Of a DNA stretch of 64,000 nt, positions 1-64,000 are shown piece after piece. Source of the DNA: a virus (Duplodnaviria; Heunggongvirae; Uroviricota; Caudoviricetes); the IMG/VR virus record IMGVR_UViG_3300045988_158233; one strand, 5' to 3'. The position numbers were made by a program, and so were the translations under genes. The notes under the pieces were generated by a model. The model ran no database searches. It was not told the origin of the DNA and was given only the letters and a program-made list of their open reading frames with translations. Each line of letters begins with the position of its first letter. Positions within the stretch are counted from its first letter, which is position 1.

Positions 1-24
1 GTCAGAGAGCGTCGTCAGCGAGGA

Positions 25-363
25 TTGTGTCACCGTACCTATCTCTTTCTTCTTCATTGGTATGAGCATTTAGTCTGCGACGATACACAAACCATTCCTG
101 GTGCTAAGATCTGGGCAGGGCCTCTCATGCGAACCGGCGATGTGCGTATATACAATGCCAAAACAGAAACGTTCGAGGATGTGTTAGGTGAGTACGGGAT
201 GGGGAAAGAAACCGGATTTTTGCCGTGGAACAGAGGATTGTTGCTTGATGCAGAGTTAAGCTCTTGGCTCCCAAACAAAGTGCAAGTTAACGTTCAGAAA
301 TTTATCGTACTTATCATCTCCCGCAAAACAAGAACTCCAGTAGGTTTATACCTAAAAGATTAA
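25..363 (+). CDS. hypothetical protein (possibly truncated at window edge)
   Basis: 112-aa ORF with no recognisable motif; followed by hairpin plus T-run. Confidence 0.3.
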   Translation: MCHRTYLFLLHWYEHLVCDDTQTIPGAKIWAGPLMRTGDVRIYNAKTETFEDVLGEYGMGKETGFLPWNRGLLLDAELSSWLPNKVQVNVQKFIVLIISRKTRTPVGLYLKD

Positions 364-368
364 AAATC

Positions 369-391
369 AGGCGACTTTGGTCGCCTTTTTG
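369..391 (+). terminator. rho-independent terminator-like hairpin
   Basis: aggcgac-tttg-gtcgcct followed by TTTTT. Confidence 0.5.
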
Positions 392-490
392 TTAACAGCC
401 ATTGATTCTCGCCTAAAAATTCTAAGGCAGCACCTACCATTTAACCTTTACACCACAGCCGTAGGCATTTAGGCTATATCACATATAAGA

Positions 491-503
491 AAACAAGTTG
501 TTT
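491..503. promoter_or_regulatory. AAACAA-N-TTGTTT palindrome (motif A) upstream of parA
   Basis: aaacaagttgttt about 35 bp upstream of parA ATG; same 13-bp palindrome recurs upstream of several other genes. Confidence 0.4.
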
Positions 504-538
504 CAGACGATAATTATATACGCAAAGGGAACTCTCCA

Positions 539-1207
539 ATGACCAAGATCTTTGTGGTTGGCGGCACAAAGGGCGGGCCTGGCAAATCCACCGTTGCCCA
601 GCAAATTGCCGTTTGCCTGAAAGTCAAAAAGAAGAAGAAGGTTTATATCACCGATATAGATATTCAGCGCACGACAACGAGCTGGTGTGAAGACCGTCGA
701 CAGAACGAAGATCTTGAGCTGATTCCTTTTGCATACGTTCAAGATGACATCATTAAGCACCTAAAATCGCTTCAGGGTAGAGCTGAGTATGTAGTGGTAG
801 ATGCTGGTGGCTTTGACTCCGAAATTCAGCGACAAGCGATGCTGATGGCCGACGTTATCATTATCCCGCTGCGTCCTAAGCGTCGTGATTTGAAATCTTT
901 ACGTGACATCGATCCTATTATCGACAATGTTCGCAATGTAAACGACAAAGTGAAAGTCCGCGCGGTCATGAACCAATGCCCGGCTTTGCCATCACAAGTG
1001 TCTCGCATTCTAGCGGCTAAAGAGATTGTCGAGACGTTTGGCATCGAGTCTGCGCCAGTCAATCTATATAACCGCAACGTCTATGATGATGCGGAAGAGT
1101 CTGGTCGTTCTATCTTTGAAATGACCGGTAGCGAGCGCGACAAAAAGGCGGAAGCCGAGTTTGAAGAATTTGTAGATTATCTGTTGAGTCTGGAGGAAGA
1201 AGAATAA
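539..1207 (+). CDS. parA: ParA-family partition ATPase
   Basis: Deviant Walker A GGTKGGPGKST near N-terminus, ~220 aa, followed by overlapping small gene (ATAATG). Confidence 0.8.
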   Translation: MTKIFVVGGTKGGPGKSTVAQQIAVCLKVKKKKKVYITDIDIQRTTTSWCEDRRQNEDLELIPFAYVQDDIIKHLKSLQGRAEYVVVDAGGFDSEIQRQAMLMADVIIIPLRPKRRDLKSLRDIDPIIDNVRNVNDKVKVRAVMNQCPALPSQVSRILAAKEIVETFGIESAPVNLYNRNVYDDAEESGRSIFEMTGSERDKKAEAEFEEFVDYLLSLEEEE

Positions 1208-1566
1208 TGTCCATGAAAATGGGTGACCTAGCAAAGCGCAAAGAGCCTGATGCACCGGCTAAGAACACAACTCCTTTGCGCCAACCAATCAGACCACAGG
1301 GACGCCCGACTCGTGGCAAAGAGAAAATTAAAAGCCGCACGATGTCACTGGAAGACGAATACTTCGAACTGCTGGAGATGATGAAGTTCATCCCTCGCTT
1401 CGAGAAGTTCACCCGTTCTGACGTGATTCGCGCAGCCATTTTCCATCTGGCAGAGAAGTCACCGCAGGAAATCGAGGACATCGTGAAACTTAACGAGGCG
1501 ATCACTGCTGCCGATGTCACGATGCGTACCGATGAAATTAAACGCGAGTTAATGAAGAAAGGTTGA
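1207..1566 (+). CDS. small partition-associated protein (ParG/ParB-like centromere binder), tentative
   Basis: 119 aa, translationally coupled to parA, basic disordered N-terminus then helical C-terminal half; typical position of type Ib partner. Confidence 0.45.
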   Translation: MSMKMGDLAKRKEPDAPAKNTTPLRQPIRPQGRPTRGKEKIKSRTMSLEDEYFELLEMMKFIPRFEKFTRSDVIRAAIFHLAEKSPQEIEDIVKLNEAITAADVTMRTDEIKRELMKKG

Positions 1567-1576
1567 TATAAATCTC

Positions 1577-1608
1577 TAAGGCTGGTCTGCATTGGACAGC
1601 CTTAGAAA
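1577..1608. terminator. hairpin between convergent genes
   Basis: ctaaggctg...cagccttag inverted repeat between + gene ending 1566 and - gene ending 1627. Confidence 0.4.
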
Positions 1609-1626
1609 TATTTCGTTCTATGAAAG

Positions 1627-2700
1627 CTATTCGTAGTTAAGCTCACCGAACAGACTGAACATCAAGTCACCATCCAAAATTTCAAAGGGCAACTCGACAT
1701 ACTCATCCTTATGTCTCGGAATTGCGTTGCCGTCGTTAGGGGCATTCTTGGTATAACCTTTTACATGTTTACCGTTTTCTTTTGTATACGGCAGCACGAC
1801 AATTCGACCGTGATTTTTTGAAATGATAGTTCCTTCTTTCCAGAGCGTATTGCCTCTTGAGGTGGTTTCGCTTTCGCTAGCAACTTTAACACTCCAACCT
1901 ACCTGATTTTTGTCCTCAAACCAGAAAACAAAGTTGCCAACAACCAGTACCTTTTGCCCATTCCTGAGAGCTTCATCCAGCATTCTTTTTACGCTGGCGA
2001 GTTGCAGTAACCGGTTAGCACGCGGCAGAAGCATTGAGCGAATAGTCGCTTTTGTTTTTCCCCAATGTGCAGCGCCTGATAAACCAAAACCTCTGGCTAT
2101 GCGTTCTTGGTAGCAGATCTTCGCTGTCTTAGCTTTGTTGTTATATGAACATTCCCAAGTGTTAGGAGCAACGAGTTGAAGTGAAACTTGGAATTTGGGA
2201 AGAAAAACAAAATGTAAGTAAGGCATCTCGCTTAGCACGTCAAAAAGGGGTTGACGCAAAGTTTCGTAATCTGGGTTAATTATTAACTCATTTAATGTCA
2301 CTCGCGGATCGTTGGCGTGTGCCTTAATTGCTTCGTTGAGCATTATATGCTCTTCATCCATGAGACGTGATTTGGCTTTGAGTGCTTTGTCAACTTTCAA
2401 ACGCAATGACTTCTTTTGAAACATAGATAGAGGAAGTTTTTCAATGTCAAAGCTCACGTTTTTATTCAGCTCTAATGCCGCTTTTCTTGCTTCAGGATAG
2501 TTATCGTAGTCGTCATCAAAAGCGTGGTTTGGCATACCACGATCAACATATCGCCGATACCAAGCAAGGGTTCCATCATTACGGAGTTTCAGACAGAACA
2601 TCGACCATTTATTCCGTTCATATTTAGGCTGAGGCCAAAAAGCCAGTTCGGGAAGGCCATATCCTGGAAGTCTATTCATGCGCATGGTGACAATATCCAC
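1627..2700 (-). CDS. hypothetical protein
   Basis: 357-aa ORF convergent with par genes; no motif recognised. Confidence 0.5.
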   Translation of the reverse strand: MDIVTMRMNRLPGYGLPELAFWPQPKYERNKWSMFCLKLRNDGTLAWYRRYVDRGMPNHAFDDDYDNYPEARKAALELNKNVSFDIEKLPLSMFQKKSLRLKVDKALKAKSRLMDEEHIMLNEAIKAHANDPRVTLNELIINPDYETLRQPLFDVLSEMPYLHFVFLPKFQVSLQLVAPNTWECSYNNKAKTAKICYQERIARGFGLSGAAHWGKTKATIRSMLLPRANRLLQLASVKRMLDEALRNGQKVLVVGNFVFWFEDKNQVGWSVKVASESETTSRGNTLWKEGTIISKNHGRIVVLPYTKENGKHVKGYTKNAPNDGNAIPRHKDEYVELPFEILDGDLMFSLFGELNYE

Positions 2701-2804
2701 GAGGCTAAAACACTGATTCTAACATGATCTCCCTTGATAAATCTGTCAATGACATAGCATCTGGGGTTGGAGTCAAATTATGTTGTTCTTGGTATCCATT
2801 AGGA

Positions 2805-2863
2805 GCCTGTTTCTGTATATAAATAATAAGTAACTTATTAAATATATACGGAAGCAGGTCTTT
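2805..2863 (+). repeat. long AT-rich-loop hairpin, copy 1 of a shared element
   Basis: arms gcctgtttctgtatat / atatacggaagcagg; near-identical arms at 49944..50003; contains TATAAATA. Confidence 0.45.
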
Positions 2864-2965
2864 TAAAAGACACCACCAGACCAACTCCCTTCCGTTTTCA
2901 CTTCCAAAAACTGACACCAGTCGCTATCATCCGCTCATTGTGATAAGTAAGTAACTACCTACCAG

Positions 2966-3715
2966 GTGAGCCACATGAGCCAAATCTTTTTCGATACCAT
3001 CGACAACGACCAGTACGACTTCATGACAGAGTGGAATACCGCTGTTATGGACAAGTGGGTCGCTGAAAACATTGGTTTGTCGCGCTGTAAAGACGAGGCT
3101 GAACTCTTCGAGACGAAGTGGTTTGATTACCGCGACATGCATCCTCTGATGGCCACCTGTCTATTTACGGAGGCATACAAACGTCAGTACTCAAATATCA
3201 TGCTGACGCACGGTCGCGAACACTTTGAAACAGCTCCGTTCACCACCGGGTTAAAACGCCTGCCTTATCAGGAGTTGTCGACTGCCAATAAAACGTCGCT
3301 ATGGAAAGCACGCCAGTTTGCTGACCGCTATTGCTGCTCATACGACTACTTTATCTCCACCGTTCTTTCCGCAGCTGCACGACGACTGTGGGACAAGCTG
3401 CCGCGTCCGCAGCATTTGTGGCAGCCAGAACTGATTGAGATATTTGAAGATAAATTAGCCAGACGCGCAACAACCCGTCTGGATGACTCTCTGGTTAGCT
3501 TTAAGCATATGGGAGACATGCAGTTCAACCCGATTCAGGAAAGCTATTTTGAGTGGATTCTGGAGCGTTTACGCGCCATCCCCCGCAGCAAGCGCATACG
3601 CGCAATTTTCTCCGCTATCTGGCTAATGGAAATCGTTCCAGAGCGCCTTATTTCCGCCCACTTTCCAGAAGAACTGGAAGAAGCACGGCGGTTTATTGAT
3701 CCCCTATCTAATTAA
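2966..3715 (+). CDS. hypothetical protein
   Basis: 249-aa ORF (GTG at 2966 or ATG at 2975). Confidence 0.5.
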   Translation: MSHMSQIFFDTIDNDQYDFMTEWNTAVMDKWVAENIGLSRCKDEAELFETKWFDYRDMHPLMATCLFTEAYKRQYSNIMLTHGREHFETAPFTTGLKRLPYQELSTANKTSLWKARQFADRYCCSYDYFISTVLSAAARRLWDKLPRPQHLWQPELIEIFEDKLARRATTRLDDSLVSFKHMGDMQFNPIQESYFEWILERLRAIPRSKRIRAIFSAIWLMEIVPERLISAHFPEELEEARRFIDPLSN

Positions 3716-3726
3716 CTAATACTAGA

Positions 3727-3739
3727 AAACAATTTGTTT
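3727..3739. promoter_or_regulatory. motif A palindrome AAACAA-T-TTGTTT
   Basis: aaacaatttgttt about 20 bp upstream of helicase ATG, followed by aaaggaaa RBS-like tract. Confidence 0.4.
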
Positions 3740-3758
3740 AAAAAACAAAGGAAAGCAC

Positions 3759-5099
3759 ATGACCGAACTTTGCCATACAGGACGCGGGCTGTCCGAAGAG
3801 TTTGATGAAGATTTCCAGAACAGACTGACGGCATATTTTTGTCGTGATCACGAGTTTCTTACTCGTGCGGGAGATCTGGTTGTGCCTAGCCAATTTGCCA
3901 ATGCGGCCAATGCCATATTGGTTAATATGGTTTCGGGCTATTACCGTATGTACAAGAGCGCGCCCTCTTCATCTGCAATTCTGGATATGCTTAAGCGTGC
4001 GAAACGCGATAAGACTATCCGTGAGGAACTATTCGCCGATGTTGTTGCTGCGTTTAAGCGCATCCTTGCAGAAAAATTGTCCGATACCTCGTACATGGTT
4101 GACCAGGTATCAACCTTCGCAAAAAGCGTAGCGTTTGATGATGCTCTGATTAAGGCTGCTGAACTGAAAGAGAAAGGCGACTTTCAGGGGGCGATGGCAA
4201 TCATGGCCAAGGTTCAGCAGATTGGATCGAACGAAGCGACCGGAATCTATGACTACTACACCTCCGCAAGTGAGCGATTGAAAGCGCGTGAATATGAGGC
4301 TTCAGAGGAGTATGTGCCAAACAGCATTACAACTGGACTCCCTCTGCTCGATAGGTTGTTGTACCAAAAAGGCTGGGCGAAGCGTGAAATGGTGCTCTTC
4401 ATGGGGTTCGCTAAATCCGGTAAATCGACCGCAATGGGTGAGTTTTCCATAAACGCAACGCTTGCTGGCTACAATGTTCTGTATCTCTCGCTGGAGGTTC
4501 ACACCACCATTTTATCCGACCGTTTTGATGCAAGATTGTCGGAGACAGAAATGTCCAAGCTAGTGGAACGGCGCGATGAGGTTCATCGTAAGTTGGCAGA
4601 GTTGGGAGCCACGAAGGGGATTGGTAGTTTGTGGGTGGTTGAGCGTCCGTCAGGAAGTATGTCACCGGCAGATCTGGACCGTATGCTTAACAGCATGAAA
4701 GCCAACGGCATGGTGCCTGACATGGTTGTTGTCGACTACGCAGATTTGATGCGTGCCAGTTATGACCTTCGTGATGATCGCGCCAACATTCGTAGTATCT
4801 ACACCGATTTACGTGCTCTTTATGACAAACATAACGTTGCTGGAATCACGGCATCGCAGACAAACCGTGAAGGTGGCGCGTCAGAAGTTGCCACAATGAT
4901 GCACGCCGCCGACAACATCGAAAAAGTACGTATTGCTGACCTGGTAATAACGATCAACAAAACCGAAGAAGAAGAAGCGAAAGGAGAGGCTCGTCTCTAC
5001 TTTGCTGGTTCACGTAACCAGCAGGGAGGGATCAGCATTCGCGTTAAACAAAACCTCGAACAAATGCGCTTCATTGAGCGAATCTTAGACGTTACCTAA
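3759..5099 (+). CDS. DnaB-family replicative DNA helicase (phage gp41-like)
   Basis: Walker A GFAKSGKST, Walker B VVVDYADL, SQTNREG motif, RecA-like C-terminal domain. Confidence 0.75.
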   Translation: MTELCHTGRGLSEEFDEDFQNRLTAYFCRDHEFLTRAGDLVVPSQFANAANAILVNMVSGYYRMYKSAPSSSAILDMLKRAKRDKTIREELFADVVAAFKRILAEKLSDTSYMVDQVSTFAKSVAFDDALIKAAELKEKGDFQGAMAIMAKVQQIGSNEATGIYDYYTSASERLKAREYEASEEYVPNSITTGLPLLDRLLYQKGWAKREMVLFMGFAKSGKSTAMGEFSINATLAGYNVLYLSLEVHTTILSDRFDARLSETEMSKLVERRDEVHRKLAELGATKGIGSLWVVERPSGSMSPADLDRMLNSMKANGMVPDMVVVDYADLMRASYDLRDDRANIRSIYTDLRALYDKHNVAGITASQTNREGGASEVATMMHAADNIEKVRIADLVITINKTEEEEAKGEARLYFAGSRNQQGGISIRVKQNLEQMRFIERILDVT

Positions 5100-5180
5100 A
5101 AAATAAGCGTGGAGAACACCTCCACGCTTGATTCATTGGTGAAACAACTTTTCTTTTGCCAAACCACAAAAGAAAAACAC

Positions 5181-6362
5181 ATGAGCCTTTATGTTATATC
5201 AACATTTAGGTTGGTCACAATATTGCCTGTTAAAAGTGGAATTATCGTGAGCGAGCTGAAAGAGCTAATTACCGAATTAGATTTTGAACAATGGTTGGAC
5301 ACTGAAGGTATCGTTTATCGACGTGGAGGCGTGAGTGCTCGCGGTCGTGAAGTGAATATCAAGGAGTGTCCGGTATGCGGCAGCTCCAACTGGAAGGTAT
5401 ATTTCAATCTGACCAGTGGCGTCGGCAAATGCTTCGCTGGTGATCATCCCGAAGAGATTCAGTTCAATAAGCTGGTCTTCCTCAAGCACTACAGCGGTAA
5501 ATCACGACGACAGTTCGAGGAATATGTGCAGAACGCTCTTCTTTCCCAGGGGTGGGCACCAAAGAAAGAAGAGATAGTGCTTACAAGCACAGTCGAGTTA
5601 GAGGGACCACTTGCACTCCCTCGTCATTACGAACTTCCTATAGATGGCCGTCTTCCAGACTATCTGGTTGAACGAAACATATCGCCTGAAATGGCAAAGT
5701 ATTTTGACCTACGATACTGCGTCGAAGGCAAGCACGCTTATGTAGATCCGTATACAGATCAGGTAAAAGGACAGATATTCGATATGCGAGTACTGATACC
5801 GGTTTACGATCTGGATGGGGTAATGAAGACATTTCAGGGACGAGACATTACCGGTACAGCAGACCGCCGCTACCTCTTTCCTATGCAGCTTCCAGCTTCA
5901 GGTAAGTTTCTCTACAACGGCCATAATGCAGTTGGCAAACAGACTGTAGTTGTCTGTGAGGGGGCGTTCGATGTTATGGGAGTTAAACGAGCTATTTTTG
6001 ACGAAGAAACATTACGTGATTACGTGGAACCAATAGGAACGTTCGGGATGCATCTATCTGGCAACACCACTCAGGATGCAGAAGATCAGCTGGGCGCGTT
6101 CCTGACGCTCAAGGCGCGTGGATTACGTAATGTGATCATGATGTGGGATAGTGAAAAGCAAGCTATACGCAACACTATGGCCGCAGCCAGGCGACTCACA
6201 AGTATTGGTCTTAATGTCAAAGTTGCGTGTTTGGGCGAGGAAGGACTCGACCCCGGCGATGCGACACCGGGGCAGATTATCAAAGCCTACTATTGCGCAA
6301 AACCTTATTCACGACAGCTTGAACTCTTAAGCAAGGTGAAAGGCATTGCAGCACTAGTTTGA
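5181..6362 (+). CDS. DNA primase (zinc-ribbon plus TOPRIM)
   Basis: CPVCGSS...C..GDH zinc motif, TOPRIM-like VVCEGAFDV and WDSE; start chosen at ATG after gaaaaacac; longer ORF starts 5109. Confidence 0.7.
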   Translation: MSLYVISTFRLVTILPVKSGIIVSELKELITELDFEQWLDTEGIVYRRGGVSARGREVNIKECPVCGSSNWKVYFNLTSGVGKCFAGDHPEEIQFNKLVFLKHYSGKSRRQFEEYVQNALLSQGWAPKKEEIVLTSTVELEGPLALPRHYELPIDGRLPDYLVERNISPEMAKYFDLRYCVEGKHAYVDPYTDQVKGQIFDMRVLIPVYDLDGVMKTFQGRDITGTADRRYLFPMQLPASGKFLYNGHNAVGKQTVVVCEGAFDVMGVKRAIFDEETLRDYVEPIGTFGMHLSGNTTQDAEDQLGAFLTLKARGLRNVIMMWDSEKQAIRNTMAAARRLTSIGLNVKVACLGEEGLDPGDATPGQIIKAYYCAKPYSRQLELLSKVKGIAALV

Positions 6363-7499
6363 ACCAGTATTAGTCACATACACATTGACCGAAAATGATT
6401 TAACTTCTGTATTGAAGTTGTCAGTCATTACCGCGAGGTAGGCATTCTTGGTATCTCTGAATTGCTTCAGGATGATTTGAACGTTATCGGTGCAAACAAA
6501 CGAGGTAGCCAGATTGCCTCCTTTCTCTGAAAAATCCTTCAGGAAGGTGCAGTCAACTTTGCCATCATTAGCGGTGAAGGTAGCATCATCACCCTGCCAG
6601 GTAAATGTAGCGTTAACGCCCTTATCAATGGATTTAGCAATAAGTCGCTGGGTGGCGGATTTTGTTTTGGCTTTGGAAGCCGGCGCTCGATATTTGCCGC
6701 TTTCTTTCAGTTCTGCAATGTAATCGCAGCCTCTTTTTTCTCCTTTATCGCAAGCAGTCTGATAAAGGTCGGCTGCTTTTTTATAGTCCTTTTTTACACC
6801 TTCCCCATTCTCATACATAATGCCAAGATTGGTTATGGCGTCGGCGTTTCCAAGTTCCGCTGCCTTTTTATACCACTTAACTGCTTCTGCATCATTGCGT
6901 TTAACGCCTAACCCATCATCGTATAGTATTCCTAATCCTATCATAGCTTCTGAACTGCCTTGGTCTGCCGCCTTTTTGTAATAAGTAAAAGCCTTTTTAT
7001 AATTCTTTTTAACGCCTTTACCATATTGGTAATACGCCCCAAGAACTGAAGTTGCTTTAACATACCCGGCATCAGAGGCTAGTTTGAAGTATTTAATGGC
7101 GAGTGCATGATCTACTTTACCAAGCATCCCCTTTTGATAAATAGCACCAAGATTGTTGTAGGCTCTACCTTCACGAGCATCCCCCGCAAGTTTGTAGTAC
7201 TCAACAGCTTTATTTAGGTCTTTATCTACACCCTCGCCAAATGTGTACATAACTCCAAGTGCATAATATGCTACTTTATCTCCCTTTTCTGCAGCTAGAT
7301 CAATCCACTTCTTGGCCTCAACTACATCCTTATCAAAACCATTGACACCATCAAAATAATTTGTACCTAACTCACTTTGTGCTGCGGTATCCCCTGCGGT
7401 AGCGGCTTCTATCAGCGTTTGTTTATTGTCTGCGTTAACGAATCCAGAGTTAAAAAGCAAAGTTAATGCCAGCAACGATGAAGATTTTATGTATTTCAT
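6354..7499 (-). CDS. secreted Sel1-repeat (TPR-like) protein
   Basis: N-terminal signal peptide MKYIKSSSLLALTLLFNSGFVNA, then repeated A..YY.LG..Y..G.GV.KD Sel1-type units. Confidence 0.75.
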   Translation of the reverse strand: MKYIKSSSLLALTLLFNSGFVNADNKQTLIEAATAGDTAAQSELGTNYFDGVNGFDKDVVEAKKWIDLAAEKGDKVAYYALGVMYTFGEGVDKDLNKAVEYYKLAGDAREGRAYNNLGAIYQKGMLGKVDHALAIKYFKLASDAGYVKATSVLGAYYQYGKGVKKNYKKAFTYYKKAADQGSSEAMIGLGILYDDGLGVKRNDAEAVKWYKKAAELGNADAITNLGIMYENGEGVKKDYKKAADLYQTACDKGEKRGCDYIAELKESGKYRAPASKAKTKSATQRLIAKSIDKGVNATFTWQGDDATFTANDGKVDCTFLKDFSEKGGNLATSFVCTDNVQIILKQFRDTKNAYLAVMTDNFNTEVKSFSVNVYVTNTGSN

Positions 7500-7732
7500 G
7501 TTTTTTTTTCTGTTGATATAGGATGAACAGTTTAGACGCGGCAAGCGTCAAGTGTGCGAAAAAGGGTACTTAAATTTAGTTAATATGTCAGCTTTGTTGA
7601 TTTAGTTTATGGTCGGTAAAGTTACTGGGAAACTAATAACCATAAGAAATAGTACGCCATTTAATTATTGTGGCACTGCTCGTGTTTTGATTAACTAATA
7701 CCTGCGATAAATATAAATAAAGGGAAGCCAAC

Positions 7733-8146
7733 ATGAGCAAAAATAAGCTGATTTTAACAGGAGCTTTATTGTCTTTGTTTGCTTTAGTGGGGTGTAAGCC
7801 TACAGACGAGAAGGCTATTGCTCTGGGCCAACAAGCAATTGCGGATGATATGAAAGATCCCACGTCGGTGATGTTTAGGAAAGATAAGTTTGTCAGGACT
7901 GATCATGACGATGGGAGTGTGACAGGCTTTGTGTGCGGAGAATTGAACGCCAAAAATGGCTTTGGTGCATACGTGGGCTATCACTCATATGTTGTTGAAC
8001 TCGAAATGAAACCAAAGGGCATGTTTTCGAAAGGGGTGGTATACAAAATCCTATCGAAGTCGTTGGCACCTAATGATCCTCATGACTTACAGCGTTATAA
8101 GCAGGTCTACAGAAAGATGTGCAACAGTGAGGCTGTAGCTCATTAA
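7733..8146 (+). CDS. putative lipoprotein
   Basis: Signal peptide with lipobox LVGC (MSKNKLILTGALLSLFALVGC). Confidence 0.6.
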   Translation: MSKNKLILTGALLSLFALVGCKPTDEKAIALGQQAIADDMKDPTSVMFRKDKFVRTDHDDGSVTGFVCGELNAKNGFGAYVGYHSYVVELEMKPKGMFSKGVVYKILSKSLAPNDPHDLQRYKQVYRKMCNSEAVAH

Positions 8147-8271
8147 TGGTGAATGCCGGGCAGACTATAAGCCCGGCATCTTCGTATAGGGAACTATTGC
8201 GCCTAAAATGATAAGTAGATACATACTTAGTTTTTTGTAAGAATACTTTCATCTGTTAGCTAGGAGTTGGT

Positions 8272-9048
8272 ATGAAAGACGAAATTCAGAAATTGGCCTG
8301 TGACATCATTGATAAAACAGGTTTAGAAATCAGCGAGGGCAGTCGACTAGACATCATTGGAAAGGCCGTCAATACAGCAATGAATCATATCGCTGCTCGT
8401 ATGGACGAGATCCCGCTACCAGGGTTGCCTTATCTGAAAGTTGAGTTACACGTATGGGGCGAACCTTCTTGTGCACGGCGTTCTGCATTAGTTGTTTTTA
8501 TTAGCAAAGAAAACCCGCTCAGTCTTAAAGTGCAGGTTGGAGCATGGCTTGATGGCAGAGTGATCTACACAAATACCGTTTTTTGTCTTTCAAACGACGA
8601 AACTATTGAAGCGGCCATTCAAGAAGCAGTTCTAGCAATGCGCAGCAGCGGTTTGATGAAGAATAACTACGAAGAGTACTTGCGTTCGATAAGTGGTGAA
8701 AAGACATTATCTCTGAAAGCAGATTTCGTTACCCCGAAAAATCTGTTGGAAGTTTTGATTAATAAAGGGGCTAATAGTGCCGTAAATGTAATCAGAGAGA
8801 GTGAATACGCGTCTCTTTGGGATATGTGCAAAAGCCAGTTGGATCTTGTGCATATCGTTGTTGATGCGGGGAAGGCTTGTGATGGCGTAATGGCGGAATT
8901 TGCTGGGAAGATGGTCAGGATTGCTAACGAATTACCGATGATTAAGCAAGAGGCTAAATCATACGCCACCAATCATGTCACAGAGCTTCTTGCCCCTTAT
9001 CGCTTAGAAAGCGATCAGCGCAAGATGATTAGCTGGGGAAGTTGGTAA
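8272..9048 (+). CDS. hypothetical protein
   Basis: 258-aa ORF. Confidence 0.5.
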   Translation: MKDEIQKLACDIIDKTGLEISEGSRLDIIGKAVNTAMNHIAARMDEIPLPGLPYLKVELHVWGEPSCARRSALVVFISKENPLSLKVQVGAWLDGRVIYTNTVFCLSNDETIEAAIQEAVLAMRSSGLMKNNYEEYLRSISGEKTLSLKADFVTPKNLLEVLINKGANSAVNVIRESEYASLWDMCKSQLDLVHIVVDAGKACDGVMAEFAGKMVRIANELPMIKQEAKSYATNHVTELLAPYRLESDQRKMISWGSW

Positions 9049-9115
9049 GCTCTCTGTGTGTCGTTTTTTACGCAAATAATGATAGGTAAGCACAAGATTA
9101 TTTCTGGCGGTAATT

Positions 9116-9586
9116 GTGAAAGCTGATTTGTCAAAAATCCCTTCTATTTCAGGAAATAACGGTTATTCACTTCGTTGTGAGGAAGTAAAGATAAACGGTG
9201 AGTCGGCATATTGCAGCTATTCCGTTTGCCAGCACACCATTCTTGCCTTCAAAGAAAACCGTCTTCCTCGAACTTCTTTCCAGTCGTGCGCAACCGCTAT
9301 TAAAGCAGGCAAATGCAAGGCGTTAAAAATGATGGTTGAAGAGATTCGTAAAGGAGAATCTCTGTATTTCGAAGATATGACCGCACTCATTAAGGAGGTT
9401 GAAGAACGGAATAAACAAGCCAGAACTATAAAACGAAAACGTGACAGTGTAACGATTAGTAGCATGGTTAAGAAGAGCGCCACATCACAAACAGCGATCA
9501 CTGACGTGTATGCGGCGTTGCTTGAAGAAACAACAAAAGAAACACATGAGCAAATCGATCAACATATGGAGGCAAAACAACAATGA
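9116..9586 (+). CDS. hypothetical protein (start uncertain)
   Basis: ORF with GTG start; stop overlaps ligase start. Confidence 0.35.
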   Translation: MKADLSKIPSISGNNGYSLRCEEVKINGESAYCSYSVCQHTILAFKENRLPRTSFQSCATAIKAGKCKALKMMVEEIRKGESLYFEDMTALIKEVEERNKQARTIKRKRDSVTISSMVKKSATSQTAITDVYAALLEETTKETHEQIDQHMEAKQQ

Positions 9587-10905
9587 AAAAGTTGATCGCA
9601 CTTAAGCATAAGCTGGACGAAATGAAAGCTATGGGAACCAATGCAAAAAAAGAGGCATTGGCCAACATGGATGACTTTGAACAAAGCATGGTTTCATTGA
9701 TGCTCAACCCTTTCATCCGTTTTGGGGTAAAGAAATACAAAGTGGCAGAGCCGCTTAGTGAGTCCGTCCCAAGTGACGAAAAAGCCATTGATGTACTGAA
9801 TAAGCTGGCCTCTCGCGAGCTGACGGGGAACGCAGCAATAGCAGCTGTTGAGTCTATCGTGGCGTCAATGTGCGCCGATGGGCAGGACGTGTTCCGTCGT
9901 TTCCTCTTAAAAGACCCGAAAGCAGGTGTTGGGATTAGCCTATGCAACAAGGTTTTTGAAAATCCCATTCCGAAATTCGAGGTGCAGCTGGCGTCACCGT
10001 ATAAAGAAAAAGGCGACAAATACCCCTTCAAGCCAAATCCTAAAGCAAAATGGCCGATGATTGGCAGTCTTAAGCTCGATGGTTTGCGAGTAATTTGCGA
10101 GGTTATTGTTGACGAGGAAGAGGTTAACTTCCTTTCTCGTACTGGTAATCCAATCACGTCTCTCGATCACCTAAAGCCAGCAATGCTCGAATTAGGCAAA
10201 CTTTCAGGCCACAAACACATCTTCTTCGATGGTGAAGGAACAGCCGGTTCATTTAACCAGTCTGTATCTGCATTGCGCAAAAAGAACGTGCAGGCAATTG
10301 GCGCTATTTATCATGTTTTCGACTTCTTCCTACCGGAATGGCGGGCACAGGCTAAATCCAAAGAGTATGCAAAGACAGGTATGAAGCTGAAAGAGCGCCT
10401 GGCTATGCTGGTGGCGTTGTTTAAAAACGATCGCAGTGAAGGCTACGCACAAGACATTCACCTGCATCCGTTCTATATCATCCATAGCCACGAAGATTTC
10501 ATCGAACGCTTCATGAAACGCCTAGACGATAACGAAGAAGGGGAGATGGGCAAAGATCCGAACTCTGTTTACGAGTTTAAACGTACCCGCAGCTGGTGGA
10601 AGTTAAAAGACGAAGATTCAGAAGATGGTGAAATTATCGACTTTGAGCCGGGCGACCCGGACTCTGGTTTTGCCAACACGCTTGGAAAAATTGTTATTCG
10701 CCTTGAAAACGGTGTGATTGTTCGTGCGAGCGGCATTAAGCATAAATATCTGGACGAGATCTGGAACAACAAAGAGAAGTACCGTGGTCGTATTGTCGAG
10801 GTTCATTGTCACGAGAAAACGCCGGATGGCAGCTTACGCCACCCACGACTGAAATGGCCGCGTTGCTTACGCGATACAGAAGATCGAATCGGAGATAAAG
10901 AATGA
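9583..10905 (+). CDS. ATP-dependent DNA ligase
   Basis: Adenylation motif KLDGLR (KxDG), C-terminal ...SLRHPRLKWPR... typical of ATP ligases. Confidence 0.75.
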   Translation: MKKLIALKHKLDEMKAMGTNAKKEALANMDDFEQSMVSLMLNPFIRFGVKKYKVAEPLSESVPSDEKAIDVLNKLASRELTGNAAIAAVESIVASMCADGQDVFRRFLLKDPKAGVGISLCNKVFENPIPKFEVQLASPYKEKGDKYPFKPNPKAKWPMIGSLKLDGLRVICEVIVDEEEVNFLSRTGNPITSLDHLKPAMLELGKLSGHKHIFFDGEGTAGSFNQSVSALRKKNVQAIGAIYHVFDFFLPEWRAQAKSKEYAKTGMKLKERLAMLVALFKNDRSEGYAQDIHLHPFYIIHSHEDFIERFMKRLDDNEEGEMGKDPNSVYEFKRTRSWWKLKDEDSEDGEIIDFEPGDPDSGFANTLGKIVIRLENGVIVRASGIKHKYLDEIWNNKEKYRGRIVEVHCHEKTPDGSLRHPRLKWPRCLRDTEDRIGDKE

Positions 10906-11081
10906 TGCTCGGCTGGATGATTGCATTTTTAGCAGTTGGTTTTTTCATAGGTATTGTGGTGATGTCCAGTTGCATCAATGACTACATTAAAAGCGGTGTT
11001 ATAGAAAGACGCGGTCGTATTTATCGCATTGTAGAAATAACCAACACCCAGAAGGAGATTAAGGATGATCGTATTAAGTAA
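10902..11081 (+). CDS. small membrane protein
   Basis: 59-aa ORF overlapping ligase stop (ATGA); hydrophobic helix WMIAFLAVGFFIGIVVM. Confidence 0.3.
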   Translation: MMLGWMIAFLAVGFFIGIVVMSSCINDYIKSGVIERRGRIYRIVEITNTQKEIKDDRIK

Positions 11082-11280
11082 ACGGGAGAAGGAAACGCTT
11101 CATGAAATCAGTAAGTGGCCGGAGTTCCCTGAGTACTGGAAGCCTAAAACGCGAGCTAAGTTAGAGCGTTTAGGGTTGGTTGCAAACGTTTCTGAAACGT
11201 GGTGTTCGGCCAACTACCAGTTAACTGATAAAGGGAAAGTATTGCTACAGCAATTAGTAGAATCAGGAGTGTTAAAATGA
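11065..11280 (+). CDS. hypothetical small protein
   Basis: 71-aa ORF. Confidence 0.4.
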   Translation: MIVLSKREKETLHEISKWPEFPEYWKPKTRAKLERLGLVANVSETWCSANYQLTDKGKVLLQQLVESGVLK

Positions 11281-11425
11281 TTCCATACATCTCATTAGCT
11301 TTTATGGGTGGCTTCCTTATCGGCTTCGGCATCTGTCGTGATTTAATTAAGCAGGAACTTAAAACCAAAACACTGTGCATCGGAAAGCGTGTGTATCGGG
11401 TAGTTCATGAAACAAAGGTGAAAAA

Positions 11426-11716
11426 ATGAGCAATTTAACTTCTTGGGAATGGTGGTTGGCCACCTATTTCTTAGCGGCCGGAGTCGCATTCGCCTTTTAC
11501 GTAGGTCAGTTAGTCGTAAAACTGTTGCTGATTAAATTTGCTAGTCATAAACGTATCGATGATGGTCTGTGGCGTCTTGGCACCCTGGTGGAAACTCGCT
11601 ACGGGCAACTTAAGGAGAACGAAACCATTACTATCCAGGCGAAACGATTCACTGCCACCATCACAAGAACACCTAGTCGTAGAGTGGCCTTGATCAAAAA
11701 AGTCACAACCGAATAA
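11426..11716 (+). CDS. small membrane protein
   Basis: 96-aa ORF with N-terminal hydrophobic helix. Confidence 0.4.
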   Translation: MSNLTSWEWWLATYFLAAGVAFAFYVGQLVVKLLLIKFASHKRIDDGLWRLGTLVETRYGQLKENETITIQAKRFTATITRTPSRRVALIKKVTTE

Positions 11717-11724
11717 AAACATCA

Positions 11725-11747
11725 CGATAAGTATTTACTTACTTATC
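11725..11747. promoter_or_regulatory. motif B palindrome (GATAAGTA-N6-TACTTATC)
   Basis: cgataagtatttacttacttatc directly after stop of 11426..11716. Confidence 0.4.
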
Positions 11748-11890
11748 TTTTATGTATAAGATGACTTTGTTTTCGTTGAGACGCGACTGTTTGAACTTAA
11801 ATACAAGTGCAAACGAAGAAGTCTATCTGGCAGTAGCCTAATAAGCCAAACACCAGCGAGGTCAGTTTCCAGCCTCGTTACCGAAATGGG

Positions 11891-12228
11891 ACACACTGAG
11901 CGAGTGTGATTGCAGAACGCAGGAGGGAACATTCATGTTCCCTCCGATGAAGTAACAGAATGGGCGGTTGGTATATTTTCAACTCCATATGACTCCCGGA
12001 TTCTTAGCCACTGACCGCCCATCCTGTTACGTCATTTTGTTCAATTATGTCGTTTATACTGGGTTAAAAAGCGGCGACGTAGCCCGGCTGGTATGGTTAG
12101 CCAGCACACAACGTTGAGGCCATTACATTTTTATCAATTCTAAGGTTCTATTCACAGAGATACCGGCGAGCGTTGATATGTAACATGTTGGGCAAACATT
12201 CAATCGGAGTAGTGGCCTCAACGTTGTG
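11891..12228 (+). other. structured non-coding region with three long inverted repeats
   Basis: 10-bp stem hairpin ggagggaaca-ttca-tgttccctcc (11922..11945); 17-bp arms at 11952..11968 / 12014..12030; 16-bp perfect arms at 12106..12122 / 12213..12228. Confidence 0.4.
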
Positions 12229-12491
12229 AAGACAGGATTGTTGTGTAGGTTTAACCACTGTTGCCATTGGTGCCTGTTTTCACAACAAATGATTCCATAC
12301 ATCACATTGTATAAATTACAAAGTAGGTGCTGTCCTCAAAAACATCATCTACTTAAAGATTTTGCCTACTATTGAGCGAAGTCGAAAGCGTCTGGCACTA
12401 ACGAAAAGTGCAAGTAGCGGTGCGTTTCCTGGCAGAAACTAAACCGTCGCGATTGGCACTGTTGAGTAATAAATACTGGCAGTGTCGAATT

Positions 12492-12566
12492 GATGGTGTA
12501 GCTCAGCGGTAGAGCAGTTGGCTGTTAACCAACTGGTCGGTGGTTCGAATCCACCCACCATCGCCA
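12492..12566 (+). tRNA. tRNA-Asn (GTT)
   Basis: Cloverleaf by eye: acceptor GATGGTG/CACCATC, anticodon loop CTGTTAA, T-loop TTCGAAT, 3' GCCA. Confidence 0.85.
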
Positions 12567-12571
12567 ATTTA

Positions 12572-12658
12572 GGAGAGTTAGTCCGTAGAGGTAGCGGGGT
12601 AGACTGTAAATCTACTGTCATTGCGACTCGGGTGGTTCGACTCCATCACTCCCCACCA
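12572..12658 (+). tRNA. tRNA-Tyr (GTA), class II
   Basis: Anticodon stem GTAGA/TCTAC with loop CTGTAAA, long variable arm, T-loop TTCGACT, 3' ACCA; one A-C mismatch in acceptor stem, D-arm imperfect. Confidence 0.65.
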
Positions 12659-12662
12659 AATT

Positions 12663-12738
12663 GCCGGTTTAGCTCAGTTGGTAGAGCGCCTGCCTTGTAA
12701 GCAGGATGTCAGCGGTTCGAGTCCGTTAACCGGCACCA
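12663..12738 (+). tRNA. tRNA-Thr (TGT)
   Basis: Acceptor GCCGGTT/AACCGGC, anticodon stem CCTGC/GCAGG with loop CTTGTAA, T-loop TTCGAGT, 3' ACCA. Confidence 0.85.
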
Positions 12739-12962
12739 ATACAACGATAAGATCATTACGGTTAATCGTCGTTCATGTGCACAATGACTGGTCGAAAGGT
12801 AGTGATCTTACCGTTGTGGTGGATTCGCAGACTGATGCGATAGCTTTCTTGGATGTTAGGGAAATGCGGCCGCAAATCTTCCCTTTCGCGAGCGGTGATC
12901 GTCCGTAGTCCTAATTGGCTGCACCGTATGCCGGAGATTCAGTACCGGCTATCACAACGGCC

Positions 12963-13049
12963 GGAGAGTAGGGAGCATGGTGCTCAAGCGGTCTTGAAAA
13001 CCGTCCCATTGCGCAAGCGATGATGGTTCGATTCCATTACTCTCCGCCA
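12963..13049 (+). tRNA. tRNA-Ser (TGA), class II
   Basis: Acceptor GGAGAGT/ACTCTCC perfect, anticodon loop CTTGAAA, long variable arm, T-loop TTCGATT, 3' GCCA. Confidence 0.75.
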
Positions 13050-13051
13050 GA

Positions 13052-13129
13052 CACAGCGTTGAGCGGTTTGGCCTTTTAATCAACTCGATTAAGACTCCGC
13101 TAACATAAACCAGACCGCTCAACGCTGTG
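13052..13129 (+). repeat. perfect 16-bp inverted repeat immediately after tRNA-Ser
   Basis: cacagcgttgagcggt ... accgctcaacgctgtg separated by 46 nt. Confidence 0.5.
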
Positions 13130-13234
13130 ATAGACAATTACGGCAGACGTTCTTAACCATAGCTTGCTAACATCCTAGCAACACTTTTTTTTCAGCGCAA
13201 AATTCAAAGGGGCTTCGGCCCCTTTTTGGCTGGG

Positions 13235-14455
13235 TTAATTAAAACCGAATGAATTAAGTTCTGCTTTGAATTTATCGACCATTTTTTCAACTTCGTTTAC
13301 AATTGCGTGAATCTCTTCGTCTTTTCTCGGATTAGAATTGAGGTCAAAATATGCCTTATATAAGGCATATTTTGACAAGCTTCCTTCAATATTTTCAGAG
13401 AAAATATTGGTACGACCATCAGTTAATAAGATATCAGCAGATCGGGAATTTAAATTATATTTATAGTAAATCTTTATTAGTCTGCTTATCTCTTTTTCAT
13501 TCTTGATTACCCTCTGTCTTTTACCAGCAATATTAAGACTCCAGCCTACATAACTAGTCAGATCGGAATTAAACTTACACACTTCCGCATCAGCTTTTTC
13601 CATATTTAGATTAATATTATTTCTCATGTGTAGCGGTAATTCGTTGAATTTTTGCTGTAAATGCTGTTTGCAGGGATTGTTGTAAGACCACAGAATTGCG
13701 AACGTAGCTCTTTGCATCCGGGTATTCAGATCGATGTTAAAGTTCTCACGATCACGAATCATTTCATCTACATAAAACTCTACAGCTTTTCGGTATTCTT
13801 TGTTAAAGATCTCGGTAACATACATTTCTAAATAATGGACTTTCGAGATTGCCTCATCAAAAAAAAGCTCACTCTCAAAGAAGTTGTATTTATTTAAGAG
13901 ATTAGAAAGTCTACTTAAGTCATAGGTTTTATTATTTTCAATATTAAGACCAAAAATGGCAATTAACAGACTTACTTTATGATTAATACTGCTACGTAAT
14001 TGAGCTATATAAATTCTCTTTTCATCTTCTGCTGATGACAGTAGATAAAACTCTTTATCTAAATAATTTAAAATTAGAATTATGTGATTTACATATTTAA
14101 TGTAAATAGGTTGTTTTGTTACATAATAATAAATGCTTTTGATGGAATTAATGCTCAATTTCGTATTAAACTCTTTGTCATTCAACAAAGTGTTATTTAC
14201 GTCCTCAAGTAATTTATCATGTTGCTCTAGTAATATTCCGTACCATTCCTTAAAAGAGGCTTTTTTCATTTCAAGAAGTGAATCTGCCGTTAATTGTGTT
14301 GCCTTCATTGCAGCTTTTGCACTATTTCTTGCCTCATAAGCAGCCCAAGCAGTAACAAAAGTAGCAAGTGAACCTATAGCCTCTTTGTATTCTTTAGCCA
14401 CATCCCAAAAAATAATAGTTATTACACACAATATGAGAATTAATATTAAAGGCAT
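13235..14455 (-). CDS. AT-rich membrane-anchored protein of unknown function (candidate accessory/exclusion gene)
   Basis: 406 aa, N-terminal TM helix LILILILCVITIIFW, rich in K/N/I/Y; markedly lower GC than neighbours; opposite strand to flanking genes. Confidence 0.6.
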   Translation of the reverse strand: MPLILILILCVITIIFWDVAKEYKEAIGSLATFVTAWAAYEARNSAKAAMKATQLTADSLLEMKKASFKEWYGILLEQHDKLLEDVNNTLLNDKEFNTKLSINSIKSIYYYVTKQPIYIKYVNHIILILNYLDKEFYLLSSAEDEKRIYIAQLRSSINHKVSLLIAIFGLNIENNKTYDLSRLSNLLNKYNFFESELFFDEAISKVHYLEMYVTEIFNKEYRKAVEFYVDEMIRDRENFNIDLNTRMQRATFAILWSYNNPCKQHLQQKFNELPLHMRNNINLNMEKADAEVCKFNSDLTSYVGWSLNIAGKRQRVIKNEKEISRLIKIYYKYNLNSRSADILLTDGRTNIFSENIEGSLSKYALYKAYFDLNSNPRKDEEIHAIVNEVEKMVDKFKAELNSFGFN

Positions 14456-14590
14456 GTTATCTATATCGTTAGTTAATTTTGAACATAAATGATACTTAGT
14501 CCACCGCTAAATTTCATCAAATTTGATAATTTTCTTGACGATCATGTCTCAAAATTATTTATACTTGGCATATTTGAGATATATAATAAT

Positions 14591-14610
14591 AGGTAATAAC
14601 ACACCTATCA
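14591..14610. promoter_or_regulatory. motif B-like palindrome ATAGGT-N8-ACCTAT
   Basis: ataggtaataacacacctat about 50 bp upstream of glutaredoxin ATG. Confidence 0.3.
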
Positions 14611-14661
14611 CATTTAAGCATCAACAAGATAAATTACGGACCCAGACCAGAAAGGAAACTA

Positions 14662-14910
14662 ATGAGAAATATACTTATCTACGGACGAGATAACTGCTCA
14701 TACTGCAAACGTGCGGTCGAGCTGGCGAAGAAACTAAAGGGACATGGCTACGGTGATTATGAGTACATCGACATCACCACTGCCGGTATCGATAAGGAAA
14801 AACTTAGCGAAATTGTTGGTAAACCGGTAGAGACTATCCCCCAGGTGCTGATCGATGGCCAGCCGATTGGCGGATACACAGAACTGGCTGCATACGTCAG
14901 CACCCTCTGA
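14662..14910 (+). CDS. glutaredoxin (NrdH/NrdC-like redoxin)
   Basis: 82 aa with CSYC active-site motif near N-terminus and thioredoxin-fold length; sits with RNR genes in element. Confidence 0.75.
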   Translation: MRNILIYGRDNCSYCKRAVELAKKLKGHGYGDYEYIDITTAGIDKEKLSEIVGKPVETIPQVLIDGQPIGGYTELAAYVSTL

Positions 14911-14916
14911 TTTTAA

Positions 14917-14938
14917 CGGCTCACAGGAGCCGTTTTTT
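14917..14938 (+). terminator. rho-independent terminator
   Basis: cggctc-acag-gagccg followed by TTTTTT. Confidence 0.6.
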
Positions 14939-15075
14939 ATTCCCACCAAACTCACACCTGTTTCCATTAAAATTCAAAAAACAACGCCTGAATGATTCCA
15001 TACCTACTATGTATGGAATCATTGCTGAAAATGAGTTACTTTTACTCTTGATCCTATAAGAATCTATGCCTAATA

Positions 15076-15095
15076 TACTGTTTACTTATACAGTG
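15076..15095. promoter_or_regulatory. LexA box (SOS operator) upstream of integrase
   Basis: TACTGT-ttacttat-ACAGTG fits CTGT-N8-ACAG consensus; about 27 bp upstream of int start. Confidence 0.6.
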
Positions 15096-15121
15096 CATCG
15101 GCGTAACTCGGTGATTGTCAT

Positions 15122-16225
15122 ATGAAAAATAGCTTTGACAGAGCACGCGCTGCGGAGAACACCTCAAAAGAGGCGATAGAGTATCTCGAAAGAGCATCTC
15201 AAATGCAGGCCGTTATGATCTCCCAGGTCAGCAATGACATGAGATTCTCGGACGCATTCATGTTATTCACTCGCTTATCTCTGCTGATAACCAGACGTCG
15301 GCCAGAGATCGCTGTTCATTGTATTTTGATACATGTTTTGCCGCACATTGCCGATGTAAAAGTAAGTGACATTAATAGGTTCATGGTGAACCAACTGGTC
15401 AACCCACTAATACTGGATGGCAAAATTGTTATGGGCCGCCGCGTTTTCTCTCTGATGAAGCAGTTCCTTAGCTGGTGCGCCTTCCAGGGGATGATAGACG
15501 TGTCACCGTTAAACGATATGTCACTTAACAAAGTTGCCGGTGGCGCAAAGCCCACACCTCGCGAGCGGAAGCTGACCGACGCAGAGGTATGGGTGTTCTG
15601 GAATATATGGGACTACTTCAATGTGTGTGCTGGTACAAAATGGGCGGCCAGGCTGTGTCTTGTATCAGCAAGACGACCTGACGAAGTACTGCGGGCTAAA
15701 AAAAGTGAGTTCAATCTTAAGCGTGGGGTTTGGAATCAAGGCAAGAGGAACAAATCTGCCCGTGAGCATTCTCTGCCTTTAAGCTCATTAATGCGCACTT
15801 GTATTGAAGAGTTGTTCGAATATGGTAAAGACAGCCAGTGGCTCGTGCCTTCGAATAAAAAAATCGGGAAAGACCTTCCTATGTCTAAAGTGGCAATAGC
15901 CCAGGCATTACGTCGTATTCTGGAACGACCAGAACTGATGGAGCTTGAGCCATTTACACCCCGAGATTTGCGCCGTACTGCGCGTAGTTACTTCCCAGCA
16001 TTAGGCATAAGCCAGGAGGTATCACGTAAAATCATGAACCACAGTCTTGAGGGGATAGATCGGGTCTACGACCGGCACGATTATATGGACGAGATGCGAG
16101 ACGCCTTAGAAAGTTTCTCGACGTACATCGCATCAATCGTAGAGCAACCGGATTTAGACGAAATTGACCACAAATTTAAGGGAGATCGTCTATCAACAGA
16201 GCTTATTCGTGTAAATTTTTCATAG
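15122..16225 (+). CDS. tyrosine recombinase / integrase (P4-type)
   Basis: Catalytic-region motifs LVSARRPDEV (R), HSLPL, TPRDLRRTARS, and C-terminal RVYDRHDYMDEMRDAL with tyrosine nucleophile. Confidence 0.75.
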   Translation: MKNSFDRARAAENTSKEAIEYLERASQMQAVMISQVSNDMRFSDAFMLFTRLSLLITRRRPEIAVHCILIHVLPHIADVKVSDINRFMVNQLVNPLILDGKIVMGRRVFSLMKQFLSWCAFQGMIDVSPLNDMSLNKVAGGAKPTPRERKLTDAEVWVFWNIWDYFNVCAGTKWAARLCLVSARRPDEVLRAKKSEFNLKRGVWNQGKRNKSAREHSLPLSSLMRTCIEELFEYGKDSQWLVPSNKKIGKDLPMSKVAIAQALRRILERPELMELEPFTPRDLRRTARSYFPALGISQEVSRKIMNHSLEGIDRVYDRHDYMDEMRDALESFSTYIASIVEQPDLDEIDHKFKGDRLSTELIRVNFS

Positions 16226-16606
16226 AGACTTTATGGCCTCAACAACCTTTTGTGATGCGCCTTTCTCTTTACCGAATCGCTCGTTATATGCAGCAAGAAC
16301 CTGTTTTTCGTCCTCGTTAAGAGGAGCAGTGCCTTCTTTGTATAAAAATGCTGCGAGTTCGGGTTGGCGTTCTTCCAGCACCATCATCATAAGACGACTT
16401 GGCTCAATACCCAGTGCCAGCGCCAGCGGACGAACCTTATCGATAGGCAAAGGAATTTTGCCGCTTTTAATTAAAGAAAGGTTGTTGGCGTTTTTATACC
16501 CAATTGTTTTGGCTATCTGGGCCTGGCTCATAGGTGAGGATTCAATCAACCCTGCGATAAAAGCAGCGTAGCGACTTTCTATAAATTCAATCTTGTTATC
16601 AGACAT
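16220..16606 (-). CDS. XRE-family helix-turn-helix transcriptional regulator
   Basis: HTH segment MSQAQIAKTIGYKNANNLSLIKSGK; 128 aa; 3' end overlaps integrase stop. Confidence 0.65.
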   Translation of the reverse strand: MSDNKIEFIESRYAAFIAGLIESSPMSQAQIAKTIGYKNANNLSLIKSGKIPLPIDKVRPLALALGIEPSRLMMMVLEERQPELAAFLYKEGTAPLNEDEKQVLAAYNERFGKEKGASQKVVEAIKSL

Positions 16607-16637
16607 GGTTACAACCTTTGCGCGTTCAATTCTCTCT

Positions 16638-16651
16638 GGTAAGTGCTTACC
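16638..16651. promoter_or_regulatory. motif B core palindrome GGTAAGTGCTTACC adjacent to regulator gene start
   Basis: Perfect palindrome 30-45 bp upstream of the XRE regulator ATG; same core at 39700..39720. Confidence 0.45.
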
Positions 16652-16857
16652 GATATTACATCAAAGGTTAGGGTTGTAAAGCTATTATCATTTTTTTCGA
16701 TAGGCACTTAAAAGACCGGTTAAAGGCCATTGCACGGAGAAAAATTAGCCCAAAACAGGTAAGAAAATCAACTTGCATATGATATGTATGTATTCAGTAT
16801 TGATACAAATTTTAGTAGTATTCCTTACCATAGTATAAGTTAGAATGGATTGATTGA

Positions 16858-17070
16858 ATGAACACCACTATTTCCAGCCTAATCGCTCTTGAGATCGGAC
16901 ACGTACAGAAATTAGCTGATGAGTGTGTAGCTGACATCCTCACCGATCTACCGAATGAGCAGATTCAGGTTGGTGTGAATGACACAACTGGATTTATATT
17001 CGAACTTAACAACAAACGCTTCACGCTTCTCAATACCGGCTCCGGGTCTTTAGCCGTCAGAATCTGTTAA
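16858..17070 (+). CDS. hypothetical small protein
   Basis: 70-aa ORF. Confidence 0.4.
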   Translation: MNTTISSLIALEIGHVQKLADECVADILTDLPNEQIQVGVNDTTGFIFELNNKRFTLLNTGSGSLAVRIC

Positions 17071-17168
17071 CCCCTCTTCTCCCTGCGCGAATGGCTTAGT
17101 TCCCTGTTCGCGCAGTGCTACATTAAACACACTAGTAAATAATTTGTTTTCATAACAAAGGATTAGCC

Positions 17169-19277
17169 ATGTCTAAAAAACGTTCCATCAAAGAGGTTCA
17201 GGACTTCCGTGACAGTGTAAAACGAGTAGTCGCTCTCCTTTCAGGTAAAAACATCCCTGTTGCAGAACGAGGGGACGACGCTTATGTACGCTATAACGAT
17301 GATGGAGAGCCAATTCTCGTAAACATCCCATCAATCCCGGATAACGCAACACCGGCATTGATGAATGCTGTGCGCGGATTTCTCGATCATGAGGTTGCTC
17401 ACATTTTGTTTACCGATATTCGTGTGTCCAACAAAATGAGAGAAAAAGGACGCGTTCCTTCCTGGTCGCTATGGAATGCCTTAGAAGACGTGTTCATCGA
17501 GCGAAAAATGGGTCAGGTCTTTAACGGAACAAGACGTAATCTGATGGCAACTCAGCGCCTTATAATCGAAAAAGTCTTTAAACCAAAGGCTTCAGAGGCT
17601 ATTGCTTATTGTGGCAAAGATCAGCGCGCGCTTTTTCTAAACTTCTTTCTCTGTCCGGTTGTAAGAGCCTGGGATGGCCAAGCACCGTTCGTAGATTTCA
17701 TGGATGAATATTGGCCTGTCATTGAGAAACCAATTTCATTATTAAAAGAACATGGTATCGATGTGGCCGTGCGTAACATGTCTTGCACCGAGGATTGTGT
17801 AAAGGTGGCTGCGACCATAGCTAAGATCCTCAAAGACACTGAAAGTGAAAGCAAAGGTAAGGAGTCAGCTCCGGGAAAAACTTCCGATCCTTCAGACGCT
17901 GACCAGACGGATGCCTCTGGAGAAAACAATGAAGACAACGAAGATCATGAGACACCCTCAGCGTTAGATAACCACAAATCTATCAAATCAGAATCACAGA
18001 GTAAGCACAAACATGATAATAACGACAGTGATGATTCAGATAATTCTGAATCATCAGAAACAATATTCGATGATACAGAAAATGATAAAGAGGTATCAGA
18101 TTCTGATGCTTCTGATAACGCGGTGTCAGAATCATTTACCGCTGACCACGAAAAAAGAAAAACGACAGAAGACGGCTCTTCAGATATTCCAACTCCGTCA
18201 AAAATGAGTCTGGAAGAGGCTTTAGAGGAGCTGGATAGCATAGAAGATGAAGTCGGAGGCATGACAGAAGATGCTCTATCCGAAACGATTAAAAGCGAGT
18301 TAACAGAAAGCTCGAAAAGCGAATACAGGCCATACAATCGCTCATACGACTTCATCGGCTCGATTGATCAGGCAGAAGCCCATATCAAACGGCTTATTAA
18401 AACATTCTCCGATATTGATTTAGGAGGATATCCAATCAGCCGCTATCGCATCGTTCCTGAAGGCAACCAGCTCTTCGACAAATATATTGAAAAGCATCTT
18501 TCGTCAGGTGTTTCGTCGACGCTGGCAAAAGACCTGGAGCGAGCAATAGCAAGCAGAAACAGAGTTCAGTTTATACCGGGCCAGCGTCGGGGGCGCATTC
18601 ATGGTTCTAGTATCTACAGATTAGCAATGAATGATGATCGCGTGTTTCGTAAAAAAGAAGAATCTAAAGCCGTTAACGCCTGTGTTCAACAAGTGATTGA
18701 TTTATCAGGTTCAATGAGTGGTATAACGATACAATTGGCTCTTGCAAGTGCATATACCATCGCCGATGCCCTTGATCGAATAAATGTTCCCAACATTATC
18801 ACCGGCTTCACTACATTTGGTAGTCATATGGCGGCAGGAGAACTTAAGGCTGTCAAGTATGAGTTCTCTCGCTTTGAATCTTTAATGCTACCTATCATCA
18901 AAAATTGGAATGAAAAGGTAAATTCTCGCGAAGTTCGCTCACGTATGGGGTGCGTAGGCTACACATTCCCACTTCTTAATAACGTGGATGGTGAAAGCAT
19001 AGCCAGCCTTGCATCGTTATTTTCCGGTCGCATGGAGGACAGGAAGATCATGCTTGTTCTGAGTGATGGCGCGCCGTGGGCTGTTGGGAGAGGTTTTGAC
19101 GCTCATTTGCGTTCGGTTGCGAAGCAAATTGAAACGCAGACTGACATTGATTTGATGGCAATTGGCATCATGACTGACGCACCGGAGAGATTTTACTCAA
19201 ATCATGCCCTGGTAACGAGCGTTGATAGTCTTGGTTCATCTGTAGTTACTGAACTATCTCGTATCATTTTAAAGTGA
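17169..19277 (+). CDS. vWA-domain protein with acidic linker (CobT-like)
   Basis: C-terminal von Willebrand A MIDAS motif DLSGSMSG and ...LVLSDGAPW; long D/E/S-rich middle region. Confidence 0.7.
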   Translation: MSKKRSIKEVQDFRDSVKRVVALLSGKNIPVAERGDDAYVRYNDDGEPILVNIPSIPDNATPALMNAVRGFLDHEVAHILFTDIRVSNKMREKGRVPSWSLWNALEDVFIERKMGQVFNGTRRNLMATQRLIIEKVFKPKASEAIAYCGKDQRALFLNFFLCPVVRAWDGQAPFVDFMDEYWPVIEKPISLLKEHGIDVAVRNMSCTEDCVKVAATIAKILKDTESESKGKESAPGKTSDPSDADQTDASGENNEDNEDHETPSALDNHKSIKSESQSKHKHDNNDSDDSDNSESSETIFDDTENDKEVSDSDASDNAVSESFTADHEKRKTTEDGSSDIPTPSKMSLEEALEELDSIEDEVGGMTEDALSETIKSELTESSKSEYRPYNRSYDFIGSIDQAEAHIKRLIKTFSDIDLGGYPISRYRIVPEGNQLFDKYIEKHLSSGVSSTLAKDLERAIASRNRVQFIPGQRRGRIHGSSIYRLAMNDDRVFRKKEESKAVNACVQQVIDLSGSMSGITIQLALASAYTIADALDRINVPNIITGFTTFGSHMAAGELKAVKYEFSRFESLMLPIIKNWNEKVNSREVRSRMGCVGYTFPLLNNVDGESIASLASLFSGRMEDRKIMLVLSDGAPWAVGRGFDAHLRSVAKQIETQTDIDLMAIGIMTDAPERFYSNHALVTSVDSLGSSVVTELSRIILK

Positions 19278-19291
19278 ACAAAACAGCCTTA

Positions 19292-19314
19292 ACGATAAGT
19301 AACCACTTACGATA
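19292..19314. promoter_or_regulatory. motif B-like palindrome
   Basis: cgataagtaaccacttacgatag between CobT-like stop and CobS-like start. Confidence 0.3.
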
Positions 19315-19372
19315 GATAATGATATATTTATATAAGAAGTTGAACGCTCATTAGAAAACAAAGGAAAAACGC

Positions 19373-20608
19373 ATGACTACTACTGCACTGCAAAATGAAA
19401 AAAATCCTTCTGATTACCTTGTTTGCAAGTGGTGCGGAAAATCATTTCACTATTTTAAGTCCCATGTAGCCAATGGTAATTGCGAGGGCATTCCTGAGTC
19501 AGTAAAAGATGCCGATCCTGACACCGTACTGAAAATGTACACAACACAGTTTCCAGATGAGCCAACGCTATCGAAAAAGGCACTTGATGCAATTCAAGCT
19601 AAACGTGCCGAGCAAAAAAGCGAAATGGCCAAATCATCTGGCGTGACCAGTAGCCCAGGCTACACAGGCACAGTTGAGTACAAGACAGATCTGGTCGCAG
19701 CTCACGAACTGCTAAATGTAACGGTGAAAGAACTCGGAACAAAACGTGGGACGCCGCTCATGGTTAGCGTCAACGTCAATACGCCGTTTCCAGAGTTCGT
19801 TCCAGAAGTGAAGAAGGGATACGTATATGGCGACTTCGAACTGATCAAAGACATTTTCATGATGCTTGAACTTGGCATACCTGGCTATTTGTGGGGTCAT
19901 GCAGGAACAGGCAAATCTTCATTGCCTACACAACTATGTGCTTTGCTCAATCGTCCGTTAATCCGTGCCCAACATACAGCATCAATGGAAGAGGCTCATG
20001 TTACGGGACAAATTCTGGCGCGTGATGGCTCTACGTATTTCGAGCCTGGCTTGCTTGCGCTCGCAATGAAGCATGGCTGGGTTTACCTCGCGGATGAATA
20101 CGACTTTGCGTTTCCACAGATTCTTGGCGTGTATCAGCCAGTGCTGGAAGGTGAAGCGTTGGTCATCAAAGAGGCGACTCCAGAATGGCGTCGCATTACT
20201 CCGCATGAACGGTTTGCTTTCATTGGCACTGGCAACACGAACGGATCTGGTGATGAAACCGGCTTGTACCAGGGTACAAACATCCAGAACGCCGCGAACT
20301 TTTCGCGTTTTGGCATCGTTTCGAATGTGAAATACATGAGCAAAGAGGCAGAGATCAACATGTTGATAAATGCCGGTATCGTGGATGAATACGCAGAAAA
20401 GATGGTTAAGTTTGCCGGTATCGTTCGCGATGGATACGAAGAACACCTTATCAGTCAGCCAATTGGCCCTCGTGAACTTTTGTTGTCGGCCAAGATTGGA
20501 ATGATGCGAGGCGACTTTGTGACAGGTATTGAGCGTTCTTTCATTAACAAACTCCCTTCAGCTTCTGCACAAGCGGCTCGTGAAGTTGTTCAAAAAATAT
20601 TTGGTTGA
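19373..20608 (+). CDS. MoxR/CobS-like AAA+ ATPase with N-terminal Cys-rich segment
   Basis: Walker A GHAGTGKSS, Walker B-like VYLADEYD, N-terminal CKWCG...C motif. Confidence 0.7.
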   Translation: MTTTALQNEKNPSDYLVCKWCGKSFHYFKSHVANGNCEGIPESVKDADPDTVLKMYTTQFPDEPTLSKKALDAIQAKRAEQKSEMAKSSGVTSSPGYTGTVEYKTDLVAAHELLNVTVKELGTKRGTPLMVSVNVNTPFPEFVPEVKKGYVYGDFELIKDIFMMLELGIPGYLWGHAGTGKSSLPTQLCALLNRPLIRAQHTASMEEAHVTGQILARDGSTYFEPGLLALAMKHGWVYLADEYDFAFPQILGVYQPVLEGEALVIKEATPEWRRITPHERFAFIGTGNTNGSGDETGLYQGTNIQNAANFSRFGIVSNVKYMSKEAEINMLINAGIVDEYAEKMVKFAGIVRDGYEEHLISQPIGPRELLLSAKIGMMRGDFVTGIERSFINKLPSASAQAAREVVQKIFG

Positions 20609-20814
20609 TCGTGCGTAAAGGATGTTTCGGCTCTCTTATCGCTGCTTCTGAAACTGGTAAGGCTTGTCTGGTGTGTCCAGACAAGCCCGATTGTCACCAA
20701 TCAGCAAAAGAAGTTGCGATTTCGATGCATGGGAAGTTCGTAGGCTTCCCCAATGACAAAATCAAAAAAACCAGAAAGGTAAAAACACATGAAGGCACTG
20801 ATGGTTCGAACTGA
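20605..20814 (+). CDS. small Cys-rich protein (doubtful)
   Basis: 69-aa ORF with C..CxxCPDKPDC; overlaps polymerase start by 26 bp. Confidence 0.25.
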   Translation: MIVRKGCFGSLIAASETGKACLVCPDKPDCHQSAKEVAISMHGKFVGFPNDKIKKTRKVKTHEGTDGSN

Positions 20815-23800
20815 CTTCTCACTTGGGGAGTCGGCTCTAAAAGCAGAAAACGCGGTGAAGATTGCCAGAGAAGCTGGCTACACCGCTGTAATTTCAGCAG
20901 ATAGCATGAATATTGCGAGCGTTATTCCACTACAACGTGCCGCTGGTGACGACATGGCGGTTATTTGTGGTGTGAAACTAAACATTGTTGATGATCCCAC
21001 ATACGAGCACCGGGCTAAACTTGCTAAAGAATCTATGAGATGTATGGAATCATTAGAGCGGGGACGTAACTACTCGTTTACCGCTCTAATTAAAAATGAG
21101 CAAGGATATCGCGACATCTGCGAACTAATGACGGTGGCCAACACACGAGAACAGTTCTACTTTGTACCGCGTCTCTCGCTCGAACAGTTGGTTTCTACAT
21201 ATGCCAAAGGCAACATCATCCTGCTCACTTCCGACATCGGTAGCGTGTTCCAACGCAACGATTTTGCAAAAATCATAAGCTCACTGATTACAGCGGGCGG
21301 GAAAGACAACTTCTATAGCGTGGTTTATCCGCACCCTACCCCATTCTACGACCAGATTAACGTCCGAGCGATGAAAGTAGCCAGCGCACTGAAAATAGAG
21401 CCAGTAGCGTTCTATCCCGCTTATTACGAATCGATCGACGATGCAGACATTAAAGACATTGCGCACATGGTTACGAACAACATAAAAATCGACCAGCCGC
21501 ATCGTCTGCGTATCCCCCACCAGCGAGATAACGCCGTCAATGGTCGCCGCCATCTCCTTGAGGCGCTTAAAGCCTTCTCCGTTCGCATGGATGTGCCGGT
21601 AACAGCTGCAATGGCCTCAACAACGCAGGACTCCATTATCGAAGCCTGTACATGGCGCTGGCATGAATTGCCACCAGCACTGCCCAAGATGGCAGACGAC
21701 GAGCCTGCAACGCTGATGAAACTGGCTGTTGCAGGGCTGCGCAAACGTCTTACCACAAAAGAGTTTGGCTACACACCACCGGCTTCTGAGAACAGGGTTT
21801 ATGTTGAGCGACTTAAGTACGAAATGGACACGCTTACTCGCCTGGGATTTTGTGGTTACTTCCTGATGGTACGCGATCTGATGAATCACAGCCGTGAAAC
21901 TGGCATTCCTGTCGGGCCTGGTCGTGGTTCCTCCGCTGGCTCTTTGGTGGCATGGTGCATAGGCATAACCAACGTCGACCCTATCCGTCACGGTCTTCTG
22001 TTTGAACGTTTCATCAACCCTGAGCGTCTCGACTTGCCAGATGCGGATTTGGACTTCAGCCAGGCACGTCGCCATGAGGTGATCGAGTATCTGAATGAAC
22101 GATACGGCGAAGATTACGTTGCGGGTATTCCGAACTTCACATATCTGGGCGCAGCCTCTGCACTACGTGACACCGCTCGTATTTATGGTGTGGAGTCCGC
22201 AGATATGGCGGTATCAAAAGAACTGAAGAACGTCGAGGATGATAGCCTTCCATTGGAAGAGCTGCGCGAACAACTGGCAAGTCTCGACAAATACGCGACA
22301 AAATATCCTGATGCATTCAATGCAGCCTGCAAGTTACAAAGCCTTATGCGTGGCTTTGGTAGACATGCGGCAGGGATGATCGTAGCAGGTGTTCCTCTGA
22401 CAGAACGTACACCGGTTGAGCGCCGTGGTGACGCGCGTTGTATCGCATTTGACAAGCGTTACTGCGAGGCTATGGGCCTAATTAAGCTGGACGTACTTGG
22501 CCTAGCAACTCTCGATTTGCTTGATAGTGCAAAACGCTACATTAAAGAGAACACAGGTGAAGATATCAATCTTGATGCCATTTCTCTTGAAGATCGCAAG
22601 GTGCTGGATGGTTTTGCTGCTGGGTACACTCAAGGTGTTTTCCAGCTTGAATCAGGCCCAATGCGCAAGCTGCTTAAAGATTTAGGTGGTGGAATTGAGC
22701 CAATGAGCTTTAAAACGGTCGTCGCTACGACTGCGCTCTTCCGGCCGGGGCCAATTCAGTCAGGCATGTTGGATGACTATGTTTCTGTCGCCAAAGGCTT
22801 TATGACGCCGGAATCATTACACCCCGTTCTTGATGAACTTACCGCGGAAACAAATGGCGTGATTCTCTATCAGGAACAGACGATGAACGCGACTCGATTG
22901 CTTGCCGGCTTCACAATGGCTGAAGCTGACGCTGTGCGTTCCGCAATCGGTAAGAAGAACATGGAAAAAATGAAGAGCATGGGCGAGAAGTTCATCGTTC
23001 AGGCTCAAGCTGGCTGGATAGACGTTGAGCTGGAAGATGGCACTACACAGCGCATTCACCGTGCGGAACATTTTAAATGCGAAGACGGAACTCTGAAAAC
23101 TGTCGAAGAGGCACTTGAGCACGGCGCAAAACTACCTATAAACGCAGTACGCGTTACAGCGTCACATCCAGGGCTATCAGAGATGAAAGCGAAGGAGATC
23201 TGGACCGCATTCGAAAAAAATGGTGCCTACCAGTTCAACAAATCACACTCTGTTGCTTACTCCTTGATCAGTTATCAATCTATGTGGTTGAAAACTCATT
23301 ATCCCGCAGAGTTTTTCGCTGCTGCTCTCACTATTCTTGGCGAAGATAAACACCAGGGGCTGGTTAAAGATGCGCTGACCTATGGTATTCGCGTATTGCC
23401 ACCAGACGTTAACGTGTCATCCAACCGAATCGAGATCCGCACGCTTGAAGATGGCAGCCAGGTGCTGTATGCGCCCTTCTCTGCTGTGAAGGGGTGTTCT
23501 GAGAATGGCTGCCAAGCCATCATGAGAGCGCGAGAAAAAGTTGGCGGCAAATTCGAGTCACTGGCGCAATTCGAAGAAGCTGTCGAGAAACGTGCCTGTA
23601 ATAGTCGAGTGCGCGAATCGCTGCAAAAAGTAGGGGCGTTTGCATCCATCGAGCCAGGTAGTCTGCCAGCAACTGATCCAGAGCGCCTACGCGACCAGGC
23701 TGAATTGATGGGAAACCTTGTCATAGACGCAGTTAAAGCCTCACGTCCGTTTGAGATGAACTCCAAACGTTCGGCTGAGATTAACGTGCTCATGACACGG

Positions 23801-24307
23801 ATGGCGGCTGAAATGGGCTTAGGTGATGAACTAATCCGCCCCAGCATTGGTATTAAGCCGAAAATCATGATCATTCTGGACAATGCGAACGGCAATGATG
23901 CTCGAACCGGTTACTTTATGGAGAACGGATACGACGATTTTAAGGCCAAGCTATTGACGGCTGGAGATTTACGCATGGGCGATCTGTATGTCACAGGCGT
24001 TTGCAAAAAGGTGAAAGACAAAGAAAAGGACTACACCAAAGACGAGATCGGCCAGTTCACCGACTTTATGCGTGAAGAGATCAATCTGGTACGTCCGACC
24101 TATGTGCTGACGTGTGGCAGCCGGGCGACGTCGCTCTTCAACAACAAGATCAAACCATCCGACCTGGTTGGACGCAAAGAGTATCTGCCGGAGCTAGATG
24201 TGACTGTTTTCTACGGATTTAACCCGAATATTTTGTACTTTCGCCCAGAGGAAGGCGAAAAGCTGGAAGCAATTCTTGCAGAGGTAGCGGAGACTATTAG
24301 CAAATGA
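20789..24307 (+). CDS. DnaE-family (Pol III alpha-like) DNA polymerase
   Basis: 1172 aa; palm motifs GYFLMVRDL...GIPVGPGRGSSAGSLVAWCIGIT..DP....LLFERFINPER and ..FDK......GLIKLDVLGL..; N-terminal PHP region lacks His residues. Confidence 0.85.
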   Translation: MKALMVRTDFSLGESALKAENAVKIAREAGYTAVISADSMNIASVIPLQRAAGDDMAVICGVKLNIVDDPTYEHRAKLAKESMRCMESLERGRNYSFTALIKNEQGYRDICELMTVANTREQFYFVPRLSLEQLVSTYAKGNIILLTSDIGSVFQRNDFAKIISSLITAGGKDNFYSVVYPHPTPFYDQINVRAMKVASALKIEPVAFYPAYYESIDDADIKDIAHMVTNNIKIDQPHRLRIPHQRDNAVNGRRHLLEALKAFSVRMDVPVTAAMASTTQDSIIEACTWRWHELPPALPKMADDEPATLMKLAVAGLRKRLTTKEFGYTPPASENRVYVERLKYEMDTLTRLGFCGYFLMVRDLMNHSRETGIPVGPGRGSSAGSLVAWCIGITNVDPIRHGLLFERFINPERLDLPDADLDFSQARRHEVIEYLNERYGEDYVAGIPNFTYLGAASALRDTARIYGVESADMAVSKELKNVEDDSLPLEELREQLASLDKYATKYPDAFNAACKLQSLMRGFGRHAAGMIVAGVPLTERTPVERRGDARCIAFDKRYCEAMGLIKLDVLGLATLDLLDSAKRYIKENTGEDINLDAISLEDRKVLDGFAAGYTQGVFQLESGPMRKLLKDLGGGIEPMSFKTVVATTALFRPGPIQSGMLDDYVSVAKGFMTPESLHPVLDELTAETNGVILYQEQTMNATRLLAGFTMAEADAVRSAIGKKNMEKMKSMGEKFIVQAQAGWIDVELEDGTTQRIHRAEHFKCEDGTLKTVEEALEHGAKLPINAVRVTASHPGLSEMKAKEIWTAFEKNGAYQFNKSHSVAYSLISYQSMWLKTHYPAEFFAAALTILGEDKHQGLVKDALTYGIRVLPPDVNVSSNRIEIRTLEDGSQVLYAPFSAVKGCSENGCQAIMRAREKVGGKFESLAQFEEAVEKRACNSRVRESLQKVGAFASIEPGSLPATDPERLRDQAELMGNLVIDAVKASRPFEMNSKRSAEINVLMTRMAAEMGLGDELIRPSIGIKPKIMIILDNANGNDARTGYFMENGYDDFKAKLLTAGDLRMGDLYVTGVCKKVKDKEKDYTKDEIGQFTDFMREEINLVRPTYVLTCGSRATSLFNNKIKPSDLVGRKEYLPELDVTVFYGFNPNILYFRPEEGEKLEAILAEVAETISK

Positions 24308-24455
24308 ACAAAGAGAACACCATGAAGGTGGCCAGAGAGAAAAGAGTTTATGGAAGTAAACAAGATTGGCGATGTAAGACAGTACAGGCTGAAGTGCCAA
24401 ACCAGAGTCTCGCTATCCAACATTCTTGGTAAGAAGGTCGCTTAATATAATAAAC

Positions 24456-24481
24456 AGGCCCGTTATATAACGGGCCTTTTA
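24456..24481. terminator. bidirectional terminator hairpin
   Basis: aggcccg-ttatataa-cgggcct followed by TTTT; between DnaE (+) and convergent minus-strand gene. Confidence 0.6.
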
Positions 24482-24482
24482 G

Positions 24483-25463
24483 TTAACAAATTCTATTATT
24501 AACTAGTATAGTATGGAGTTTATTATTTATAGGGGAATACGGATCGAAATCACTCATCATGACACTATTTGATTCGCACGCCTGTTCAAAGGCATACATA
24601 ATTATAGGCATATAGCGCTCATGACATTTTTTAAGTGATTTAACTTCCTCTGATAGATACTCTAGTCGATTGTTACCTCTAATAGCCAATTCCACCTCAT
24701 CATATGAGTACAACAAATCGTTTAAATCACAGAAAAAATTAAAATTTGGTAGTCCATGTTTTAAATCCCCGTCCACAATTGTTTCTTCAAAGAATTCCCC
24801 TAATGCAGTAATGTTTCTCTCAATACCTTCGCATCGTTCAATGATCTTCAGATCTTCACTAGATAGCCATAATCTAAGCCATTTCTCTCTATCCCTTGGA
24901 GATTTCAGATATTGGTCTTCGTTAAATGTTACTGATGTACTTCCTGAGTTATTGTAATCCGCTGTACTTGATAACGATGCGATGGTTTGTTTGTCTAAAT
25001 GCCGCCAGTAAATATCTGGCTCTTCATGCTTATTATCTTCGTTTAGACAAATTAAAACGATCACTATAGGGAAATCGCATTCCCCCCAATACTTTAAATT
25101 TTTATAGGGGATCTGTACTCCTAGACTACTACTCATTGTGCGTGAGGTGGTTTTTACCTGAACGCCAATAAACATACCGGTAGAAAGTTCATTTTCATAG
25201 ATTTCAACCTGTGCATCCAACCCCATATCAATATCCAGCAGTCGACAAGGCCATTTGAAATAACGGGAAATCCAATAAGCAAATAAGTACTCACCAGCGT
25301 GTCCTTCTGCACTGGTCTTCGGATATGTCATGCCTTCAGTTTTATTTTTTTCTGCTGCTGACCTCGCAGACTTAACTTTTGGGGGTGGGGACAGTTCTTT
25401 AGTCGGCACAGGCTTTTCTGCTTTTGCTTGATTGTTAGCTTTATTCATTGATTTTATTCTCAC
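24483..25463 (-). CDS. AT-rich protein with PD-(D/E)xK-like nuclease-fold motif (DUF4365-like, tentative)
   Basis: 326 aa; motif GHAGEYLFAYW...DIDMGLDAQVEIY......GVQVKTT; low GC; opposite strand to neighbours. Confidence 0.55.
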   Translation of the reverse strand: MRIKSMNKANNQAKAEKPVPTKELSPPPKVKSARSAAEKNKTEGMTYPKTSAEGHAGEYLFAYWISRYFKWPCRLLDIDMGLDAQVEIYENELSTGMFIGVQVKTTSRTMSSSLGVQIPYKNLKYWGECDFPIVIVLICLNEDNKHEEPDIYWRHLDKQTIASLSSTADYNNSGSTSVTFNEDQYLKSPRDREKWLRLWLSSEDLKIIERCEGIERNITALGEFFEETIVDGDLKHGLPNFNFFCDLNDLLYSYDEVELAIRGNNRLEYLSEEVKSLKKCHERYMPIIMYAFEQACESNSVMMSDFDPYSPINNKLHTILVNNRIC

Positions 25464-25591
25464 TTTGTTCTGTTCGCTTTATGCCCTGATTCTGCCCTTT
25501 AGCTCCCATACTGTCTACCGCTAATCATAGCAGTAAAGCTCTTTTTATTTGATATAATCAAATACACAAAATTAAGTTGGAACCTATCAAA

Positions 25592-26023
25592 ATGAGTGCA
25601 GATATCTACGAAAAAATAATGTCCGATCTTGAATTCGACCGCGACAATCTGGAGGAAGTCTGGCGTCAGCAACCGCGCTTGTTGATGGAGTATGGCTCAA
25701 AACTCGCTCATGCAGAAAGAAGTGTCGCAGAGGCAAAACTTAACCTTGAAGCTGTTGAAGCAAAGCTATACGACACAGAGCGTAAGAACTTGAGTATGAA
25801 CGGCATTAAGTTCAACGAGTCTGTACTGGACGCTAAGGTTAAAACAAACCCACAGTATCTATCTAAACGTCAGAAGTTGGATGACGCACGGCACATAGCA
25901 GACATATACAAACATGCTGTCGCCGCCTTTTCGCATCGCCGAGACATGATCGTTCAGGCGTCAAAGATGGCCATCGTTGAATTAGAGCGATTAGGCTCTG
26001 AACGCTTTATTACTCCCCGTTAA
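25592..26023 (+). CDS. hypothetical protein
   Basis: 143 aa from ATG; helical; longer ORF begins at TTG 25577. Confidence 0.45.
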   Translation: MSADIYEKIMSDLEFDRDNLEEVWRQQPRLLMEYGSKLAHAERSVAEAKLNLEAVEAKLYDTERKNLSMNGIKFNESVLDAKVKTNPQYLSKRQKLDDARHIADIYKHAVAAFSHRRDMIVQASKMAIVELERLGSERFITPR

Positions 26024-26028
26024 TTTTT

Positions 26029-26057
26029 GATAGATAATAAGTAAGTACTGATCTATC
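26029..26057. promoter_or_regulatory. motif B-like palindrome
   Basis: gatagat-aataagtaagtactg-atctatc. Confidence 0.35.
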
Positions 26058-26140
26058 ATTTAACAGCTCGAAAGAGCCACGAATGAACGAAAGCCCAACG
26101 CGCATAGCGCCATCGGCCAAATCACAACAAGGAGAAACAC

Positions 26141-27169
26141 ATGTCTAAGACATTACTTGATTTGCTTAACAAAACTCGTGAAGACATTGCCGCCAAACGT
26201 GGTAACAACGTTGATCTGACTCGCTTAAAAGACGGCGTTAACTATATCCGCATCTTCCCGAATAAAGACGACCCAAACGGTAAGTTCTTCCAGACTTTCG
26301 GTATGCACTACGTTAAGTATCAGAACGAGGAAGGTAAAGAAGCAACCAACGCTTATATTTGTGAGCAACATACTCACGGTCGCGCTTGTCAGCTATGCGA
26401 AATGGTGATGGAAGGTCGCGCTCGTCACAAGGGTAACAAAGCAATGGAAGAACGCATCGGTCAAATGCGTGCCACTCCTCGCTACCTGGTCAACGGCATT
26501 CTTTCTGCTCGTGAGGATTTCGCAGATGCTGAGAAATGCCAGTTAATCGAGCTGCCGTCTACTGTATTCGATGATATCTGCAAAGCAATCACCGAAGACA
26601 TCGCTGATGATATCGGCAATCCACTGAGCAAAGAGGAAGGCTACGCATTCCTGATTAAACGTACTGGCTCTGGTCGCGATACCAAATATGACGTCTCGCC
26701 TAAGCGTAAAGTCTACAAAGGCGATATCGAAGATAAATTCTGGAACACCCAGCATGATCTGATCGCATACGCAAATCAGGCTGATGAAACTCGTCTTCTG
26801 TCGACAGTTCGCACTATGGGTCGTCTGATTGGCATCGCTGCACCAACTGCCGCAGCATCTGCACCAGCAATTTCCTCAACCGCGAAAACATCGGCTGCGG
26901 CACTACCTGGATTTGGCTCTGTCACTGGTCATACAGAAGGAGCGACGGCTGTAGCAACCGCGCACACACCGGCTTCTGAACCAACCAGTCTGGTTGATGA
27001 AGAAATCCTCCGTGCCGTTGAAACTGAATTTAAACCAGAGGCAAGTTCCGCTGCCGTTGCCGTATCAGTCAAAGAGTCTGAAGCAGTCGCAGCGACATCT
27101 GTAGCAACCGCATCTGCGACGGAAGATGAAGGTCTGGATGACCTACTGAGAGAGCTGGACTCTCTGTAA
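26141..27169 (+). CDS. single-stranded DNA-binding protein, gp32-like (tentative)
   Basis: Zn-type motif CEQHTHGRACQLC, Ala/Ser/Thr-rich linker and acidic C-terminal tail EDEGLDDLLRELDSL. Confidence 0.5.
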   Translation: MSKTLLDLLNKTREDIAAKRGNNVDLTRLKDGVNYIRIFPNKDDPNGKFFQTFGMHYVKYQNEEGKEATNAYICEQHTHGRACQLCEMVMEGRARHKGNKAMEERIGQMRATPRYLVNGILSAREDFADAEKCQLIELPSTVFDDICKAITEDIADDIGNPLSKEEGYAFLIKRTGSGRDTKYDVSPKRKVYKGDIEDKFWNTQHDLIAYANQADETRLLSTVRTMGRLIGIAAPTAAASAPAISSTAKTSAAALPGFGSVTGHTEGATAVATAHTPASEPTSLVDEEILRAVETEFKPEASSAAVAVSVKESEAVAATSVATASATEDEGLDDLLRELDSL

Positions 27170-27178
27170 TCCCATTAC

Positions 27179-28174
27179 GTGACCAGTAAGGCGTCTACGG
27201 ACGCCTTACTTTTTGGAAGGAATGTACCGGTGAATTATCTCTTCGTAGATGGCAATAGCCTGGGTTATTACCACCAACAATCTGACAAATTGCACAACGG
27301 CGAAATGGAAGTACAGGCTGCTTTCGGCTTTGTTAAGAACGTCCGTCGTTATGCCTCCATCCTCCATGCCCGACCTATGATTCTTTGGGATGGATTTAGT
27401 GACAAGCGTCGCGACTTTTACCCGGACTACAAAGCAAATCGCGACGACGATCCTGATATGAAAAAGATGAAGGAAGGCTTTGCTATCCAGAAGCCATACA
27501 TCCTCAAAATGATGACCGCGCTTGGAGTTACCCAACTCATTGCAAAAGATGCAGAAGCGGATGATCTGGCCGGGCTGCTGGTATCCCGCATGGCACCGCA
27601 GCCAACCGTTGAACACATCTATCTGTTAACAGGCGATAGCGACTGGCTTCAGTTAGTTCGTGAAAACGTAAGCTGGGTAAGCCTGCGTGAAGACGCCAAA
27701 AACAAGCAGGTTAATTTTGAGCAATTTGCGGAGCTGACAGGATTCGCCACGCCTCGCGCATTTTTGGAAGCAAAAGCATTACAAGGCGATAACTCGGACA
27801 ACATTAGCGGTGTTGGTGGCATTGGTGCTGGCGGTGCGAAAGAGCTGCTGCATGAATGGGGAAGTGTCGCAACGATGGTACGCGGCATCAACGACGGCTC
27901 AATCGTGGTTAATAAAGGGCGTCATAAGACCGCCTTCAACAAACTAGCGAAGAATGCCTTCAACGAGAAAACAGGCTGTCGAATGCTCGAAGCGTTCAAG
28001 AGAAACATCACGCTAATGAACCTGATTGAGACGAAGTTTCCGCCTACCGAAATCGAAACAATCAAAGGCAATCGTGACGTGAAAGCATTCGAGCAACTGT
28101 GCTACGAGCTGAATTTCCGTTCGTTCCTTGAAGACCTTGAAGTGTTTGTTCTTCCATTCGAAAGGTATTGCTAA
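27179..28174 (+). CDS. 5'-3' exonuclease / flap endonuclease (T4 RNase H-like)
   Basis: FEN motifs LFVDGNSL, YKANRD, LTGDSD, QGDNSDNISGVGGIG; a hairpin plus T-run overlies 27186..27214 so true start may be GTG 27230. Confidence 0.75.
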   Translation: MTSKASTDALLFGRNVPVNYLFVDGNSLGYYHQQSDKLHNGEMEVQAAFGFVKNVRRYASILHARPMILWDGFSDKRRDFYPDYKANRDDDPDMKKMKEGFAIQKPYILKMMTALGVTQLIAKDAEADDLAGLLVSRMAPQPTVEHIYLLTGDSDWLQLVRENVSWVSLREDAKNKQVNFEQFAELTGFATPRAFLEAKALQGDNSDNISGVGGIGAGGAKELLHEWGSVATMVRGINDGSIVVNKGRHKTAFNKLAKNAFNEKTGCRMLEAFKRNITLMNLIETKFPPTEIETIKGNRDVKAFEQLCYELNFRSFLEDLEVFVLPFERYC

Positions 28175-28440
28175 TGCTTAAATCGATTATCAATGGCGCT
28201 ACAACCACCCCTGCCCAACTGGCAAAAGAGATTGTCTTTTATCACGGTGAGTACGCTGTCATCGCACTGCCGTCAATTCTAGGCGCTGCCGGAATGAAAG
28301 CGACAGATCGCGAGTTTGGATTAGTCAGCGAGCAGGTCGTAAAAATCCTCGCTCGTGTATCCAGACTCCTTAACCACGATGCGATTGTATTCGATGAATC
28401 CGCCGCTTTAAAACGAATCAACGAAACAAAAGGAGCCTGA
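28168..28440 (+). CDS. hypothetical small protein
   Basis: 90-aa ORF between FEN and RecA-like genes. Confidence 0.35.
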   Translation: MLMLKSIINGATTTPAQLAKEIVFYHGEYAVIALPSILGAAGMKATDREFGLVSEQVVKILARVSRLLNHDAIVFDESAALKRINETKGA

Positions 28441-28442
28441 TC

Positions 28443-29516
28443 ATGGCAAAAGGAAAATCCGCACTGGCACTTGCTCTGAAAAAGAAAATCGGTAGCAACG
28501 ACGAAATTCAGAAAGTAACTCATTGGATTGATACAGGCTTTCCACCGTTAAACAAAGCTATTTCTGGTCGTTACGATGGCGGCTTCCCATGTGGTCGTAT
28601 CGTCGAAGTATTCGGTCCTCCAAGTGCAGGGAAAACGTTCCTTGCAACAGCAGCGATGATCTCCGCTCAAAAACAAGATGGTCTGGCGGTATTCCTCGAT
28701 CATGAAAACAGTTTTGACGTTGGCCTGGCTGTAGCCAATGGCCTGAACGCAGATGAGGATGACGGTCAGTGGGTATACAAGCAGCCAGATACCTTCGAAG
28801 ACTCTGTAGAGTTGATCGGCACAATACTTAAATTGGTTCGTGATGAAGAGCTTATCCCCGAATCAGCACCTATCTGTATCGTGGCTGACTCTCTTGCGTC
28901 TATGGTTCCGAACTCCAAAGCTGAGAAGTTCGAAAAGATGGCTGAAGGCACTGCCAAAGACAAAGATCAGCTAAACATGAACGACAATACGGCACTGGCT
29001 CGTGCGACGAGTGCGAACTTCCCTACTCTGGCTTTGTGGGCACGCAAATACAACGCCTGCATCATCTTCTTGAATCAGGTTCGCACAAAAATCGGTGTAA
29101 TGTTTGGCGACCCTACTACGTCGCCAGGTGGAGATTCACCGAAGTTCTACGCTTCTGTACGTATCCGTCTTGGTGCATCGGTGATGAAGGATGGTAAAGA
29201 GAAGATCGGCCAGGACGTAGGCGCAGAATGCATCAAAAACAAAGTTGCACCACCGTATGGCAAATGCACCTGGAAATTCTACTTCGATCCTACTCGTGGC
29301 CTCGACGTTATCGAATCGCTCGTCGAGTACATGCTGGAAGAAGGATACCTGCCAAAGAACGCCAGCGGGCGAGTTGAAATTGGTGACAAGAAATACACCA
29401 AATCGCAGATCGTCGAGATGTATCGGGAGAAGCCACTGGCTGAAATCATTGCGGCTTTGCAGGCAATCGACGACCGAAGAGCAAAAGACAACCCCACCGA
29501 GTCAGTAGAAGAGTAA
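28443..29516 (+). CDS. RecA-family recombinase
   Basis: Walker A GPPSAGKT, Walker B ICIVADSLASM, and conserved FLNQVRTKIGVMFGDPTTSPGG..PKFYASVRIRLG. Confidence 0.8.
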   Translation: MAKGKSALALALKKKIGSNDEIQKVTHWIDTGFPPLNKAISGRYDGGFPCGRIVEVFGPPSAGKTFLATAAMISAQKQDGLAVFLDHENSFDVGLAVANGLNADEDDGQWVYKQPDTFEDSVELIGTILKLVRDEELIPESAPICIVADSLASMVPNSKAEKFEKMAEGTAKDKDQLNMNDNTALARATSANFPTLALWARKYNACIIFLNQVRTKIGVMFGDPTTSPGGDSPKFYASVRIRLGASVMKDGKEKIGQDVGAECIKNKVAPPYGKCTWKFYFDPTRGLDVIESLVEYMLEEGYLPKNASGRVEIGDKKYTKSQIVEMYREKPLAEIIAALQAIDDRRAKDNPTESVEE

Positions 29517-29522
29517 ACACAA

Positions 29523-29550
29523 GGCGTCCACAGGACGCCTTTTTTATCTC
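29523..29550 (+). terminator. rho-independent terminator
   Basis: aggcgtcc-acag-gacgcct followed by TTTTTT. Confidence 0.6.
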
Positions 29551-29557
29551 TTGAAAA

Positions 29558-29576
29558 TATATAAGTACTTACTTAT
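29558..29576. promoter_or_regulatory. motif B-like palindrome
   Basis: atataagtacttacttat. Confidence 0.35.
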
Positions 29577-29608
29577 TATTTTCGCATAACAACCACATAG
29601 GAAAACAC

Positions 29609-29809
29609 ATGATCAAAATCTATCTATTGGCAGTAGCCACAGGCCTTTCAGTGGCTCTCATCTACGGTTTACTGGTTCCGTCGCTGATTTCTACCAAGAG
29701 TGATTTAGCCGTCATGTTTGGAGTTATCGTTGGTTTTGGTGCTCCTGTAATCGGTCTTATTGCTGGTCGTAAGTTTATCAACTCATTAATCAAAGCAAAG
29801 GGGAAATAA
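29609..29809 (+). CDS. small membrane protein
   Basis: 66 aa, two hydrophobic helices. Confidence 0.4.
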   Translation: MIKIYLLAVATGLSVALIYGLLVPSLISTKSDLAVMFGVIVGFGAPVIGLIAGRKFINSLIKAKGK

Positions 29810-29812
29810 GTA

Positions 29813-30643
29813 ATGAAGAAAGGTTTACTTGCAGTTGCTCTGGCGGCTATTTGCACAATGGGTCTTACTGGCTGCGATCGCGTGGAGCCTGGATACGTTG
29901 GCATCAAAGTAAACAAATTAGGTGAAGACAAAGGGATTGGTGAAGTGGTTGGCGTTGGTCGCCAATGGACAGGTCTTAACACCGAACTTTACGTATTCCC
30001 GACCTTCAAACAAATGAAGACCTACGACGAGCCGTTCACATTCCAGATGAGTGACGGTACTGCTATTGGTCACAAAATTGGCGTTGCGTATCTGGTTAAT
30101 CGTGACAAGGTAACGACGGTGTTCCAGACCTATCGCAAAGGCGTAGACGATATCACCGAATCAGATCTGCGTCAGAAAATTGCCGACTCTCTAAACCGTT
30201 TGGCCAGCCGTATGACCACTGACTCATTTATCGACGGTGGTAAGGCACAATTGCTGGACAACGCACTGAAAGATATTCAGAAAGAGATGTCTCCGGTTGG
30301 TATTGAGGTACTGAGCCTGTCATGGGTTGGAAAGCCTGATTACCCAAAAACTGTCATTGAATCTATTAACGCCAAAGTAACGGCTAACCAGCGTACTCTG
30401 CAACGTCAGCAGGAAGTTGAACAACGTAAAGCTGAGGCGAATATGCTACGTGAACAGGCTAATGGTGAAGCTGATGCTATCCGTGCTCGTGCGCAAGCAG
30501 AAGCAGACGCCATTCGTCTGCGCGGTGAAGCTCTGCGTCAAAACCCGAACGTTATGGAACTGGAAGCCATCAATAAATGGAATGGCCAGTTACCGCAGTA
30601 CATGACTCAAGGGGCTAACACTCCTTTCATTACAGTGAAATAA
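29813..30643 (+). CDS. SPFH/band-7 (prohibitin-like) lipoprotein
   Basis: Lipobox LTGC signal; band-7 core followed by Ala/Glu/Arg-rich coiled coil (EADAIRARAQAEADAIRLRGEA). Confidence 0.7.
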   Translation: MKKGLLAVALAAICTMGLTGCDRVEPGYVGIKVNKLGEDKGIGEVVGVGRQWTGLNTELYVFPTFKQMKTYDEPFTFQMSDGTAIGHKIGVAYLVNRDKVTTVFQTYRKGVDDITESDLRQKIADSLNRLASRMTTDSFIDGGKAQLLDNALKDIQKEMSPVGIEVLSLSWVGKPDYPKTVIESINAKVTANQRTLQRQQEVEQRKAEANMLREQANGEADAIRARAQAEADAIRLRGEALRQNPNVMELEAINKWNGQLPQYMTQGANTPFITVK

Positions 30644-30658
30644 CTCCCCTAAAAAGTT

Positions 30659-30686
30659 CAGGCGTCCAGTTGGACGCCTTTTTTAT
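30659..30686 (+). terminator. rho-independent terminator
   Basis: aggcgtcca-gttg-gacgcct followed by TTTTT. Confidence 0.6.
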
Positions 30687-30705
30687 CGCAATTATCTTAT
30701 TAAGA

Positions 30706-30718
30706 AAACAATTTGTTT
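30706..30718. promoter_or_regulatory. motif A palindrome
   Basis: aaacaatttgttt about 17 bp upstream of ATG at 30735. Confidence 0.4.
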
Positions 30719-30734
30719 AAAAGGATAAGAAAAC

Positions 30735-31160
30735 ATGGCAGCTATTAAGAAACTCTACGATGCCGCAAACGTGGCTCTGGATGTTATTGATGATGAAGTA
30801 GCAAAAGGCTTTCCTGAACCTGATTGGGCGCATCAGCTACGAAACGCTATCGCAGAAATGACCCCACCAGATCCAACCCCCGACGAGACAGACTGGCAGC
30901 GATTCATCCGTATGTACGCTCAGGAAATAGGTCCAACGCCAACGGCAGAGCAGGCAATGCTGCTGAAATACTTCAAAGAGGCGGGAGAGGATTTACCAAT
31001 TGATGACTCAGCATATTGGTTCCACTGCGCATGGCGTAAGTATGACGTGATATTCACACAAGGCATGGGAAGCAAAGATATGGTTGTGTGGCATCTACTC
31101 CATATAGACACAGCCGTTGACAGAGTTATTGAACAGTTTTTCCCTAAACAAGAAGATTGA
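30735..31160 (+). CDS. hypothetical protein
   Basis: 141-aa ORF. Confidence 0.45.
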   Translation: MAAIKKLYDAANVALDVIDDEVAKGFPEPDWAHQLRNAIAEMTPPDPTPDETDWQRFIRMYAQEIGPTPTAEQAMLLKYFKEAGEDLPIDDSAYWFHCAWRKYDVIFTQGMGSKDMVVWHLLHIDTAVDRVIEQFFPKQED

Positions 31161-31215
31161 TCGCCTATTCATAACTAACAAAATAAGTAAACACTAACCA
31201 CAAAAGGAAAAACAC

Positions 31216-31491
31216 ATGAGAGTTTTAGTTCGAATCGTTACCAGCACTGTCTATGACGTGTTTCCGCTTTTTATGGTCAAAGCCGATGGCCTTAACGACG
31301 AAGAAACTGACGCGCTGATCCAGCGTATTCTCGTTGAATATACAGGTCATGACGCTGATTCAGTGATGGTTGATGATGATGGTGTTTGTTGGCATAACGG
31401 CAACTGTTGGTACGTAGAAGAGACTCAACAAATCAGTGATGAAGATGCCGCACATCTTGAGCGTATTTTAAGCATCAGCACTTTTGAGTGA
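31216..31491 (+). CDS. hypothetical protein
   Basis: 91-aa ORF. Confidence 0.4.
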   Translation: MRVLVRIVTSTVYDVFPLFMVKADGLNDEETDALIQRILVEYTGHDADSVMVDDDGVCWHNGNCWYVEETQQISDEDAAHLERILSISTFE

Positions 31492-31706
31492 GTTTACAGT
31501 AAAATTTATATAAGTTAGTATCTACCTATCATGAAGATTTTTATTGAATACTTGTTACTCATCGTTTCAATAGCTTTTGCCATCGACTGCATTTTCACCG
31601 GTGTCATTCGTAAAGTCTTTTCCCCGGTGAACGACGTAGTCATAAACGCTTTGGCTATCGTGCTCGTATTTAATTCAGCATTTGATGTAATCAAAGAGGT
31701 GGCAGC

Positions 31707-32042
31707 ATGAAGGCCATCCCATTCGCGCTGTTGTTCCTTTCTTCGATCGTTGTGGCCGACACCACTGTTTATCAGTGTGAAATGTCTGTAGCCGACGTTA
31801 AGAATGGCGCTCTTACCGACGTCATAAAAGCACCATATGGCGCGATGGTCGTAGACAGCGGCGACCAGTTCTATGTTGTGCGAGACGATCGAGTATTGTC
31901 ATCCCCATATCTCACAAACCGTAATGGCAAATTAACCGGCGTCGGAGAAGACCACTTCGTATACAACAAATACAAGGGCTTCTATGGCGTTCACGCTTCT
32001 CAGCAAAGCTACCTTTTCGATGACTGCAAGGAGGTTGGATAA
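31707..32042 (+). CDS. small secreted protein
   Basis: N-terminal signal peptide MKAIPFALLFLSSIVVA. Confidence 0.45.
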   Translation: MKAIPFALLFLSSIVVADTTVYQCEMSVADVKNGALTDVIKAPYGAMVVDSGDQFYVVRDDRVLSSPYLTNRNGKLTGVGEDHFVYNKYKGFYGVHASQQSYLFDDCKEVG

Positions 32043-32254
32043 TGGCATTAACACTGGCAGGTCTGGAAATCGAGAAAACAAGCGGATACTGGCGTGCTAA
32101 GGGTTTCAAGCAGCCTGGCATTCTTGAGCGTCTGGAACGTGAAGATGGGTATATCGTCCACCAGCGGCGTGAATGGCGTATGTACGATCCAGAAACAGGA
32201 AAACTGACTACAAAAGCCGGAACACTTTGGGGTCTGTTGAAGAAAATACACTAA
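32042..32254 (+). CDS. hypothetical small protein
   Basis: 70-aa ORF overlapping previous stop. Confidence 0.35.
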   Translation: MALTLAGLEIEKTSGYWRAKGFKQPGILERLEREDGYIVHQRREWRMYDPETGKLTTKAGTLWGLLKKIH

Positions 32255-32302
32255 ATGCAAACTGACTGCGGCACGTTCCGCAGTCATATTTCATAGTCGT
32301 CA

Positions 32303-32834
32303 CCGCTGACAGCATACACAATCAACTGCCGCTGATAGCATATCGAGAGTCTATCTCACCGCTCACAGCATACTTTACTCGATTTTTTACCGCTGACAGC
32401 ATACTTAAGACATTGCATGAATAATGTGTACCGGTATGGGTATAACCAGAACAAAATTACCGCTGGCAGCATACGAAGGTCTGATATATGCCATTAATTA
32501 CCGCTGATAGCATATCCAAACAAAAATTCCTCAATAAAACACCGCTGACAGCATACGTTCTATCAGGGAGCAGCAGGCAATAAATACCTTTCACTACAAG
32601 TAATCAGCGCAATGGGAATAGAATGTTAGTGAGCGCAAACCTATATGGAATGCACTCTTCGAGGTTAGTAACCACTGGGGAGGTATAAAAGAGCATTGAG
32701 TGGTGATAGATGATTTACCGCTCACAGCATACGTTTATCTCACTATACCGCTGGTAGCATATCTTTAACCGTTCACAGCATACTTTTCAGAAAAATAGCC
32801 GCTGATAGCATACATTTCACCGCTGACAGCATAT
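32303..32834. repeat. iteron array downstream of repA (incA-like copy-control repeats)
   Basis: About 11 copies of CCGCTGACAGCATAC and variants (ccgctgatagcatat, ccgctcacagcatac, ccgctggcagcatac, ccgttcacagcatac) with irregular spacing. Confidence 0.8.
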
Positions 32835-33928
32835 CAAAGCAGTTTGAGACTATTGGAAAGGATCTCAATCATCTTGATATTTTCAGGCGTCAAATTCTGC
32901 GAAAGTTCAGTTATCTTGTTGATAATGTTCTGTTTAGCATCAATTTCCCCGGCTTTCTCATCTGGTTTTTTGGGTTCGATGTCTTCAGGTTTTGGCGGTG
33001 CGACTTTAAGTTTTGGATTGCGGCTGTGAATCTGGATATAGATCGACCGCCCTCGCTTAATCTCGCTGTATTCGAGATAGCCCAAATCTTGGAGAGCTTT
33101 TAAGCCGTTACGTATAGTCTGATTCTGCGAGCTTACATTCCTGCTACTCAAATTGAGTCGCGCACGCAATCGAGCAAGCGATACCGGCGCAGGCTTGGTT
33201 GGAAGACTTTCGATGAAGGTGTACAGAGCCTGTGCTGTTTCTTTGCGTGGTAGCTTATTGATAACCTTTAACTGCAAAAGAACCTTATGGTCAAAGCGAT
33301 ATAGTTCGGCCAGCTTCGGTTCTGCATAGAACACCACCGTATCTTTCTGCTCGTTGTAGTCCACGCTATTGATGAGGTGCACCATCAGAAGCGAGATCTT
33401 GTTAGAGCCGTCGACGTTCTTTTCTTCATACGTTCTCTGGAAAGACAGAGTTGTACGCATGATCTTCAAAAGACTGTTTGTAAGCCGGTCGCGGAGTGTT
33501 TTGCGGATCTGTGACGATGGATAGCCACAAAACTTCGCAAATTTCGTGATGCTTAACTCGACACGACCGTTAGGTTCGCCGTATTCTGCCAGCGAACGCA
33601 CAACGCCCACCCACGTTTTGAAATCATGATCCATGTCGAGACGAGGACCGGTTATCTTGATATCGGAATAGCCTTCAGAACGGGCTACTTCGAGCTGAAC
33701 AAGCTCCTTTGAAGCATCGATCTCATTTGGCTTGTTACGCTTGCTGTATTTTGTCCCCTTGAGCGTGGGCACGAACAATCCCAGCCGCATCAACGCAATT
33801 GGTTGGACTGTATTGTTGCTATTAGGGACAAGTTCCCCTGTGTACAATTCAAGGGAACCTTCTTCAAAGTTGTCGAGATTATCTTCTACTTCTTTGTTAT
33901 TTTTACCTTTTTTATTTTTTGTGGACAT
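32834..33928 (-). CDS. repA: iteron-binding replication initiator (RepA-like)
   Basis: Gene flanked on both sides by the same 15-bp iterons; start chosen at internal ATG (MSTKNKKGK) just downstream of the upstream iterons; basic N-terminus. Confidence 0.65.
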   Translation of the reverse strand: MSTKNKKGKNNKEVEDNLDNFEEGSLELYTGELVPNSNNTVQPIALMRLGLFVPTLKGTKYSKRNKPNEIDASKELVQLEVARSEGYSDIKITGPRLDMDHDFKTWVGVVRSLAEYGEPNGRVELSITKFAKFCGYPSSQIRKTLRDRLTNSLLKIMRTTLSFQRTYEEKNVDGSNKISLLMVHLINSVDYNEQKDTVVFYAEPKLAELYRFDHKVLLQLKVINKLPRKETAQALYTFIESLPTKPAPVSLARLRARLNLSSRNVSSQNQTIRNGLKALQDLGYLEYSEIKRGRSIYIQIHSRNPKLKVAPPKPEDIEPKKPDEKAGEIDAKQNIINKITELSQNLTPENIKMIEILSNSLKLL

Positions 33929-33949
33929 GTGGACACCTTTGTCATTCAA

Positions 33950-34050
33950 CCGCTGACAGCATACTTGATTTGCCGCTGACAGAATACCAAAAACAGTTGG
34001 CAGCATACGGTGAACCGCTGACAGACTATCAATTACCGCTGACAGCATAC
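33950..34050. repeat. iteron array upstream of repA (origin/incC-like)
   Basis: About 5 copies of CCGCTGACAGCATAC-type repeats between 33950 and 34050. Confidence 0.75.
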
Positions 34051-34087
34051 ATGAACATGGCTTCAGACCAGTCGTGGCGCGGCTTAC

Positions 34088-34165
34088 AGCGATCGGGGAT
34101 CTTATTTGATCTATACAAGGATCTATCTATGGATCTCTTTATTGGGATCTATCCTGTGGATATGT
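34088..34165. promoter_or_regulatory. GATC-rich origin segment with DnaA-box-like site
   Basis: Six GATC within 34091..34149 at 7-12 bp spacing, then TGTGGATAT (8/9 match to DnaA box TGTGGATAA). Confidence 0.55.
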
Positions 34166-34249
34166 GAATAATTAAAACAGGCATTTACTACCTTCGGCGC
34201 ACCTGGTGGGTTATCGTTGCCTCGGCTAACAATCACAGAAAAATGACAT

Positions 34250-34894
34250 ATGGATCTAAAACGCACGCGCTGGGTTCGTCGTCTTGAAGACGGCTCCTAC
34301 ACTATCGAATCAAATTCCAACCTGAATAAGCAGAAGTTGCTTTGTGACATCTGCGGTATAGCGGCGAAGTGCCCGATCTACGAAACCAGAATTAAACTTG
34401 ATAAGGCTGGTGTGAATTTTCATTTAAACAGTTGCATCAGGTACGTTCCATTACTCGCATTTCGTAAACCGATCATCGGATTGGATGCTCCCTACTTCAA
34501 CACACTCCGTTCAGGTGTGACGTGGCGAGATCGTTTATCACCAGACAAGCTGATTTGCCTCGTATCCGCAGACACAGGGAAAATCATCCGTTTTGGGAAA
34601 GTAGACAAGGTTTACTCAGGCCCAGTAGACGAAATGTTGCGGAAACACAGCCGGTTTAATCATCTCTGTATGGGTGGTGAGAAAATCGAGAAGGTAGAAG
34701 AAGTGATCCGCAAATCCTACGGACACTTTCTGACCAAAGATAGCCTGCTCACCGCAATCTACATCAGACATGTAAAACGTGAGTTCGACCTCGAATACCA
34801 CAGCGAAGAAGAGCTTAACCTTGTTGACCCACGTCCAAAAGCTGGCGTCATAAGCATAAACGCAGCGCGTAAAAAGCCCACTGACGCGCTGTAA
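34250..34894 (+). CDS. hypothetical protein
   Basis: 214-aa ORF next to origin. Confidence 0.5.
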   Translation: MDLKRTRWVRRLEDGSYTIESNSNLNKQKLLCDICGIAAKCPIYETRIKLDKAGVNFHLNSCIRYVPLLAFRKPIIGLDAPYFNTLRSGVTWRDRLSPDKLICLVSADTGKIIRFGKVDKVYSGPVDEMLRKHSRFNHLCMGGEKIEKVEEVIRKSYGHFLTKDSLLTAIYIRHVKREFDLEYHSEEELNLVDPRPKAGVISINAARKKPTDAL

Positions 34895-35017
34895 CCCTCC
34901 AGATCGTATATTGGCGTAGATAGAATCTACGCCCCCTCAAAATAGCTCTCATAGCGTTCTACAGTGATCCTGTCTTATTTTTAGTCATACAGACAAGCAA
35001 AGTTGCGCCACGATAAA

Positions 35018-35040
35018 TAGGTATATACTTACTTATAAAT
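35018..35040. promoter_or_regulatory. motif B-like palindrome
   Basis: ataggtatatacttacttat. Confidence 0.3.
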
Positions 35041-35148
35041 TTTGTATATTAAGGCGCTCGTTTCATTCCTAACATACCGTTATGCATAGTTGTTTACCTC
35101 CTCATTGCTCTTAGAATTTGTATCAAAATAACCACAAAGGAAAAATAC

Positions 35149-36234
35149 ATGACTTTGCCATACGGCGTCATTTCTGACTGCCACTACCACAAATGGGATG
35201 CGTTCTCCACGACGAACGCTGAGGGGCTTAACTCCAGACTTGAAATACAGTTGGAAGCAACGAAAGAAGCAGCCATCGCCATGAAGAAGGCCGGTTGTAA
35301 GTACATGTTGGTTGCCGGTGATACATTTCACGTCCGAGGAACTGTGTCCCCTTCTGTTTTGCATTACGTAACTGAAACGTACAAGTGGATTATCAACGAG
35401 CTTGATCTGACAGTAGTAATGCTGGCCGGTAATCACGATCTTGAAACCAACGATTCAGTATATAGCGCCAACGCAGCAGCATCGCTGAGTTCTATCGGCG
35501 TGGTAATCGTATGTGGCAAGCGCCCACACTCAATAAAAATTGGTGATGTGACTGTCCACCTGATTAGCTGGCGTAACAATCATGCGGAACTTATCAGCGA
35601 TCTGAAAGCATTACGTAAGAGCGTAGAAGGTGATAATCATGACGTTGTTATCCATACATCCATTAACAAAGCCATTCCAACAATGCCTGACGTCGGTATC
35701 GATGCGCAGGAGTTAAAGGATATCGGCTTTCGTCTCGTGCTTAGTGGGCATTACCACAACCACAAAGAGGTCATTCCTGGAGTTATCAGTGTCGGTGCAC
35801 TGACTCATCAAAATTGGGGAGATGTTGGATCTCTGGCTGGCTACATGATCGTAAACCCGGACGGCAGTTTCAGTCACTACGAAACCAGTGCGCCTAAATT
35901 CATTAACCTGGAAGATGATGTTGCTGATGACCAAATTCGCGGCAACTACGTGCGTTTCCGCGCCGTAATTGAGAACGATGAAGAAGGCATTAAGTACCAG
36001 AACATCCTCAAAACAATGGGTGCAAAAGGTGTCGTGTGCAACTTCATCCGTAAGTCATCAATGATGGAAGGGACAGCCAGCACAACTGAAACCAGCAAAA
36101 TCGATAGCCTAGGAGAGTCGGTATCTGCTTATTGCAAGATTGTCCACGATACTGACGGCGGATTTGATCTGAGCAAATTGGATATTTTGTGTCAGGAAAT
36201 CCTCACCGAAGCGGAGAGTTCGGAGGCTGTGTGA
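35149..36234 (+). CDS. SbcD/Mre11-like nuclease (calcineurin-like phosphoesterase)
   Basis: Phosphoesterase motifs DCHYH, GDTFH, GNHD, SGHYHNH. Confidence 0.75.
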   Translation: MTLPYGVISDCHYHKWDAFSTTNAEGLNSRLEIQLEATKEAAIAMKKAGCKYMLVAGDTFHVRGTVSPSVLHYVTETYKWIINELDLTVVMLAGNHDLETNDSVYSANAAASLSSIGVVIVCGKRPHSIKIGDVTVHLISWRNNHAELISDLKALRKSVEGDNHDVVIHTSINKAIPTMPDVGIDAQELKDIGFRLVLSGHYHNHKEVIPGVISVGALTHQNWGDVGSLAGYMIVNPDGSFSHYETSAPKFINLEDDVADDQIRGNYVRFRAVIENDEEGIKYQNILKTMGAKGVVCNFIRKSSMMEGTASTTETSKIDSLGESVSAYCKIVHDTDGGFDLSKLDILCQEILTEAESSEAV

Positions 36235-36463
36235 AGCAAAGTCGTTATGGGAGCTTTCGAGACTTTGCCATCACGATGAAAAGACTTGAACGAGGCCAGA
36301 CGGTGATGTTTCACAAGCCCTACCCGCCACAAGGAAATCCCGTAGCGTTTTATCTTGGAAGGTTAACAAGAAAAGGCGTATTGAGGCGCAGATCCTTCCC
36401 GGCGCATACGGAGTTCAGATTGAAAGAAGGCCAAAAGCTAACACACGGTATCAGAGGTGTTAT

Positions 36464-38380
36464 ATGAAGTTTTTAAAGCTCCAGGTTGAGAATTTTATGG
36501 CTATCGCCAGCGCGGAGGTCGAGTTAGATCAGCGTGGTTTAGTGCTCATTCAGGGTGTTAATAGTGATGATAGTTCCGCATCAAGTAATGGCTCTGGAAA
36601 GTCAACTCTAATGAATAGCCTGATGTGGTGTCTTTATGGCGAAACAGCTCATGGTGTGAAGGGTGACGATGTGTTGTCTACCGACCATGAAAAGAACTGT
36701 CGTGTTGCAGTAACCATCGAGGATGAAGGCAAGAGATACGCAATCATTCGTCACCGTAAACACAAAGAGTTCAAAAATCGTCTTATCGTTCGTGGTGAAG
36801 ATGGCGATATGACGAAAGGCAAAGATGCGCTGACGCAGGAGTTCGTCGAGCGTCTGATCGGTGCATCTAAAGAGGTTTTCATGGCTTCCATCTATGCGAG
36901 CCAAGAAGCTATGCCAGATTTACCTGGAATGTCCGACAAAAACCTCAAAACCATCGTAGAAGAAGCCGCTGGCGTTGACAGACTGACACGCGCCTACGCT
37001 ATTGCTCGTGAGCGAGCTAATGCAGCTGCCGCACGTATGGATGTGGTTAAAACCAAATTGGAGTCGACAATCTCGACCATTGAGGCAACACAGTCAGAAA
37101 TTGAGTCAGCGAAAGCCTCCTCTGAATCATGGGAGCAAGAGCGTTCTAAACGTTATGACGATGCCCTGGCTGGGCTGGCCAGTGCCGAAGTTGAGTTAAC
37201 GGAAGTTGAACTTGAGATCCGCACTCTTCCCGAACAGATACGTGATACCGAGAAGGCAATCGAAAGTGAGCGCAAAAAGTTAGCCTCAAAAGAAGAACAT
37301 GACGCCAAGTTGCTCAAAGTTCGTGGTGCGATAACTGATATTCGGGCAAGCATCAAAGCTACAGAAAATAGTCAGGCTGATGCAATGAACCGCGCGCGTA
37401 ATTTTAAGACCAAAGCAGAAGAGGTTGGTACTAAAGTGGGATCACCATGCCCTACTTGTGGCAAAGCCTACTGCGAAGAAGATCTATCAACGGTGAAGGA
37501 GAATTTCATTGAACAAGCACGTCAGGAAATTGGTCAGGCGAAGACACTTGCAGAGGCAATGGCTAAACACAAAACGAATCTTGAGAAAGCGTTAAGCATT
37601 GAGTCTGCCCTTGTTAAAACGACACCTGATGTAACGGCTATCATTGCCCGGATTGAAGAGCTTACGAAACAACTCTCATCTTTGCGTCATCGTGAGAAGG
37701 AGGTTGTTGCTATTGAGTCTCTTGTGACTCGTGCTCGTACTGAGGTCGATCGTATATCAAAAGAGATTAATCCGTTTATTGCTCTTATCGCCAGACACGA
37801 AGATAACTTGGTATCCAGTAAGTCTACCTTCAAGTCCTTAAAAGATGAGTTGAAGGCTATTCAGGAACAAACGTTGCTATTGGAAAAAGCTCGTCAGGTC
37901 TACTCTCCTGCCGGGGTGCGTTCTCATATTTTGACGTCTGTTACGCCTTTCCTGAATACACGCACTGCCGAGTATCTCAATACGTTGTCTGACGGGAATA
38001 TTACTGCTGAGTGGTCGACGATGGATGTCACTAAAAAAGGTGAGTATCGCGACAAATTCAACATTAGTGTGCAGAAGAAAGGTTCAAGTAAGTCGTTCCA
38101 GACCCTCTCTGGTGGTGAGAAGCGGAAGGTTCGCATTGCGTGTTCTTTGGCATTGCAGGATCTGGTTAGTAACCGGGCGAGTAAAAACATCGATTTGTTT
38201 ATCGGCGACGAAATTGACGATGCACTCGATACAGCCGGTCTTGAACGCCTCATGGGTATTCTGGAGTCCAAAGCTCGCGAGCGAGGTACTGTGCTGATTA
38301 TCTCCCATAAAGAGATGAAGTCATGGTTCCGGGAAACTATTACGCTGGAAGTTAAAGAGGGGCGCAGCTATGTCGTTTAA
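36464..38380 (+). CDS. SbcC/Rad50-like ATPase
   Basis: Walker A GSGKST, long coiled coil with CPTCGKAYC zinc hook, signature LSGGEKRK and Walker B DLFIGDEID. Confidence 0.8.
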   Translation: MKFLKLQVENFMAIASAEVELDQRGLVLIQGVNSDDSSASSNGSGKSTLMNSLMWCLYGETAHGVKGDDVLSTDHEKNCRVAVTIEDEGKRYAIIRHRKHKEFKNRLIVRGEDGDMTKGKDALTQEFVERLIGASKEVFMASIYASQEAMPDLPGMSDKNLKTIVEEAAGVDRLTRAYAIARERANAAAARMDVVKTKLESTISTIEATQSEIESAKASSESWEQERSKRYDDALAGLASAEVELTEVELEIRTLPEQIRDTEKAIESERKKLASKEEHDAKLLKVRGAITDIRASIKATENSQADAMNRARNFKTKAEEVGTKVGSPCPTCGKAYCEEDLSTVKENFIEQARQEIGQAKTLAEAMAKHKTNLEKALSIESALVKTTPDVTAIIARIEELTKQLSSLRHREKEVVAIESLVTRARTEVDRISKEINPFIALIARHEDNLVSSKSTFKSLKDELKAIQEQTLLLEKARQVYSPAGVRSHILTSVTPFLNTRTAEYLNTLSDGNITAEWSTMDVTKKGEYRDKFNISVQKKGSSKSFQTLSGGEKRKVRIACSLALQDLVSNRASKNIDLFIGDEIDDALDTAGLERLMGILESKARERGTVLIISHKEMKSWFRETITLEVKEGRSYVV

Positions 38381-39113
38381 ATTAAGCCGCTCGCAGTTTT
38401 TGCAGGTATTTGCAGTGATGCAGTCGATAAAACTGATCAATGGGCATACTTCCAATGGTGCGGCTCCACGTATTCTGTGGGGCAGCAACAATATTGACGG
38501 AGTACAATTCGCCGCGTTGCTTGGTCTAATATCCGAGACGCCATTGATGCAAAGTTTGAAATCACTACCACCTGGATGTATTGCGCCGATCCTGATTAAT
38601 CCTTTTGTTGAGGGGGGATATCTTCCCAACGTCGGGCCTGGGTTTATTGCATCCCATGAAACTGAAGATCTTAACATTAATAGCGAAGGGTTCTTTGGGG
38701 GAATGGGTGCGCATCACTGTATGGCTTTCACGAACCTTATTCGACTTGCCAATAAGCGGGTGGATAGTTTGGCATCGCCAGGTGATGCTTTTACTGGTTT
38801 CCTTATCCAAAGGAGGGATAAAAAGTACAGTGCGGACAAACTACAGTTTGTTGGTAAGTATGGAGAAATGGTAGAAATCGAACTTCAGCTCCCTCATGTT
38901 TTAGCAAACGATAGTGCAGACAGTCGGAGGCTGTTGGGCATCATGCGTCATTTCATAGCAAGTGGTGTTAAACATGCCGCAGATAAACGTGTCACGCAGG
39001 AAAATGAGTATTCAGACTTTGCAAACTATCCCCAACCAACGTTGCAAACGGCAATAGTAGCCAATTCGTTGGAGGCGAGATTATTGGAAAACCCTATATG
39101 GGGAACATGGTAA
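38370..39113 (+). CDS. hypothetical protein
   Basis: 247-aa ORF overlapping SbcC stop. Confidence 0.45.
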   Translation: MSFKLSRSQFLQVFAVMQSIKLINGHTSNGAAPRILWGSNNIDGVQFAALLGLISETPLMQSLKSLPPGCIAPILINPFVEGGYLPNVGPGFIASHETEDLNINSEGFFGGMGAHHCMAFTNLIRLANKRVDSLASPGDAFTGFLIQRRDKKYSADKLQFVGKYGEMVEIELQLPHVLANDSADSRRLLGIMRHFIASGVKHAADKRVTQENEYSDFANYPQPTLQTAIVANSLEARLLENPIWGTW

Positions 39114-39122
39114 GGAGACTAT

Positions 39123-39692
39123 ATGAGTAAAAAAATCAGCGTAGTTGGTGTTGATCCCTCAATGAGCAACTTTGGGCTTGCTGTGGGCACTTTAGACCTT
39201 GAGACGGACGAACTTGAGATTCACGGCCTTACTCTTGTTGAGACTAAAGCGGGGAGTAACAAAAAGACCGTTCGTGTGAACAGTGACGATCTGCGCCGAG
39301 CCAGTGAAATATGGCGTGTTGCGAAGCCAATCATTGATAAGGCAAATATGGTTTTTTGTGAGCTACCGGTTGGGAGCCAAAACTCTCGTTCGCAGACGTC
39401 TTACGGTATTTGTATCGGTGTACTTGCGTGTGTGGATAAGCCATTGATCCAGGTTACTCCAAACGAAATCAAGCATTTTGTCGGCAATAAACTTACTACA
39501 TCGAAAGAAGAGATTATCCAGTGGGCTACGAAAAAACACCCTAAAGCACCGTGGCTGCGTCGTAAGCAATCTGGACAGGATGTTCTCGTGAACAAAAACG
39601 AACATTTGGCTGATGCGGTGGCTGCCATCCATACCGGTATGCAAACAGATCAGTTCCGCCAGGTGCGCGATGTTCTTAAGTCTCTCATTTGA
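39123..39692 (+). CDS. RuvC-like Holliday junction resolvase (tentative)
   Basis: N-terminal VVGVDPSMSNFGLAV, CELP and C-terminal EHLADAVAAIH resemble RuvC catalytic motifs. Confidence 0.55.
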   Translation: MSKKISVVGVDPSMSNFGLAVGTLDLETDELEIHGLTLVETKAGSNKKTVRVNSDDLRRASEIWRVAKPIIDKANMVFCELPVGSQNSRSQTSYGICIGVLACVDKPLIQVTPNEIKHFVGNKLTTSKEEIIQWATKKHPKAPWLRRKQSGQDVLVNKNEHLADAVAAIHTGMQTDQFRQVRDVLKSLI

Positions 39693-39699
39693 TTTCATT

Positions 39700-39720
39700 G
39701 ATAGGTAAGTGCTTATCTAT
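39700..39720. promoter_or_regulatory. motif B palindrome upstream of nrdA
   Basis: gataggtaagtgcttatctat about 45 bp upstream of nrdA ATG. Confidence 0.4.
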
Positions 39721-39765
39721 TAACATGAGCCACTATATTTAGTGGCCCTCTTTATTTGGTGATAC

Positions 39766-42125
39766 ATGATAAGCATCGTAAAACGTAACGGCCAAACAGA
39801 GCCGTTATCCGAAGAAAAATACAACCGCGTCGTAATGTATGGCGTAGAAGGCATTCGTGGTGTAAGCGCATCCGCTGTAGCAATGGGAGCTGCGGCCAGC
39901 ATTTTTGATGGGATTACCACCAGCCAGTTGCATGAGGCTTTGGTTAAATCTGCCGCTGATTTGATCTCACCAGAAGCACCAAATTACTCACAGGTGGCTG
40001 CCCGCCTGAACATTTTTAAAATCCGCAAAGATGCCTTCGGTCGTTACGACTATCCGAACTTCTACCAACACATTGTCAAGAACGTTAACAAGGGCGTTTA
40101 TGACAAGGATTTGCTGACACATTATTCGTTTGAAGAGATCGAAGAACTCGGCAATTACATTAAGCCGAAACGTGACGATCTTTTTGGCTATGCAGCTACG
40201 GTGCAGTTGCAAAGCAAATACCTCGTTCAAAACCGTGTTACTGGTGAGATTCATGAGGGGCCGCAACATATCTATATGCTGGTAGGCATGTGTCTGTTCC
40301 AGAATTGGGAAGACGACTGCGCTGGCAAAACACGTATGGAGATGGTCAAAGGTTTCTATGACGTTACAAGTACGTTCAAACTGTCTCTGCCCACACCAAT
40401 CATGGCCGGCGTCCGTACTCCAACCCGTCAGTTCTCCAGTTGTGTGCTGATTGAGTCTGGCGATAGTCTGAAAGGGATTAGTGCAGCTTCAGCCGCAATT
40501 ATCGACTACGTTTCACGTCGTGCTGGAATTGGTATTGGTTTTGGCCGTATCCGTGCGCTGGGCAGCGAGATCCGCAATGGTGAAGCCACCCATACTGGAG
40601 TTATTCCATTCCTGAAGCATTTCCAGACGGCTGTTAAATCTTGTTCGCAAGGTGGTGTTCGTGGTGGCGCAGCAACAGCGTTTTACCCGATCTGGCATCT
40701 TGAAGTTGAAAGTCTGCTGGTGGTGAAAAATAACCGTGGTATTGATGAAAACCGCGTTCGCCATCTTGATTACGGCGTCATGAGTAACCGTCTAATGTAC
40801 CGTCGACTCGTCAGAAGCGAGAACATCACTCTGTTCAGCCCGCATGATGTGCCTGATATGTACGAAGCCTTCTTCACAGACCAGGAGCTGTTTGAAAAGC
40901 TGTACCATAAATACGAAGCCGATGATTCAATTCGCAAGAAGTCAGTACCTGCCATTGAGCTGTTCTCATCTCTGATGCAGGAACGAGCGTCCACGGGCCG
41001 AATTTATATTGCGAACGTCGATCATATTAATGAGCATGGCGCTTTCATTCCTGCTCTTGCACCTGTTCGCCAGTCAAACCTGTGTATGGAGATCACCCTA
41101 CCCACCCGTCCACTGGCATTTACCGACGACCCGAACGGTGAGATCGCGCTATGCACTTTATCCGCTTTTAACCTCGGAGCCATCCGTTCACTGGAGTCTC
41201 TTAAAGAGGTGGCGTTCTATGCCGTTGCTGCACTGGATTCGTTACTGGATTATCAAGACTATCCGATGGAGGCAGGCCGAGTTGCCCGCCACTCAAAGTT
41301 GCTTATCCGATGGAGGCAGCCGAAGTGCCTGCCAAAGCTCGTCGTAGCTTGGGAATTGGTGTAACCAACTTTGCTTATTACCTGGCAAAGAATGGCGTTC
41401 GTTATTCTGATACCGCTGGCAATAAACTGGTGCATGAAACGTTCGAAGCTATCCAGTATTACCTTCTTGATGCCAGCTGCCGACTTGCTGAAGCAAAAGG
41501 TGAGTGTGACTGGTTTGAGCAGACCAAATACGCAATTGGTCAGTTGCCGATCGACCATTACCGTTCTTCATTAGACGAAAGTGGCGAAACCAACTTTGAG
41601 TTAAAGATGCCGTGGGAAGAACTGCGTGAACGTATTGCAAAATACGGCCTTCGCAACTCCACTCTGACGGCACAAATGCCATGCGAGACTTCCAGCCAGA
41701 TCACTAATTCCACCAACGGCATCGAACCGCCTCGTGGCCCGGTGTCAGTGAAATCTTCTAAGGACGGCATCGTCAAGATGGTCGTGCCTGAGTTTGAAAA
41801 ACTGAAGGAACAGTATGAATACCTGTGGGATATGCCGGACAACCGCGGCTATCTGACAAAGGTGGCGATCATCCAGAAGTTCTTTGACCAGGCTATTTCG
41901 GCCAATACCAACTATGACCCTTCTCGCTTTGAAGGCGATAAAGTCCCAATGATGACGCTACTGTCAGATTTGCTTCTCGCCTACAAGATGGGAGTTAAAA
42001 CGCTTTACTACCACAACACCAGAGATGGTGCAGGAAAGCGTGATGACGACGAACCGCAGAATCCACTGGCGCAAGCTGTAGCCGTCGAGCCAGAAGATGA
42101 GTGCGACGGAGCCTGCAAAATCTGA
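39766..42125 (+). pseudogene. nrdA: class Ia ribonucleotide reductase alpha subunit, reading frame interrupted near 41276..41319
   Basis: Two ORFs (39766..41364 and 41310..42125) together align to full-length NrdA; 44-nt segment flanked by 16-bp direct repeats causes the frame change. Confidence 0.8.
41276..41319 (+). repeat. 44-nt insert within nrdA bounded by 16-bp direct repeat
   Basis: tatccgatggaggcag at 41260..41275 and again at 41304..41319; intervening unique 28 nt gccgagttgcccgccactcaaagttgct. Confidence 0.8.
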
Positions 42126-42130
42126 CATAT

Positions 42131-42149
42131 GGTGGGGGATATCCCCACC
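42131..42149 (+). terminator. GC-rich hairpin after nrdA
   Basis: ggtgggggatatccccacc followed by T-rich tract. Confidence 0.5.
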
Positions 42150-42187
42150 TTCTCTTTGATTTGTAAGCCTTGTTTAAACACATAAGA

Positions 42188-42200
42188 TAACAACTTGTTT
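42188..42200. promoter_or_regulatory. motif A palindrome (1 mismatch) upstream of nrdB
   Basis: taacaacttgttt; a second half-site ttgtttaaac at 42170. Confidence 0.35.
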
Positions 42201-42231
42201 AAACGCACCAAAAAAGAAAAAGGAAAAACAC

Positions 42232-43374
42232 ATGTCATATTCAACGTTCCGTTTGGGTGCTAATGATGCAACCAAAGAGCCTATGTTCCTCGGACAATCT
42301 GTCAACGTGGCACGTTACGATCAGCAAAAATACCGTGATTTTGAAAAGTTGATTGAACGTCAATTGTCTTTCTTCTGGCGGCCGGAAGAAGTTGATATTT
42401 CGAGCGATCGTATCGACTTCAACACGAAGCTGCGGGACCACGAACGTCACATTTTTCTGAGCAATCTCCGTTATCAAACGTTACTCGATTCAGTTCAGGG
42501 ACGTAGTCCAAATGCAACGCTGCTGCCGCTTATCTCTATTCCTGAACTGGAAACGTGGGTTGAAACGTGGTCTTTCTCTGAGACTATCCATAGCCGCAGC
42601 TACACCCACATTATTCGTGGCATGGTGGACGATCCGAGCATTGTTTTTGACGGTATTGTTACGGATGAAGAAATCATCAACCGAGCGATCAGTATCTCTG
42701 CTGAATATGACAGGCTTTATGGGATGACCTGCGAGCGCCAGTCGTTAGGTGAGAAGGAGTTTGAACGTCTGTACGTAAATGAATATGGCTGGGAGCCATA
42801 CCCTTTGCACCGTCAGCTTTTCCGCACGTTGGTGTCCATTAATGCGCTTGAGGCGATCCGTTTCTATGTAAGTTTTGCATGTACGTTTGCCTTTGGCGAA
42901 CGGAAGTTGCTTGAGGGTAACACCAAAATTATGCGCTTTATTGCCCGTGATGAAGCTCTGCATTGCGAAGGAACTGAACGCATGATCCGCTTCATGCGTA
43001 CCGGTCGCGAAGGTTTATTGTGGAAAGAGATTGCTGCTGATGAAGAAAACGTCATTTACGACACCATGAAATCAGTCGCCGAACAAGAAATGAACTGGGC
43101 AGACTATCTCTTCAAAGACGGTTCGATGATTGGTTTAAACGCGGATATTCTCAAAACCTATGTAAAATACCGCACCAATCTGGCTATGAATCGTCTTGGC
43201 CTGAAGGCTTTATTTCCAGAGGTTACCACCGATCCGCTGGTCTGGATGAACAAGTGGTTGTTAACCGACACACTGCAAATTGCACCACAAGAGGCAGAGC
43301 AAAGCACATATCTGGTAGGTCAGATCGATTCTACCGTGGATAAGGCTTCTCTAAGCCAGTTTGCTGACCTGTAA
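42232..43374 (+). CDS. nrdB: class Ia ribonucleotide reductase beta subunit
   Basis: 380 aa; diiron/tyrosyl-radical region ...[15 protein letters not shown]... and [11 protein letters not shown]. Confidence 0.85.
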
Positions 43375-43451
43375 ACCGATACAAAGCATTATGTGGCCTG
43401 GCAACGCTGGGCCACAATGGATCACAAGAATTAAGAAGGAACAAAACTAGC

Positions 43452-44321
43452 ATGAACTTTACCAAACTGACTGACCACCTGAAACTTGCCACCGATCGAC
43501 TCATTGGATTTAAGCCAGAACCATATGAGTTGCATGAAGGTCATGGTGTAGCTACTGAAAGTATTTACAAGATGGTCGATCAGTTTCATGAACTCTTCCA
43601 GCATCCGAGACGCGTTATGCCGACACCAGAGCTGCTTCGTCTCCGTGCAAGCCTGATTCATGAAGAAGCTGTAGTGGAAGGTATTCCAGCCGCAATGAAT
43701 GGGGATATTGAGCAACTGCTGGATGCAATGGCCGACTTTTTATACGTTGGTGTTGGTACGATGGTCGCCATCAAAGGTGGTATTTCTACCGGCATGACCT
43801 ATTACACGCAGGAACAGAGCATTGATCGCTTTATGCAGACAATTTTTGTGCCCGGTAACACTGTTTTCGATGATATGGCAATGCCATTTCAGGAAGCTCG
43901 TGAGGCGTCATGTATGCTCGAAGAGCTGGCAGATAAACTTGAGAACAAGACTGTTAAGGATTCTGAGCTGATTCAGGAACTGCGCCGTGTCATGAACAAA
44001 ATCTATGTGGCGTGCATGATGACCTATCGACTGGCTGATTTCCTCGGTATCAATGTAGTCGAGCTGGTTGGCGAAATTCATCGGTCTAACATGACAAAAT
44101 TATGGCCTGCTGATGTCGAGGAACGTCGCCAGGCTGTGGCCAACTGCAAATACGACTCTTCAGACCTGGGATTTCGCCATGCTGATGGTACCGATAAGAT
44201 GATCGGTTTTCGAATTTCCGATGGAAAGATTCTGAAGTCTCCAACCTATAGTGATGTCGATTTATCCTCCTTTGTTGAGCAAGCTAAAGCCTCAGCAATG
44301 TACGGAATGATCAAAAAATAA
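43452..44321 (+). CDS. hypothetical protein (possibly MazG-like NTP pyrophosphohydrolase)
   Basis: Acidic helical motifs HEEAVVEG...GDIEQLLDAMADFLY; location within nucleotide-metabolism cluster. Confidence 0.35.
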   Translation: MNFTKLTDHLKLATDRLIGFKPEPYELHEGHGVATESIYKMVDQFHELFQHPRRVMPTPELLRLRASLIHEEAVVEGIPAAMNGDIEQLLDAMADFLYVGVGTMVAIKGGISTGMTYYTQEQSIDRFMQTIFVPGNTVFDDMAMPFQEAREASCMLEELADKLENKTVKDSELIQELRRVMNKIYVACMMTYRLADFLGINVVELVGEIHRSNMTKLWPADVEERRQAVANCKYDSSDLGFRHADGTDKMIGFRISDGKILKSPTYSDVDLSSFVEQAKASAMYGMIKK

Positions 44322-44464
44322 TTGTAGGTAGTTATCTATCTATGTATATTGTGTTAGCGCGTTAAATTCCTGAAACAACTATTCGTTTTGGTGGCCTATG
44401 GCCACCATTTTTTTATCTATCTGGCCTTGTTCCCTCAATAAATGTAAACTCACGTAATGAATAA

Positions 44465-45595
44465 GTGGTTACTTATCTTTGTGAGGTTTTTGTGTCACTC
44501 CTTTTGAATCGTGAGCATACGAACGGTCAGGTAACAAACGCATCGTATGCAAAAGTTATTGAGACGGTGCTTAAAAGCGGCGTGCAGGCTGATGATCGCA
44601 CAGGCACTGGTACTTTAAGCACCTGCTACGTTCCCTCTTACTACATGCTTACTGGTGGGACTGTGCCGCTTATTTCTGGAAAGGCGGTAAATCTTAAGCC
44701 ACTGCTTGTCGAACTTGAGTGGTATCTGAAAGGCACGGGCAACATCCAATTTCTCAAGGATAACGGCGTTAAGATTTGGGATGCATGGGCCGATGAGAAT
44801 GGCGATTTGGGGCCAGTTTACGGTAAGCAGTGGCGTCGATGGGAAGATACCCGCATCGTGAGCCATAGTGAATATCTGAGCAAGATCGCTACTTTCCGTG
44901 AACGCGGGTACAAAGTCGAGGGATACCTAGGTATCAGTGAAGATCGCGTAGTGCTGTCCCGTGAAATCGATCAGCTACAGCGTATTGTCGATACACTGCG
45001 CACGAACCCTACCGATCGTCGCATCATGCTTAACGCATGGAACGTAGGCGAGCTTGAGGATATGAAACTGCCACCTTGCCACTTTGTCTTCTCTTTGTGG
45101 AGTCGTGAGCTTGATTTTGAAACCCGTTTAACGATGGCAACTGACATTGGTCTTCAACACAGTCGCCTCGGTTACGAGTCTATCTACACCAAGATGCTAT
45201 ACGATCTGGAGATGGACGGCAGTGTTACTGAAGCTGAACTGGATGAACTTGGAATCCCCAAACGCATCCTCAACTCCTGCCTCGTACAGCGTAGCGTAGA
45301 CACTTTTGTTGGTATGCCATTCAATATTGCTGGCTATGGCATTCTCACTCATTTTCTCGCGAAGATTACGGGTCACATGGCCGGTGCATTTGTGCATTTT
45401 GGCTTTGACGTGCATTTGTACAATAACCACATGGAAAGTGTGCGTGAGCTAATGCAACGACAGGCTCCAGAGCATTCAGATCCGGTCGTTATATTCCCTA
45501 ATGAATGGTCTGAGCTGGATGATTTCAAATGGGACGAGATTCTTATTCTTGGCTATGCCCCTCTACCGTGGATCAAGGTTCCAGTGGCGGTGTGA
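44465..45595 (+). CDS. thyA: thymidylate synthase
   Basis: DRTGTGTLS and catalytic LPPCHF motifs; no in-frame ATG, start GTG 44465 or GTG 44492. Confidence 0.8.
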   Translation: MVTYLCEVFVSLLLNREHTNGQVTNASYAKVIETVLKSGVQADDRTGTGTLSTCYVPSYYMLTGGTVPLISGKAVNLKPLLVELEWYLKGTGNIQFLKDNGVKIWDAWADENGDLGPVYGKQWRRWEDTRIVSHSEYLSKIATFRERGYKVEGYLGISEDRVVLSREIDQLQRIVDTLRTNPTDRRIMLNAWNVGELEDMKLPPCHFVFSLWSRELDFETRLTMATDIGLQHSRLGYESIYTKMLYDLEMDGSVTEAELDELGIPKRILNSCLVQRSVDTFVGMPFNIAGYGILTHFLAKITGHMAGAFVHFGFDVHLYNNHMESVRELMQRQAPEHSDPVVIFPNEWSELDDFKWDEILILGYAPLPWIKVPVAV

Positions 45596-45596
45596 T

Positions 45597-46010
45597 ATGG
45601 CAAGAGGTATGTATGTCTTATGCGAAATTGAAGGTGTGCTGGCAAATACCAGCCATCGTAAATCTGTATCTGACTCGGATGCAGGCCAATTCATTGCCGG
45701 TGATGAACTCATTTTCCCCACCAGCCGTATGTTGCGTGGTTTTGCTCGCTCAGGGGCTGAAGTGGTGCTTATCAGTAGCCGCTCTGAAACTCTTGAAGCG
45801 CCCACTAAACGATGGCTGAAAGATTTTGGTGTTGATTACGACTGGCTTCATCTCGTACCGAATAGCACTAGTTATGAGAAGCATATTAAGCGCACATTAG
45901 CGGAGCATAAAGGCGATCTGCTTATCGCTGCGCTGGTGCACGATCCTCGACTCCGTGCCGCTTTAGCTGACTCTCATCATAGACCGGTCATCTATGAGGT
46001 GAGCAAATGA
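45597..46010 (+). CDS. hypothetical protein
   Basis: 138 aa from ATG overlapping thyA stop (TGATATG). Confidence 0.4.
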   Translation: MARGMYVLCEIEGVLANTSHRKSVSDSDAGQFIAGDELIFPTSRMLRGFARSGAEVVLISSRSETLEAPTKRWLKDFGVDYDWLHLVPNSTSYEKHIKRTLAEHKGDLLIAALVHDPRLRAALADSHHRPVIYEVSK

Positions 46011-46483
46011 AGATGATAGCTGCTGTTGGCCGTAACTATGAGATCGGCATAGCGAACGAACTGCCCTGGCGTTGTTCTACCGATCTGAAGCTATTTAAGA
46101 GACTCACCAAAAACGCCACTGTCGTTATGGGGCGTAAAACGATGGAAAGTCTCAAACGCCCTCTTCCAGAGCGTCATAACCTCGTTTTGACGCGCTCTCA
46201 TGGCTTTGTACCAAATGGATTCTACCCTGCTGGTGTGGATGATGTGTTGCGATTACCAGAGCCTGTGTGGGTGATTGGCGGGAAACAAATTTACTCGCTA
46301 TTCATGCCGCATGTTGAAGAGATTTGGCTCTCCCACATCGACGTTGATGTGCCAAACGCCGATGCATTCTTCCCGGCAAGCATGATGCGTAATTTAGGCT
46401 TTGTGCCTGTTGAAACAGCTTATACCCAACGAGCCAGCGAGGAAGAGCCTGGCTTTTCGCAGATCGTATACAGAAGGTCGTAA
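46007..46483 (+). CDS. dihydrofolate reductase
   Basis: MIAAVGRNYEIGIANELPW, VVMGRKTMESL, VIGGKQIY. Confidence 0.8.
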   Translation: MKMIAAVGRNYEIGIANELPWRCSTDLKLFKRLTKNATVVMGRKTMESLKRPLPERHNLVLTRSHGFVPNGFYPAGVDDVLRLPEPVWVIGGKQIYSLFMPHVEEIWLSHIDVDVPNADAFFPASMMRNLGFVPVETAYTQRASEEEPGFSQIVYRRS

Positions 46484-47127
46484 TGGATTACCGGATTGGG
46501 ATCACTGGTGCTCAGGGCAGTGGGAAAACAACCCTGGCTAAATATATCGACAAACATTACGGAATCCCTTACGTGGATGCTGGTGTCGGAAGTTTGATGA
46601 GCCGCCTCGGTGTTCGAGTAGGTGAGTCTATGCCTCTATATGAGCGGCTTCAGATTCAAATGGAAATAGCAAAGCATATAGAGCTACTTACACGTGGTGT
46701 TGAAGGCTTTGTTATCGATCGCACACCTGCTGATGTTATGGCCTACACGTTGGATTTGGTCGGCCATACAAATGAAGATCGGTGTATTGAGTTAGCCCTC
46801 GATATCGAAAAGTTTTGCCACAAAACTGCTATTTCAAACTTTAACGCCATTGCTGGCCTACGCCCGGGGGTCTCTCTCTCAGAGCGAGATTACTTGCGGT
46901 CACAACGAGCATCATTAGACCGTCTGTATGTCGCTCGTATTGATGCGTTGATGTGCGGGGAACTGACAAAAATTCACCTGCATCCGCAAAGGGGAGATCT
47001 GCAAACCTTCGTCGTTTCCAACCGGTATCGCACAGTTGAAGCAAGAGCCAGATCAGTAATGAGAATGCTCGATAACGCGGTAGAAAAGATAGAAAACCGC
47101 TTCTGTGGCCGAGTTACCGTTCATTAG
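46483..47127 (+). CDS. P-loop nucleotide/nucleoside kinase (dNMP-kinase-like)
   Basis: Walker A GITGAQGSGKTT at N-terminus, ~210 aa, in nucleotide-metabolism operon. Confidence 0.5.
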   Translation: MDYRIGITGAQGSGKTTLAKYIDKHYGIPYVDAGVGSLMSRLGVRVGESMPLYERLQIQMEIAKHIELLTRGVEGFVIDRTPADVMAYTLDLVGHTNEDRCIELALDIEKFCHKTAISNFNAIAGLRPGVSLSERDYLRSQRASLDRLYVARIDALMCGELTKIHLHPQRGDLQTFVVSNRYRTVEARARSVMRMLDNAVEKIENRFCGRVTVH

Positions 47128-47188
47128 AAATTGTTCGCCTCTTCGACATTGCGACAATAAAACTCTCAAAATGGGTTAAGGATAAAAA

Positions 47189-47608
47189 ATGTTTAGTGAA
47201 CTGTTGCTTGAAGATGAACTGGATCGGAAAACAACAGAGGCTTTGATTCGTGTAGCGGACGAACATTCCCGGTCGCTTATGAGCGATCGAGAGGCTCGTC
47301 TGGCTATTCGTGCCATATTCGAAACTGTGCAGGGGCTTGTTGGCGCACAAGTAGGTGAAGCCATTAACATCGCCATGTCTCAGTTCAGTGAAGGCAGTAT
47401 AAAGCCTCTGTTTCCTATGCATTTGATGCTGGCTGGTGGCACGGTGCTTTACGTCTCTGTTTGTCTGGATAGCAACCAAATCAACATTCTCAACACGGCG
47501 TCAGGTAAGTGGAAAGATCCGGTTGTCTGTGAAACCAGTGAAGAAACTTTGAAAAAAGCGGCTCAATTTGTACGTAGCGCACTACTTAAGGGCGCTAAGA
47601 AGTTGTAA
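47189..47608 (+). CDS. hypothetical protein
   Basis: 139-aa ORF. Confidence 0.4.
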   Translation: MFSELLLEDELDRKTTEALIRVADEHSRSLMSDREARLAIRAIFETVQGLVGAQVGEAINIAMSQFSEGSIKPLFPMHLMLAGGTVLYVSVCLDSNQINILNTASGKWKDPVVCETSEETLKKAAQFVRSALLKGAKKL

Positions 47609-47617
47609 GGAGTTTTG

Positions 47618-48175
47618 ATGACAACGATTGTTGCAGGCATCGATATCGAGTCTACGGGGCTGGATTTCCTTTCTGGTCATAAAATTATTGAAATCGCAAT
47701 TACCCGCTATGAACTGGAGACACAGAGACATATTGATAGTCTGGAGATGCGTTTTAACCCTCGCAGGAACATAGATCCGAAAGCTCAAGCCGTTCATGGC
47801 ATTTCATTAGAACAGCTGGCAGCTGAACCTTTGTTGTCAAATCATGCCAGCGAAATTGGCGCTTATATGGAGGCATGTAGTGCGTGGGTTGCTCATAACG
47901 GCGAAGCGTTTGATATACCATTTATTAGACACGAGTTTTCAGGGTATGGAGTAAGACTGCCAGACGTTCCCGTTATAGATACTATGTTATCGGGATTGTG
48001 GGCCACAGAAGACGGCAAACGTCCTCGCCTTGAAGAATTGGCCTTCTCTCTTGGCTTTATATACGATCATACCAAAGCACATAGTGCCTTATATGACACA
48101 AACTTAATGATGCAATGCTTCTTTAAGGCACGTAATAAATACGGATTTTTTAAATTACCCTCTGAAATTGTGTAA
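47618..48175 (+). CDS. DnaQ-like 3'-5' exonuclease (DEDDh)
   Basis: Exo motifs GIDIESTG, HNGEAFDIPF, HSALYD; RBS aaggag before ATG 47618. Confidence 0.75.
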   Translation: MTTIVAGIDIESTGLDFLSGHKIIEIAITRYELETQRHIDSLEMRFNPRRNIDPKAQAVHGISLEQLAAEPLLSNHASEIGAYMEACSAWVAHNGEAFDIPFIRHEFSGYGVRLPDVPVIDTMLSGLWATEDGKRPRLEELAFSLGFIYDHTKAHSALYDTNLMMQCFFKARNKYGFFKLPSEIV

Positions 48176-48180
48176 AACAA

Positions 48181-48219
48181 AAGCCTGCTTTAAAGATAGT
48201 TTGAAGCAGGCTTTCTTTT
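48181..48219 (+). terminator. rho-independent terminator
   Basis: aagcctgcttt...aagcaggcttt inverted repeat then T-run. Confidence 0.6.
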
Positions 48220-48335
48220 AAAGAACAGTCGCCTTTCAATCATTTCCTGCCTGTATTTAATACTTTTCCGCCTGATAGGTTTAGTCAAAATGTAGCCATC
48301 GAAACGCAAATGCAACTAAACAGAAGGAGACTTAC

Positions 48336-49145
48336 ATGAGTTCGGTTGAAAATGTAATGACAAATGATGATCTGGATGAGCTGACAGCCATGTTGCAATC
48401 ACTTGATGAACCAGTAAAAAAAGCTGCACAGGTTGAAAATACTGATGATATTGACGATCTGCTTCTCGGCCTCGATGCTGGCGTAGCCATGAGTTCTGAT
48501 GATGTTGCCGAAGAACTGTTCAATGAAGAAAAAGTAGGTGATTTCAGCTCCGCTTTAAATGAGTTGGAATTAGCTCATGAGCCTATAAACGTAATTAACG
48601 CTGAAAGTGTTGAAGCTGCCGTAAACGAGCCAGAACAATTGGGATTTATTGAGGTTGAAGAGTGTGTTGAGGTTAATGAAGAATTAAAAGTTCAACAGTC
48701 AAATGATAGCAATACAAATAAAAAAGCTCGTACTGCAAGAGGTCCTCGTTTTACTTTAAGTGATAAAGATGATTCGTTTTTCAATAAAGCAGGCTTAGAA
48801 AAAGATATTTTCTTAGACGCTTACGATAACGCGCCTGTCAAAGCAAAGGATAAGATATTAAACCTTCTTAATTGGTTTAGCGGAGGTCCAGATATTAGTG
48901 TTTACACGGTAATTTCCATGAGACACCTTCTCACAGAAAAGAAGGCTACAAGTAATAGTATTAAGATTGCTTTAATGAGCAATCCAGAAAAACCGTATCC
49001 GCTTAACACTGCGTCAACTCAGGCTGGGCAAATGATGGCTGTATTTCCAGCTACAGGAATTGCCGTTAGAGACGGTGGAAATCTAACATTGAACGAAGAA
49101 TCACCGATCGTTAAGAAGTTTGTCGCGGAGTACACTATTGGATGA
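48336..49145 (+). CDS. acidic protein of unknown function
   Basis: 269 aa; N-terminal ~120 aa very rich in D/E. Confidence 0.45.
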   Translation: MSSVENVMTNDDLDELTAMLQSLDEPVKKAAQVENTDDIDDLLLGLDAGVAMSSDDVAEELFNEEKVGDFSSALNELELAHEPINVINAESVEAAVNEPEQLGFIEVEECVEVNEELKVQQSNDSNTNKKARTARGPRFTLSDKDDSFFNKAGLEKDIFLDAYDNAPVKAKDKILNLLNWFSGGPDISVYTVISMRHLLTEKKATSNSIKIALMSNPEKPYPLNTASTQAGQMMAVFPATGIAVRDGGNLTLNEESPIVKKFVAEYTIG

Positions 49146-49298
49146 CGTTCCCCTACTGAAAATAAAGCCCATAGAGAGCTTTATAGTGCTGGGTAAGCCA
49201 ATCACATACCCAGCACCACAAAAACGCGCCAGAGAGCTTCTCGTTTGCATTTCTGGCGCGTTTTATTTGATTGCCATACATAAAATCAAATGCAAAAA

Positions 49299-49318
49299 TA
49301 GGTAATCACTTACCTATT
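49299..49318. promoter_or_regulatory. motif B perfect palindrome ATAGGTAA-N4-TTACCTAT
   Basis: ataggtaatcacttacctat, 10-30 bp upstream of methyltransferase ATG. Confidence 0.45.
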
Positions 49319-49922
49319 GAGAAAGAAGATGATTGCAGCCGAAAAAATCAAAAAGCGAAAGCGCGACAACTCTCTTCGTGACCTCTGGAGAACACCTGAC
49401 TGGCTGTTTAATGCCATTCAACGTTATCTGGGAGTGACATTTGATGTTGACGTTGCCTGCAATAAGGACAATGCAAAGCTGCCTATTTTCATAGGCGTTG
49501 AGCGCGATGCTTTGAAATCTGAATGGGGGCAGCCAGGTACAATTGCCTTCCTCAATCCACCCTACTCCAAAATCTCCCCCTGGATTGATGCGGCTATACG
49601 TGAGCAGGCTCGCGGAGTTACAACAGTGATGCTAATTCCTCAATCCCTCGATACAAAGTGGTATGAGCGTGCAACAGAGTGTGCGAATGAGACGATTATT
49701 CTGTCTGGTGGCCGCGTAGCGTTTGTCGAGCCTGACGTCAATCTGGGTCAGGTAGAAGTAAACATCAACCCCGGTGGCAGTATGCTCGTTGTTTTTCGCG
49801 GATTCTGTCAGGACGCTGGGCACTCTATAAGCAAGATCCCTTTGGACGTCATGAAAAGTCTGGGAGGGTATGATCCTGCGAATGTGATCAGGAAAAAAAG
49901 ACCATCAAAGAAGGCTGCTTAG
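49317..49922 (+). CDS. phage-type DNA N6-adenine methyltransferase (Dam-like)
   Basis: FLNPPYS catalytic motif, ~200 aa; probable start ATG 49329. Confidence 0.7.
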   Translation: MRKKMIAAEKIKKRKRDNSLRDLWRTPDWLFNAIQRYLGVTFDVDVACNKDNAKLPIFIGVERDALKSEWGQPGTIAFLNPPYSKISPWIDAAIREQARGVTTVMLIPQSLDTKWYERATECANETIILSGGRVAFVEPDVNLGQVEVNINPGGSMLVVFRGFCQDAGHSISKIPLDVMKSLGGYDPANVIRKKRPSKKAA

Positions 49923-49943
49923 TTTGCTCTGGCGTCTGTAATT

Positions 49944-50003
49944 AGCCTGCTTCTGTATATATAAATAACTACATATTAATTATTAATATACGGAAGCAGG
50001 CTG
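49944..50003 (+). repeat. long AT-rich-loop hairpin, copy 2 of shared element
   Basis: arms agcctgcttctgtatat / atatacggaagcaggct; 3' arm identical to copy at 2843..2858. Confidence 0.45.
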
Positions 50004-50084
50004 TTTTGTATCAGAGACTCCCAGACCTGAACATCACTACAGAATCCACTAGAACCCCTTCCCAGACGCTTTAAAATCGATTTT

Positions 50085-50339
50085 ATGAACCACTTTAAGG
50101 AAACCAACATGTCATACCCGACTAATGTCGTTGCGCTCGTAGAGAGCGATTTTCTGGCCCAGGCTCGTGAAATGATGAAAGATCGTGAGCAGGCCTTCAA
50201 CTTGTACGAATGGGCAATTAAGTGCTTGCATCTTGGCGAGCATCGCGAACTTGTTGAACAGCTTTTAGGTGAGTTGATCAATGAGGTGTTTGCCTTGAAT
50301 GTTCAACTACATGGTAGAGAAAATAATCAATCACAATGA
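50085..50339 (+). CDS. hypothetical small protein
   Basis: ORF; probable start ATG 50109. Confidence 0.35.
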   Translation: MNHFKETNMSYPTNVVALVESDFLAQAREMMKDREQAFNLYEWAIKCLHLGEHRELVEQLLGELINEVFALNVQLHGRENNQSQ

Positions 50340-50860
50340 TAGATAAGTACAAACTATTCATAAAGTGAATTGTAAGTGCTAAGATCTGATAGTTTCCAGT
50401 CGTAGACTGGAGGCTCGATCTGATGGGTGGGGGTAAGCGTCACTGGCGTCAGGTTTAAAAAAGCTCACTACCAGCGTAGAACCGGTGCCGTTTAGGTGTC
50501 GGGGAAGGGGGAACCAAAGTGAGCAGAGACAAGGGTCACTTTATGATTGTCGAGTCTGGGGTGTTTCGAGAGGTTGAATCCAGTACTCCCCTTCATAAAG
50601 TGTGGGAAGATCTCGGTTCTGGGGTGCTGTCATCCATAACTTCCCAAGTCTAAGCTGGCAGTAGACTTAGACCATAGCTTTTCAGGTTATGAAACGACCA
50701 GGTTGGTGAGGAATTTTATACTCACCTCCCTGGGAGAGTATTACCTGAAAAGACAACCTCTCACTTCGTTCGAGGTGAACTTCACTCACTTCGTTCGTTC
50801 AGTTCAGGTTTATAAAAACCTGTTCTGGGAAGTAATTTGTTTATTTTAATAATTATTAAC
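50340..50860 (+). other. structured non-coding region (candidate ncRNA or secondary origin)
   Basis: ~520 bp without ORF of 60 aa or more; several stem-loops, direct repeat cacttcgttcg x2, ends in alternating Pu-Py palindromes cacgcgtgtgcgcacgcg. Confidence 0.3.
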
Positions 50861-50921
50861 ACGCACGCGTGTGCGCACGCGCGAGGAAAAAATCGGCGCG
50901 GCGCTTGATTCAGGAGTTTAT

Positions 50922-51515
50922 ATGACGACGAAGACACCAGCCCGATCGCAAGCAAAAACTCGCAAAAAAGACAAAAACAAAAATTCTCCCCGCACCAATC
51001 CCACAACGCCTGTCGTAGAGTTCAACCCCCAGCTTAAAACCGTGAAAATCTTTAGTGATGGCTCTTGCCTCAAAAATCCGGGTGGCCCGGGCGGTTACGG
51101 TATCGTTCTCCAGTATCGTGGTGAGGAACGCGAGTTCTCAGATGGTTTTCATAGCACCACCAATAACCGCATGGAGATGATGGGGGCACTTATCGGGCTG
51201 GAGCGTTTGAAATATCCATGCAACGTTATTTTGTACTCTGATAGCCAGTATCTGAAAAACGGCATGACACAGTGGATGAAATGGTGGAAACGTAATGGAT
51301 GGATGACTTCTGATAAAAAACCGGTAAAGAATGTTGATCTGTGGAAACGTCTGGATGAGGCCGCAAGTCGACATAATGTTCGCTGGAAGTGGGTTAAAGG
51401 TCACGCCGGGCATCGTGAAAATGAAATATGTGATCGACTCGCGAAGATCGCAGCTTTTTCCGCAGCCGATACGCCTCACAAGAAAGACATTGGTTTTATT
51501 TACAACAAGTGGTAA
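50922..51515 (+). CDS. rnhA: ribonuclease HI
   Basis: [43 protein letters not shown] match RNase HI catalytic motifs; basic N-terminal extension. Confidence 0.8.
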
Positions 51516-51533
51516 GTAAGTGTTTACCTATCA
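51512..51533. promoter_or_regulatory. motif B-like palindrome
   Basis: ggtaagtaagtgtttacctatc overlapping rnhA stop. Confidence 0.35.
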
Positions 51534-51608
51534 TATTAAATCATGTATCTTATCGGCGTCAGGATGACAATGTGTCGGTAAGACACAGTTCCAGGATGGA
51601 ACGAGAAA

Positions 51609-51630
51609 GGCGGCTGGCGATCGCCAGCCG
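51609..51630. other. 22-bp perfect GC-rich palindrome
   Basis: gcggctggcgatcgccagccgc. Confidence 0.5.
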
Positions 51631-51660
51631 CAACTCTTTCTGACACTGGATGGAGTCCAC

Positions 51661-52155
51661 ATGGCACGTCAAACCTATTTCACTTCTGCAACTAAACGTC
51701 CTCGTTCACTACGTCAAATTTTGGCCGAATTATTTAGCGGTCGTGTTCTGTCACGTCTTGATGAACTGGAGACTACCGTTCGGTTGCTGAATGAACGTTT
51801 AGATAAGCAAGCGTCAGTTGTTGCGAACGTGGGGGCGATTGTTACCTCTGGTTCTTCACACCAAGCGAAAAATGCACGGCCTTTAGTGAAGGAGAAAAAC
51901 AACAAGGACAGTTCGAATGGAAAATTTTCAAAGAAAGAGGCTGAAACCAATGGCCTACGTTCTCATTATAGTTTCACTGGCGACGGTAGCCGTTCCAGCC
52001 GGTCAGAGCCTTTTGATGCCGGATTCATCCATCACCACACCTCCGTCGACGACAATTACCACCACTCCAGTAGAGCGTCCTGTCACTCTGGATGGGATGA
52101 CGGTGGATGCGATACCTCAAGTTCATCCAGTTACTCAGGATCATGTTGTGACTAA
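51661..52155 (+). CDS. hypothetical protein with His/Cys-rich C-terminus (frame uncertain)
   Basis: 164-aa ORF; overlaps alternative-frame ORF 51917..52168 that encodes a hydrophobic helix. Confidence 0.3.
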   Translation: MARQTYFTSATKRPRSLRQILAELFSGRVLSRLDELETTVRLLNERLDKQASVVANVGAIVTSGSSHQAKNARPLVKEKNNKDSSNGKFSKKEAETNGLRSHYSFTGDGSRSSRSEPFDAGFIHHHTSVDDNYHHSSRASCHSGWDDGGCDTSSSSSYSGSCCD

Positions 52156-52164
52156 GGTGGTTGT

Positions 52165-52353
52165 ATGAACTGGCTTTCAAATCACTTTGGGAAAATTTGG
52201 CTGGCAATTCTGGCTCTCATGGCCGCCGGTTGGGTATCCAACATTATAAAACTCGTTTGCTCAGGTGATCTCCAGTTTCAGGCTGGCATGACCTTGGCTC
52301 GTGTAGTTGGGATTTTTATTTTTCCAGTCGGTTCGGTACTTGGTTATTTCTGA
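52165..52353 (+). CDS. small membrane protein
   Basis: 62 aa, two hydrophobic helices. Confidence 0.35.
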   Translation: MNWLSNHFGKIWLAILALMAAGWVSNIIKLVCSGDLQFQAGMTLARVVGIFIFPVGSVLGYF

Positions 52354-52409
52354 CGGTTGTTAGTGCATATGCATTGACCGTCTTTGCGTAAGCAATTTAT
52401 GTAACCAGA

Positions 52410-52422
52410 AAACAATTTGTTT
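52410..52422. promoter_or_regulatory. motif A palindrome
   Basis: aaacaatttgttt about 25 bp upstream of ATG 52447. Confidence 0.4.
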
Positions 52423-52446
52423 TGACAAATAGCAAAAGGAAAACAC

Positions 52447-52872
52447 ATGTTAGGTTTCTTCAAAAAGAAAACTCGTAAAGCTGTTATCGAAGTCAAAAAA
52501 ATGGAGAACCGTGATGCGGTTGAAGCCACCGTGTGGGGCGGGTACATGATCTCCTATGCCAACGGTACATGCGATGCAAAAGAAATTTCCATTCTTGAGA
52601 AAACAATTGCAGCTCTGCCTGCATTTTCTCCTTTTGCTGGTGAGATTGCCCAGATGAGCGCCAATATCCGCGCTCAATACGAAGCCTCACCGCGCCGTGC
52701 TAATGCCCAGGCTTTACGTGAGCTGGCGGATGTGGCCGGGACTGATGATGCAGTAGATGTACTGTGTCTGTGCCTTGATATTGCCGACCAGGACGGCATT
52801 GATGAACCAGAAGAGCAGGCGCTGAAAAAGATCGCCCAGGCGCTTCAGTTGTCACTGGATGCTTATCTCTAA
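52447..52872 (+). CDS. TerB-like domain protein (tentative)
   Basis: Two TerB-type acidic motifs: YANGTCDAKEISILEKTI and IADQDGIDEPEEQALKKIAQALQLS. Confidence 0.5.
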   Translation: MLGFFKKKTRKAVIEVKKMENRDAVEATVWGGYMISYANGTCDAKEISILEKTIAALPAFSPFAGEIAQMSANIRAQYEASPRRANAQALRELADVAGTDDAVDVLCLCLDIADQDGIDEPEEQALKKIAQALQLSLDAYL

Positions 52873-53138
52873 TGCTTGAGAGATTCCGGCTTGTGACCGT
52901 CATTGCTCTTCTGGTGATGGCGGTGTTGGTGGATTTTACGGGAAAGATGATGTCTGTCATTTCTGATGGCGTCCTCATTGGTCTGGCGATCTACTTCGCT
53001 TATCCGCTAGTCCGTAAAGCAACGTGTTAATGACAAGGGCCAAATGGCCCTTGTGTTTCGTTGACCGAAATAGAGAGTTTGCACCTTTACGTTTAGCTTG
53101 CTCCCCTTTTATGCCACATCACAATAAAGCCAATAAGA

Positions 53139-53151
53139 AAACAACTTGTTT
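53139..53151. promoter_or_regulatory. motif A palindrome
   Basis: aaacaacttgttt about 19 bp upstream of ATG 53170. Confidence 0.4.
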
Positions 53152-53169
53152 AAGCATTAGGAAAAACAC

Positions 53170-53739
53170 ATGTGCAAGAAATGCAAAGCGATAGCTGATG
53201 AACAAAACGCCTTATTCGAAGAAATGGATGCTAATGAACTGGTCAAAATGTTAGCCATTCTTCGAGGAATAGAAGACGTTTCCATATTTGAGAGAGTGGT
53301 TACAGCACTTAATTTTGAGTCCACCTTTGAAGAGCCAACTCAGGTTGTAGCTTTAGCACATCATTTCGGTGTTCATTATCTTGCTGAAAAAGAGCGCGCT
53401 GATAAGTTGCAGGCGACTTTGGATATGGTGAGCGAGACTCAACGAACTGATGACACTAACAAGAGTGAGGCGATTATTGCCAGCAAAGATCGTGAAATTG
53501 CTGGGCTTAAATCCTCTCTAACGATGTTGATGTCTGCGTTCAATCTTATGTCTTCTCAGGCGGGTTATAAAATGCCATCACTAAACAGCGATGATCCGAT
53601 GGCCGTTCGTCAGCTTTTGGGAGCAATGGCCGACCAACTCGACGACACAAAGAGTCGCCTTGAAGACATGATGCGTGAGTTAAGCCATCGACATAACCTC
53701 GCAACACAACCACACAAAGTCTTTCAAAGCTCTAATTGA
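53170..53739 (+). CDS. hypothetical protein
   Basis: 189-aa ORF, N-terminal CKKC. Confidence 0.45.
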   Translation: MCKKCKAIADEQNALFEEMDANELVKMLAILRGIEDVSIFERVVTALNFESTFEEPTQVVALAHHFGVHYLAEKERADKLQATLDMVSETQRTDDTNKSEAIIASKDREIAGLKSSLTMLMSAFNLMSSQAGYKMPSLNSDDPMAVRQLLGAMADQLDDTKSRLEDMMRELSHRHNLATQPHKVFQSSN

Positions 53740-53793
53740 TCTGATATGGCCGCATGATCGGCCATATTGTGTTGATAAAAACAAGGGTGAAAA

Positions 53794-54075
53794 ATGGCAT
53801 ACGGTACAGGGATTTACAACAATAAAGGAATTAACGTTACTGGCTTCCTTACACCTATTTTTTTTCTTGATCGATTTACGGCGTCATCAGGCTCTAAGAC
53901 GTACTCTAATCCGCCACCGGGTAAATCACTACATGCCGTGTGGTCATTAATGCCTCTTAACAACGACAACTACATCAATTTACCTGTTCCAAATGTTACT
54001 ATTAATGGAAATACGGTTAGTTGGTCAAATTTATATACGGGGCTTGGTTCTTACATATACACATACTGGGGATAA
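53794..54075 (+). CDS. hypothetical protein (low GC)
   Basis: 93 aa, Asn/Thr/Gly/Tyr-rich. Confidence 0.4.
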   Translation: MAYGTGIYNNKGINVTGFLTPIFFLDRFTASSGSKTYSNPPPGKSLHAVWSLMPLNNDNYINLPVPNVTINGNTVSWSNLYTGLGSYIYTYWG

Positions 54076-54077
54076 TT

Positions 54078-54692
54078 ATGTTCGGGATGTCAATTACTCA
54101 ATCAGATGGAAGTTTGTGGATGAGTCCAGAATTTACTCCGCAAAATCTGATTAATAAAGGGACAATGTCTACATCTAAAGGTTCTGTTTTTCAAACATCA
54201 ATCCCATCAAACAAATCATGTTTTTTTTTCATAAAAAGCAGTAATAAGGCGAACATGATGTTTATTCATGAGCATAGTAACGGATACAATGCTCTCAGAT
54301 TGCATCAGGTAAATGGTAGCCCCGGAACAATAACAGTTTATGCTTTTTCTGATATGGTGTTACCACATTCTGGCTATGGCATTGCCATGTATAACAGCGC
54401 AGGCGCAATGGTGTATCACGGTGAGATGATGCCCCTTGATGCGAAACTTATCACTATTTCTGACCCTCAATTTACAATAGATATGGGGTATCCATGTGCG
54501 GTAATGCCTGCTATGGTTGGAGTATATAACTATAGACGAACCGATTACGACAGACCTGTCTATGTAACAATGACAGGTGCAACTGGAAACCAAGTATATA
54601 ACGGTCAATGGTATTCCGGTAATGTCACATGGGATATTAAGAAGATTTATACAAACAAAATTCTGGTGATAAATACCTCCAAGTATGATTAG
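54078..54692 (+). CDS. hypothetical protein (low GC) containing T9 tract
   Basis: 204 aa from ATG 54078; T9 homopolymer at 54221..54229 in coding frame. Confidence 0.45.
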   Translation: MFGMSITQSDGSLWMSPEFTPQNLINKGTMSTSKGSVFQTSIPSNKSCFFFIKSSNKANMMFIHEHSNGYNALRLHQVNGSPGTITVYAFSDMVLPHSGYGIAMYNSAGAMVYHGEMMPLDAKLITISDPQFTIDMGYPCAVMPAMVGVYNYRRTDYDRPVYVTMTGATGNQVYNGQWYSGNVTWDIKKIYTNKILVINTSKYD

Positions 54693-54758
54693 CCAATGCC
54701 TTTATTTGAAGGATTGCCTGTTTATTTCTATTTAGTACCTTTTCATTTTTGAAATAAT

Positions 54759-54793
54759 TGCACCATTAAACAAATCACTTCTTAATGGTGCAA
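54759..54793. promoter_or_regulatory. 12-bp perfect inverted repeat spanning RBS/start region of methyltransferase gene
   Basis: ttgcaccattaa ... ttaatggtgcaa separated by 10 nt, ending 3 bp before ATG 54796. Confidence 0.45.
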
Positions 54794-54795
54794 TT

Positions 54796-56481
54796 ATGAA
54801 TACAGCCCTTTCCATCATCGACGATGCCAACTCAAACACTGCTATCGACTATCGGCAGGAAATGAACGTCATCCACGAAATTGTGGCCGAGTGCGAGAAA
54901 GAGATCGCCTTCATGTATCAGGTTCACGACTTCGTTTATGGCGACGAACGCCACAACATGATTAATCGCCTGCTGAGACTAAACCATCGACCAGATGAAG
55001 ATCGCTCGCGTTTAAATCGAGGTTGGTTGGATAAAGTCGATCTGGAATGGGTGAAACAGAATATTTGGGCCGAGTACTGGAGGAAGGTCACGGACATGAC
55101 TAACGTTTTGCTGATCATGCCAGCTTCCCGTCGAGATGAGTGGCGCGAGCAGTTTATAGAGGGCAAACAGGAAGTCATCAAAACTGACAGAACCGGCTAC
55201 CAGATGAAGGTTAAAGAGTTCGTTGGTGTACCGGAGTTCAAAGCAGAAACGGTCATACCCACGATGCTTAATTTGCTGAATGACAGGCACAAATATCTCT
55301 CTGAGCGCGTGTATGGCTTGTTTAAGGCGCTGAGTCCTGCGCACAAGACAAATAAGACAAACGGTTTCAGCGAGCGTCTGATAATCGCTGACTGCATTTC
55401 TGATTTCTGGCGGGACAGCGTTAGCGTGAACTATCGCAAAGAGGACTACATCGACGATCTGCGTGTCTTGCTTCATTTCTTCGCGCACAAAGAATTTATT
55501 ACCATCAACCGCACTGCTGAGGTGCTATCAGCTGCGTATCGGGCAAACGACTGCCAGACCGGTGACTGGATGAACGTCGATGGAAATCTGATGCGCGTGA
55601 AGATGTTCAAGAACGGCAACGTTCACTTTGAAATACATCCTGACGTGGCCTGGAAGTTGAATGAGGTGCTGGCTTACAGTATGCCTGCTGCAATTCCCGC
55701 GCCATGCCGAACTGCGCCAAAAACACGGGCACCAAAGCAGTTCGGGTTAATCCAGAAGACGATCTCCGTGCCGGTTCGCACTGCGCTTCGTGACGGGCGA
55801 TTTAGCAAAGACAAAGGCGTATGGTACTTCTCTGATTCAGCTCTCCAGAAGTCGCAGGTGGAAGAGCTTGAGCGCACACTGAGCTTCATTGGCGGCGTGC
55901 AGGAGAAAAAGCACTGGCAGTTCCCGTATGAGATCGGCCATACGCTAAATACGATTGTGGCTACCGGTTTAATACCGGATACAAAATCACACCAGTTCTA
56001 CCCTACCCCACGCTTGATTGCTGAGTACGTTGCCAGAGCCACTGAATTGAAGCCTGGTGAGAAGTTGTTGGAGCCTCAAGCCGGACGTGGGGATCTTCTG
56101 GCCTATATTAACGCCGATCTGGAAGATGTTACCTGCATAGAAATCGCACCTCTCTTCGCTGATATCCTGCGTGGAAAAGGGTATACGAACACGATTTGCT
56201 GCGACTTCATAAAGTGGTCTGAGGACAACGCAGGTTATCAGTTCGACAAAATCGTTATGAACCCGCCGTACTCGCTTGGTCGTCATAGAGAGCACACGCT
56301 GGCTGCGCTGGGGCATCTGAAAGTCGGCGGGCGTCTTGTAGCAGTATTGCCGGGCACTGCGCCAATACTGGACTGGATGACGATGGATAATTACGTTTAT
56401 GCCAGAGGGAAGTCGTTTACCAACGAGTTTGAAGACACAGGGATCACAGTCAGCGTATACGTTTTCAAACGCGTTAAATGA
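54796..56481 (+). CDS. DNA methyltransferase with ~380-aa N-terminal domain of unknown function
   Basis: C-terminal SAM motif LLEPQAGRGDL followed by catalytic VMNPPYS (amino-MTase). Confidence 0.65.
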   Translation: MNTALSIIDDANSNTAIDYRQEMNVIHEIVAECEKEIAFMYQVHDFVYGDERHNMINRLLRLNHRPDEDRSRLNRGWLDKVDLEWVKQNIWAEYWRKVTDMTNVLLIMPASRRDEWREQFIEGKQEVIKTDRTGYQMKVKEFVGVPEFKAETVIPTMLNLLNDRHKYLSERVYGLFKALSPAHKTNKTNGFSERLIIADCISDFWRDSVSVNYRKEDYIDDLRVLLHFFAHKEFITINRTAEVLSAAYRANDCQTGDWMNVDGNLMRVKMFKNGNVHFEIHPDVAWKLNEVLAYSMPAAIPAPCRTAPKTRAPKQFGLIQKTISVPVRTALRDGRFSKDKGVWYFSDSALQKSQVEELERTLSFIGGVQEKKHWQFPYEIGHTLNTIVATGLIPDTKSHQFYPTPRLIAEYVARATELKPGEKLLEPQAGRGDLLAYINADLEDVTCIEIAPLFADILRGKGYTNTICCDFIKWSEDNAGYQFDKIVMNPPYSLGRHREHTLAALGHLKVGGRLVAVLPGTAPILDWMTMDNYVYARGKSFTNEFEDTGITVSVYVFKRVK

Positions 56482-56501
56482 TAGGTAAATACTTACTTAA
56501 T
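56480..56501. promoter_or_regulatory. motif B-like palindrome
   Basis: gataggtaaatacttacttaat overlapping MTase stop. Confidence 0.35.
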
Positions 56502-56542
56502 TTGTGTAAGAATGTAATAACTAAACGATAAGAGAAAAACAC

Positions 56543-57247
56543 ATGAACAACCTCCAGTTAGAGCATTTTAACGTCACAGGCCATTCTGATTTTCCTTTCA
56601 AGTTTACATTGAAAGGTTATGCAGAGGATGCGGTAGGCCAGATCATTATTGATAAAGGCATCGTTAAGTTTGAGGGGGATTTTGATGAATCCGCGAAAAC
56701 ATTCATAGACTTCGTTGCCAAACGTTGGAGCGAGCAATGGAAAGACCTGGAAAAGCGCGCTAATGAGTTTGATCGGTTCATGGATGCAATGGATACAGCA
56801 AAAGAGGCTCTTGCTGCCGGGACTCCGTTAGATCTGGAGTCACTTTTCAACGGCGAAGTGGCCTCTGCGATGTTCGCCACCATGTTCGCGGGTGAGTTCG
56901 TCCGCAGCGGTGCCAAAAACTACCTTGAGCTGGATTACAACGTCCCTGCAATTGGCGATTTCGTCGTTACCATCCAACGCAAAGAAGGTAAGACGCCAGG
57001 TGAACGCGTCGCAGAGCTTGAGGCCGTTGTGGATCAGCGTAACGGAGAGTGTGACCGTTTGATCAACGAGCTTCATGCACTTCGGGAAGAAAGAATATGC
57101 GCGGGTAGTAATACACGTAATGCAGCGGATATCTACTTCCAGTTAGTTGAGGAATGCCAGATTCCACCAGGTGGCTCTCTTGTCGATTACGTCAGACATT
57201 TAATGGCGGAAGTTAACTCCAGCCATAAAGATGGTGAGGTGCGCTGA
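56543..57247 (+). CDS. hypothetical protein
   Basis: 234-aa ORF, first of tightly packed operon. Confidence 0.45.
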   Translation: MNNLQLEHFNVTGHSDFPFKFTLKGYAEDAVGQIIIDKGIVKFEGDFDESAKTFIDFVAKRWSEQWKDLEKRANEFDRFMDAMDTAKEALAAGTPLDLESLFNGEVASAMFATMFAGEFVRSGAKNYLELDYNVPAIGDFVVTIQRKEGKTPGERVAELEAVVDQRNGECDRLINELHALREERICAGSNTRNAADIYFQLVEECQIPPGGSLVDYVRHLMAEVNSSHKDGEVR

Positions 57248-57627
57248 TGTTTGGCATTGATGCACAGCGTATAGCCGCTTTTGCAAAAAGTCCTCTTGAT
57301 AATCCCTTGTCTCGTAGTGAGCAAATGGCGCTGGCAAGGCTTTTTCTTCACATTCAAAAACAGGCAGACGTTTTCAATAACATGCCTGATCAACCTATTC
57401 TGGATGGTCACATCCAGATGGTCATTAACAGTCATGAGAAAGGCTGGGCTGCAATCGTCCCCTGCACAATTACATACAAGTTGGCGAAAGAGGTTCAAGA
57501 GTTTCGAAAAGCCAGTGTCGAATCGGAGTCTACCAAAGCCGCAATAAACACTCTTATTCGCATGGGGTTCACATGGACCGGTGGAGCCTACTGGCAAGCA
57601 CCTCAACCCATTTTATCCGGCAATTAG
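57247..57627 (+). CDS. hypothetical protein
   Basis: 126-aa ORF overlapping previous stop. Confidence 0.4.
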   Translation: MFGIDAQRIAAFAKSPLDNPLSRSEQMALARLFLHIQKQADVFNNMPDQPILDGHIQMVINSHEKGWAAIVPCTITYKLAKEVQEFRKASVESESTKAAINTLIRMGFTWTGGAYWQAPQPILSGN

Positions 57628-57765
57628 GCGCTACAAATCCTTCTGCATGAATAAATAAAGGCCATAACTTATGTCCTTAAATAAATTGTTTTCTACCTTT
57701 TCTTATTTGTGAAAATAAACCAGCACTTGGTAGTGCTTATGTAACAGCAAAGAAGAGAAAAACAC

Positions 57766-58221
57766 ATGAGTAACAAAATCGAAAATCCCGTAGTTCTCAT
57801 TCACAAGCGCGAGAACCACGACTCCTATGCGGTGGCGATCACCAATGGGAGTCACGATTTTTACGATGGCCTGCTAATGGCCTCAGTGTCGCCTGATGAG
57901 GCAGACAACTCTTTTGCCGTCTTCGCTATGGTTGGTTACTACATGGCTGCCGAAATTGAGAAGTTGCGGGCGCAGAGAGACGCATTAGCGGCGGAGAATG
58001 CAGCCCTGAAAGAATCTGAGCGAGCATTCGATGCGATGTGTGCCGAGGAACACGGAGATAATTGGGTTAGCGAATTAACGGAGACTCCAGCAACCGATGC
58101 TTTTCTGGCTGAAGTACGTGCGCAGGGCGTGGAGATGTTTGCTGAGTGCGCATACACACTTGAACATCATGATCACGCAGTAGCTTTTGCCGCTGAGCTT
58201 CGTACAGGAGCTAAACAGTGA
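57766..58221 (+). CDS. hypothetical protein
   Basis: 151-aa ORF. Confidence 0.45.
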   Translation: MSNKIENPVVLIHKRENHDSYAVAITNGSHDFYDGLLMASVSPDEADNSFAVFAMVGYYMAAEIEKLRAQRDALAAENAALKESERAFDAMCAEEHGDNWVSELTETPATDAFLAEVRAQGVEMFAECAYTLEHHDHAVAFAAELRTGAKQ

Positions 58222-58784
58222 ATGAGATTTACTACCTGACGTTACGTGAACGTTATTCACCAAAACCAGCGCCTAAATGCTCTGTTTGTGGCGAGGAAAT
58301 GTCAATACAGCGCATATCTGGAGCACATGTTGTTTATGCCTGTTCCGGTGAGGGTGATGACGGATATTTTAAGATAGGGCGTACTTTTGCAGACGAACAT
58401 TATGAAAAATCACGCGTAACAGTAGTTGATGATAGTGATCCCGATGTGATTGCACTGCTGGACGAACTGGATAAAAGACAGCAACACATCCGACGTCTTG
58501 AGCAGGAGAACGTAGAGATGGCCCTAACGCTTGAGAAACTGCGTGTTGAGCTGGAGACCGTTAAACAGCGGGAAAAGGATCTGTTTATGGAAAATGTTCG
58601 ACTTAAGTCAGGTATAGCAGGTCTGATACACCTCGGTATTCGATATGCGGATGTCGAAGTCATGAAAATAGCTGGAGATGCCCAGCTTTCTACTCCCTGT
58701 ACTGACAGCATCATAAACAGTATTGCATCAGGCGTTTTCACCAAAGAGGGTCAGCATGATGAGAACAGTAGAAGTTCGCGCTGA
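58218..58784 (+). CDS. hypothetical protein with zinc-ribbon-like motif and coiled coil
   Basis: CSVCGEE...YACSGEGDDG, heptad-rich middle. Confidence 0.45.
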   Translation: MNEIYYLTLRERYSPKPAPKCSVCGEEMSIQRISGAHVVYACSGEGDDGYFKIGRTFADEHYEKSRVTVVDDSDPDVIALLDELDKRQQHIRRLEQENVEMALTLEKLRVELETVKQREKDLFMENVRLKSGIAGLIHLGIRYADVEVMKIAGDAQLSTPCTDSIINSIASGVFTKEGQHDENSRSSR

Positions 58785-58944
58785 AGATGTAACCCCAGGT
58801 GATGTGGTCATAACATCTAAAGGCAAACGATGTGCGGTTAAATCTTTCTGGATGAACGGTGAAAAAGTGACTCTGTTCGGTACGGATGGTTCCGAAACTG
58901 ATTATGACTACGACGAATTGCTTGTTGTTGAGAGAGCCACCTAA
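58756..58944 (+). CDS. hypothetical small protein
   Basis: 62 aa from ATG 58756. Confidence 0.35.
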   Translation: MMRTVEVRAEDVTPGDVVITSKGKRCAVKSFWMNGEKVTLFGTDGSETDYDYDELLVVERAT

Positions 58945-59480
58945 TGACCACCTTTACCAAAGAACAGTTAATCTCCCATGCACGCGAAAGCGTTAGTTAT
59001 CTGGAAGACTTGAAAGGACGTGTTAGTAAAGAAGGAGCGGACTGCAAAGTTGTTCATGAGATGGTTGAACGAGATCTAAAACTGGCTCGAATTGCACTGA
59101 CCTCACTGGAGGCAGAGCCAGTGGCGTGGCTGGTAACACTCACAAAAAACGATCAGGAATCAGTCTCTATTATTTACCGTGACTGTGCAGAGAAAGATAC
59201 ATGGGTTCGGATACATGAGTCACTCGGTTCTGTCGCACATGTTGCCCCGCTTTACATGGCGCAGCCAGAACCGTCGAAGGAGGAGAAAGGACGTTCAGTC
59301 ATCCAGGGTAAAGCCGATAATTCACCATTGCCGCGCTACCAGGTTATCGAATTAACAATGCTGGTTAAACAATTGGTCAGCCAACTGAAAAAAGCAAAAC
59401 CTGATTGCAAATTACCGGATAGGGCGATGGATTATCTTTTGCGGAACGGACTGCTAAGTGTGGAGGATGCCTTACGATGA
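58944..59480 (+). CDS. hypothetical protein
   Basis: 178-aa ORF overlapping neighbours. Confidence 0.45.
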   Translation: MTTFTKEQLISHARESVSYLEDLKGRVSKEGADCKVVHEMVERDLKLARIALTSLEAEPVAWLVTLTKNDQESVSIIYRDCAEKDTWVRIHESLGSVAHVAPLYMAQPEPSKEEKGRSVIQGKADNSPLPRYQVIELTMLVKQLVSQLKKAKPDCKLPDRAMDYLLRNGLLSVEDALR

Positions 59481-60064
59481 TTGAAATGACAAAAGAAGAA
59501 CTAACACAGGCAACAAAGGATTACGGAAAAAAGCACATCGCACATCGTATGGCGAATGTGTTACTGGCCTTGTCTGAACAAAAGCCATCTGCGTTTGTAA
59601 TGAAAGATGATTTGGCCGATCCGGCAATTGTTTCGACTCCGGCATATTTAGATATTGAGGATGCGGAACAAAAAACGATTGGGGATATTGTCGCGCTTTA
59701 TGCCGATCCCTTTCCTGTCATCGGCGACACTACTGCTCTTGTGGACGATATTTTAAACATTCTCGCGCTTCTTGAGGCTGGCGATTGGTCAGAACATTGC
59801 ACTAAAACGGAGTTAGGCGGTCGGCTTGAAAGAGAGATTACACAACTTATTGGTGATGCCCAAAATGATTTGTCACCTGAGCATCTCCCCTGCGATGTAG
59901 TCCTTGTGCCAGGGATGAGGATACACGAAGGCGTCAGAACGAAAACATTATTAACCGCATTACAGAGAAGAGCCGAACTAAGCTCGCGGATAAAGTTGAT
60001 GCCATCCAAAATATTTGATGTCGTCAAATTTACGCCATCGCAACATACTGAGAGAGATAAATGA
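59477..60064 (+). CDS. hypothetical protein
   Basis: 195-aa ORF. Confidence 0.45.
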   Translation: MIEMTKEELTQATKDYGKKHIAHRMANVLLALSEQKPSAFVMKDDLADPAIVSTPAYLDIEDAEQKTIGDIVALYADPFPVIGDTTALVDDILNILALLEAGDWSEHCTKTELGGRLEREITQLIGDAQNDLSPEHLPCDVVLVPGMRIHEGVRTKTLLTALQRRAELSSRIKLMPSKIFDVVKFTPSQHTERDK

Positions 60065-60693
60065 GCACGGTAGCGAAAGATCTCACAGAAGATATTCTCA
60101 ATGAAATTATTGCTGGTGCAAATACCTCGCTTGAGCAACTTCTTGCGTTAGCACTGAGAGCCGAACGTCGAGACAGAAATCGTTTTTATGAACGATTACC
60201 AGGGAAACGACCAGATAGATCAGATGAAGAAGGTTGCGATATAGACTACATGGAGCCTTCAGAGATTTATCAACTTGGTAAAGATGACGGCTGGAACGCT
60301 TATCACGATGCTGTGATGAAGTTGGATGAAAAAGTTAAACCTCTTTCTCGACCGGTAGATCACGGTTTCCGCGATAACTGCGAATGCTCTAGTTGCCAGA
60401 CCACGGCCCGTATTTGTTCCGAATTGACAGATAAGTCCAGCCTAATCTACGAAGTTAATGTAGGCGGTAATACATGGGTCGAATGCACAAGAGCTGCATA
60501 CGTAAGAGCAAAAGACAAGGGTGAATTAACCAGAGTTGTTGCCCATCACCCAAATAATGAGCTTAAAGATCACCAGATTAGAGAACTGGTGAATGAGTTG
60601 CGGGATATTGCGGTTCAGTACCACGGAACGCAGCAATTGCGGGAGAAAATTGCCAGAGCAGTGAACAACTCAATTAGATCAGAAAGTATGTAG
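60061..60693 (+). CDS. hypothetical protein
   Basis: 210-aa ORF with CECSSC motif. Confidence 0.45.
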   Translation: MSTVAKDLTEDILNEIIAGANTSLEQLLALALRAERRDRNRFYERLPGKRPDRSDEEGCDIDYMEPSEIYQLGKDDGWNAYHDAVMKLDEKVKPLSRPVDHGFRDNCECSSCQTTARICSELTDKSSLIYEVNVGGNTWVECTRAAYVRAKDKGELTRVVAHHPNNELKDHQIRELVNELRDIAVQYHGTQQLREKIARAVNNSIRSESM

Positions 60694-60900
60694 TCAATAC
60701 AATAAAATGGCCCCATTTGGATGGGGCCGGTAACAACTAGCATTATGGGCGCTGGTTGACGTACTCAATGATCGCTTCGATGATTGCGAACATAGGCGGC
60801 ACGATTTTGAAAAGTAAGTTAAGCACTATAGGCCTCACTTAGTTTTATCGCACCTAGCTGCAAATACCTTTGAGCTTGCCTTTGCAGTTGCAATATCTGT

Positions 60901-61093
60901 AGTCGCCAGATACTTACGGCACGATTTCGAGTTAAGGTAAGGTTTTAGAGTCACCAAAAACCTGGACTTAAATCTTCTTTGAGAACAACGATGTTTGGTA
61001 AATGGTCATTATTACCTAGCATGACGGCTCAACGTTTCTTGATGAATCCAGTACATTCGGTTAATCTTAGCTCAGTCGCCAGATACTTATGGC
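60901..61093. repeat. 20-bp direct repeat pair in non-coding region
   Basis: agtcgccagatacttacggc (60901..60920) and agtcgccagatacttatggc (61074..61093), 173 bp apart. Confidence 0.6.
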
Positions 61094-61126
61094 TCAGGAA
61101 CAGAGGCGCAAACTCTGTTTCCTTTT

Positions 61127-61160
61127 AAAAAGCCCAGCCTAGTCAACTGGGCTTTTTTAA
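61127..61160. terminator. bidirectional terminator-like hairpin
   Basis: aaaaagcccag-cctagtcaa-ctgggctttttt. Confidence 0.55.
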
Positions 61161-61453
61161 TGTCCGTTTTTAACCAAATGTACCCACAATACCGCAACAT
61201 CAGTGTCTTGCGAATTAAGATAGGATTTATAGAGACTATGTGCAAGTGCATAACTTTGTGGATAACTCGTAAAGGAAAAAGTGGTTTCCGCGGACATTAG
61301 TTCAGACAAGGAGTCTGGGAAAGTCAATGGGAAGTAAAAATTTGTTAAAAATAACGTTTGTTGGAATTGTATATATTTATGCCTTTCAATAGTTAGCATC
61401 TTATTAACATCTTTTTTAAGAGATAGAGTTCAAAAATATATAGCTTCAACATA

Positions 61454-61473
61454 TACTGTATGCATATACAGCA
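61454..61473. promoter_or_regulatory. LexA box upstream of umuD-prime-like gene
   Basis: tACTGTatgcatatACAGca = CTGT-N8-ACAG; 16 bp upstream of ATG, RBS aagagg between. Confidence 0.6.
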
Positions 61474-61489
61474 TTAAGAGGCGAGTATT

Positions 61490-61879
61490 ATGGGCTTCCC
61501 TTCTCCTGCGGCGGATTATGCTGAGAGCCGTATTTCTCTTGATCAGCAGATAATTAGACATCCTTCAGCGACCTACTTCATGAGGGCGGCTGATAGTCAT
61601 CATCGTGAGGGAATATTGCAGGGTGCATTGCTGGTGGTCGATTCCTCACTGACTCCTGTTGATGGATCTCTTCTTGTATGTGCTCTGGATGGGGAATATC
61701 GCGTAAAAAGATACCGGAAGTATCCACGTCAGCATCTGGAGGATTTAAGAACTGGTAAGAAGGAAGCATTGCCAAAGGATGATGATGGATGCACGGGCAG
61801 CAATGCCGTGTTTGGTGTGATCACTCACATTATCAACGACGCAAGAAGTGGCGAGTTTGATGATTGTCCTGTGATGTAG
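61490..61879 (+). CDS. UmuD-prime-like (HumD-like) S24 peptidase-family protein lacking the N-terminal arm
   Basis: Begins MGFPSPAADY (matches UmuD sequence from the Cys24-Gly25 cleavage site onward), retains DS (Ser nucleophile region) and VKR (Lys) positions. Confidence 0.7.
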   Translation: MGFPSPAADYAESRISLDQQIIRHPSATYFMRAADSHHREGILQGALLVVDSSLTPVDGSLLVCALDGEYRVKRYRKYPRQHLEDLRTGKKEALPKDDDGCTGSNAVFGVITHIINDARSGEFDDCPVM

Positions 61880-61891
61880 GAGAACTGTTTA

Positions 61892-61916
61892 GGTGGTGCA
61901 TTGCACCACCTTTTTA
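61892..61916 (+). terminator. rho-independent terminator
   Basis: ggtggtgca-t-tgcaccacc followed by TTTTT; abuts mrp stop codon. Confidence 0.6.
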
Positions 61917-63017
61917 TCACACTGCGCGGAATGCGATTTCGCCAGGTATTACTTCACCTTGCCAATACATTTGGGCAGCAACGCGATCTGCGAGGTCACG
62001 ATAAATAGCCGTAAATTCGCTATCTGGACGACTAATAACGGTTGGTGTTCCGTTATCCAGATCTTCACGAAGAGAGATATGAAGTGGCATTTGGCCTAAC
62101 AACTGCGTGTTGTATTTCTCGGCCAGTTTCTGTGCGCCACCGGTGCCAAAAATTGGCTCGTGATGACCGCAGTTACTGCAAATATGCACACTCATGTTTT
62201 CGACGATACCTAGTACCGGCACTTCGACTTTTTCGAACATCACAATGCCTTTCTTCGCATCGATCAGCGCGATGTCTTGCGGCGTAGTTACCACAACCGC
62301 ACCAGTTACAGGAATGTTCTGCGCCAGCGTCAATTGAATATCACCAGTGCCCGGCGGCATATCGAGAACGAGATAGTCCAGATCAGGCCACAGTGTTTCC
62401 TGCAACATCTGCATCAGCGCCTTGCTGGCCATCGGTCCACGCCACACCATTGCATTGTCGTCGGTGACCAGATAACCAATAGAGTTGGTTGCCAGGCCAT
62501 GAGACATGATAGGTGCCATGTGAGTACCGTCCGGTGAGGTTGGACGTTGGTTTTCCGCGCCCAGCATGGTTGGAATTGATGGACCATAGATATCGGCATC
62601 CAAAATACCAACTTTCGCACCTTCAGCAGCCAAAGCCAGTGCCAAGTTTACTGCTGTGGACGATTTGCCTACACCGCCCTTGCCTGAGCTTACGGCGATA
62701 ATATTCTTAACACCATTAATGCCTGGTTGGTTTTTGACGCGCTTAAGCGTGGCAATGTTGTACGACAGCTTCCAGTCAATAGCCTTTGCGCCAGTGATAC
62801 GGAGCAGATCACCACTACATTGCTCTTTCAGGTCTTCAAAAGGCTTATTCCACACGAAAGGCATGATTAGTTCGACATGCAGTGTGTCATCCATCAACGC
62901 AACATGGTGTAACGCTTTAAGCGTAGTCAGGTTGTGTTTCAGGGTTGGGTGCTGAAAATTAGCCAGCGTACCGGCTACCATTGCTCTCAGGGCATCCGGC
63001 GATTTGGACTCGCTCAT
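61917..63017 (-). CDS. apbC: iron-sulfur cluster carrier ATPase Mrp/ApbC
   Basis: Full-length match by eye to E. coli Mrp: deviant Walker A SGKGGVGKSST, CSNCGHH motif. Confidence 0.9.
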   Translation of the reverse strand: MSESKSPDALRAMVAGTLANFQHPTLKHNLTTLKALHHVALMDDTLHVELIMPFVWNKPFEDLKEQCSGDLLRITGAKAIDWKLSYNIATLKRVKNQPGINGVKNIIAVSSGKGGVGKSSTAVNLALALAAEGAKVGILDADIYGPSIPTMLGAENQRPTSPDGTHMAPIMSHGLATNSIGYLVTDDNAMVWRGPMASKALMQMLQETLWPDLDYLVLDMPPGTGDIQLTLAQNIPVTGAVVVTTPQDIALIDAKKGIVMFEKVEVPVLGIVENMSVHICSNCGHHEPIFGTGGAQKLAEKYNTQLLGQMPLHISLREDLDNGTPTVISRPDSEFTAIYRDLADRVAAQMYWQGEVIPGEIAFRAV

Positions 63018-63174
63018 CCCGTCTCCTTTATTTTAATTTGCGCAATTGTCGCCTTGTAGTGTACTCCAGCTACGACATTTAATCATTTATGAGAAATGCT
63101 GTTATCACATGGCAGACATAAGGCCATTTTGTTACTATCAAGCCCCTTTTCACTACAAAGAAGTAATGCCTACT

Positions 63175-64000
63175 ATGACCCAAGTCGCGAAGAAAATTCT
63201 GGTGACGTGCGCGCTGCCGTACGCTAACGGCTCAATCCACCTCGGCCATATGCTGGAGCACATCCAGGCTGATGTCTGGGTTCGTTACCAGCGAATGCGC
63301 GGCCACGAGGTTAATTTCATCTGTGCCGACGATGCCCACGGTACGCCGATCATGCTGAAAGCACAGCAGCTTGGTATCACACCGGAGCAGATGATTGGCG
63401 AAATGAGTCAGGAACACCAGACTGATTTCGCAGGCTTTAACATCAGCTATGACAACTATCACTCGACGCACAGCGAAGAGAACCGTCAGTTGTCTGAGCT
63501 TATCTATACTCGCCTGAAAGAGAACGGTTTTATTAAAAACCGCACTATCTCTCAGTTGTACGACCCGGAAAAAGGCATGTTCCTGCCGGATCGTTTTGTA
63601 AAAGGCACCTGCCCGAAATGTAAAGCGCCAGATCAATACGGCGATAACTGTGAAGTCTGCGGCGCAACATATAGCCCGACTGAATTGATCGAGCCGAAAT
63701 CGGTGGTTTCTGGCGCTACCCCGGTAATGCGTGATTCCGAACACTTCTTCTTTGATCTGCCTTCTTTCAGCGAAATGTTGCAGGCATGGACCCGCAGCGG
63801 CGCGTTGCAGGAGCAGGTGGCGAACAAAATGCAGGAATGGTTTGAATCCGGCCTGCAACAGTGGGATATCTCCCGAGATGCGCCTTACTTCGGTTTTGAA
63901 ATTCCGAACGCGCCGGGCAAATATTTCTACGTCTGGCTGGACGCGCCGATTGGCTACATGGGTTCCTTCAAGAATCTGTGCGACAAGCGCGGCGATACCA
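63175..64000 (+). CDS. metG: methionyl-tRNA synthetase (5' part; continues beyond window)
   Basis: N-terminus [35 protein letters not shown] with HLGH motif and zinc knuckle CPKC...CEVCG. Confidence 0.9.

Follow-up and report, generated by a model that had tools for sequence, protein, structure and literature searches.

Why does a phage-plasmid carry two DNA methyltransferase (MTase) genes with no endonuclease beside them, what does the long N-terminal region of the larger enzyme contribute, and how is a perfect palindrome at the start of its gene used? These questions are raised by a 7.2-kb stretch within a window of 64,000 nucleotides (the whole stretch of DNA that was analysed), which is an E. 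coli phage-plasmid of the SSU5-like kind. Over these 7.2 kb, identity is 100% with the E. coli plasmid CP056300.1, 99.3% with an E. marmotae plasmid and 98% with phage Cyrano, and the stretch is syntenic with SSU5 and the Klebsiella element pJN2-26. Both genes lie within a conserved early/replication gene block and are conserved core genes of the SSU5-like phage-plasmids. Both enzymes are already in catalogues, and the system is of an ordinary kind; one family member, the larger enzyme, has never been characterised. The reading towards which we lean is that two orphan N6-adenine MTases methylate the DNA of the element, that a DUF4942 domain holds the substrate of the larger one, and that a hairpin throttles the synthesis of this enzyme. 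The most likely role would be methylation of the element's own DNA, by which progeny would resist restriction in the next host independently of host methylation; such anti-restriction self-methylation by both enzymes is what we infer from family membership and genomic context. Genes, protein segments and leader elements below lie on the plus strand unless stated otherwise; motif B and the GATC cluster carry no strand.

The smaller gene (49329..49922) encodes a phage mini-Dam-type N6-adenine DNA MTase. It matches the PF05869 Dam profile at 128.6 bits (cutoff 28.1), the TIGR01712 phage N-6-adenine-methyltransferase profile at 113 bits (cutoff 97.05; profile positions 5-162 of 165) and phrog_111 at 7e-66 in PHROGs, as well as the orphan MTase models of PADLOC. 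The FLNPPYS motif reported in the initial annotation is present, and NPPY occupies residues 76-79. The TTG at 49317, which had been proposed as the start, is improbable; the most likely start is the ATG at 49329, annotated in Cyrano and by RefSeq in the E. marmotae plasmid, which would yield a product of 197 aa. Relatives occur in 1983 phage records, and the protein is approximately 39% identical to methylases of Stx and lambdoid phages and approximately 30% identical to those of T1-like phages. PF05869 / TIGR01712 presumably include T1 Dam and the VT2 Dam of Stx phages (M.EcoVT2Dam). Like the phage mini-Dams of these families, the small enzyme has approximately 200 aa, an NPPY motif and no separate recognition domain, and is phage-borne and orphan, whereas its gene, carried by a phage-plasmid, differs from theirs in being preceded by a conserved palindrome that resembles an operator. 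M.EcoVT2Dam, a Stx2-prophage methylase, has been reported to target GATC (PMC6602927). The small enzyme is a T1/VT2-type mini-Dam and most probably makes G6mATC, a specificity predicted at this level of identity.

Dam is already present in E. coli hosts, so the protection added by a GATC enzyme would be confined to hosts that lack Dam and to phases of rapid lytic replication. The replication origin had been described as GATC-rich, and 13 GATC sites are indeed found in 34001-35000, compared with approximately 4 per kb elsewhere. Six of them fall within 59 bp (34091..34149) as GGATCT repeats spaced by approximately 12 bp, just upstream of the Rep3-type initiator ORF (32834..34048, minus strand). 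This cluster is a plausible substrate for GATC methylation, and the small enzyme would, besides its protective role, keep the GATC-clustered origin beside repA methylated.

Upstream of the small gene, a terminator-like inverted repeat with 13-bp perfect arms (AAAACGCGCCAGA / TCTGGCGCGTTTT; 49221..49264) follows the gene at 48336..49145 and would set the Dam-like gene apart as its own transcription unit. A sigma-70-like promoter match (TTGCCA, 17-nt spacer, AAAAAT, with a TG extension; 49271..49299), which is a consensus match only, abuts the perfect motif B palindrome AATAGGTAA-TCAC-TTACCTATT (49297..49318). The palindrome, already noted as preceding the Dam-like gene, is real and lies between the promoter-like site and the ATG at 49329. 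Motif B has 12 matches in all at no more than two mismatches (1.9 expected), and the copy at 49297-49318 is the sole perfect one. SSU5, pJN2-26 and a Cronobacter element have the palindrome in the corresponding place, with the arms kept and the 4-nt centre variable. Two further copies, each with one mismatch, also keep their positions in relatives: one (51514..51529), which overlaps the rnhA stop codon, is found at this position in Cyrano, SSU5, pJN2-26 and Cronobacter as well, and the other (56483..56498) begins 2 nt past the stop of the large MTase gene, approximately 45 nt ahead of the next ATG (56543). The perfect copy is a probable operator, which an element-encoded regulator of the small gene would probably bind.

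The large MTase gene (54796..56481) has a leader of a different kind. Sequence similarity to relatives without the inserted gene cassette upstream (moron cassette) starts at a leader block (54738..54795) that contains a -10-like GA(A/T)AAT element. The initial annotation placed a perfect 12-bp inverted repeat (54759..54793) at the start site; the repeat is real, perfect and at the start, but its arms measure 16 bp instead of 12. The arms, ATAATTGCACCATTAA at 54754-54769 and TTAATGGTGCAATTAT at 54782-54797, enclose a 12-nt loop, and the whole (54754..54797) runs into the ATG. It is among only three perfect inverted repeats of at least 13 nt in the window. As RNA, the repeat draws a Shine-Dalgarno-like GGUG and the first two bases of the AUG into its stem and folds at -19.1 kcal/mol (z -5.26), a stability reached by 0 of 200 shuffles. 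A weaker form of the hairpin is present in most relatives sampled, and the CACCA/UGGUG core is paired in 16-17 of 17 aligned leaders; the Klebsiella leader (pJN2-26) is without the CACCA element. In the leader alignment, 79% of cells are paired versus 23-52% in slid registers, one G-C pair is replaced by A-U in a double change (4 versus 4 sequences), and two C-to-U changes keep G.U pairs; covariation support is nevertheless thin, with one compensatory pair only and a shuffle control that is not exceeded. The repeat appears to behave less like a generic palindrome than like an mRNA hairpin that covers the ribosome-binding site, and translation of the large enzyme would probably be throttled by the burial of the Shine-Dalgarno-like element and the start codon.

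The repeat may instead act as DNA, namely as an operator that would cover both the -10 element and the start codon and be bound by a dimeric repressor, which might be the methylase, and this is the alternative to which we give most weight, although it remains the less likely use of the repeat. Its left arm overlaps the conserved -10-like GA(A/T)AAT, so that a transcript begun there might miss part of the hairpin; the paired G-C to A-T change would be equally expected from concerted evolution of two half-sites; and some orphan and restriction-modification methylases are known to autoregulate at their own promoters. However, the two independent C-to-T changes fall in one arm only, which keeps the G.U pairing of the RNA and breaks the symmetry of the DNA. 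The other lineages sampled, with the exception of the one Klebsiella leader, keep only the anti-Shine-Dalgarno CACCA/UGGUG core, a pattern that fits occlusion of the ribosome-binding site. In addition, the repeat sequence has no second occurrence within the 64-kb window, and no helix-turn-helix fold was found in the large protein. Occlusion at the RNA level, the preferred reading, resembles the control of the mom gene of phage Mu, whose translation start is held in an mRNA stem-loop under Com-dependent translational control. In both cases the start of a DNA-modification gene would be sequestered in a stem-loop; this likeness is confined to regulatory logic, as the two genes are unrelated in sequence and no activator of the Com type was identified for the large MTase.

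The large protein has 561 aa, with a DUF4942-containing N-terminal region and an M.TaqI-type NPPY core at the C-terminus. LLEPQAGRGDL and VMNPPYS, which had been read from this ORF, are present at residues 424-434 and 487-493, within a gamma-order N6-adenine MTase core (residues 396-561; 55981..56481). Alignment with M.TaqI assigns motif X (HQFYPTP), I (LEPQAGRG), II (E449), III (D470-F471) and IV (NPPY, 489-492), and this linear order X, I, II, III, IV together with the M.TaqI-like core fold places the core in the gamma class. In a PDB profile search the top matches are the DNA methylases EcoR124 HsdM and M.TaqI, and the PADLOC Type II MTase models match the core at 2e-10; the core is also matched by the mad2 model. 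In M.TaqI and the gamma class (PDB 2ibs, 1aqi; M.BseCI, CamA), the target-recognition domain follows the core. By contrast, the large protein ends with its core at residue 561, a C-terminal recognition domain is absent, and approximately 395 residues of an unrelated, unsolved fold come first, matching no solved target-recognition domain. The description of this N-terminal domain as uncharacterised holds insofar as it is a DUF without a solved-fold match; it is not entirely unknown, as residues 140-295 match Pfam DUF4942 (PF13708) at 73.9 bits (gathering score 25).

Three segments can be distinguished ahead of the core. Residues 1-80 (54796..55035) form a lineage-variable helical segment with 6-30% identity in homologues that are less than 50% identical overall. 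Residues 81-328 (55036..55779) constitute the conserved DUF4942 core, a mixed alpha/beta fold without a solved relative. Residues 329-395 (55780..55980) make up a variable sub-domain attached to the catalytic core: phrog_9133 covers residues 329-560, and the sub-domain swaps together with the catalytic core in mosaic homologues (P0044). The protein as a whole is matched end to end by phrog_6263 (8.9e-300). A search with the N-terminal domain returned 610 representative clusters; among the best 150 of these representatives, 134 span the full length (median 536 aa), and all but three of them (131) carry NPP[YFW] near the C-terminus. The protein fits this family plan, in which an N-terminal domain precedes a C-terminal NPP[YF] core in approximately 500-590 aa. 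The pairing of DUF4942 with an NPPY core is nearly universal in the family, and the N-terminal domain, itself highly conserved, is an obligatory component of enzymes that are widespread rather than an element-specific add-on. The large enzyme belongs to a fixed two-part family, with a strongly conserved DUF4942 domain of novel fold first (81-328), then the variable sub-domain (329-395) and a 165-aa M.TaqI-type core.

In this arrangement, the DUF4942 domain may hold the nucleic-acid substrate as a scaffold for DNA binding or target recognition. What counts against a target-recognition role is the conservation of the DUF4942 core, which in distant homologues matches that of the catalytic core (37-41% versus 39-43% identity), whereas recognition domains are usually the fastest to diverge. 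An alternative that accommodates this conservation, though we consider it unlikely, is that the large enzyme is a low-specificity methylase working on single strands or alongside replication, with DUF4942 directing it to replication intermediates or single-stranded DNA (ssDNA) and not reading sequence. Distant homologues are found in lambdoid prophages, where they lie in early regions with other orphan MTases nearby and no endonuclease, a context that fits the preferred reading; their place in prophage replication modules, next to lambda P-like and DnaT-like genes, favours the alternative. Moreover, residues 398-555 are homologous end to end to a free-standing 187-aa class I SAM-dependent MTase (WP_001298559.1; hhalign probability 99.6%, E 4.7e-24), also an orphan on a mobile element, which suggests that the core works without a fused recognition domain. 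The gene for this protein neighbours ssb on the IncF plasmid pEK516, within the leading region, and tblastn finds like matches in many other plasmids of 45-210 kb from E. coli, Shigella and Klebsiella. The 187-aa protein differs in having no DUF4942 region, its neighbouring DUF3560 protein being unrelated to DUF4942, and it is itself uncharacterised. Against the same alternative, the model of the N-terminal region showed no fold for binding the replisome or ssDNA.

There is a precedent for such biology in M.EcoGIX and M.BceJIII, which methylate SAY on single strands, are encoded in plasmid leading regions and are likewise orphan methylases on mobile elements that protect incoming DNA (PMC4288162, PMC7736820), of which the large enzyme would be a counterpart. 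The biology is possibly the same, but M.EcoGIX is a different, non-homologous enzyme, described as a beta-class protein with DPPY (684 bp, 227 aa). Membership of the large enzyme in the M.EcoGIX family was rejected, as its core has gamma order and NPPY, not beta class and DPPY at approximately 227 aa. On pEK516, M.EcoGIX is another gene, annotated 'DNA methylase', and not the 187-aa homologue. A bolder and still less likely proposal is that DUF4942 defines a new substrate-handling domain of an unrecognised class of mobile-element MTases; instead of reading sequence, it would link the minimal NPPY core with replication intermediates or ssDNA, or impose one conserved family-wide specificity, with a hairpin gate at the ribosome-binding site that would need a specific trigger. 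If so, the large enzyme would be the phage-side counterpart of the anti-restriction methylases in conjugative-plasmid leading regions.

That the large protein methylates RNA (rRNA, tRNA or phage RNA) instead of DNA is improbable. The NPPY amino-methyltransferase core is common to DNA and RNA enzymes, and the fold alone does not discriminate between them. However, the top sequence identities and profile E-values belong to the DNA methylases M.TaqI, CamA and EcoR124 HsdM, the PADLOC models matched are those of Type II MTases, and the neighbours of the homologues are other orphan DNA methylases in phage early regions, all of which speaks against RNA.

The claim that neither MTase has an adjacent endonuclease is borne out. 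Nuclease, restriction or defence families were not matched by the flanking ORFs in searches of Pfam, NCBIfam, PHROGs and PADLOC, and the 64 kb read from CP056300.1 carry no annotated restriction enzyme. By profile matches and these searches, both proteins are N6-adenine-type amino-methyltransferases without a detectable endonuclease partner. It is very improbable that each gene supplies the methylase of a restriction-modification or other defence system in which the nuclease partner has gone unrecognised: several flanking ORFs have no known family and mad2 matches the core of the large protein, but that match is limited to the generic methyltransferase core, no nuclease family was matched, and the neighbours differ among relatives while the methylase genes stay. 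The flanking position is taken by the moron cassette in the present element, by Ant in SSU5, by UmuC in Enterobacter and by ParDE in Providencia, with the methylase genes fixed throughout.

The 7.2-kb stretch carrying both methylase genes (49299-56481) matches E. coli plasmid CP056300.1 (110 kb) at 100% identity and Escherichia phage Cyrano at 98%, and 58-65% of it can be aligned with Salmonella phage SSU5 and Klebsiella phage-plasmids. The surrounding gene order is common to Cyrano, SSU5, and pJN2-26, and runs through ribonucleotide reductase, ThyX, DHFR, a 3'-5' exonuclease, the Dam-like methylase, RNase HI, a TerB/TciA-like protein, the DUF4942 protein, and Ead/Ea22-like proteins. Therefore, on these identities and this gene order, the element is an SSU5-like phage-plasmid. 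E. coli, Salmonella, and Klebsiella commonly carry such phage-plasmids, whose mode of restriction evasion bears on their host range. Both methylase genes lie within the one-directional early/replication block of the element. The open reading frames and motifs quoted in the initial annotation are present, and its description of both enzymes as orphans agrees with searches of the flanking ORFs in Pfam, NCBIfam, PHROGs, and PADLOC, which gave no nuclease or defence-system match; no restriction enzyme is annotated in the 64 kb of CP056300.1 examined. Orphan methylases are commonplace in the early regions of temperate phages; the pair is as expected there and leaves current ideas unchallenged. Public records already annotate the small gene as "phage N-6-adenine-methyltransferase" and the large gene as "DUF4942 domain-containing protein" or "DNA modification methylase". 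Two aspects are uncharacterised: the DUF4942 domain, which is obligate, highly conserved, and without a known fold, and a hairpin over the translation start of the large gene. Between the two methylase genes lie a TerB-family gene and a DUF3927 gene (52447-53030), annotated as P1 TciA/TciB-like in Cyrano and kept as a pair in the Klebsiella, Cronobacter, and Enterobacter relatives examined.

The small enzyme belongs to the Dam-like family, scoring 128.6 bits against PF05869 (curated cutoff, 28.1) and 113 bits against TIGR01712 (curated cutoff, 97). The gene had been proposed to start at the TTG at 49317, which falls within the palindrome preceding it (motif B); the better start is the ATG at 49329 (197 aa), the one chosen in the Cyrano annotation and in the RefSeq annotation of an E. 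marmotae plasmid with 99.3% identity. Relatives were found by tblastn in 1983 phage records, marking a very large phage family, with approximately 39% identity to methylases of Stx/lambdoid phages and approximately 30% to those of T1-like phages. The family name, together with the literature on the Stx2-prophage methylase M.EcoVT2Dam, a possible relative that is reported to target GATC (PMC6602927), suggests GATC as the target. Upstream of the gene, a terminator-like repeat (49221-49264), a promoter-like match (49271-49299), and motif B follow one another in an order that would represent the layout of a separately regulated unit. The GATC-rich origin noted earlier corresponds to six GATC sites in 59 bp (34091-34149), arranged as GGATCT repeats with approximately 12-bp spacing just upstream of a Rep3-type initiator ORF (32834..34048, minus strand). 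A GATC cluster beside an initiator gene recalls Dam-sensitive origins, such as oriC and P1 oriR.

The large gene (54796..56481) encodes a 561-aa protein, whose residues 396-561 can be aligned with M.TaqI at motifs X (HQFYPTP), I (LEPQAGRG), and IV (NPPY). Across 26 homologues, motif II keeps its acidic residue (E449) and motif III its D-F (470-471), and the DNA methylases EcoR124 HsdM and M.TaqI take the top ranks when the family profile is compared with PDB sequences. Thus, the core is an N6-adenine amino-methyltransferase. The fold by itself is compatible with RNA as well as DNA as the substrate; judging from the enzymes to which the core is related, DNA is the more likely of the two. A free-standing 187-aa methyltransferase of IncF plasmid pEK516 (5914-6477 of the compared locus L001) matches residues 398-555 with an hhalign probability of 99.6%, and core-type matches were also found by tblastn in many other E. 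coli, Shigella, and Klebsiella plasmids. No characterisation of this 187-aa protein was found. In the leading region of the plasmid, its gene is flanked by a DUF3560 gene and ssb and lies a few kb from a separate gene for an M.EcoGIX-type "DNA methylase". M.EcoGIX has been published as a beta-class DPPY enzyme of 227 aa, which rules out its homology to the large enzyme; the core-related plasmid gene is likewise not M.EcoGIX but the distinct 187-aa methyltransferase. The neighbouring DUF3560 protein was also rejected as a split-off equivalent of DUF4942 (hhalign probability, 0.2%).

The N-terminal part of the large enzyme had been described as an uncharacterised domain, which is correct as regards fold and role; it is not wholly unknown, as residues 140-295 match DUF4942. 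With the DUF4942 region as the query, a search of 1.84 billion cluster representatives yielded 610 clusters, so that the family comprises at least 610 clusters at 50% identity. Among the best 150 of these, 134 representatives span the full length, with a median of 536 aa, and NPP[YFW] occurs near the C-terminus in 131 of the 134; therefore, the N-terminal part and the core form an obligate pair. Full-length relatives of the gene occur in more than 2000 plasmid records (tblastn), and distant homologues (31-36% identity) lie in the early regions of lambdoid prophages, beside orphan methylases of unrelated families. Residues 81-328 are conserved to the same degree as the catalytic core, with identities of 52-58% versus 50-55% in Providencia/Xenorhabdus elements and 37-41% versus 39-43% in distant homologues, and the variable parts are residues 1-80 and 329-395. 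Conservation as high as this is unusual for a recognition domain. Either a single target is common to the whole family, or specificity is set by the variable residues 329-395 on a conserved scaffold, or DUF4942 has a function other than sequence reading. The homologous protein P0044 is a mosaic, 84-92% identical to the window protein over residues 1-328 and approximately 50% over residues 329-561, where it resembles the Klebsiella type; this pattern suggests that recombination took place where DUF4942 meets the methylase module. As the break near residue 329 agrees with the span of the PHROG 9133 match (residues 329-560), residues 329-561 act as one exchangeable module. A nuclease, a helix-turn-helix, or a known recognition domain was sought in the N-terminal region against BFVD and by PDB profile search, and none was found; BFVD gave only two weak matches to uncharacterised or mislabelled viral proteins, the PDB matches were confined to the core, and DUF4942 has no solved structure. 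We propose that DUF4942 is most likely a scaffold that holds the substrate (DNA-binding); alternatively, it may direct the enzyme to replication or single-stranded DNA. The literature searched contained no characterised methylase linked to DUF4942, and searches on DUF4942, the SSU5 methyltransferase, phage-plasmid methylomes, and the pHCM2 methylase found no experimental characterisation. Once assigned, the specificity of the large enzyme would apply to the many proteins annotated as "DUF4942 domain-containing protein". Several Klebsiella plasmid stretches (H50, H51, and H70; 6001-6216 of locus L006, NZ_MN543585.1) share 64-67% identity with the opening 43-68 codons of the DUF4942 methylase gene and look like decayed gene fragments. 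The one at L006 is a 71-aa ORF named "restriction endonuclease subunit M", adjoining a Type I restriction-modification operon. The idea that the first 62 residues are a separable module common to Klebsiella plasmid proteins was thus dismissed, the one case inspected being this 71-aa gene remnant.

The inverted repeat over the start of the large gene is perfect, as the initial annotation stated, but its arms measure 16 bp (54754-54769 and 54782-54797), not 12. It is unique in the window and one of three perfect inverted repeats of at least 13 nt in the 64 kb; the longest is a 34-bp palindrome without a spacer at 13343-13376, GTCAAAATATGCCTTAT / ATAAGGCATATTTTGAC. As RNA, the 16-bp stem takes in GGUG, located 5 bases before AUG, and the AU of AUG, and the leader folds at -19.1 kcal/mol (z, -5.26), with none of 200 shuffles as stable. 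The 56 leaders collected from plasmid, phage, and viral-contig loci comprise 19 different sequences, which fall into three classes. Class A, with the window and Cyrano, has the 16-bp stem; in class B, which contains pECOH89 and E. albertii, the stem is 12 bp long, ATAATTACACCA / TGGTGTAATTAT; and in class C (SSU5, Enterobacter, and Cronobacter), mainly the CACCA/UGGUG core is kept. A G-C pair of class A becomes A-U in class B through changes on both sides, two class A variants retain G.U pairs after a C-to-U change in the left arm only, and 79% of the alignment cells pair in the proposed register versus 23-52% in slid registers. A formal covariation test on this alignment was not significant versus shuffles, so the covariation evidence for the hairpin is suggestive only; the CACCA element is absent from one Klebsiella leader, and an Rfam search of 48-58 kb gave nothing near the gathering score of any family. 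A rival explanation is that the repeat serves as an operator at the DNA level; its left arm overlaps a conserved -10-like element, GA(A/T)AAT, and the portion of the stem present in the mRNA is set by the position of the transcription start. A strong terminator lies approximately 100 nt upstream in SSU5 and pECOH89, and the large gene must therefore have its own promoter in the leader block. Here, this terminator has been replaced by the insertion of a moron cassette (53794-54692) directly upstream of the gene, consisting of two genes that match phrog_557 ("outer membrane protein") and phrog_425 ("membrane associated protein"), with DNA approximately 78-79% identical to phages JenP1 and BRET. 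SSU5 lacks the cassette at this position, and its antirepressor sits further upstream. The methylase stays put as its neighbours vary: the moron cassette in the window, the antirepressor in SSU5, UmuC in Enterobacter, and ParDE in Providencia. Loss of the upstream terminator does not generally accompany the stronger hairpin, as the pECOH89 lineage has both the 12-bp hairpin and the terminator. The conserved upstream block CTTTTAYGCCTTTTC was unconvincing as a repeated promoter element, with 11 matches at 3 mismatches versus 4.7 expected and no close copy.

The analysis establishes family membership, architecture, genomic context, and sequence features; regarding substrates, specificity, biological role, and regulation, we infer a scheme in which both enzymes would methylate the element DNA when it replicates lytically and possibly, at a low level, while it persists as a plasmid. 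The small enzyme would probably act at GATC, including the origin cluster, and the large enzyme at an adenine target; genomes that have been packaged or have just become established would then face less restriction, independently of host Dam. The leader hairpin may hold down production of the large enzyme, a regulatory logic similar to that of the occluded start of the Mu mom gene.

The palindrome reported before the small gene is indeed perfect (AATAGGTAA-TCAC-TTACCTATT, 49297-49318), and is the only perfect copy of motif B, for which 12 matches were found at up to 2 mismatches versus 1.9 expected (consensus, aT-AGGTAA-N4-TTACCT-At). The 16-bp cores of motif B lie at 2945, 14591, 16637, 35019, 39703, 49300, 51514, and 56483 in the window, and at 4971, 7224, and 11498 (L004), 3002, 5223, and 9316 (L005), and 1488, 3719, and 7706 (L008) in the compared loci. 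Copies are placed at gene boundaries, namely, upstream of the Dam-like gene, over the stop codon of rnhA, and two bases past the stop of the large methylase gene. Each of these three places also has a copy in Cyrano, SSU5, pJN2-26, and a Cronobacter element, with the copy past the large gene degenerate in the last two. SSU5-like elements from four genera share this placement. Conserved arms around freely varying 4-nt centres would suit a dimeric regulator that binds DNA at the heads of transcription units better than an RNA hairpin, and motif B is thus probably the operator set of a putative element-encoded regulator. The copy at 35019 is approximately 0.9 kb from the GATC-rich origin cluster.

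Follow-up and report, generated by a model that had tools for sequence, protein, structure and literature searches.

Genes and features upstream of the RNase HI gene

The window, by which we mean the whole 64,000-nt stretch of DNA that was analysed, derives from an E. coli SSU5-like phage-plasmid. Its RNase HI gene (rnhA) lies on the + strand at 50922..51515, behind the SD sequence GGAG at 50913-16, and matched PF00075 over residues 40-178 (E 1e-45), leaving a 39-aa extension with 10 K/R that agrees with the basic N-terminal extension described in an earlier, sequence-only reading of this DNA. Measured from the stop codon of an upstream 84-aa ORF (50337-50339) to the RNase HI ATG at 50922, the intervening gap (50340-50921) is 582 nt long and not the 520 bp first reported. 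The claim that this gap holds no ORF of 60 aa or more was correct for the + strand but not for the - strand, where a 74-aa ORF at 50782-51006 overlaps the start of rnhA, and comparison with relatives revealed no conserved ORF anywhere in 50340-50921. The locus sits inside a T4-like replication/recombination gene block, with the RepA replicon 17 kb away, and the terminase and a ParA-like gene (CYRAN_99) are located elsewhere in the genome.

We then compared the gap with known RNA families. ARAGORN placed four tRNAs at 12492-13049 and none at 50340-50921, and a tmRNA was likewise absent from the gap. Across the whole window, Rfam 15 at the gathering threshold returned only three tRNAs at 12.5-12.7 kb, while a search of 50200-51000 at E up to 10 gave as its best match an HCV element with 21 bits against a gathering score of 56 (E 0.057). 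Thus, the covariance-model scan that had been suggested as a check matched no family at the gap. The segment GGTTGAATCC was present at 50572-50581 as described, but its interpretation as a tRNA T-loop did not hold, because ARAGORN and the Rfam tRNA models were empty there and one lineage carried GGTTGTGTTCC in its place; its flanks contained no complementary T-stem.

A conserved and folded segment of about 440 nt

Alignment of relatives from Escherichia, Salmonella, Klebsiella, Enterobacter and Cronobacter showed 86-99% identity over a core at ~50391-50829 (+), compared with ~80% in the flanking genes. In 50-nt windows, core identity was 0.86-0.99 versus 0.73-0.87 in CDS, and the gap alone was 88-92% identical to Salmonella/Klebsiella relatives, whereas the 1.6-kb region reached 78-82%. 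The low divergence of this segment could stem partly from recombinational spread. We found the element in 687 PLSDB plasmids, which carry a single replicon type, and in 232 of 5426 complete E. coli genomes (4.3%), and it was annotated in none of either set. Neither BLAST in distant mode against phages and plasmids nor nhmmer with the family profile across the loci collected recovered a full-length homologue beyond SSU5-like elements of Enterobacteriaceae, and tblastn with RNase HI found no more distant locus carrying the RNA. On these comparisons, the RNA appears specific to SSU5-like phage-plasmids of Enterobacteriaceae.

The GC-rich stem-loops of the earlier description were recovered in a predicted + strand fold with an MFE of -209.4 kcal/mol and z = -6.8 (z = -5.5 on the - strand). 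This fold comprises ~19 helices and 125 pairs, with 99.8% of cells paired; the same helices were 88.5% paired on the - strand and G.U pairs favour the + strand, in a comparison that is biased toward + by prediction of the structure on that strand. Covariation, to which the sequence-only reading had looked as evidence for an RNA, was present: compensatory (double) changes affected 8 pairs (84 cells), and slid controls never exceeded 3 pairs (7 cells). The covariation score was 0.074 against ≤0.029 in controls, and 0 of 500 shuffles reached 0.074, although informative pairs are few given the high conservation and relatedness among the sequences inflates the shuffle statistics.

Compensatory changes were spread along the predicted structure. 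Helix H1 around the G-rich loop GGGUGGGGGU (50417..50455) carried three compensatory pairs (AU/GC, CG/UA, AU/GC). In the H2-closed domain with GGGGAAGGGGG (50463..50524), GCUCAC at 50463-68 pairs with GUGAGC at 50519-24, and a U-A pair is replaced by U.G in 8 sequences and by C-G in 17. The following domain, closed by a 10-bp helix of CACUUUAUGA with UCAUAAAGUG (50537..50602), showed a change from C-G to U-A once (3 sequences) and from U-A to U.G twice, and hairpin H13 (50648..50672) had two compensatory pairs together with G-C/G.U/A-U variation at its base. Between these, the hairpin GGGAAG...CUUCCC with its inner helix (50603..50646) was nearly invariant in 59 distinct sequences; since its predicted pairs hardly vary, covariation neither supports nor refutes them. 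Further downstream, the long hairpin H14/H15 (50679..50751) combined 23 almost invariant pairs with an apical loop variable in both sequence and length.

Promoter and ends of the predicted RNA

Upstream of the core on the + strand, we identified a -35 hexamer TTCATA (50357..50362), kept by position as TT(T/C)A(A/C)N in all lineages, and an extended -10 element, TG-c-TAAGAT (50377..50385), which follows TGnTAnnAT in every lineage within poorly conserved surroundings. The window promoter (TTCATA-17-TAAGAT plus TG) fell under the 9/12 threshold of the promoter scan, and the homologous SSU5 site TTTAAA-17-TAAAAT, with TG ahead of its second hexamer, was called by the same scan. With -35 and -10 hexamers 17 nt apart, inside the 16-18 nt range of sigma-70 promoters, and kept in relatives, the site qualifies as a conserved extended -10 sigma-70 promoter preceding the RNA. 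At the presumed transcription start lies a 5' terminal hairpin (50391..50415, + strand), of which we found 19 distinct versions, all able to fold (-3.9 to -16.8 kcal/mol); the stems are unrelated between lineages yet always paired (GUUUCCAGUC/GACUGGAGGC, GCUGGCAGA/UCUGCCAGC, GAUUUCGAC/GUCGAAAUC).

The opposite end is marked by a terminator-like 3' hairpin (50798..50829, + strand) whose inner stem covaries (GGUUU/AAACC, GGGG/CCCC, GGGA/UUCC). Behind it come AAGUAAU and a U-rich tract, so that 7 nt separate stem and tract; this is not a canonical intrinsic terminator and was not called by the terminator scan, and per-gene expression falls ~14-fold between the RNA and rnhA. The structured RNA gene is accordingly predicted to span 50391..50829 (+), possibly with a 3' end in the U-rich tract up to ~50850.

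Beyond the hairpin, conservation drops to an identity of 0.41-0.54 in an A/U-rich spacer (50830..50858, + strand) of variable length with indels of up to ~25 nt, which may be the rnhA promoter region. The alternating purine-pyrimidine block noted earlier, including cacgcgtg and gtgcgcac, proved to be a 25-nt (CA/CG)n run at 50859..50883, with runs of 18-29 nt in all lineages. By its long CG/CA alternation it is a potential Z-DNA-forming sequence, and transitions together with 2-nt slippage could keep such alternation without selection. An A-run follows (50887..50892, + strand), which varies from 5 to 9 A among near-identical relatives. We propose that spacer, alternating tract and A-run belong to the promoter or leader region of rnhA. 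The site just downstream of the RNA is also the insertion spot of a JukAB defence cassette.

Expression in lysogens

Published transcriptomes of LF82/Cyrano lysogens cover a 97%-identical element, part of whose RNA region is annotated in phage Cyrano as the CDS CYRAN_81. In these data, the CYRAN_81 region was 12 times above background (PMC9928086, Table 1 and S1 Table). Normalized counts, which are given per annotated gene and are not strand- or end-resolved, were 117 for CYRAN_81, 9.5 for CYRAN_80 and 8.4 for rnhA, so that the region exceeded both neighbours ~12-14 times, rnhA being at background level in the lysogen (PMC9928086). Across 10 samples, log2 values were 6.8-10.35 for CYRAN_81 versus 2.6-5.8 for its neighbours, and the repressor CYRAN_45 had 96 normalized counts, which places the RNA region at repressor level (PMC9928086).

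A twin hairpin with a loop that recurs elsewhere

The most conserved part of the RNA (identity 0.99) is a twin-hairpin module at 50756..50805 (+), composed of hairpin 1 (50756-76) and hairpin 2 (50777-50805) with the loop UCACUUCGUUC in each. It contains the direct repeat already noticed, TCACTTCGTTCG at 50761-50772 and 50786-50797, and both copies were invariant in 59 distinct relatives. Within the 64 kb, exact copies of the 10-mer occur only at these two repeat sites, and the same is true of the 11-mer. Searches of the window for hairpins with related loops gave chance level, and nothing in it is complementary to the conserved loops; a literature search by sequence returned primers only.

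Outside SSU5-like elements, a 45-nt match at 93% to the twin hairpin was found in three T4-like contigs (L104, L110 and L117), in which the hairpin-1 stem covaries (CCUC/GAGG, CAUC/GAUG, CAAC/GUUG, GUCCAC/GUGGAC). The module lies there beside uvsW/uvsY or DNA polymerase genes, and UvsW/UvsY/gp55 neighbours are common to these contigs; except for them, motif-bearing loci had no neighbour genes in common across genomes. Many of the matches listed by scans of IMG/VR and GTDB genomes with the twin 11-mer pattern were ordinary tandem repeats, which would collect any 11-mer, and the raw match count is therefore uninformative. However, a stem of at least 4 bp abutted the 11-mer in 18% among the matches listed versus 0.4% expected, and this hairpin context is not accounted for by ascertainment. 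Among the matches listed, T4-like phages as well as intergenic repeats of bacteria and archaea carried the same loop on stems that are unrelated in sequence. Rfam applied to 18 motif-bearing loci from other genomes identified only tRNAs and one unrelated sRNA. A d(CGAAG)-type GAA mini-hairpin on the - strand of the 11-mer was also considered, and was dropped because wobble pairs favoured the motif strand by 7 to 0.

A probable independent RNA of the lysogenic state

These results led us to interpret 50391 to ~50829 (+) as the gene for an unannotated structured noncoding RNA of ~440 nt that is expressed in lysogeny, independent of its neighbours and probably trans-acting, a reading that we hold to be likely. 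Of the two proposals in the sequence-only reading, a stable noncoding RNA is supported by conservation above the flanks, compensatory changes, the promoter with its 5' hairpin and the lysogen transcriptomes, whereas an RNase H-primed lytic origin gained no positive evidence. Transcription would begin at ~50391 and mostly stop at the 3' hairpin and U-rich tract, and a constitutive promoter would thus leave rnhA and the downstream lytic genes off. While the element persists as a plasmid, the product may be a stable folded RNA that acts in trans, most likely by using its twin identical 11-nt loops to bind or sequester a two-site or dimeric partner, which could serve a regulatory, immunity or anti-defence role.

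Independence from rnhA was suggested by relatives in which the two are found apart. In L074-76, a JukAB defence cassette replaces rnhA codons 9-92 (the 5' third) and the RNA is intact; overall, rnhA is truncated or absent beside the RNA in some relatives, and L065/66, which represent another phage, carry rnhA without the RNA. From these arrangements, RNA and rnhA are separable, each occurring without the other, and RNase HI is best viewed as a separate neighbouring gene and not as a partner of the RNA.

The RNA lies directly upstream of rnhA and a long + strand operon and is read in the same direction as they are, an arrangement that would also suit a cis-acting leader or attenuator of the rnhA operon. 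The 3' hairpin would then terminate transcription in lysogeny, a signal or phage factor would permit lytic read-through, and the abundant RNA would be the terminated leader; the terminator-like hairpin and the 14-fold expression drop fit such an attenuator in its 'off' state. We nevertheless regard this as unlikely, since ~440 near-invariant nucleotides with ~19 helices go far beyond the needs of known attenuators, the stretch from the hairpin to the SD holds a variable A/T-rich spacer plus a GC-rich leader distinct from it, the RNA is retained where JukAB destroys rnhA, and no Rfam riboswitch or leader model was matched.

Still less probable in our view is the R-loop origin of the earlier proposal, in which the transcript would hybridise to its template, be trimmed by RNase HI and be extended by a polymerase while twin hairpins of the displaced + strand load helicase or primase. 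A constitutive, highly folded noncoding transcript of ~0.5 kb has a general likeness to ColE1 RNA II, the 5' half of the RNA is G-rich (GC skew +0.26 to +0.30), and an A/T-rich stretch and rnhA lie downstream. The position within the T4-like replication/recombination block, the replication and recombination genes beside the module in T4-like contigs and the ncRNA-dependent prophage-plasmid origins of mycobacteriophages (PMC7157519) also speak for an origin. Against it, lysogens express the RNA at repressor level, RNA and rnhA are separable, and the RepA replicon lies 17 kb off in plasmids with a single replicon type. The promoter scan found no conserved antisense RNA I-like promoter in the window or in SSU5, and on the - strand the sole site resembling a promoter (50398 to 50369) is located upstream of where the RNA starts, in a stretch that is not conserved. 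The 3' part of the RNA is U/C-rich and ends in a hairpin and U-rich tract, features more in keeping with release of the transcript than with a lasting hybrid. Cumulative GC skew, which is weak evidence in a phage genome, passes straight through the locus, with a near-steady rise over 36-62 kb, one flat step at 40-42 kb and no inflection near 50.8 kb. In addition, term counts for a preprint on phage-plasmid copy-number heteroresistance gave 41 mentions of repA and 0 of rnhA.

The 11-mer TCACTTCGTTC also occurs in iteron-like arrays without hairpins beside terminase genes of some phage contigs (13 copies in L083, and also in the L088 group), as might be expected of a site acting at the DNA level in packaging, partition, recombination or iteron-type protein binding. 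We consider such a function very improbable here: compensatory changes that pass through G.U pairs speak for a single folded strand over 440 nt, the segment has a dedicated promoter and an abundant transcript, the 11-mer is present only twice, and the terminase and ParA-like genes lie elsewhere in the genome. Finally, a small protein from the 44-aa CYRAN_81 ORF (50519..50653, + strand) is scarcely credible despite its CDS annotation in Cyrano and an intact frame in 42/59 distinct copies, because the ORF is interrupted by a frameshift or stop in 17/59 (whole Klebsiella-type clades included), starts with GTG without a conserved SD, distributes its variable columns evenly over codon positions (10/8/9 in 59 distinct copies, with no codon periodicity) and lies in conservation that reaches far past it. 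A further frame, ORF48, was broken in 52/59 distinct copies.

We therefore retain the independent, probably trans-acting RNA as the preferred reading. More speculatively, and as a tentative suggestion only, it may be the founder of a new class of large ornate phage-plasmid RNAs that serve as effectors during lysogeny, in immunity, in anti-defence or as a decoy for host factors, with the twin UCACUUCGUUC hairpin as a recognition module that moves horizontally and is directed at a widely conserved factor, either cellular or from T4-type phages. Mobility of the module would account for the recurrence of one loop, borne on unrelated stems, among T4-like phages and intergenic repeats of bacteria and archaea.

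Clinical Enterobacteriaceae commonly harbour SSU5-like phage-plasmids, which carry resistance and defence genes. An RNA whose conservation exceeds that of every neighbouring protein gene, and which matches the repressor in abundance in lysogens, is likely to be important for maintenance of the element or for change in the host. The RNA is new to annotations and to Rfam. Large structured bacterial and phage RNAs without an assigned function are few, and each has proved informative; here, a tractable host and inducible phages (Cyrano, SSU5) open the RNA to direct study. Two annotations would benefit from correction, namely CYRAN_81, which on its pattern of variation is a spurious CDS, and SSU5_090, whose annotated start extends into the RNA region.

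Comparison with known systems

With its promoter, repeated RNA units, hairpin and a downstream gene expressed ~10-fold lower, the locus resembles ToxI-like type III antitoxins. However, it has only two units, 25 nt apart, inside a much larger RNA, and a type III toxin-antitoxin assignment was rejected because, besides the two repeats only, the next gene is a replaceable PF00075 RNase HI without a PADLOC match and is not of ToxN/AbiQ, CptN or TenpN type.

Like the ColE1 RNA II region, the locus is a noncoding region of ~0.5 kb that is better conserved than its neighbours and would produce a multi-hairpin RNA from a constitutive sigma-70 promoter. RNase HI, which is biologically linked to the ColE1 system, is a genetic neighbour here. 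ColE1-like RNA II origins have an antisense RNA I promoter in the first ~110 nt of the pre-primer, whereas for the present RNA the scan found no RNA I-like antisense promoter and Rfam gave no match. Its 3' end is a hairpin with a U-rich tract in place of the G-rich hybrid-forming segment of ColE1, a RepA replicon is present, and the RNA is retained without an intact rnhA.

Cluster A mycobacteriophages (RedRock, Alma and others) use ncRNA-dependent prophage-plasmid origins, with no repA and with the RNA beside parABS (PMC7157519). Both cases involve a noncoding RNA made from an extrachromosomal prophage in lysogeny, but, in a comparison by description, the present element has repA and places its RNA in a lytic DNA-metabolism operon 17 kb from it.

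A lysogeny RNA with an antirepressor gene ~1 kb downstream, as in SSU5, also recalls P1 c4, P4 CI and N15 CA. These stable lysogeny RNAs originate in leaders of lytic or antirepressor operons, are ended by termination or processing, measure ~70-200 nt and pair with sites in their own transcript, in contrast to the ~440 nt of the present RNA and to its loops, which have no complementary site in the 64-kb window. GOLLD and ROOL differ in turn, since no Rfam match was obtained even at E up to 10 and the RNA described here is confined to Enterobacteriaceae, lies away from the tRNA cluster (12.5-13 kb) and is expressed in lysogeny. It nonetheless shares with them a length of several hundred nucleotides, many conserved helices, invariant unpaired stretches and carriage by phages or prophages.

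Conservation and setting of the non-coding interval

A sequence-only reading had described a 520-bp structured non-coding region upstream of an RNase HI gene. The region is present and measures 582 nt (50340-50921), running from the end of the upstream 84-aa ORF (stop at 50339) to the RNase HI ATG at 50922. The direct repeat, the stem-loops (as hairpin potential) and the alternating purine-pyrimidine block attributed to it were all found, and the downstream gene (rnhA, 50922-51515) encodes a bona fide RNase HI (PF00075, residues 40-178) with the proposed basic N-terminal extension; the T-loop-like decamer occurs as sequence, but a tRNA element was ruled out. Four tRNA genes (Asn, Tyr, Thr, Ser) are clustered at 12492-13049, distant from this interval.

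The locus lies in a long plus-strand block of T4-like DNA-metabolism genes (UvsY, gp32-like SSB, RecA, SbcCD, NrdAB, ThyX, Pnkp, DHFR, DnaQ-like exonuclease, Dam). Over the surrounding 1.6 kb, the Escherichia phage-plasmids PhiR41_1 and Cyrano are 98% identical to the window, and Salmonella phage SSU5 and Klebsiella SSU5-like elements 78-82%; the gap alone reaches 88-92% identity with the Salmonella and Klebsiella relatives, above the surrounding genes. In 50-nt windows across ten representatives <97% alike, identity was 0.86-0.99 in the RNA core (50420-50813), with a maximum of 0.992 at 50740-50789, compared with 0.73-0.87 in the upstream ORF, 0.80-0.86 in the RNase H domain, 0.49-0.64 in its N-terminal extension and 0.41-0.54 in an A/T-rich spacer. 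The element is present in 687 PLSDB plasmids (Klebsiella, Escherichia, Enterobacter, Salmonella, Citrobacter, Cronobacter and others) and in 232 of 5426 complete E. coli genomes, almost always on a plasmid of ~105-120 kb, and is annotated in none of them. A family-profile search of the fetched loci and tblastn with RNase HI found no homologue of the RNA outside SSU5-like elements.

A protein-coding reading of the gap was rejected: among 59 distinct copies, a 44-aa ORF (50519-50653) carries a frameshift or stop in 17 and a 48-aa ORF is disrupted in 52, and variable sites are spread evenly over codon positions 1/2/3 (10/8/9). The annotated 44-aa CDS of Cyrano, CYRAN_81 (L321 2680-2814), is thus a probable annotation error, as is the start of the 254-aa 'Rnase H' SSU5_090 (L002 4762-5526), which falls inside the ncRNA.

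Expression and putative ends of the RNA

Cyrano (OV696614, E. coli LF82) is 97.4% identical to the window here, and CYRAN_81 lies entirely within the core. Misson et al. (PMC9928086) report it as one of the genes that the prophage expresses during lysogeny, 12-fold above the background for the prophage, with 117 normalized counts against 9.5 for the upstream neighbour CYRAN_80, 8.4 for CYRAN_82 (RNase H) and 96 for the repressor CYRAN_45 (PMC9928086 S1 Table). Over ten broth and macrophage samples its log2 values were 6.8-10.35, and those of the neighbours 3.1-5.8 and 2.6-5.0 (PMC9928086). Since CYRAN_81 counts lie far above both neighbours, the core appears, as read from per-gene counts, to be covered in the plasmid state by an abundant, probably discrete transcript that would mostly stop before rnhA. 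The top-expressed Cyrano gene in lysogens, at 723 times background (PMC9928086 Table 1), is CYRAN_43 (OV696614 40268-40822, minus strand), a 184-aa hypothetical between the tRNA cluster and the integrase/repressor. The 'moron' CYRAN_40 (L322 1145-1357) overlaps tRNA genes, a probable annotation error, and its expression probably reflects that of the tRNAs.

Conservation falls directly past the upstream stop codon, where two blocks, TT(T/C)A(A/C)N and TGnTAnnAT 17 nt later, keep their positions; a promoter scan called the SSU5 counterpart as TTTAAA-17-TAAAAT with a TG extension. Six nt past the -10 starts a hairpin (50391-50415) that is formed in 19/19 distinct versions with unrelated stem sequences, a layout suggestive of a 5' stabilising stem-loop. 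At the other end, a hairpin at 50798-50829 preserves its inner stem as GGUUU/AAACC, GGGG/CCCC or GGGA/UUCC and is followed 7 nt on by a U-rich tract; the hairpin is terminator-like, though non-canonical. A poorly conserved leftward promoter-like site (TGGAAA-18-TACAAT, 50369-50398, minus strand) overlaps the ncRNA promoter region and points away from the ncRNA. In SSU5, a GC-rich block and A-run (L002 4892-4904, ~window 50893-50905) form a minus-strand terminator-like hairpin followed by U7, which could block antisense transcription into the ncRNA gene; no such call was made at the matching place in the window.

A covarying fold

RNAalifold predicted 127 pairs from the 59 distinct copies, and for 125 of these, standard pairs occur in 99.8% of cells. 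Covariation exceeded controls in which partners were slid by 1-3 columns: both-sided changes were found in 8 pairs (84 cells) versus at most 3 pairs (7 cells), and the covariation score was 0.074 versus ≤0.029. The informative helices are 50417-50455, 50463-50468 with 50519-50524, 50537-50546 with 50593-50602, 50648-50672 and the 3' hairpin 50798-50829. G.U pairs make up 11.4% of cells and appear as intermediates in several pairs. Read on the minus strand, the same helices are just 88.5% paired, a comparison biased toward the plus strand because the fold was predicted on it. Many unpaired stretches are invariant as well, which points to constraints beyond secondary structure.

The twin-hairpin module

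The 50 nt of highest conservation (50756-50805) form two hairpins, each displaying UCACUUCGUUC, and occur once in the 64-kb window. T4-like metagenomic contigs carry a 45-nt stretch 93% identical to this module within a 918-nt non-coding gap beside gp55, UvsW and UvsY, with CAUC/GAUG or CAAC/GUUG replacing CCUC/GAGG in the first stem; additional phage contigs carry this loop on different stems. The T4-like metagenomic phages with the twin-hairpin module are L104 (8928-9845), L133 (1-483), L110, L117, L165, L149 and L148. In L104 the module is present twice inside the 918-nt gap, inverted and 135 nt apart. Adjoining it is a non-coding block of 249 nt that L104 and L133 share at 75% identity and that could represent a further ncRNA or an origin region.

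Outside the SSU5 family the extended 22-mer is rare in IMG/VR (about 8 contigs). Scans for the two-copy 11-mer pattern also matched bacteria and archaea among the matches listed, much of the set being tandem repeats such as any 11-mer would gather. Among the matches listed, the 11-mer sits directly on a perfect stem of ≥4 bp in 18% of 349 distinct contexts, versus 0.4% expected, and wobble pairs there favour the motif strand 7:0. GTDB loci L201-L320 (e.g. L281 1923-2023, L247 9-128, L215, L227, L260, L296) place the loop on unrelated stems in many bacterial phyla and haloarchaea, partly through pattern-search ascertainment; the haloarchaeal hairpins immediately follow tRNA 3' ends, and one family, AGAUUSY-loop-RSAAUGACA, forms tandem arrays of 36-41 nt. 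No common neighbouring gene was found among the loci compared, and an Rfam search of motif-bearing loci returned no family accounting for the hairpins. The twin hairpin is probably a ligand- or protein-binding module.

Relation to rnhA and to replication

Between the RNA and rnhA lie an A/T-rich spacer of variable sequence and length (50830-50858), a 25-nt (CA/CG)n alternating tract (50859-50883; 18-29 nt in relatives) and an A-run of 5 to 9 nt among near-identical elements, which together would serve as the rnhA promoter or leader region. Tract and A-run lengths (50859-50892) differ even between near-identical elements, as is usual for repeats prone to slippage. Because transitions and dinucleotide slippage suffice to keep the alternation, its persistence is no evidence of selection for Z-DNA.

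In three Klebsiella-type contigs (L074, L075, L076) a 2-kb A/T-rich insertion replaces rnhA codons 9-92 and leaves the RNA intact, and another phage encodes an 89% identical RNase HI protein behind an unrelated upstream region; the RNA and rnhA are therefore neighbours and no obligate pair. The inserted cassette (L074 556-2520, ~window 50946-51200) encodes the anti-phage defence proteins JukA (E 6e-65) and JukB (E 3.5e-12) by PADLOC. It sits directly after the ncRNA, a possible integration point for cargo that is expressed during lysogeny.

This separability also weighs against the proposal that the locus is an RNA-primed, RNase H-dependent origin. The layout is ColE1-like in general terms, with a G-rich 5' half of the RNA, A/T-rich DNA and rnhA downstream and replication genes around it, and mycobacteriophages offer a precedent. 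However, the RNA is expressed in lysogeny, its 3' part is a U/C-rich hairpin with a U-rich tract, GC skew has no inflection at the locus, and promoter scans of the window and SSU5 found no promoter for an antisense partner. A RepA replicon is present, its initiator encoded 17 kb away on the opposite strand, and a copy-number preprint centres on repA, judging by its term counts. We therefore consider such an origin improbable and favour the stable ncRNA offered as its alternative: the locus is a real, unannotated, structured ncRNA gene expressed in lysogeny, adding to the few large phage-borne RNAs that lack an assigned function.

Follow-up and report, generated by a model that had tools for sequence, protein, structure and literature searches.

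Eight accessory genes of an SSU5-like phage-plasmid from Escherichia coli and their likeness to the ea region of P22 and lambda

Introduction

Directly behind a gene for a large methyltransferase, a phage-plasmid carries eight consecutive genes (O1-O8) on one strand. What do they encode, and what could the element gain from them? The original prediction regarded them as one translationally coupled series without recognizable domains, possibly serving host takeover or anti-defense. The window (the whole stretch of 64,000 nucleotides that was analyzed) is an E. coli phage-plasmid of the SSU5-like type. Over the block it shows 100% identity to a circular E. coli plasmid of 115.7 kb, on which RefSeq calls the same eight genes, and relatives of the element include the phages Cyrano, PhiR41_1, CMS-2020a, and SSU5. 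Among 990 E. coli genomes with a match, just 16 covered at least 80% of the block.

Results and Discussion

Organization of the block

The eight predicted ORFs were all found on the + strand between 56543 and 60693 (coding density 96.7%), and their location behind the 561-aa DUF4942 gene was confirmed. The features of the region are as follows.

54796..56481, + strand: upstream anchor, DUF4942 and N6-adenine DNA methyltransferase, 561 aa (Pfam DUF4942, 73.9 bits; PHROG 6263 'DNA methyltransferase', E = 9e-300)
56543..57247, + strand: O1, 234 aa, backbone gene (PHROG 8364, E = 8e-148)
57247..57627, + strand: O2, 126 aa, backbone gene (PHROG 10451, E = 3e-82)
57628..57765, no strand: spacer of 138 bp, splitting the block between O2 and O3
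57766..58221, + strand: O3, 151 aa, EaE/Oad2 family by sequence (PHROG 492/614/368/14548/10746)
58218..58784, + strand: O4, 188 aa, GTG start, Ead/Ea22 family (Pfam PF13935; PHROG 368/250/38306/34708/11761/1138)
58756..58944, + strand: O5, 62 aa, small protein (PHROG 15283, E = 7e-42)
58944..59480, + strand: O6, 178 aa, EaA-like (PHROG 660/60/924/3323)
59477..60064, + strand: O7, 195 aa, mosaic protein (PHROG 19524 and 20174)
60061..60693, + strand: O8, 210 aa, mosaic protein (PHROG 21749 and 20174)
60709..60728, no strand: G+C-rich hairpin GGCCCCATTTGGATGGGGCC, directly 3' of O8
61490..61879, + strand: downstream anchor, humD (UmuD'-like S24 peptidase; Pfam Peptidase_S24; RefSeq 'HumD family')

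Where a comparator was available, each gene gave pairwise dN/dS values between 0.09 and 0.56, that is, below 1, and all eight are under purifying selection. Each also matched a phage family in PHROGs, where every one of these families is labeled 'unknown function'. The coupling that had been proposed for the whole series holds within O1-O2 (two genes) and within O3-O8 (six genes), but not across O2/O3, where the spacer intervenes. The stop codon of O1 is overlapped by O2 by 1 nt (TGATG); O3/O4 overlap by 4 nt (GTGA), O4/O5 by 29 nt, O5/O6 by 1 nt (TAATG), and both O6/O7 and O7/O8 by 4 nt (ATGA). These overlaps of start and stop codons, as well as the Shine-Dalgarno sites, are intact. For O5, the start is most likely the ATG at 58756, which is preceded by AAAGAGGG, and not the TTG of the mechanical ORF list. 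The 3' end of the spacer is the leader AGAGAAAAACAC, which continues into the ATG of O3, and an identical 16-nt leader is located upstream of both O1 and O3.

Matches to sigma-70-like promoters are depleted around the block. The hairpin behind O8 lacks a T-run on the + strand and has a T-rich tail on the - strand; the closest canonical + strand terminator is a bidirectional one at 61124-61160. A perfect LexA box (61454-61471) lies upstream of humD. On the other side, a long co-directional DNA-metabolism array (thymidylate synthase, DHFR, exonuclease, Dam, RNase H) ends at the block.

A conserved gene pair and a hypervariable slot

Comparing the block with 29 related loci, as had been suggested for separating variable from conserved members, divided it at the spacer. 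O1-O2 form a conserved backbone fixed behind the DUF4942 methyltransferase, which itself is kept in all SSU5-like relatives (80-100% identity in loci L011-L048) and lies outside the variable part. O1 has a dN/dS of 0.09-0.14, and its homologs were found only on Enterobacteriaceae phage-plasmid contigs of ∼100-115 kb. Its N-domain (aa 1-∼150) is specific to the SSU5 group; behind it lie a coiled coil and an Ea22-type C-module ('...ERDALREE...SNTRAAADIYFQLVEECQIPPGGSLV.YV'), which also occurs within Ead/Ea22-type proteins of lambdoid phages of 40-50 kb. O2 is 94-98% conserved in the E. coli relatives.

The slot between O2 and humD, occupied here by O3-O8, is hypervariable: it ranged from 2.3 to 6.6 kb among the 29 loci, in 23 architectures and with 59 protein clusters. 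O3 was present in 25 of these loci and the O5 cluster in 21, O4 in nine, and O6 and O7 in only two. In relatives the slot also holds HD_4, ClpX zinc finger, and DUF551 proteins and a toprim protein, for which an action on the host is plausible. In relatives, the spacer is where extra cassettes with HD_4 and phiTE_072 genes are inserted, and some relatives carry a duplication of its 64-bp stretch 57655-57718 at the cassette borders (second copies in L005, L030, L033, L034, and L040). Recurrent blastn breakpoints lie at the spacer (57718 and 57766), and others lie inside genes, beside linker motifs (58137, 58548, 59120, 59729, 59862, 60352, and 60671). Recombination at these recurring joints, of which several fall within genes, rebuilds the slot. 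Such a recombination hotspot is the typical setting of arms-race genes.

The products are built from modules that are reassorted at these joints. These are short interchangeable units, i.e., leader helices, coiled coils, linker motifs (e.g., ETPATDAFLAEVRAQ and LEAEPVAW), and variable heads or tails, which are exchanged by homologous recombination with other phage-plasmids and lambdoid prophages. The modules are conserved across elements of Escherichia, Salmonella, Citrobacter, and Klebsiella. Confidence was low in both structure predictions (pLDDT 52 and 55), which therefore add no structural support.

Likeness to the ea region of P22 and lambda

The absence of recognizable domains, on which the original prediction was based, does not hold: O4 belongs to Pfam Ead_Ea22, and O1, O2, O3, and O6 share ea-type families or modules. 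The best explanation, which as a whole we consider moderately probable, is that O1-O8 correspond, on a phage-plasmid, to the 'ea' (exo-xis) early accessory region of lambda and P22. Like the ea region of P22 (eaE-eaF-eaD-eaI-eaA-eaG-eaC, between abc2 and xis), the block consists of co-directional, tightly packed, probably non-essential accessory genes. The order O3-O4-O5-O6 mirrors eaE-eaD-eaI-eaA. O3 resembles EaE (46% identity over 85 aa, E = 4e-19; BLASTP), and O4 has its coiled coil and PHROGs in common with EaD. O6 and O2 both resemble EaA: O6 shares its PHROGs, and the EaA N-terminus also matches the PHROG of O2, whose aa 1-34 are 56% identical to eaA (tblastn). Despite these correspondences, homology is partial and at the level of modules. 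O1, O5, O7, and O8 lack a counterpart in P22, even though O5 occupies the position of eaI, and homologs of EaF, EaG, EaC, and EaI were not found (tblastn of O1-O8; no PHROG family in common). Furthermore, O1-O8 reside in a plasmid-prophage of ∼110 kb and are flanked by the DUF4942 methyltransferase and humD, not by recombination genes and xis-int.

O4 is the ORF for which a zinc-ribbon-like motif and a coiled coil had been noted. It passes the Pfam model with 90.7 bits (cutoff 27; E = 1.6e-25), and its PHROG set is that of lambda Ea22 and P22 EaD. With lambda Ea22 it has in common the N-terminal 'M.EI...L.RE', the conserved coiled coil 'ALLDE....QQ.I.R..QEN...ALT..KLRVELE', and an architecture of three parts, in which the coil separates a variable N-part from a variable C-part (PMC10834534). 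Unlike lambda Ea22, it carries an insertion of ∼45 aa with a CxxC...H...C motif between N-terminus and coil, and its C-terminal tail bears no relation to the CTD whose structure was solved for the lambda protein. Lambda Ea22, a tetramer that is made early, favors lysogeny, and has a variable CTD, is the only O4 homolog studied experimentally, and its effect is modest (PMC7093339, PMC10834534).

O6 begins with the leader module 'TKEQL...LARIAL.SLEAEPVAW' and, after a middle segment, ends in a C-terminal module that Stx phages also carry. The latter is 94.9% identical at the nucleotide level to the end of orf688 of Stx1 phage H19J, where it lies 1.5 kb upstream of xis-int. O6 is rarely seen in precisely this combination; full-length O6 was found only in L001 and L024, whereas in other relatives conservation is confined to aa 1-61. 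The O7 N-terminus (aa 1-81) was found only in the window and its near-identical copies; aa 82-129 correspond to a module with which one undivided 284-aa gene of other relatives begins (P0124), and aa 130-195 constitute the tail, with breakpoints at 59729 and 59862 (tblastn, blastn). O8 starts with an N-terminus of its own (aa 1-∼82). This is followed by the Cys module 'PVDHGFRDNCECSSCQTTARICSEL', by a small alpha/beta unit (aa ∼127-162, the only part of the AF2 model with a pLDDT of ∼87-90), and by a widespread last module 'KDHQIRELVNELRDIAV.YHGTQQLRE.IAR'. Most of its 413 homologs match only at aa ∼167-205; PF04448 is present in many of the latter.

The last module of O8 is common to many modular DUF551 prophage proteins of Enterobacteriaceae, as are its 'P.DHG.R..CECS.C..TARIC.EL' module and the 'LARIALASLEAEPVAW' leader of O6, but the DUF551 domain itself is present in none of the eight proteins. 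Genes of this type, examples of which are the DUF551-bearing Ea22 variant 'Ea22_V2' and E. coli YfdS (PMC10834534), fill the same slot in relatives, replacing O6 and O7. Pseudogenized DUF551 fragments also occur in relatives.

O3 and the OLD inhibitor Oad2

By sequence, O3 is assigned to the EaE/Oad2 family. Oad2 (gp27 of phage HK446) binds the P2 OLD abortive tRNase and inhibits OLD directly; it is related to EaE and is sometimes fused to EaD/Ea22 (bioRxiv 10.64898/2026.07.10.737580). O3 has the same PHROG set as P22 EaE and Oad2, and is 40% identical to Oad2 over 78 aa (E = 6e-10; BLASTP). hhalign aligned aa 63-151 of O3 with 56-175 of Oad2 at a probability of 98.2% (E = 4.5e-14), and in L015 the same slot holds a sister allele of O3 with 47% identity to Oad2 over 123 aa (E = 7e-30). 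In O3, an N-domain of its own (aa 1-62) precedes a coiled coil, which leads through the 'ETPATDAFLAEVRAQGV' motif and a hypervariable segment to an 'ELR(T/K)G..Q' tail; Oad2 likewise has coiled coil, ETPATDAFLAEVRAQ motif, variable segment, and C-terminal 'LRKG..Q' tail. Both proteins are encoded in hypervariable early accessory regions, and Ea22-type fusions are known in both lineages. The match is limited to the part from the coiled coil through the C-terminus, the N-terminal domains being unrelated. Beside the low identity, specificity within the family is narrow: an HK75 homolog 54% identical to Oad2 does not inhibit OLD (bioRxiv 10.64898/2026.07.10.737580), and therefore the target is not predictable from family membership. 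The homology of O3 to Oad2 lends the anti-defense idea indirect support.

Possible functions of the block

Judged from homology and context, the block, an accessory region in a phage-like element, probably targets the host or host defenses. This part of the original prediction is backed by the accessory nature of the block, the ea homology, the hotspot, and the placement of O3 in the Oad2 family; its premise of missing domains was inaccurate, and the pro-lysogenic effect of Ea22 points elsewhere. The products may instead be developmental tuners, adjusting the choice of plasmid-prophage maintenance versus lytic growth, or the stress response, via host physiology. In lambda, Ea22 is pro-lysogenic and Orf60a, Orf61, and Orf63 are pro-lytic, O4 is a true Ead/Ea22 member, the only experimental data on this family are pro-lysogenic effects (PMC7093339, PMC10834534), and the block adjoins the LexA-controlled humD. 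Still, we regard this reading as possible rather than probable, as the extreme allelic and architectural diversity fits arms-race genes better than a regulatory circuit, the C-terminal part of O4 is unrelated to that of lambda Ea22, and the EaE-family protein Oad2 has direct anti-defense activity. The two readings are mutually compatible.

Lysogen-defense cargo is often found in prophage and phage-plasmid hotspots, and the slot is such a variable hotspot of a temperate element, in relatives with toprim- and HD-domain proteins. That the plasmid-prophage expresses O1-O8 to exclude superinfecting phages or competing elements is nevertheless unlikely, given that none of the eight proteins was matched by PADLOC or has a recognizable enzymatic effector domain, and that their lambda and P22 homologs are transcribed from pL early in lytic growth and are not lysogen-expressed morons. 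Even less can be said for largely dispensable recombination debris, i.e., lambdoid gene fragments left open only through recent acquisition: the sub-genic mosaicism with split and fused forms (e.g., O7/O8 versus the single 284-aa gene), the DUF551 pseudogenes, and the rarity of the O6 and O7 combinations would fit, but selection on every gene, the intact overlaps and Shine-Dalgarno sites, and the retention of modules across four genera make it very improbable. The position at the end of the DNA-metabolism array could point to phage proteins for virion structure or for DNA replication/recombination. However, in searches of Pfam, NCBIfam, PHROGs, and PDB sequences none of the eight matched a structural, replication, or recombination family, nor, with PADLOC included, a known defense protein, and most members are missing from many viable relatives, which renders this last reading scarcely credible.

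The products of the block are probably non-essential and oligomerized via their coiled coils, and the variable modules probably bind particular host or defense proteins. As an EaE/Oad2-type protein, O3 would most likely keep an abortive-infection nuclease of the OLD type (ABC-ATPase/TOPRIM), or a related target, from being activated, and O4, being of the Ea22 type, would most likely bias plasmid-prophage maintenance versus lytic growth. Fusion variants in relatives suggest that O3, O4, and O5 act together: O3 and O4 are fused in P0338, and L011 encodes an in-frame O4-O5 fusion of 241 aa.

Results and Discussion

Gene content of the block and the element carrying it

The block at window positions 56543-60693 contains eight ORFs, all on the + strand, and a purine-rich Shine-Dalgarno-like sequence lies ahead of every one of them.

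Genes of the block
56543-57247, + strand: O1, 234 aa
57247-57627, + strand: O2, 126 aa
57766-58221, + strand: O3, 151 aa
58218-58784, + strand: O4, 188 aa, GTG start
58756-58944, + strand: O5, 62 aa
58944-59480, + strand: O6, 178 aa
59477-60064, + strand: O7, 195 aa
60061-60693, + strand: O8, 210 aa

Start and stop codons overlap at six of the seven junctions (by 1, 4, 29, 1, 4, and 4 nt); the original prediction was a translationally coupled run of eight overlapping genes. The exception is the O2/O3 junction, a 138-bp spacer without overlap; thus, the block is composed of two plus six genes, and the observation was partly confirmed. All eight are genuine genes: every one has a match among the PHROG families (full-length at E ≤ 1e-42 for five), pairwise dN/dS values versus relatives range between 0.09 and 0.56 for all eight, and the same eight genes were called by RefSeq on the circular 115.7-kb E. 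coli plasmid NZ_JBWDPU010000001.1, part of which is 100% identical to the 4.15-kb block. No significant paralogy among the eight proteins was detected by all-versus-all BLASTP (best E = 0.13, O3 versus O4 over a TP.TD motif).

Among phages, the SSU5-like phage-plasmids Cyrano, PhiR41_1, and CMS-2020a (∼108 kb) are nearest, with SSU5 itself at a greater distance. Upstream of the block lie genes for thymidylate synthase, dfrA51, an exonuclease, Dam, RNase H, TerB/TciA-like proteins, and a DUF4942 methyltransferase; downstream follow humD, apbC, and metG. These flanking genes are in keeping with the SSU5-like family.

Relationship to the ea regions of lambdoid phages

Judged by its sequence, the block is a relative of the lambdoid "ea" or exo-xis accessory region (comparison genomes were P22, lambda, and HK446), and the order O3-O4-O5-O6 mirrors eaE-eaD-eaI-eaA of P22. 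The proteins had been thought to lack recognizable domains, which does not hold for O4, the one with a CxxC motif and a coiled coil: it matches the Pfam family Ead/Ea22 (PF13935) over aa 3-147 with 90.7 bits (cutoff 27; E = 1.6e-25). O4 shares with lambda Ea22 and P22 EaD the conserved central coiled coil and the same PHROG set, and its residues 77-118 are 57-63% identical to the products of lambda ea22 and P22 eaD. In contrast, its C-terminal part is not homologous to the solved C-terminal domain of lambda Ea22, as no alignment extended beyond aa 118 and no PDB sequence match was obtained. Variability of this domain is a known trait of the Ead/Ea22 family (PMC10834534). In lambda, Ea22 is made early from pL, forms a tetramer with a variable C-terminal domain, and favors lysogeny (PMC7093339, PMC10834534).

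O3 is 46% identical to P22 EaE over 85 aa (BLASTP, E = 4e-19) and is also similar to gp27 of HK446, Oad2 (BLASTP, E = 6e-10; hhalign probability 98.2%, E = 4.5e-14). All three share the PHROG set 492/614/368/14548/10746, and by homology O3 can be assigned to the EaE/Oad2 family. In the alignments, O3 resembles Oad2 and EaE in the coiled coil, an ETPATDAFLAE(V/M)RAQ motif, and a C-terminal (E/Q)LR(K/T)G tail. Its homology to Oad2 begins with the coiled coil and extends through the C-terminus; the N-terminal parts of O3 and Oad2 do not align (first aligned residues, aa 63 of O3 and aa 56 of Oad2). A sister allele at the same place in another element (L015) is 47% identical to Oad2 over 123 aa (E = 7e-30). 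According to a 2026 preprint (10.64898/2026.07.10.737580), Oad2 attaches to the P2 OLD tetramer and prevents it from becoming an active tRNase, is a relative of P22 EaE, and sometimes occurs fused to EaD/Ea22. Since a 54%-identical Oad2 homologue from HK75 does not inhibit OLD (10.64898/2026.07.10.737580), belonging to the family does not reveal the target.

For O1, O2, O6, and O8, the kinship is one of modules. PHROGs 660/60/924/3323 are common to O6 and P22 EaA, and PHROG 10451 to O2 and the EaA N-terminus; the direct tblastn match of EaA covers only O2 aa 1-34, and the central domain of EaA is absent from both O6 and O2. The C-terminal 80 residues of O1 recur within Ead/Ea22-type proteins of 40-50-kb lambdoid phages, and the C-terminal module of O6 corresponds to the end of orf688, which in the Stx1 phage H19J precedes xis-int by 1.5 kb. 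The last ∼40 residues of O8, KDHQIRELVNELRDIAV.YHGTQQLRE.IAR, together with a Cys module, are found in hundreds of enterobacterial prophage proteins, many of them containing DUF551. DUF551 itself (PF04448) had no Pfam match in O1-O8 at E ≤ 0.1, and what members of the block and DUF551 proteins have in common are the flanking modules only.

Homology to structural or replication proteins, which would speak against the suggested role in host takeover or anti-defence, was looked for and found in none of the eight; nor did any of them resemble known defence proteins (Pfam, NCBIfam, PHROGs, PADLOC, PDB). NCBIfam and PADLOC-DB yielded no match for O1-O8 (the upstream methyltransferase alone matched methyltransferase models), and nothing below E = 0.6 was obtained in the PDB sequence search with O1-O4 and O6-O8. 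AlphaFold2 models were of low confidence for O1 (20-sequence alignment; pLDDT 52, pTM 0.28) and for O8 (40-sequence alignment; pLDDT 55, pTM 0.25), the latter being confident at aa ∼127-162 only. Foldseek with both models against BFVD returned no match at E ≤ 0.001, the models being too poor to interpret.

A conserved gene pair next to a hypervariable slot

Conserved and variable members of the block were told apart using 80 IMG/VR loci fetched with O1, plus annotated relatives. The unit methyltransferase-O1-O2 is present in every SSU5-like locus, with protein identities of 95-99% among E. coli elements and of 65-77% for SSU5. The variable part, O3-O8, occupies the interval between O2 and humD (the slot), which in 29 loci measures 2.3-6.6 kb and comprises 23 architectures and 59 protein clusters (≥70% identity, 80% coverage). 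Of the 29 loci, 25 contain the O3 cluster, and 21, 12, and nine contain those of O5, O8, and O4, respectively; the clusters of O6 and O7 occur in two loci each, namely, this window and its identical copy. Among 990 E. coli genomes with any match to the block, only 16 cover at least 80% of it.

Other genes found in the slot of relatives encode an HD_4 protein with an alarmone-hydrolase-like domain, a phiTE_072-family protein, a toprim-domain protein, a small protein with a ClpX C4 zinc finger, and DUF551 and DUF7446 proteins (at 4205-5385 and 8422-8946 in locus L005, 6500-6823 in L003, and 10254-10895 in L004). They are candidates for further host- or defence-modulating cargo.

When the block was compared with all loci by blastn, the breakpoints recurred sharply at the same positions:

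57718 and 57766: spacer, insertion site of HD_4 and phiTE_072
58137: O3 aa 124, just past ETPATDAFLAEVRAQG
58548: coiled coil of O4
58960: O5/O6 junction
59120: O6 aa 59, past LEAEPVAW
59729 and 59862: within O7
60352 and 60671: within O8

As several of the breakpoints lie within genes, not only whole genes but also sub-genic modules are reassorted. The borders of the HD_4/phiTE_072 insertions in the spacer carry duplicates of a 64-bp element. Proteins of the O3 family hardly differ in the N-domain and coil, but the segment from AQGV to the LRKG tail is replaced wholesale. O7 aa 82-129 and O8 aa 83-206 belong to a single 284-aa gene in Cyrano and PhiR41_1, which in the window is split in two by a ∼490-bp replacement. 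Modules are also fused: in a homologous protein from a relative (P0338), O3 (aa 1-98) is joined to O4 (aa 53-188); in another (P0089), the O1 N-domain is joined to an EaE-type ETPATDAFLAEV tail; and in locus L011 (IMG/VR 2740892439_000007), O4 and O5 form one 241-aa protein, apparently through the loss of 1 nt from a G-run, the likeliest origin of this fusion. These fusion variants suggest that the products may interact physically.

Proposed function and significance

While the anatomy of the block is read directly, we infer its function from the homology of O3 to Oad2, the published data on lambda Ea22, and hypervariability under purifying selection. The latter, together with module swapping at linkers and plausibly host-acting neighbor cargo, is the signature expected of an arms race. 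In this model, the products would be coiled-coil adaptors that oligomerize and use their variable modules to bind specific host or defence proteins. By analogy with Oad2 and lambda Ea22, O3 is proposed as a candidate inhibitor that would block an OLD-type nuclease, and O4 as a modulator that would shift the choice between maintenance and lysis; the fusion variants suggest that O3, O4, and O5 might cooperate. The original reading of the block as encoding host-takeover or anti-defence functions thereby gains partial support, via homology and not, as argued then, via its absence.

It is conceivable, if rather unlikely, that the slot is a combinatorial anti-immunity toolkit of EaE/Ea22/EaA coiled-coil scaffolds with swappable recognition modules. 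Each module may then neutralize a different abortive-infection sensor or nuclease (OLD, Gabija, PARIS, Septu ABC-ATPase/TOPRIM; retron effectors), O3, O4, and O5 may form one hetero-oligomeric inhibitor, and new specificities may emerge via recombination at conserved linker motifs. If so, the tRNA-Thr(UGU) of the element would counter these tRNases as well, as a second layer.

This tRNA is part of a cluster of four (window 12492-13049: Asn(GUU), Tyr(GUA), Thr(UGU), and Ser(UGA)). It is of the phage type: among the matches listed, copies with 97-100% identity were found only on ∼76-110-kb plasmids, and chromosomal matches reached at most ∼77% identity, to a tRNA-Ala. As host tRNA-Thr(UGU) is cleaved by OLD and viral Thr(UGU) tRNAs rescue infection (bioRxiv 10.64898/2026.07.10.737580), the element may possess two layers against tRNA-cleaving defences.

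The block is a lambdoid ea or exo-xis accessory module residing in an SSU5-like phage-plasmid and not a new kind of system, and public annotation already lists its genes as "hypothetical" and "ead/Ea22-like." Clinical E. coli, Shigella, and Salmonella commonly carry SSU5-like phage-plasmids, and a recent DefenseFinder survey of this group recorded very few anti-defence genes (bioRxiv 10.1101/2025.09.12.675607). An accessory-gene screen by Silas et al (bioRxiv 10.1101/2023.04.06.535777) mentions neither Ea22 nor EaD nor SSU5. The comparison of loci shows that SSU5-like elements carry a hypervariable slot of genes that are, by homology, of the lambda/P22 ea type, including putative alleles of the EaE/Oad2 family. 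The slot is the probable site of their unrecognized counter-defence or host-modulating repertoire. With 59 clusters from 29 loci and defined module joints, it is a compact natural library for target specificity, of practical value for the EaE/Oad2 and Ea22 families.

Expression signals and flanking regions

No convincing sigma-70 promoter was found by scanning for either sub-block. Consensus matches are strongly depleted, with 13 between 34 and 53.5 kb (29.5 ± 4.7 in shuffled sequence) and four between 53 and 62 kb (16.6 ± 3.2 in shuffled sequence). Across 34000-62000, this depletion suggests that transcription units are long or that promoters are of another type than sigma-70. O1 and O3 are each preceded exactly by the translation-start leader A(G/A)(A/G)GAAAAACACATGA, of which the window contains seven copies (0.09 expected): at 56531-56546, 57754-57769, 5169, 20777, 29597, and 31204, and at 7496 on the − strand. 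At two sites, 29.6 kb and 56.5 kb, the motif TACTTACTTA is located ∼45 nt upstream of the leader. The conserved sequence could serve the element as a promoter or leader signal of its own. Programmed frameshifting at the 29-nt O4/O5 overlap was considered and rejected, as the frames need a +1 shift and a slippery site is absent.

No gene is annotated in the ∼800-bp stretch between O8 and humD (60694-61489), of which many relatives retain parts. Features of the stretch are:

60709-60728: hairpin after O8
60797 and 60917: direct repeat, 14 nt
60901 and 61074: direct repeat, 20 nt
61124-61160: bidirectional terminator

The stretch may encode an unrecognized RNA or act as a regulatory region. Rfam searches of the whole window and of 56.4-61.9 kb at E ≤ 1 yielded the tRNAs and one sub-threshold hit only, and no Rfam RNA within or beside the block, 60694-61489 included.

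A role of humD as anchor of an Ea22 hotspot shared with P1/D6-type phage-plasmids was discarded, as the ea-like arrays of D6 are not beside humD. A perfect LexA/SOS box, TACTGTATGCATATACAG, is located at window 61454-61471, 19 nt upstream of the humD start, and a second, near-consensus box at 15076-15095; four LexA-box matches were found versus 0.33 expected by chance. The RNase HI gene (window 50871-51515) is frameshifted according to RefSeq on the identical plasmid. Beyond humD, the element carries apbC (window 61917-63017 onward), followed on the identical plasmid by metG, both being names of host housekeeping genes.
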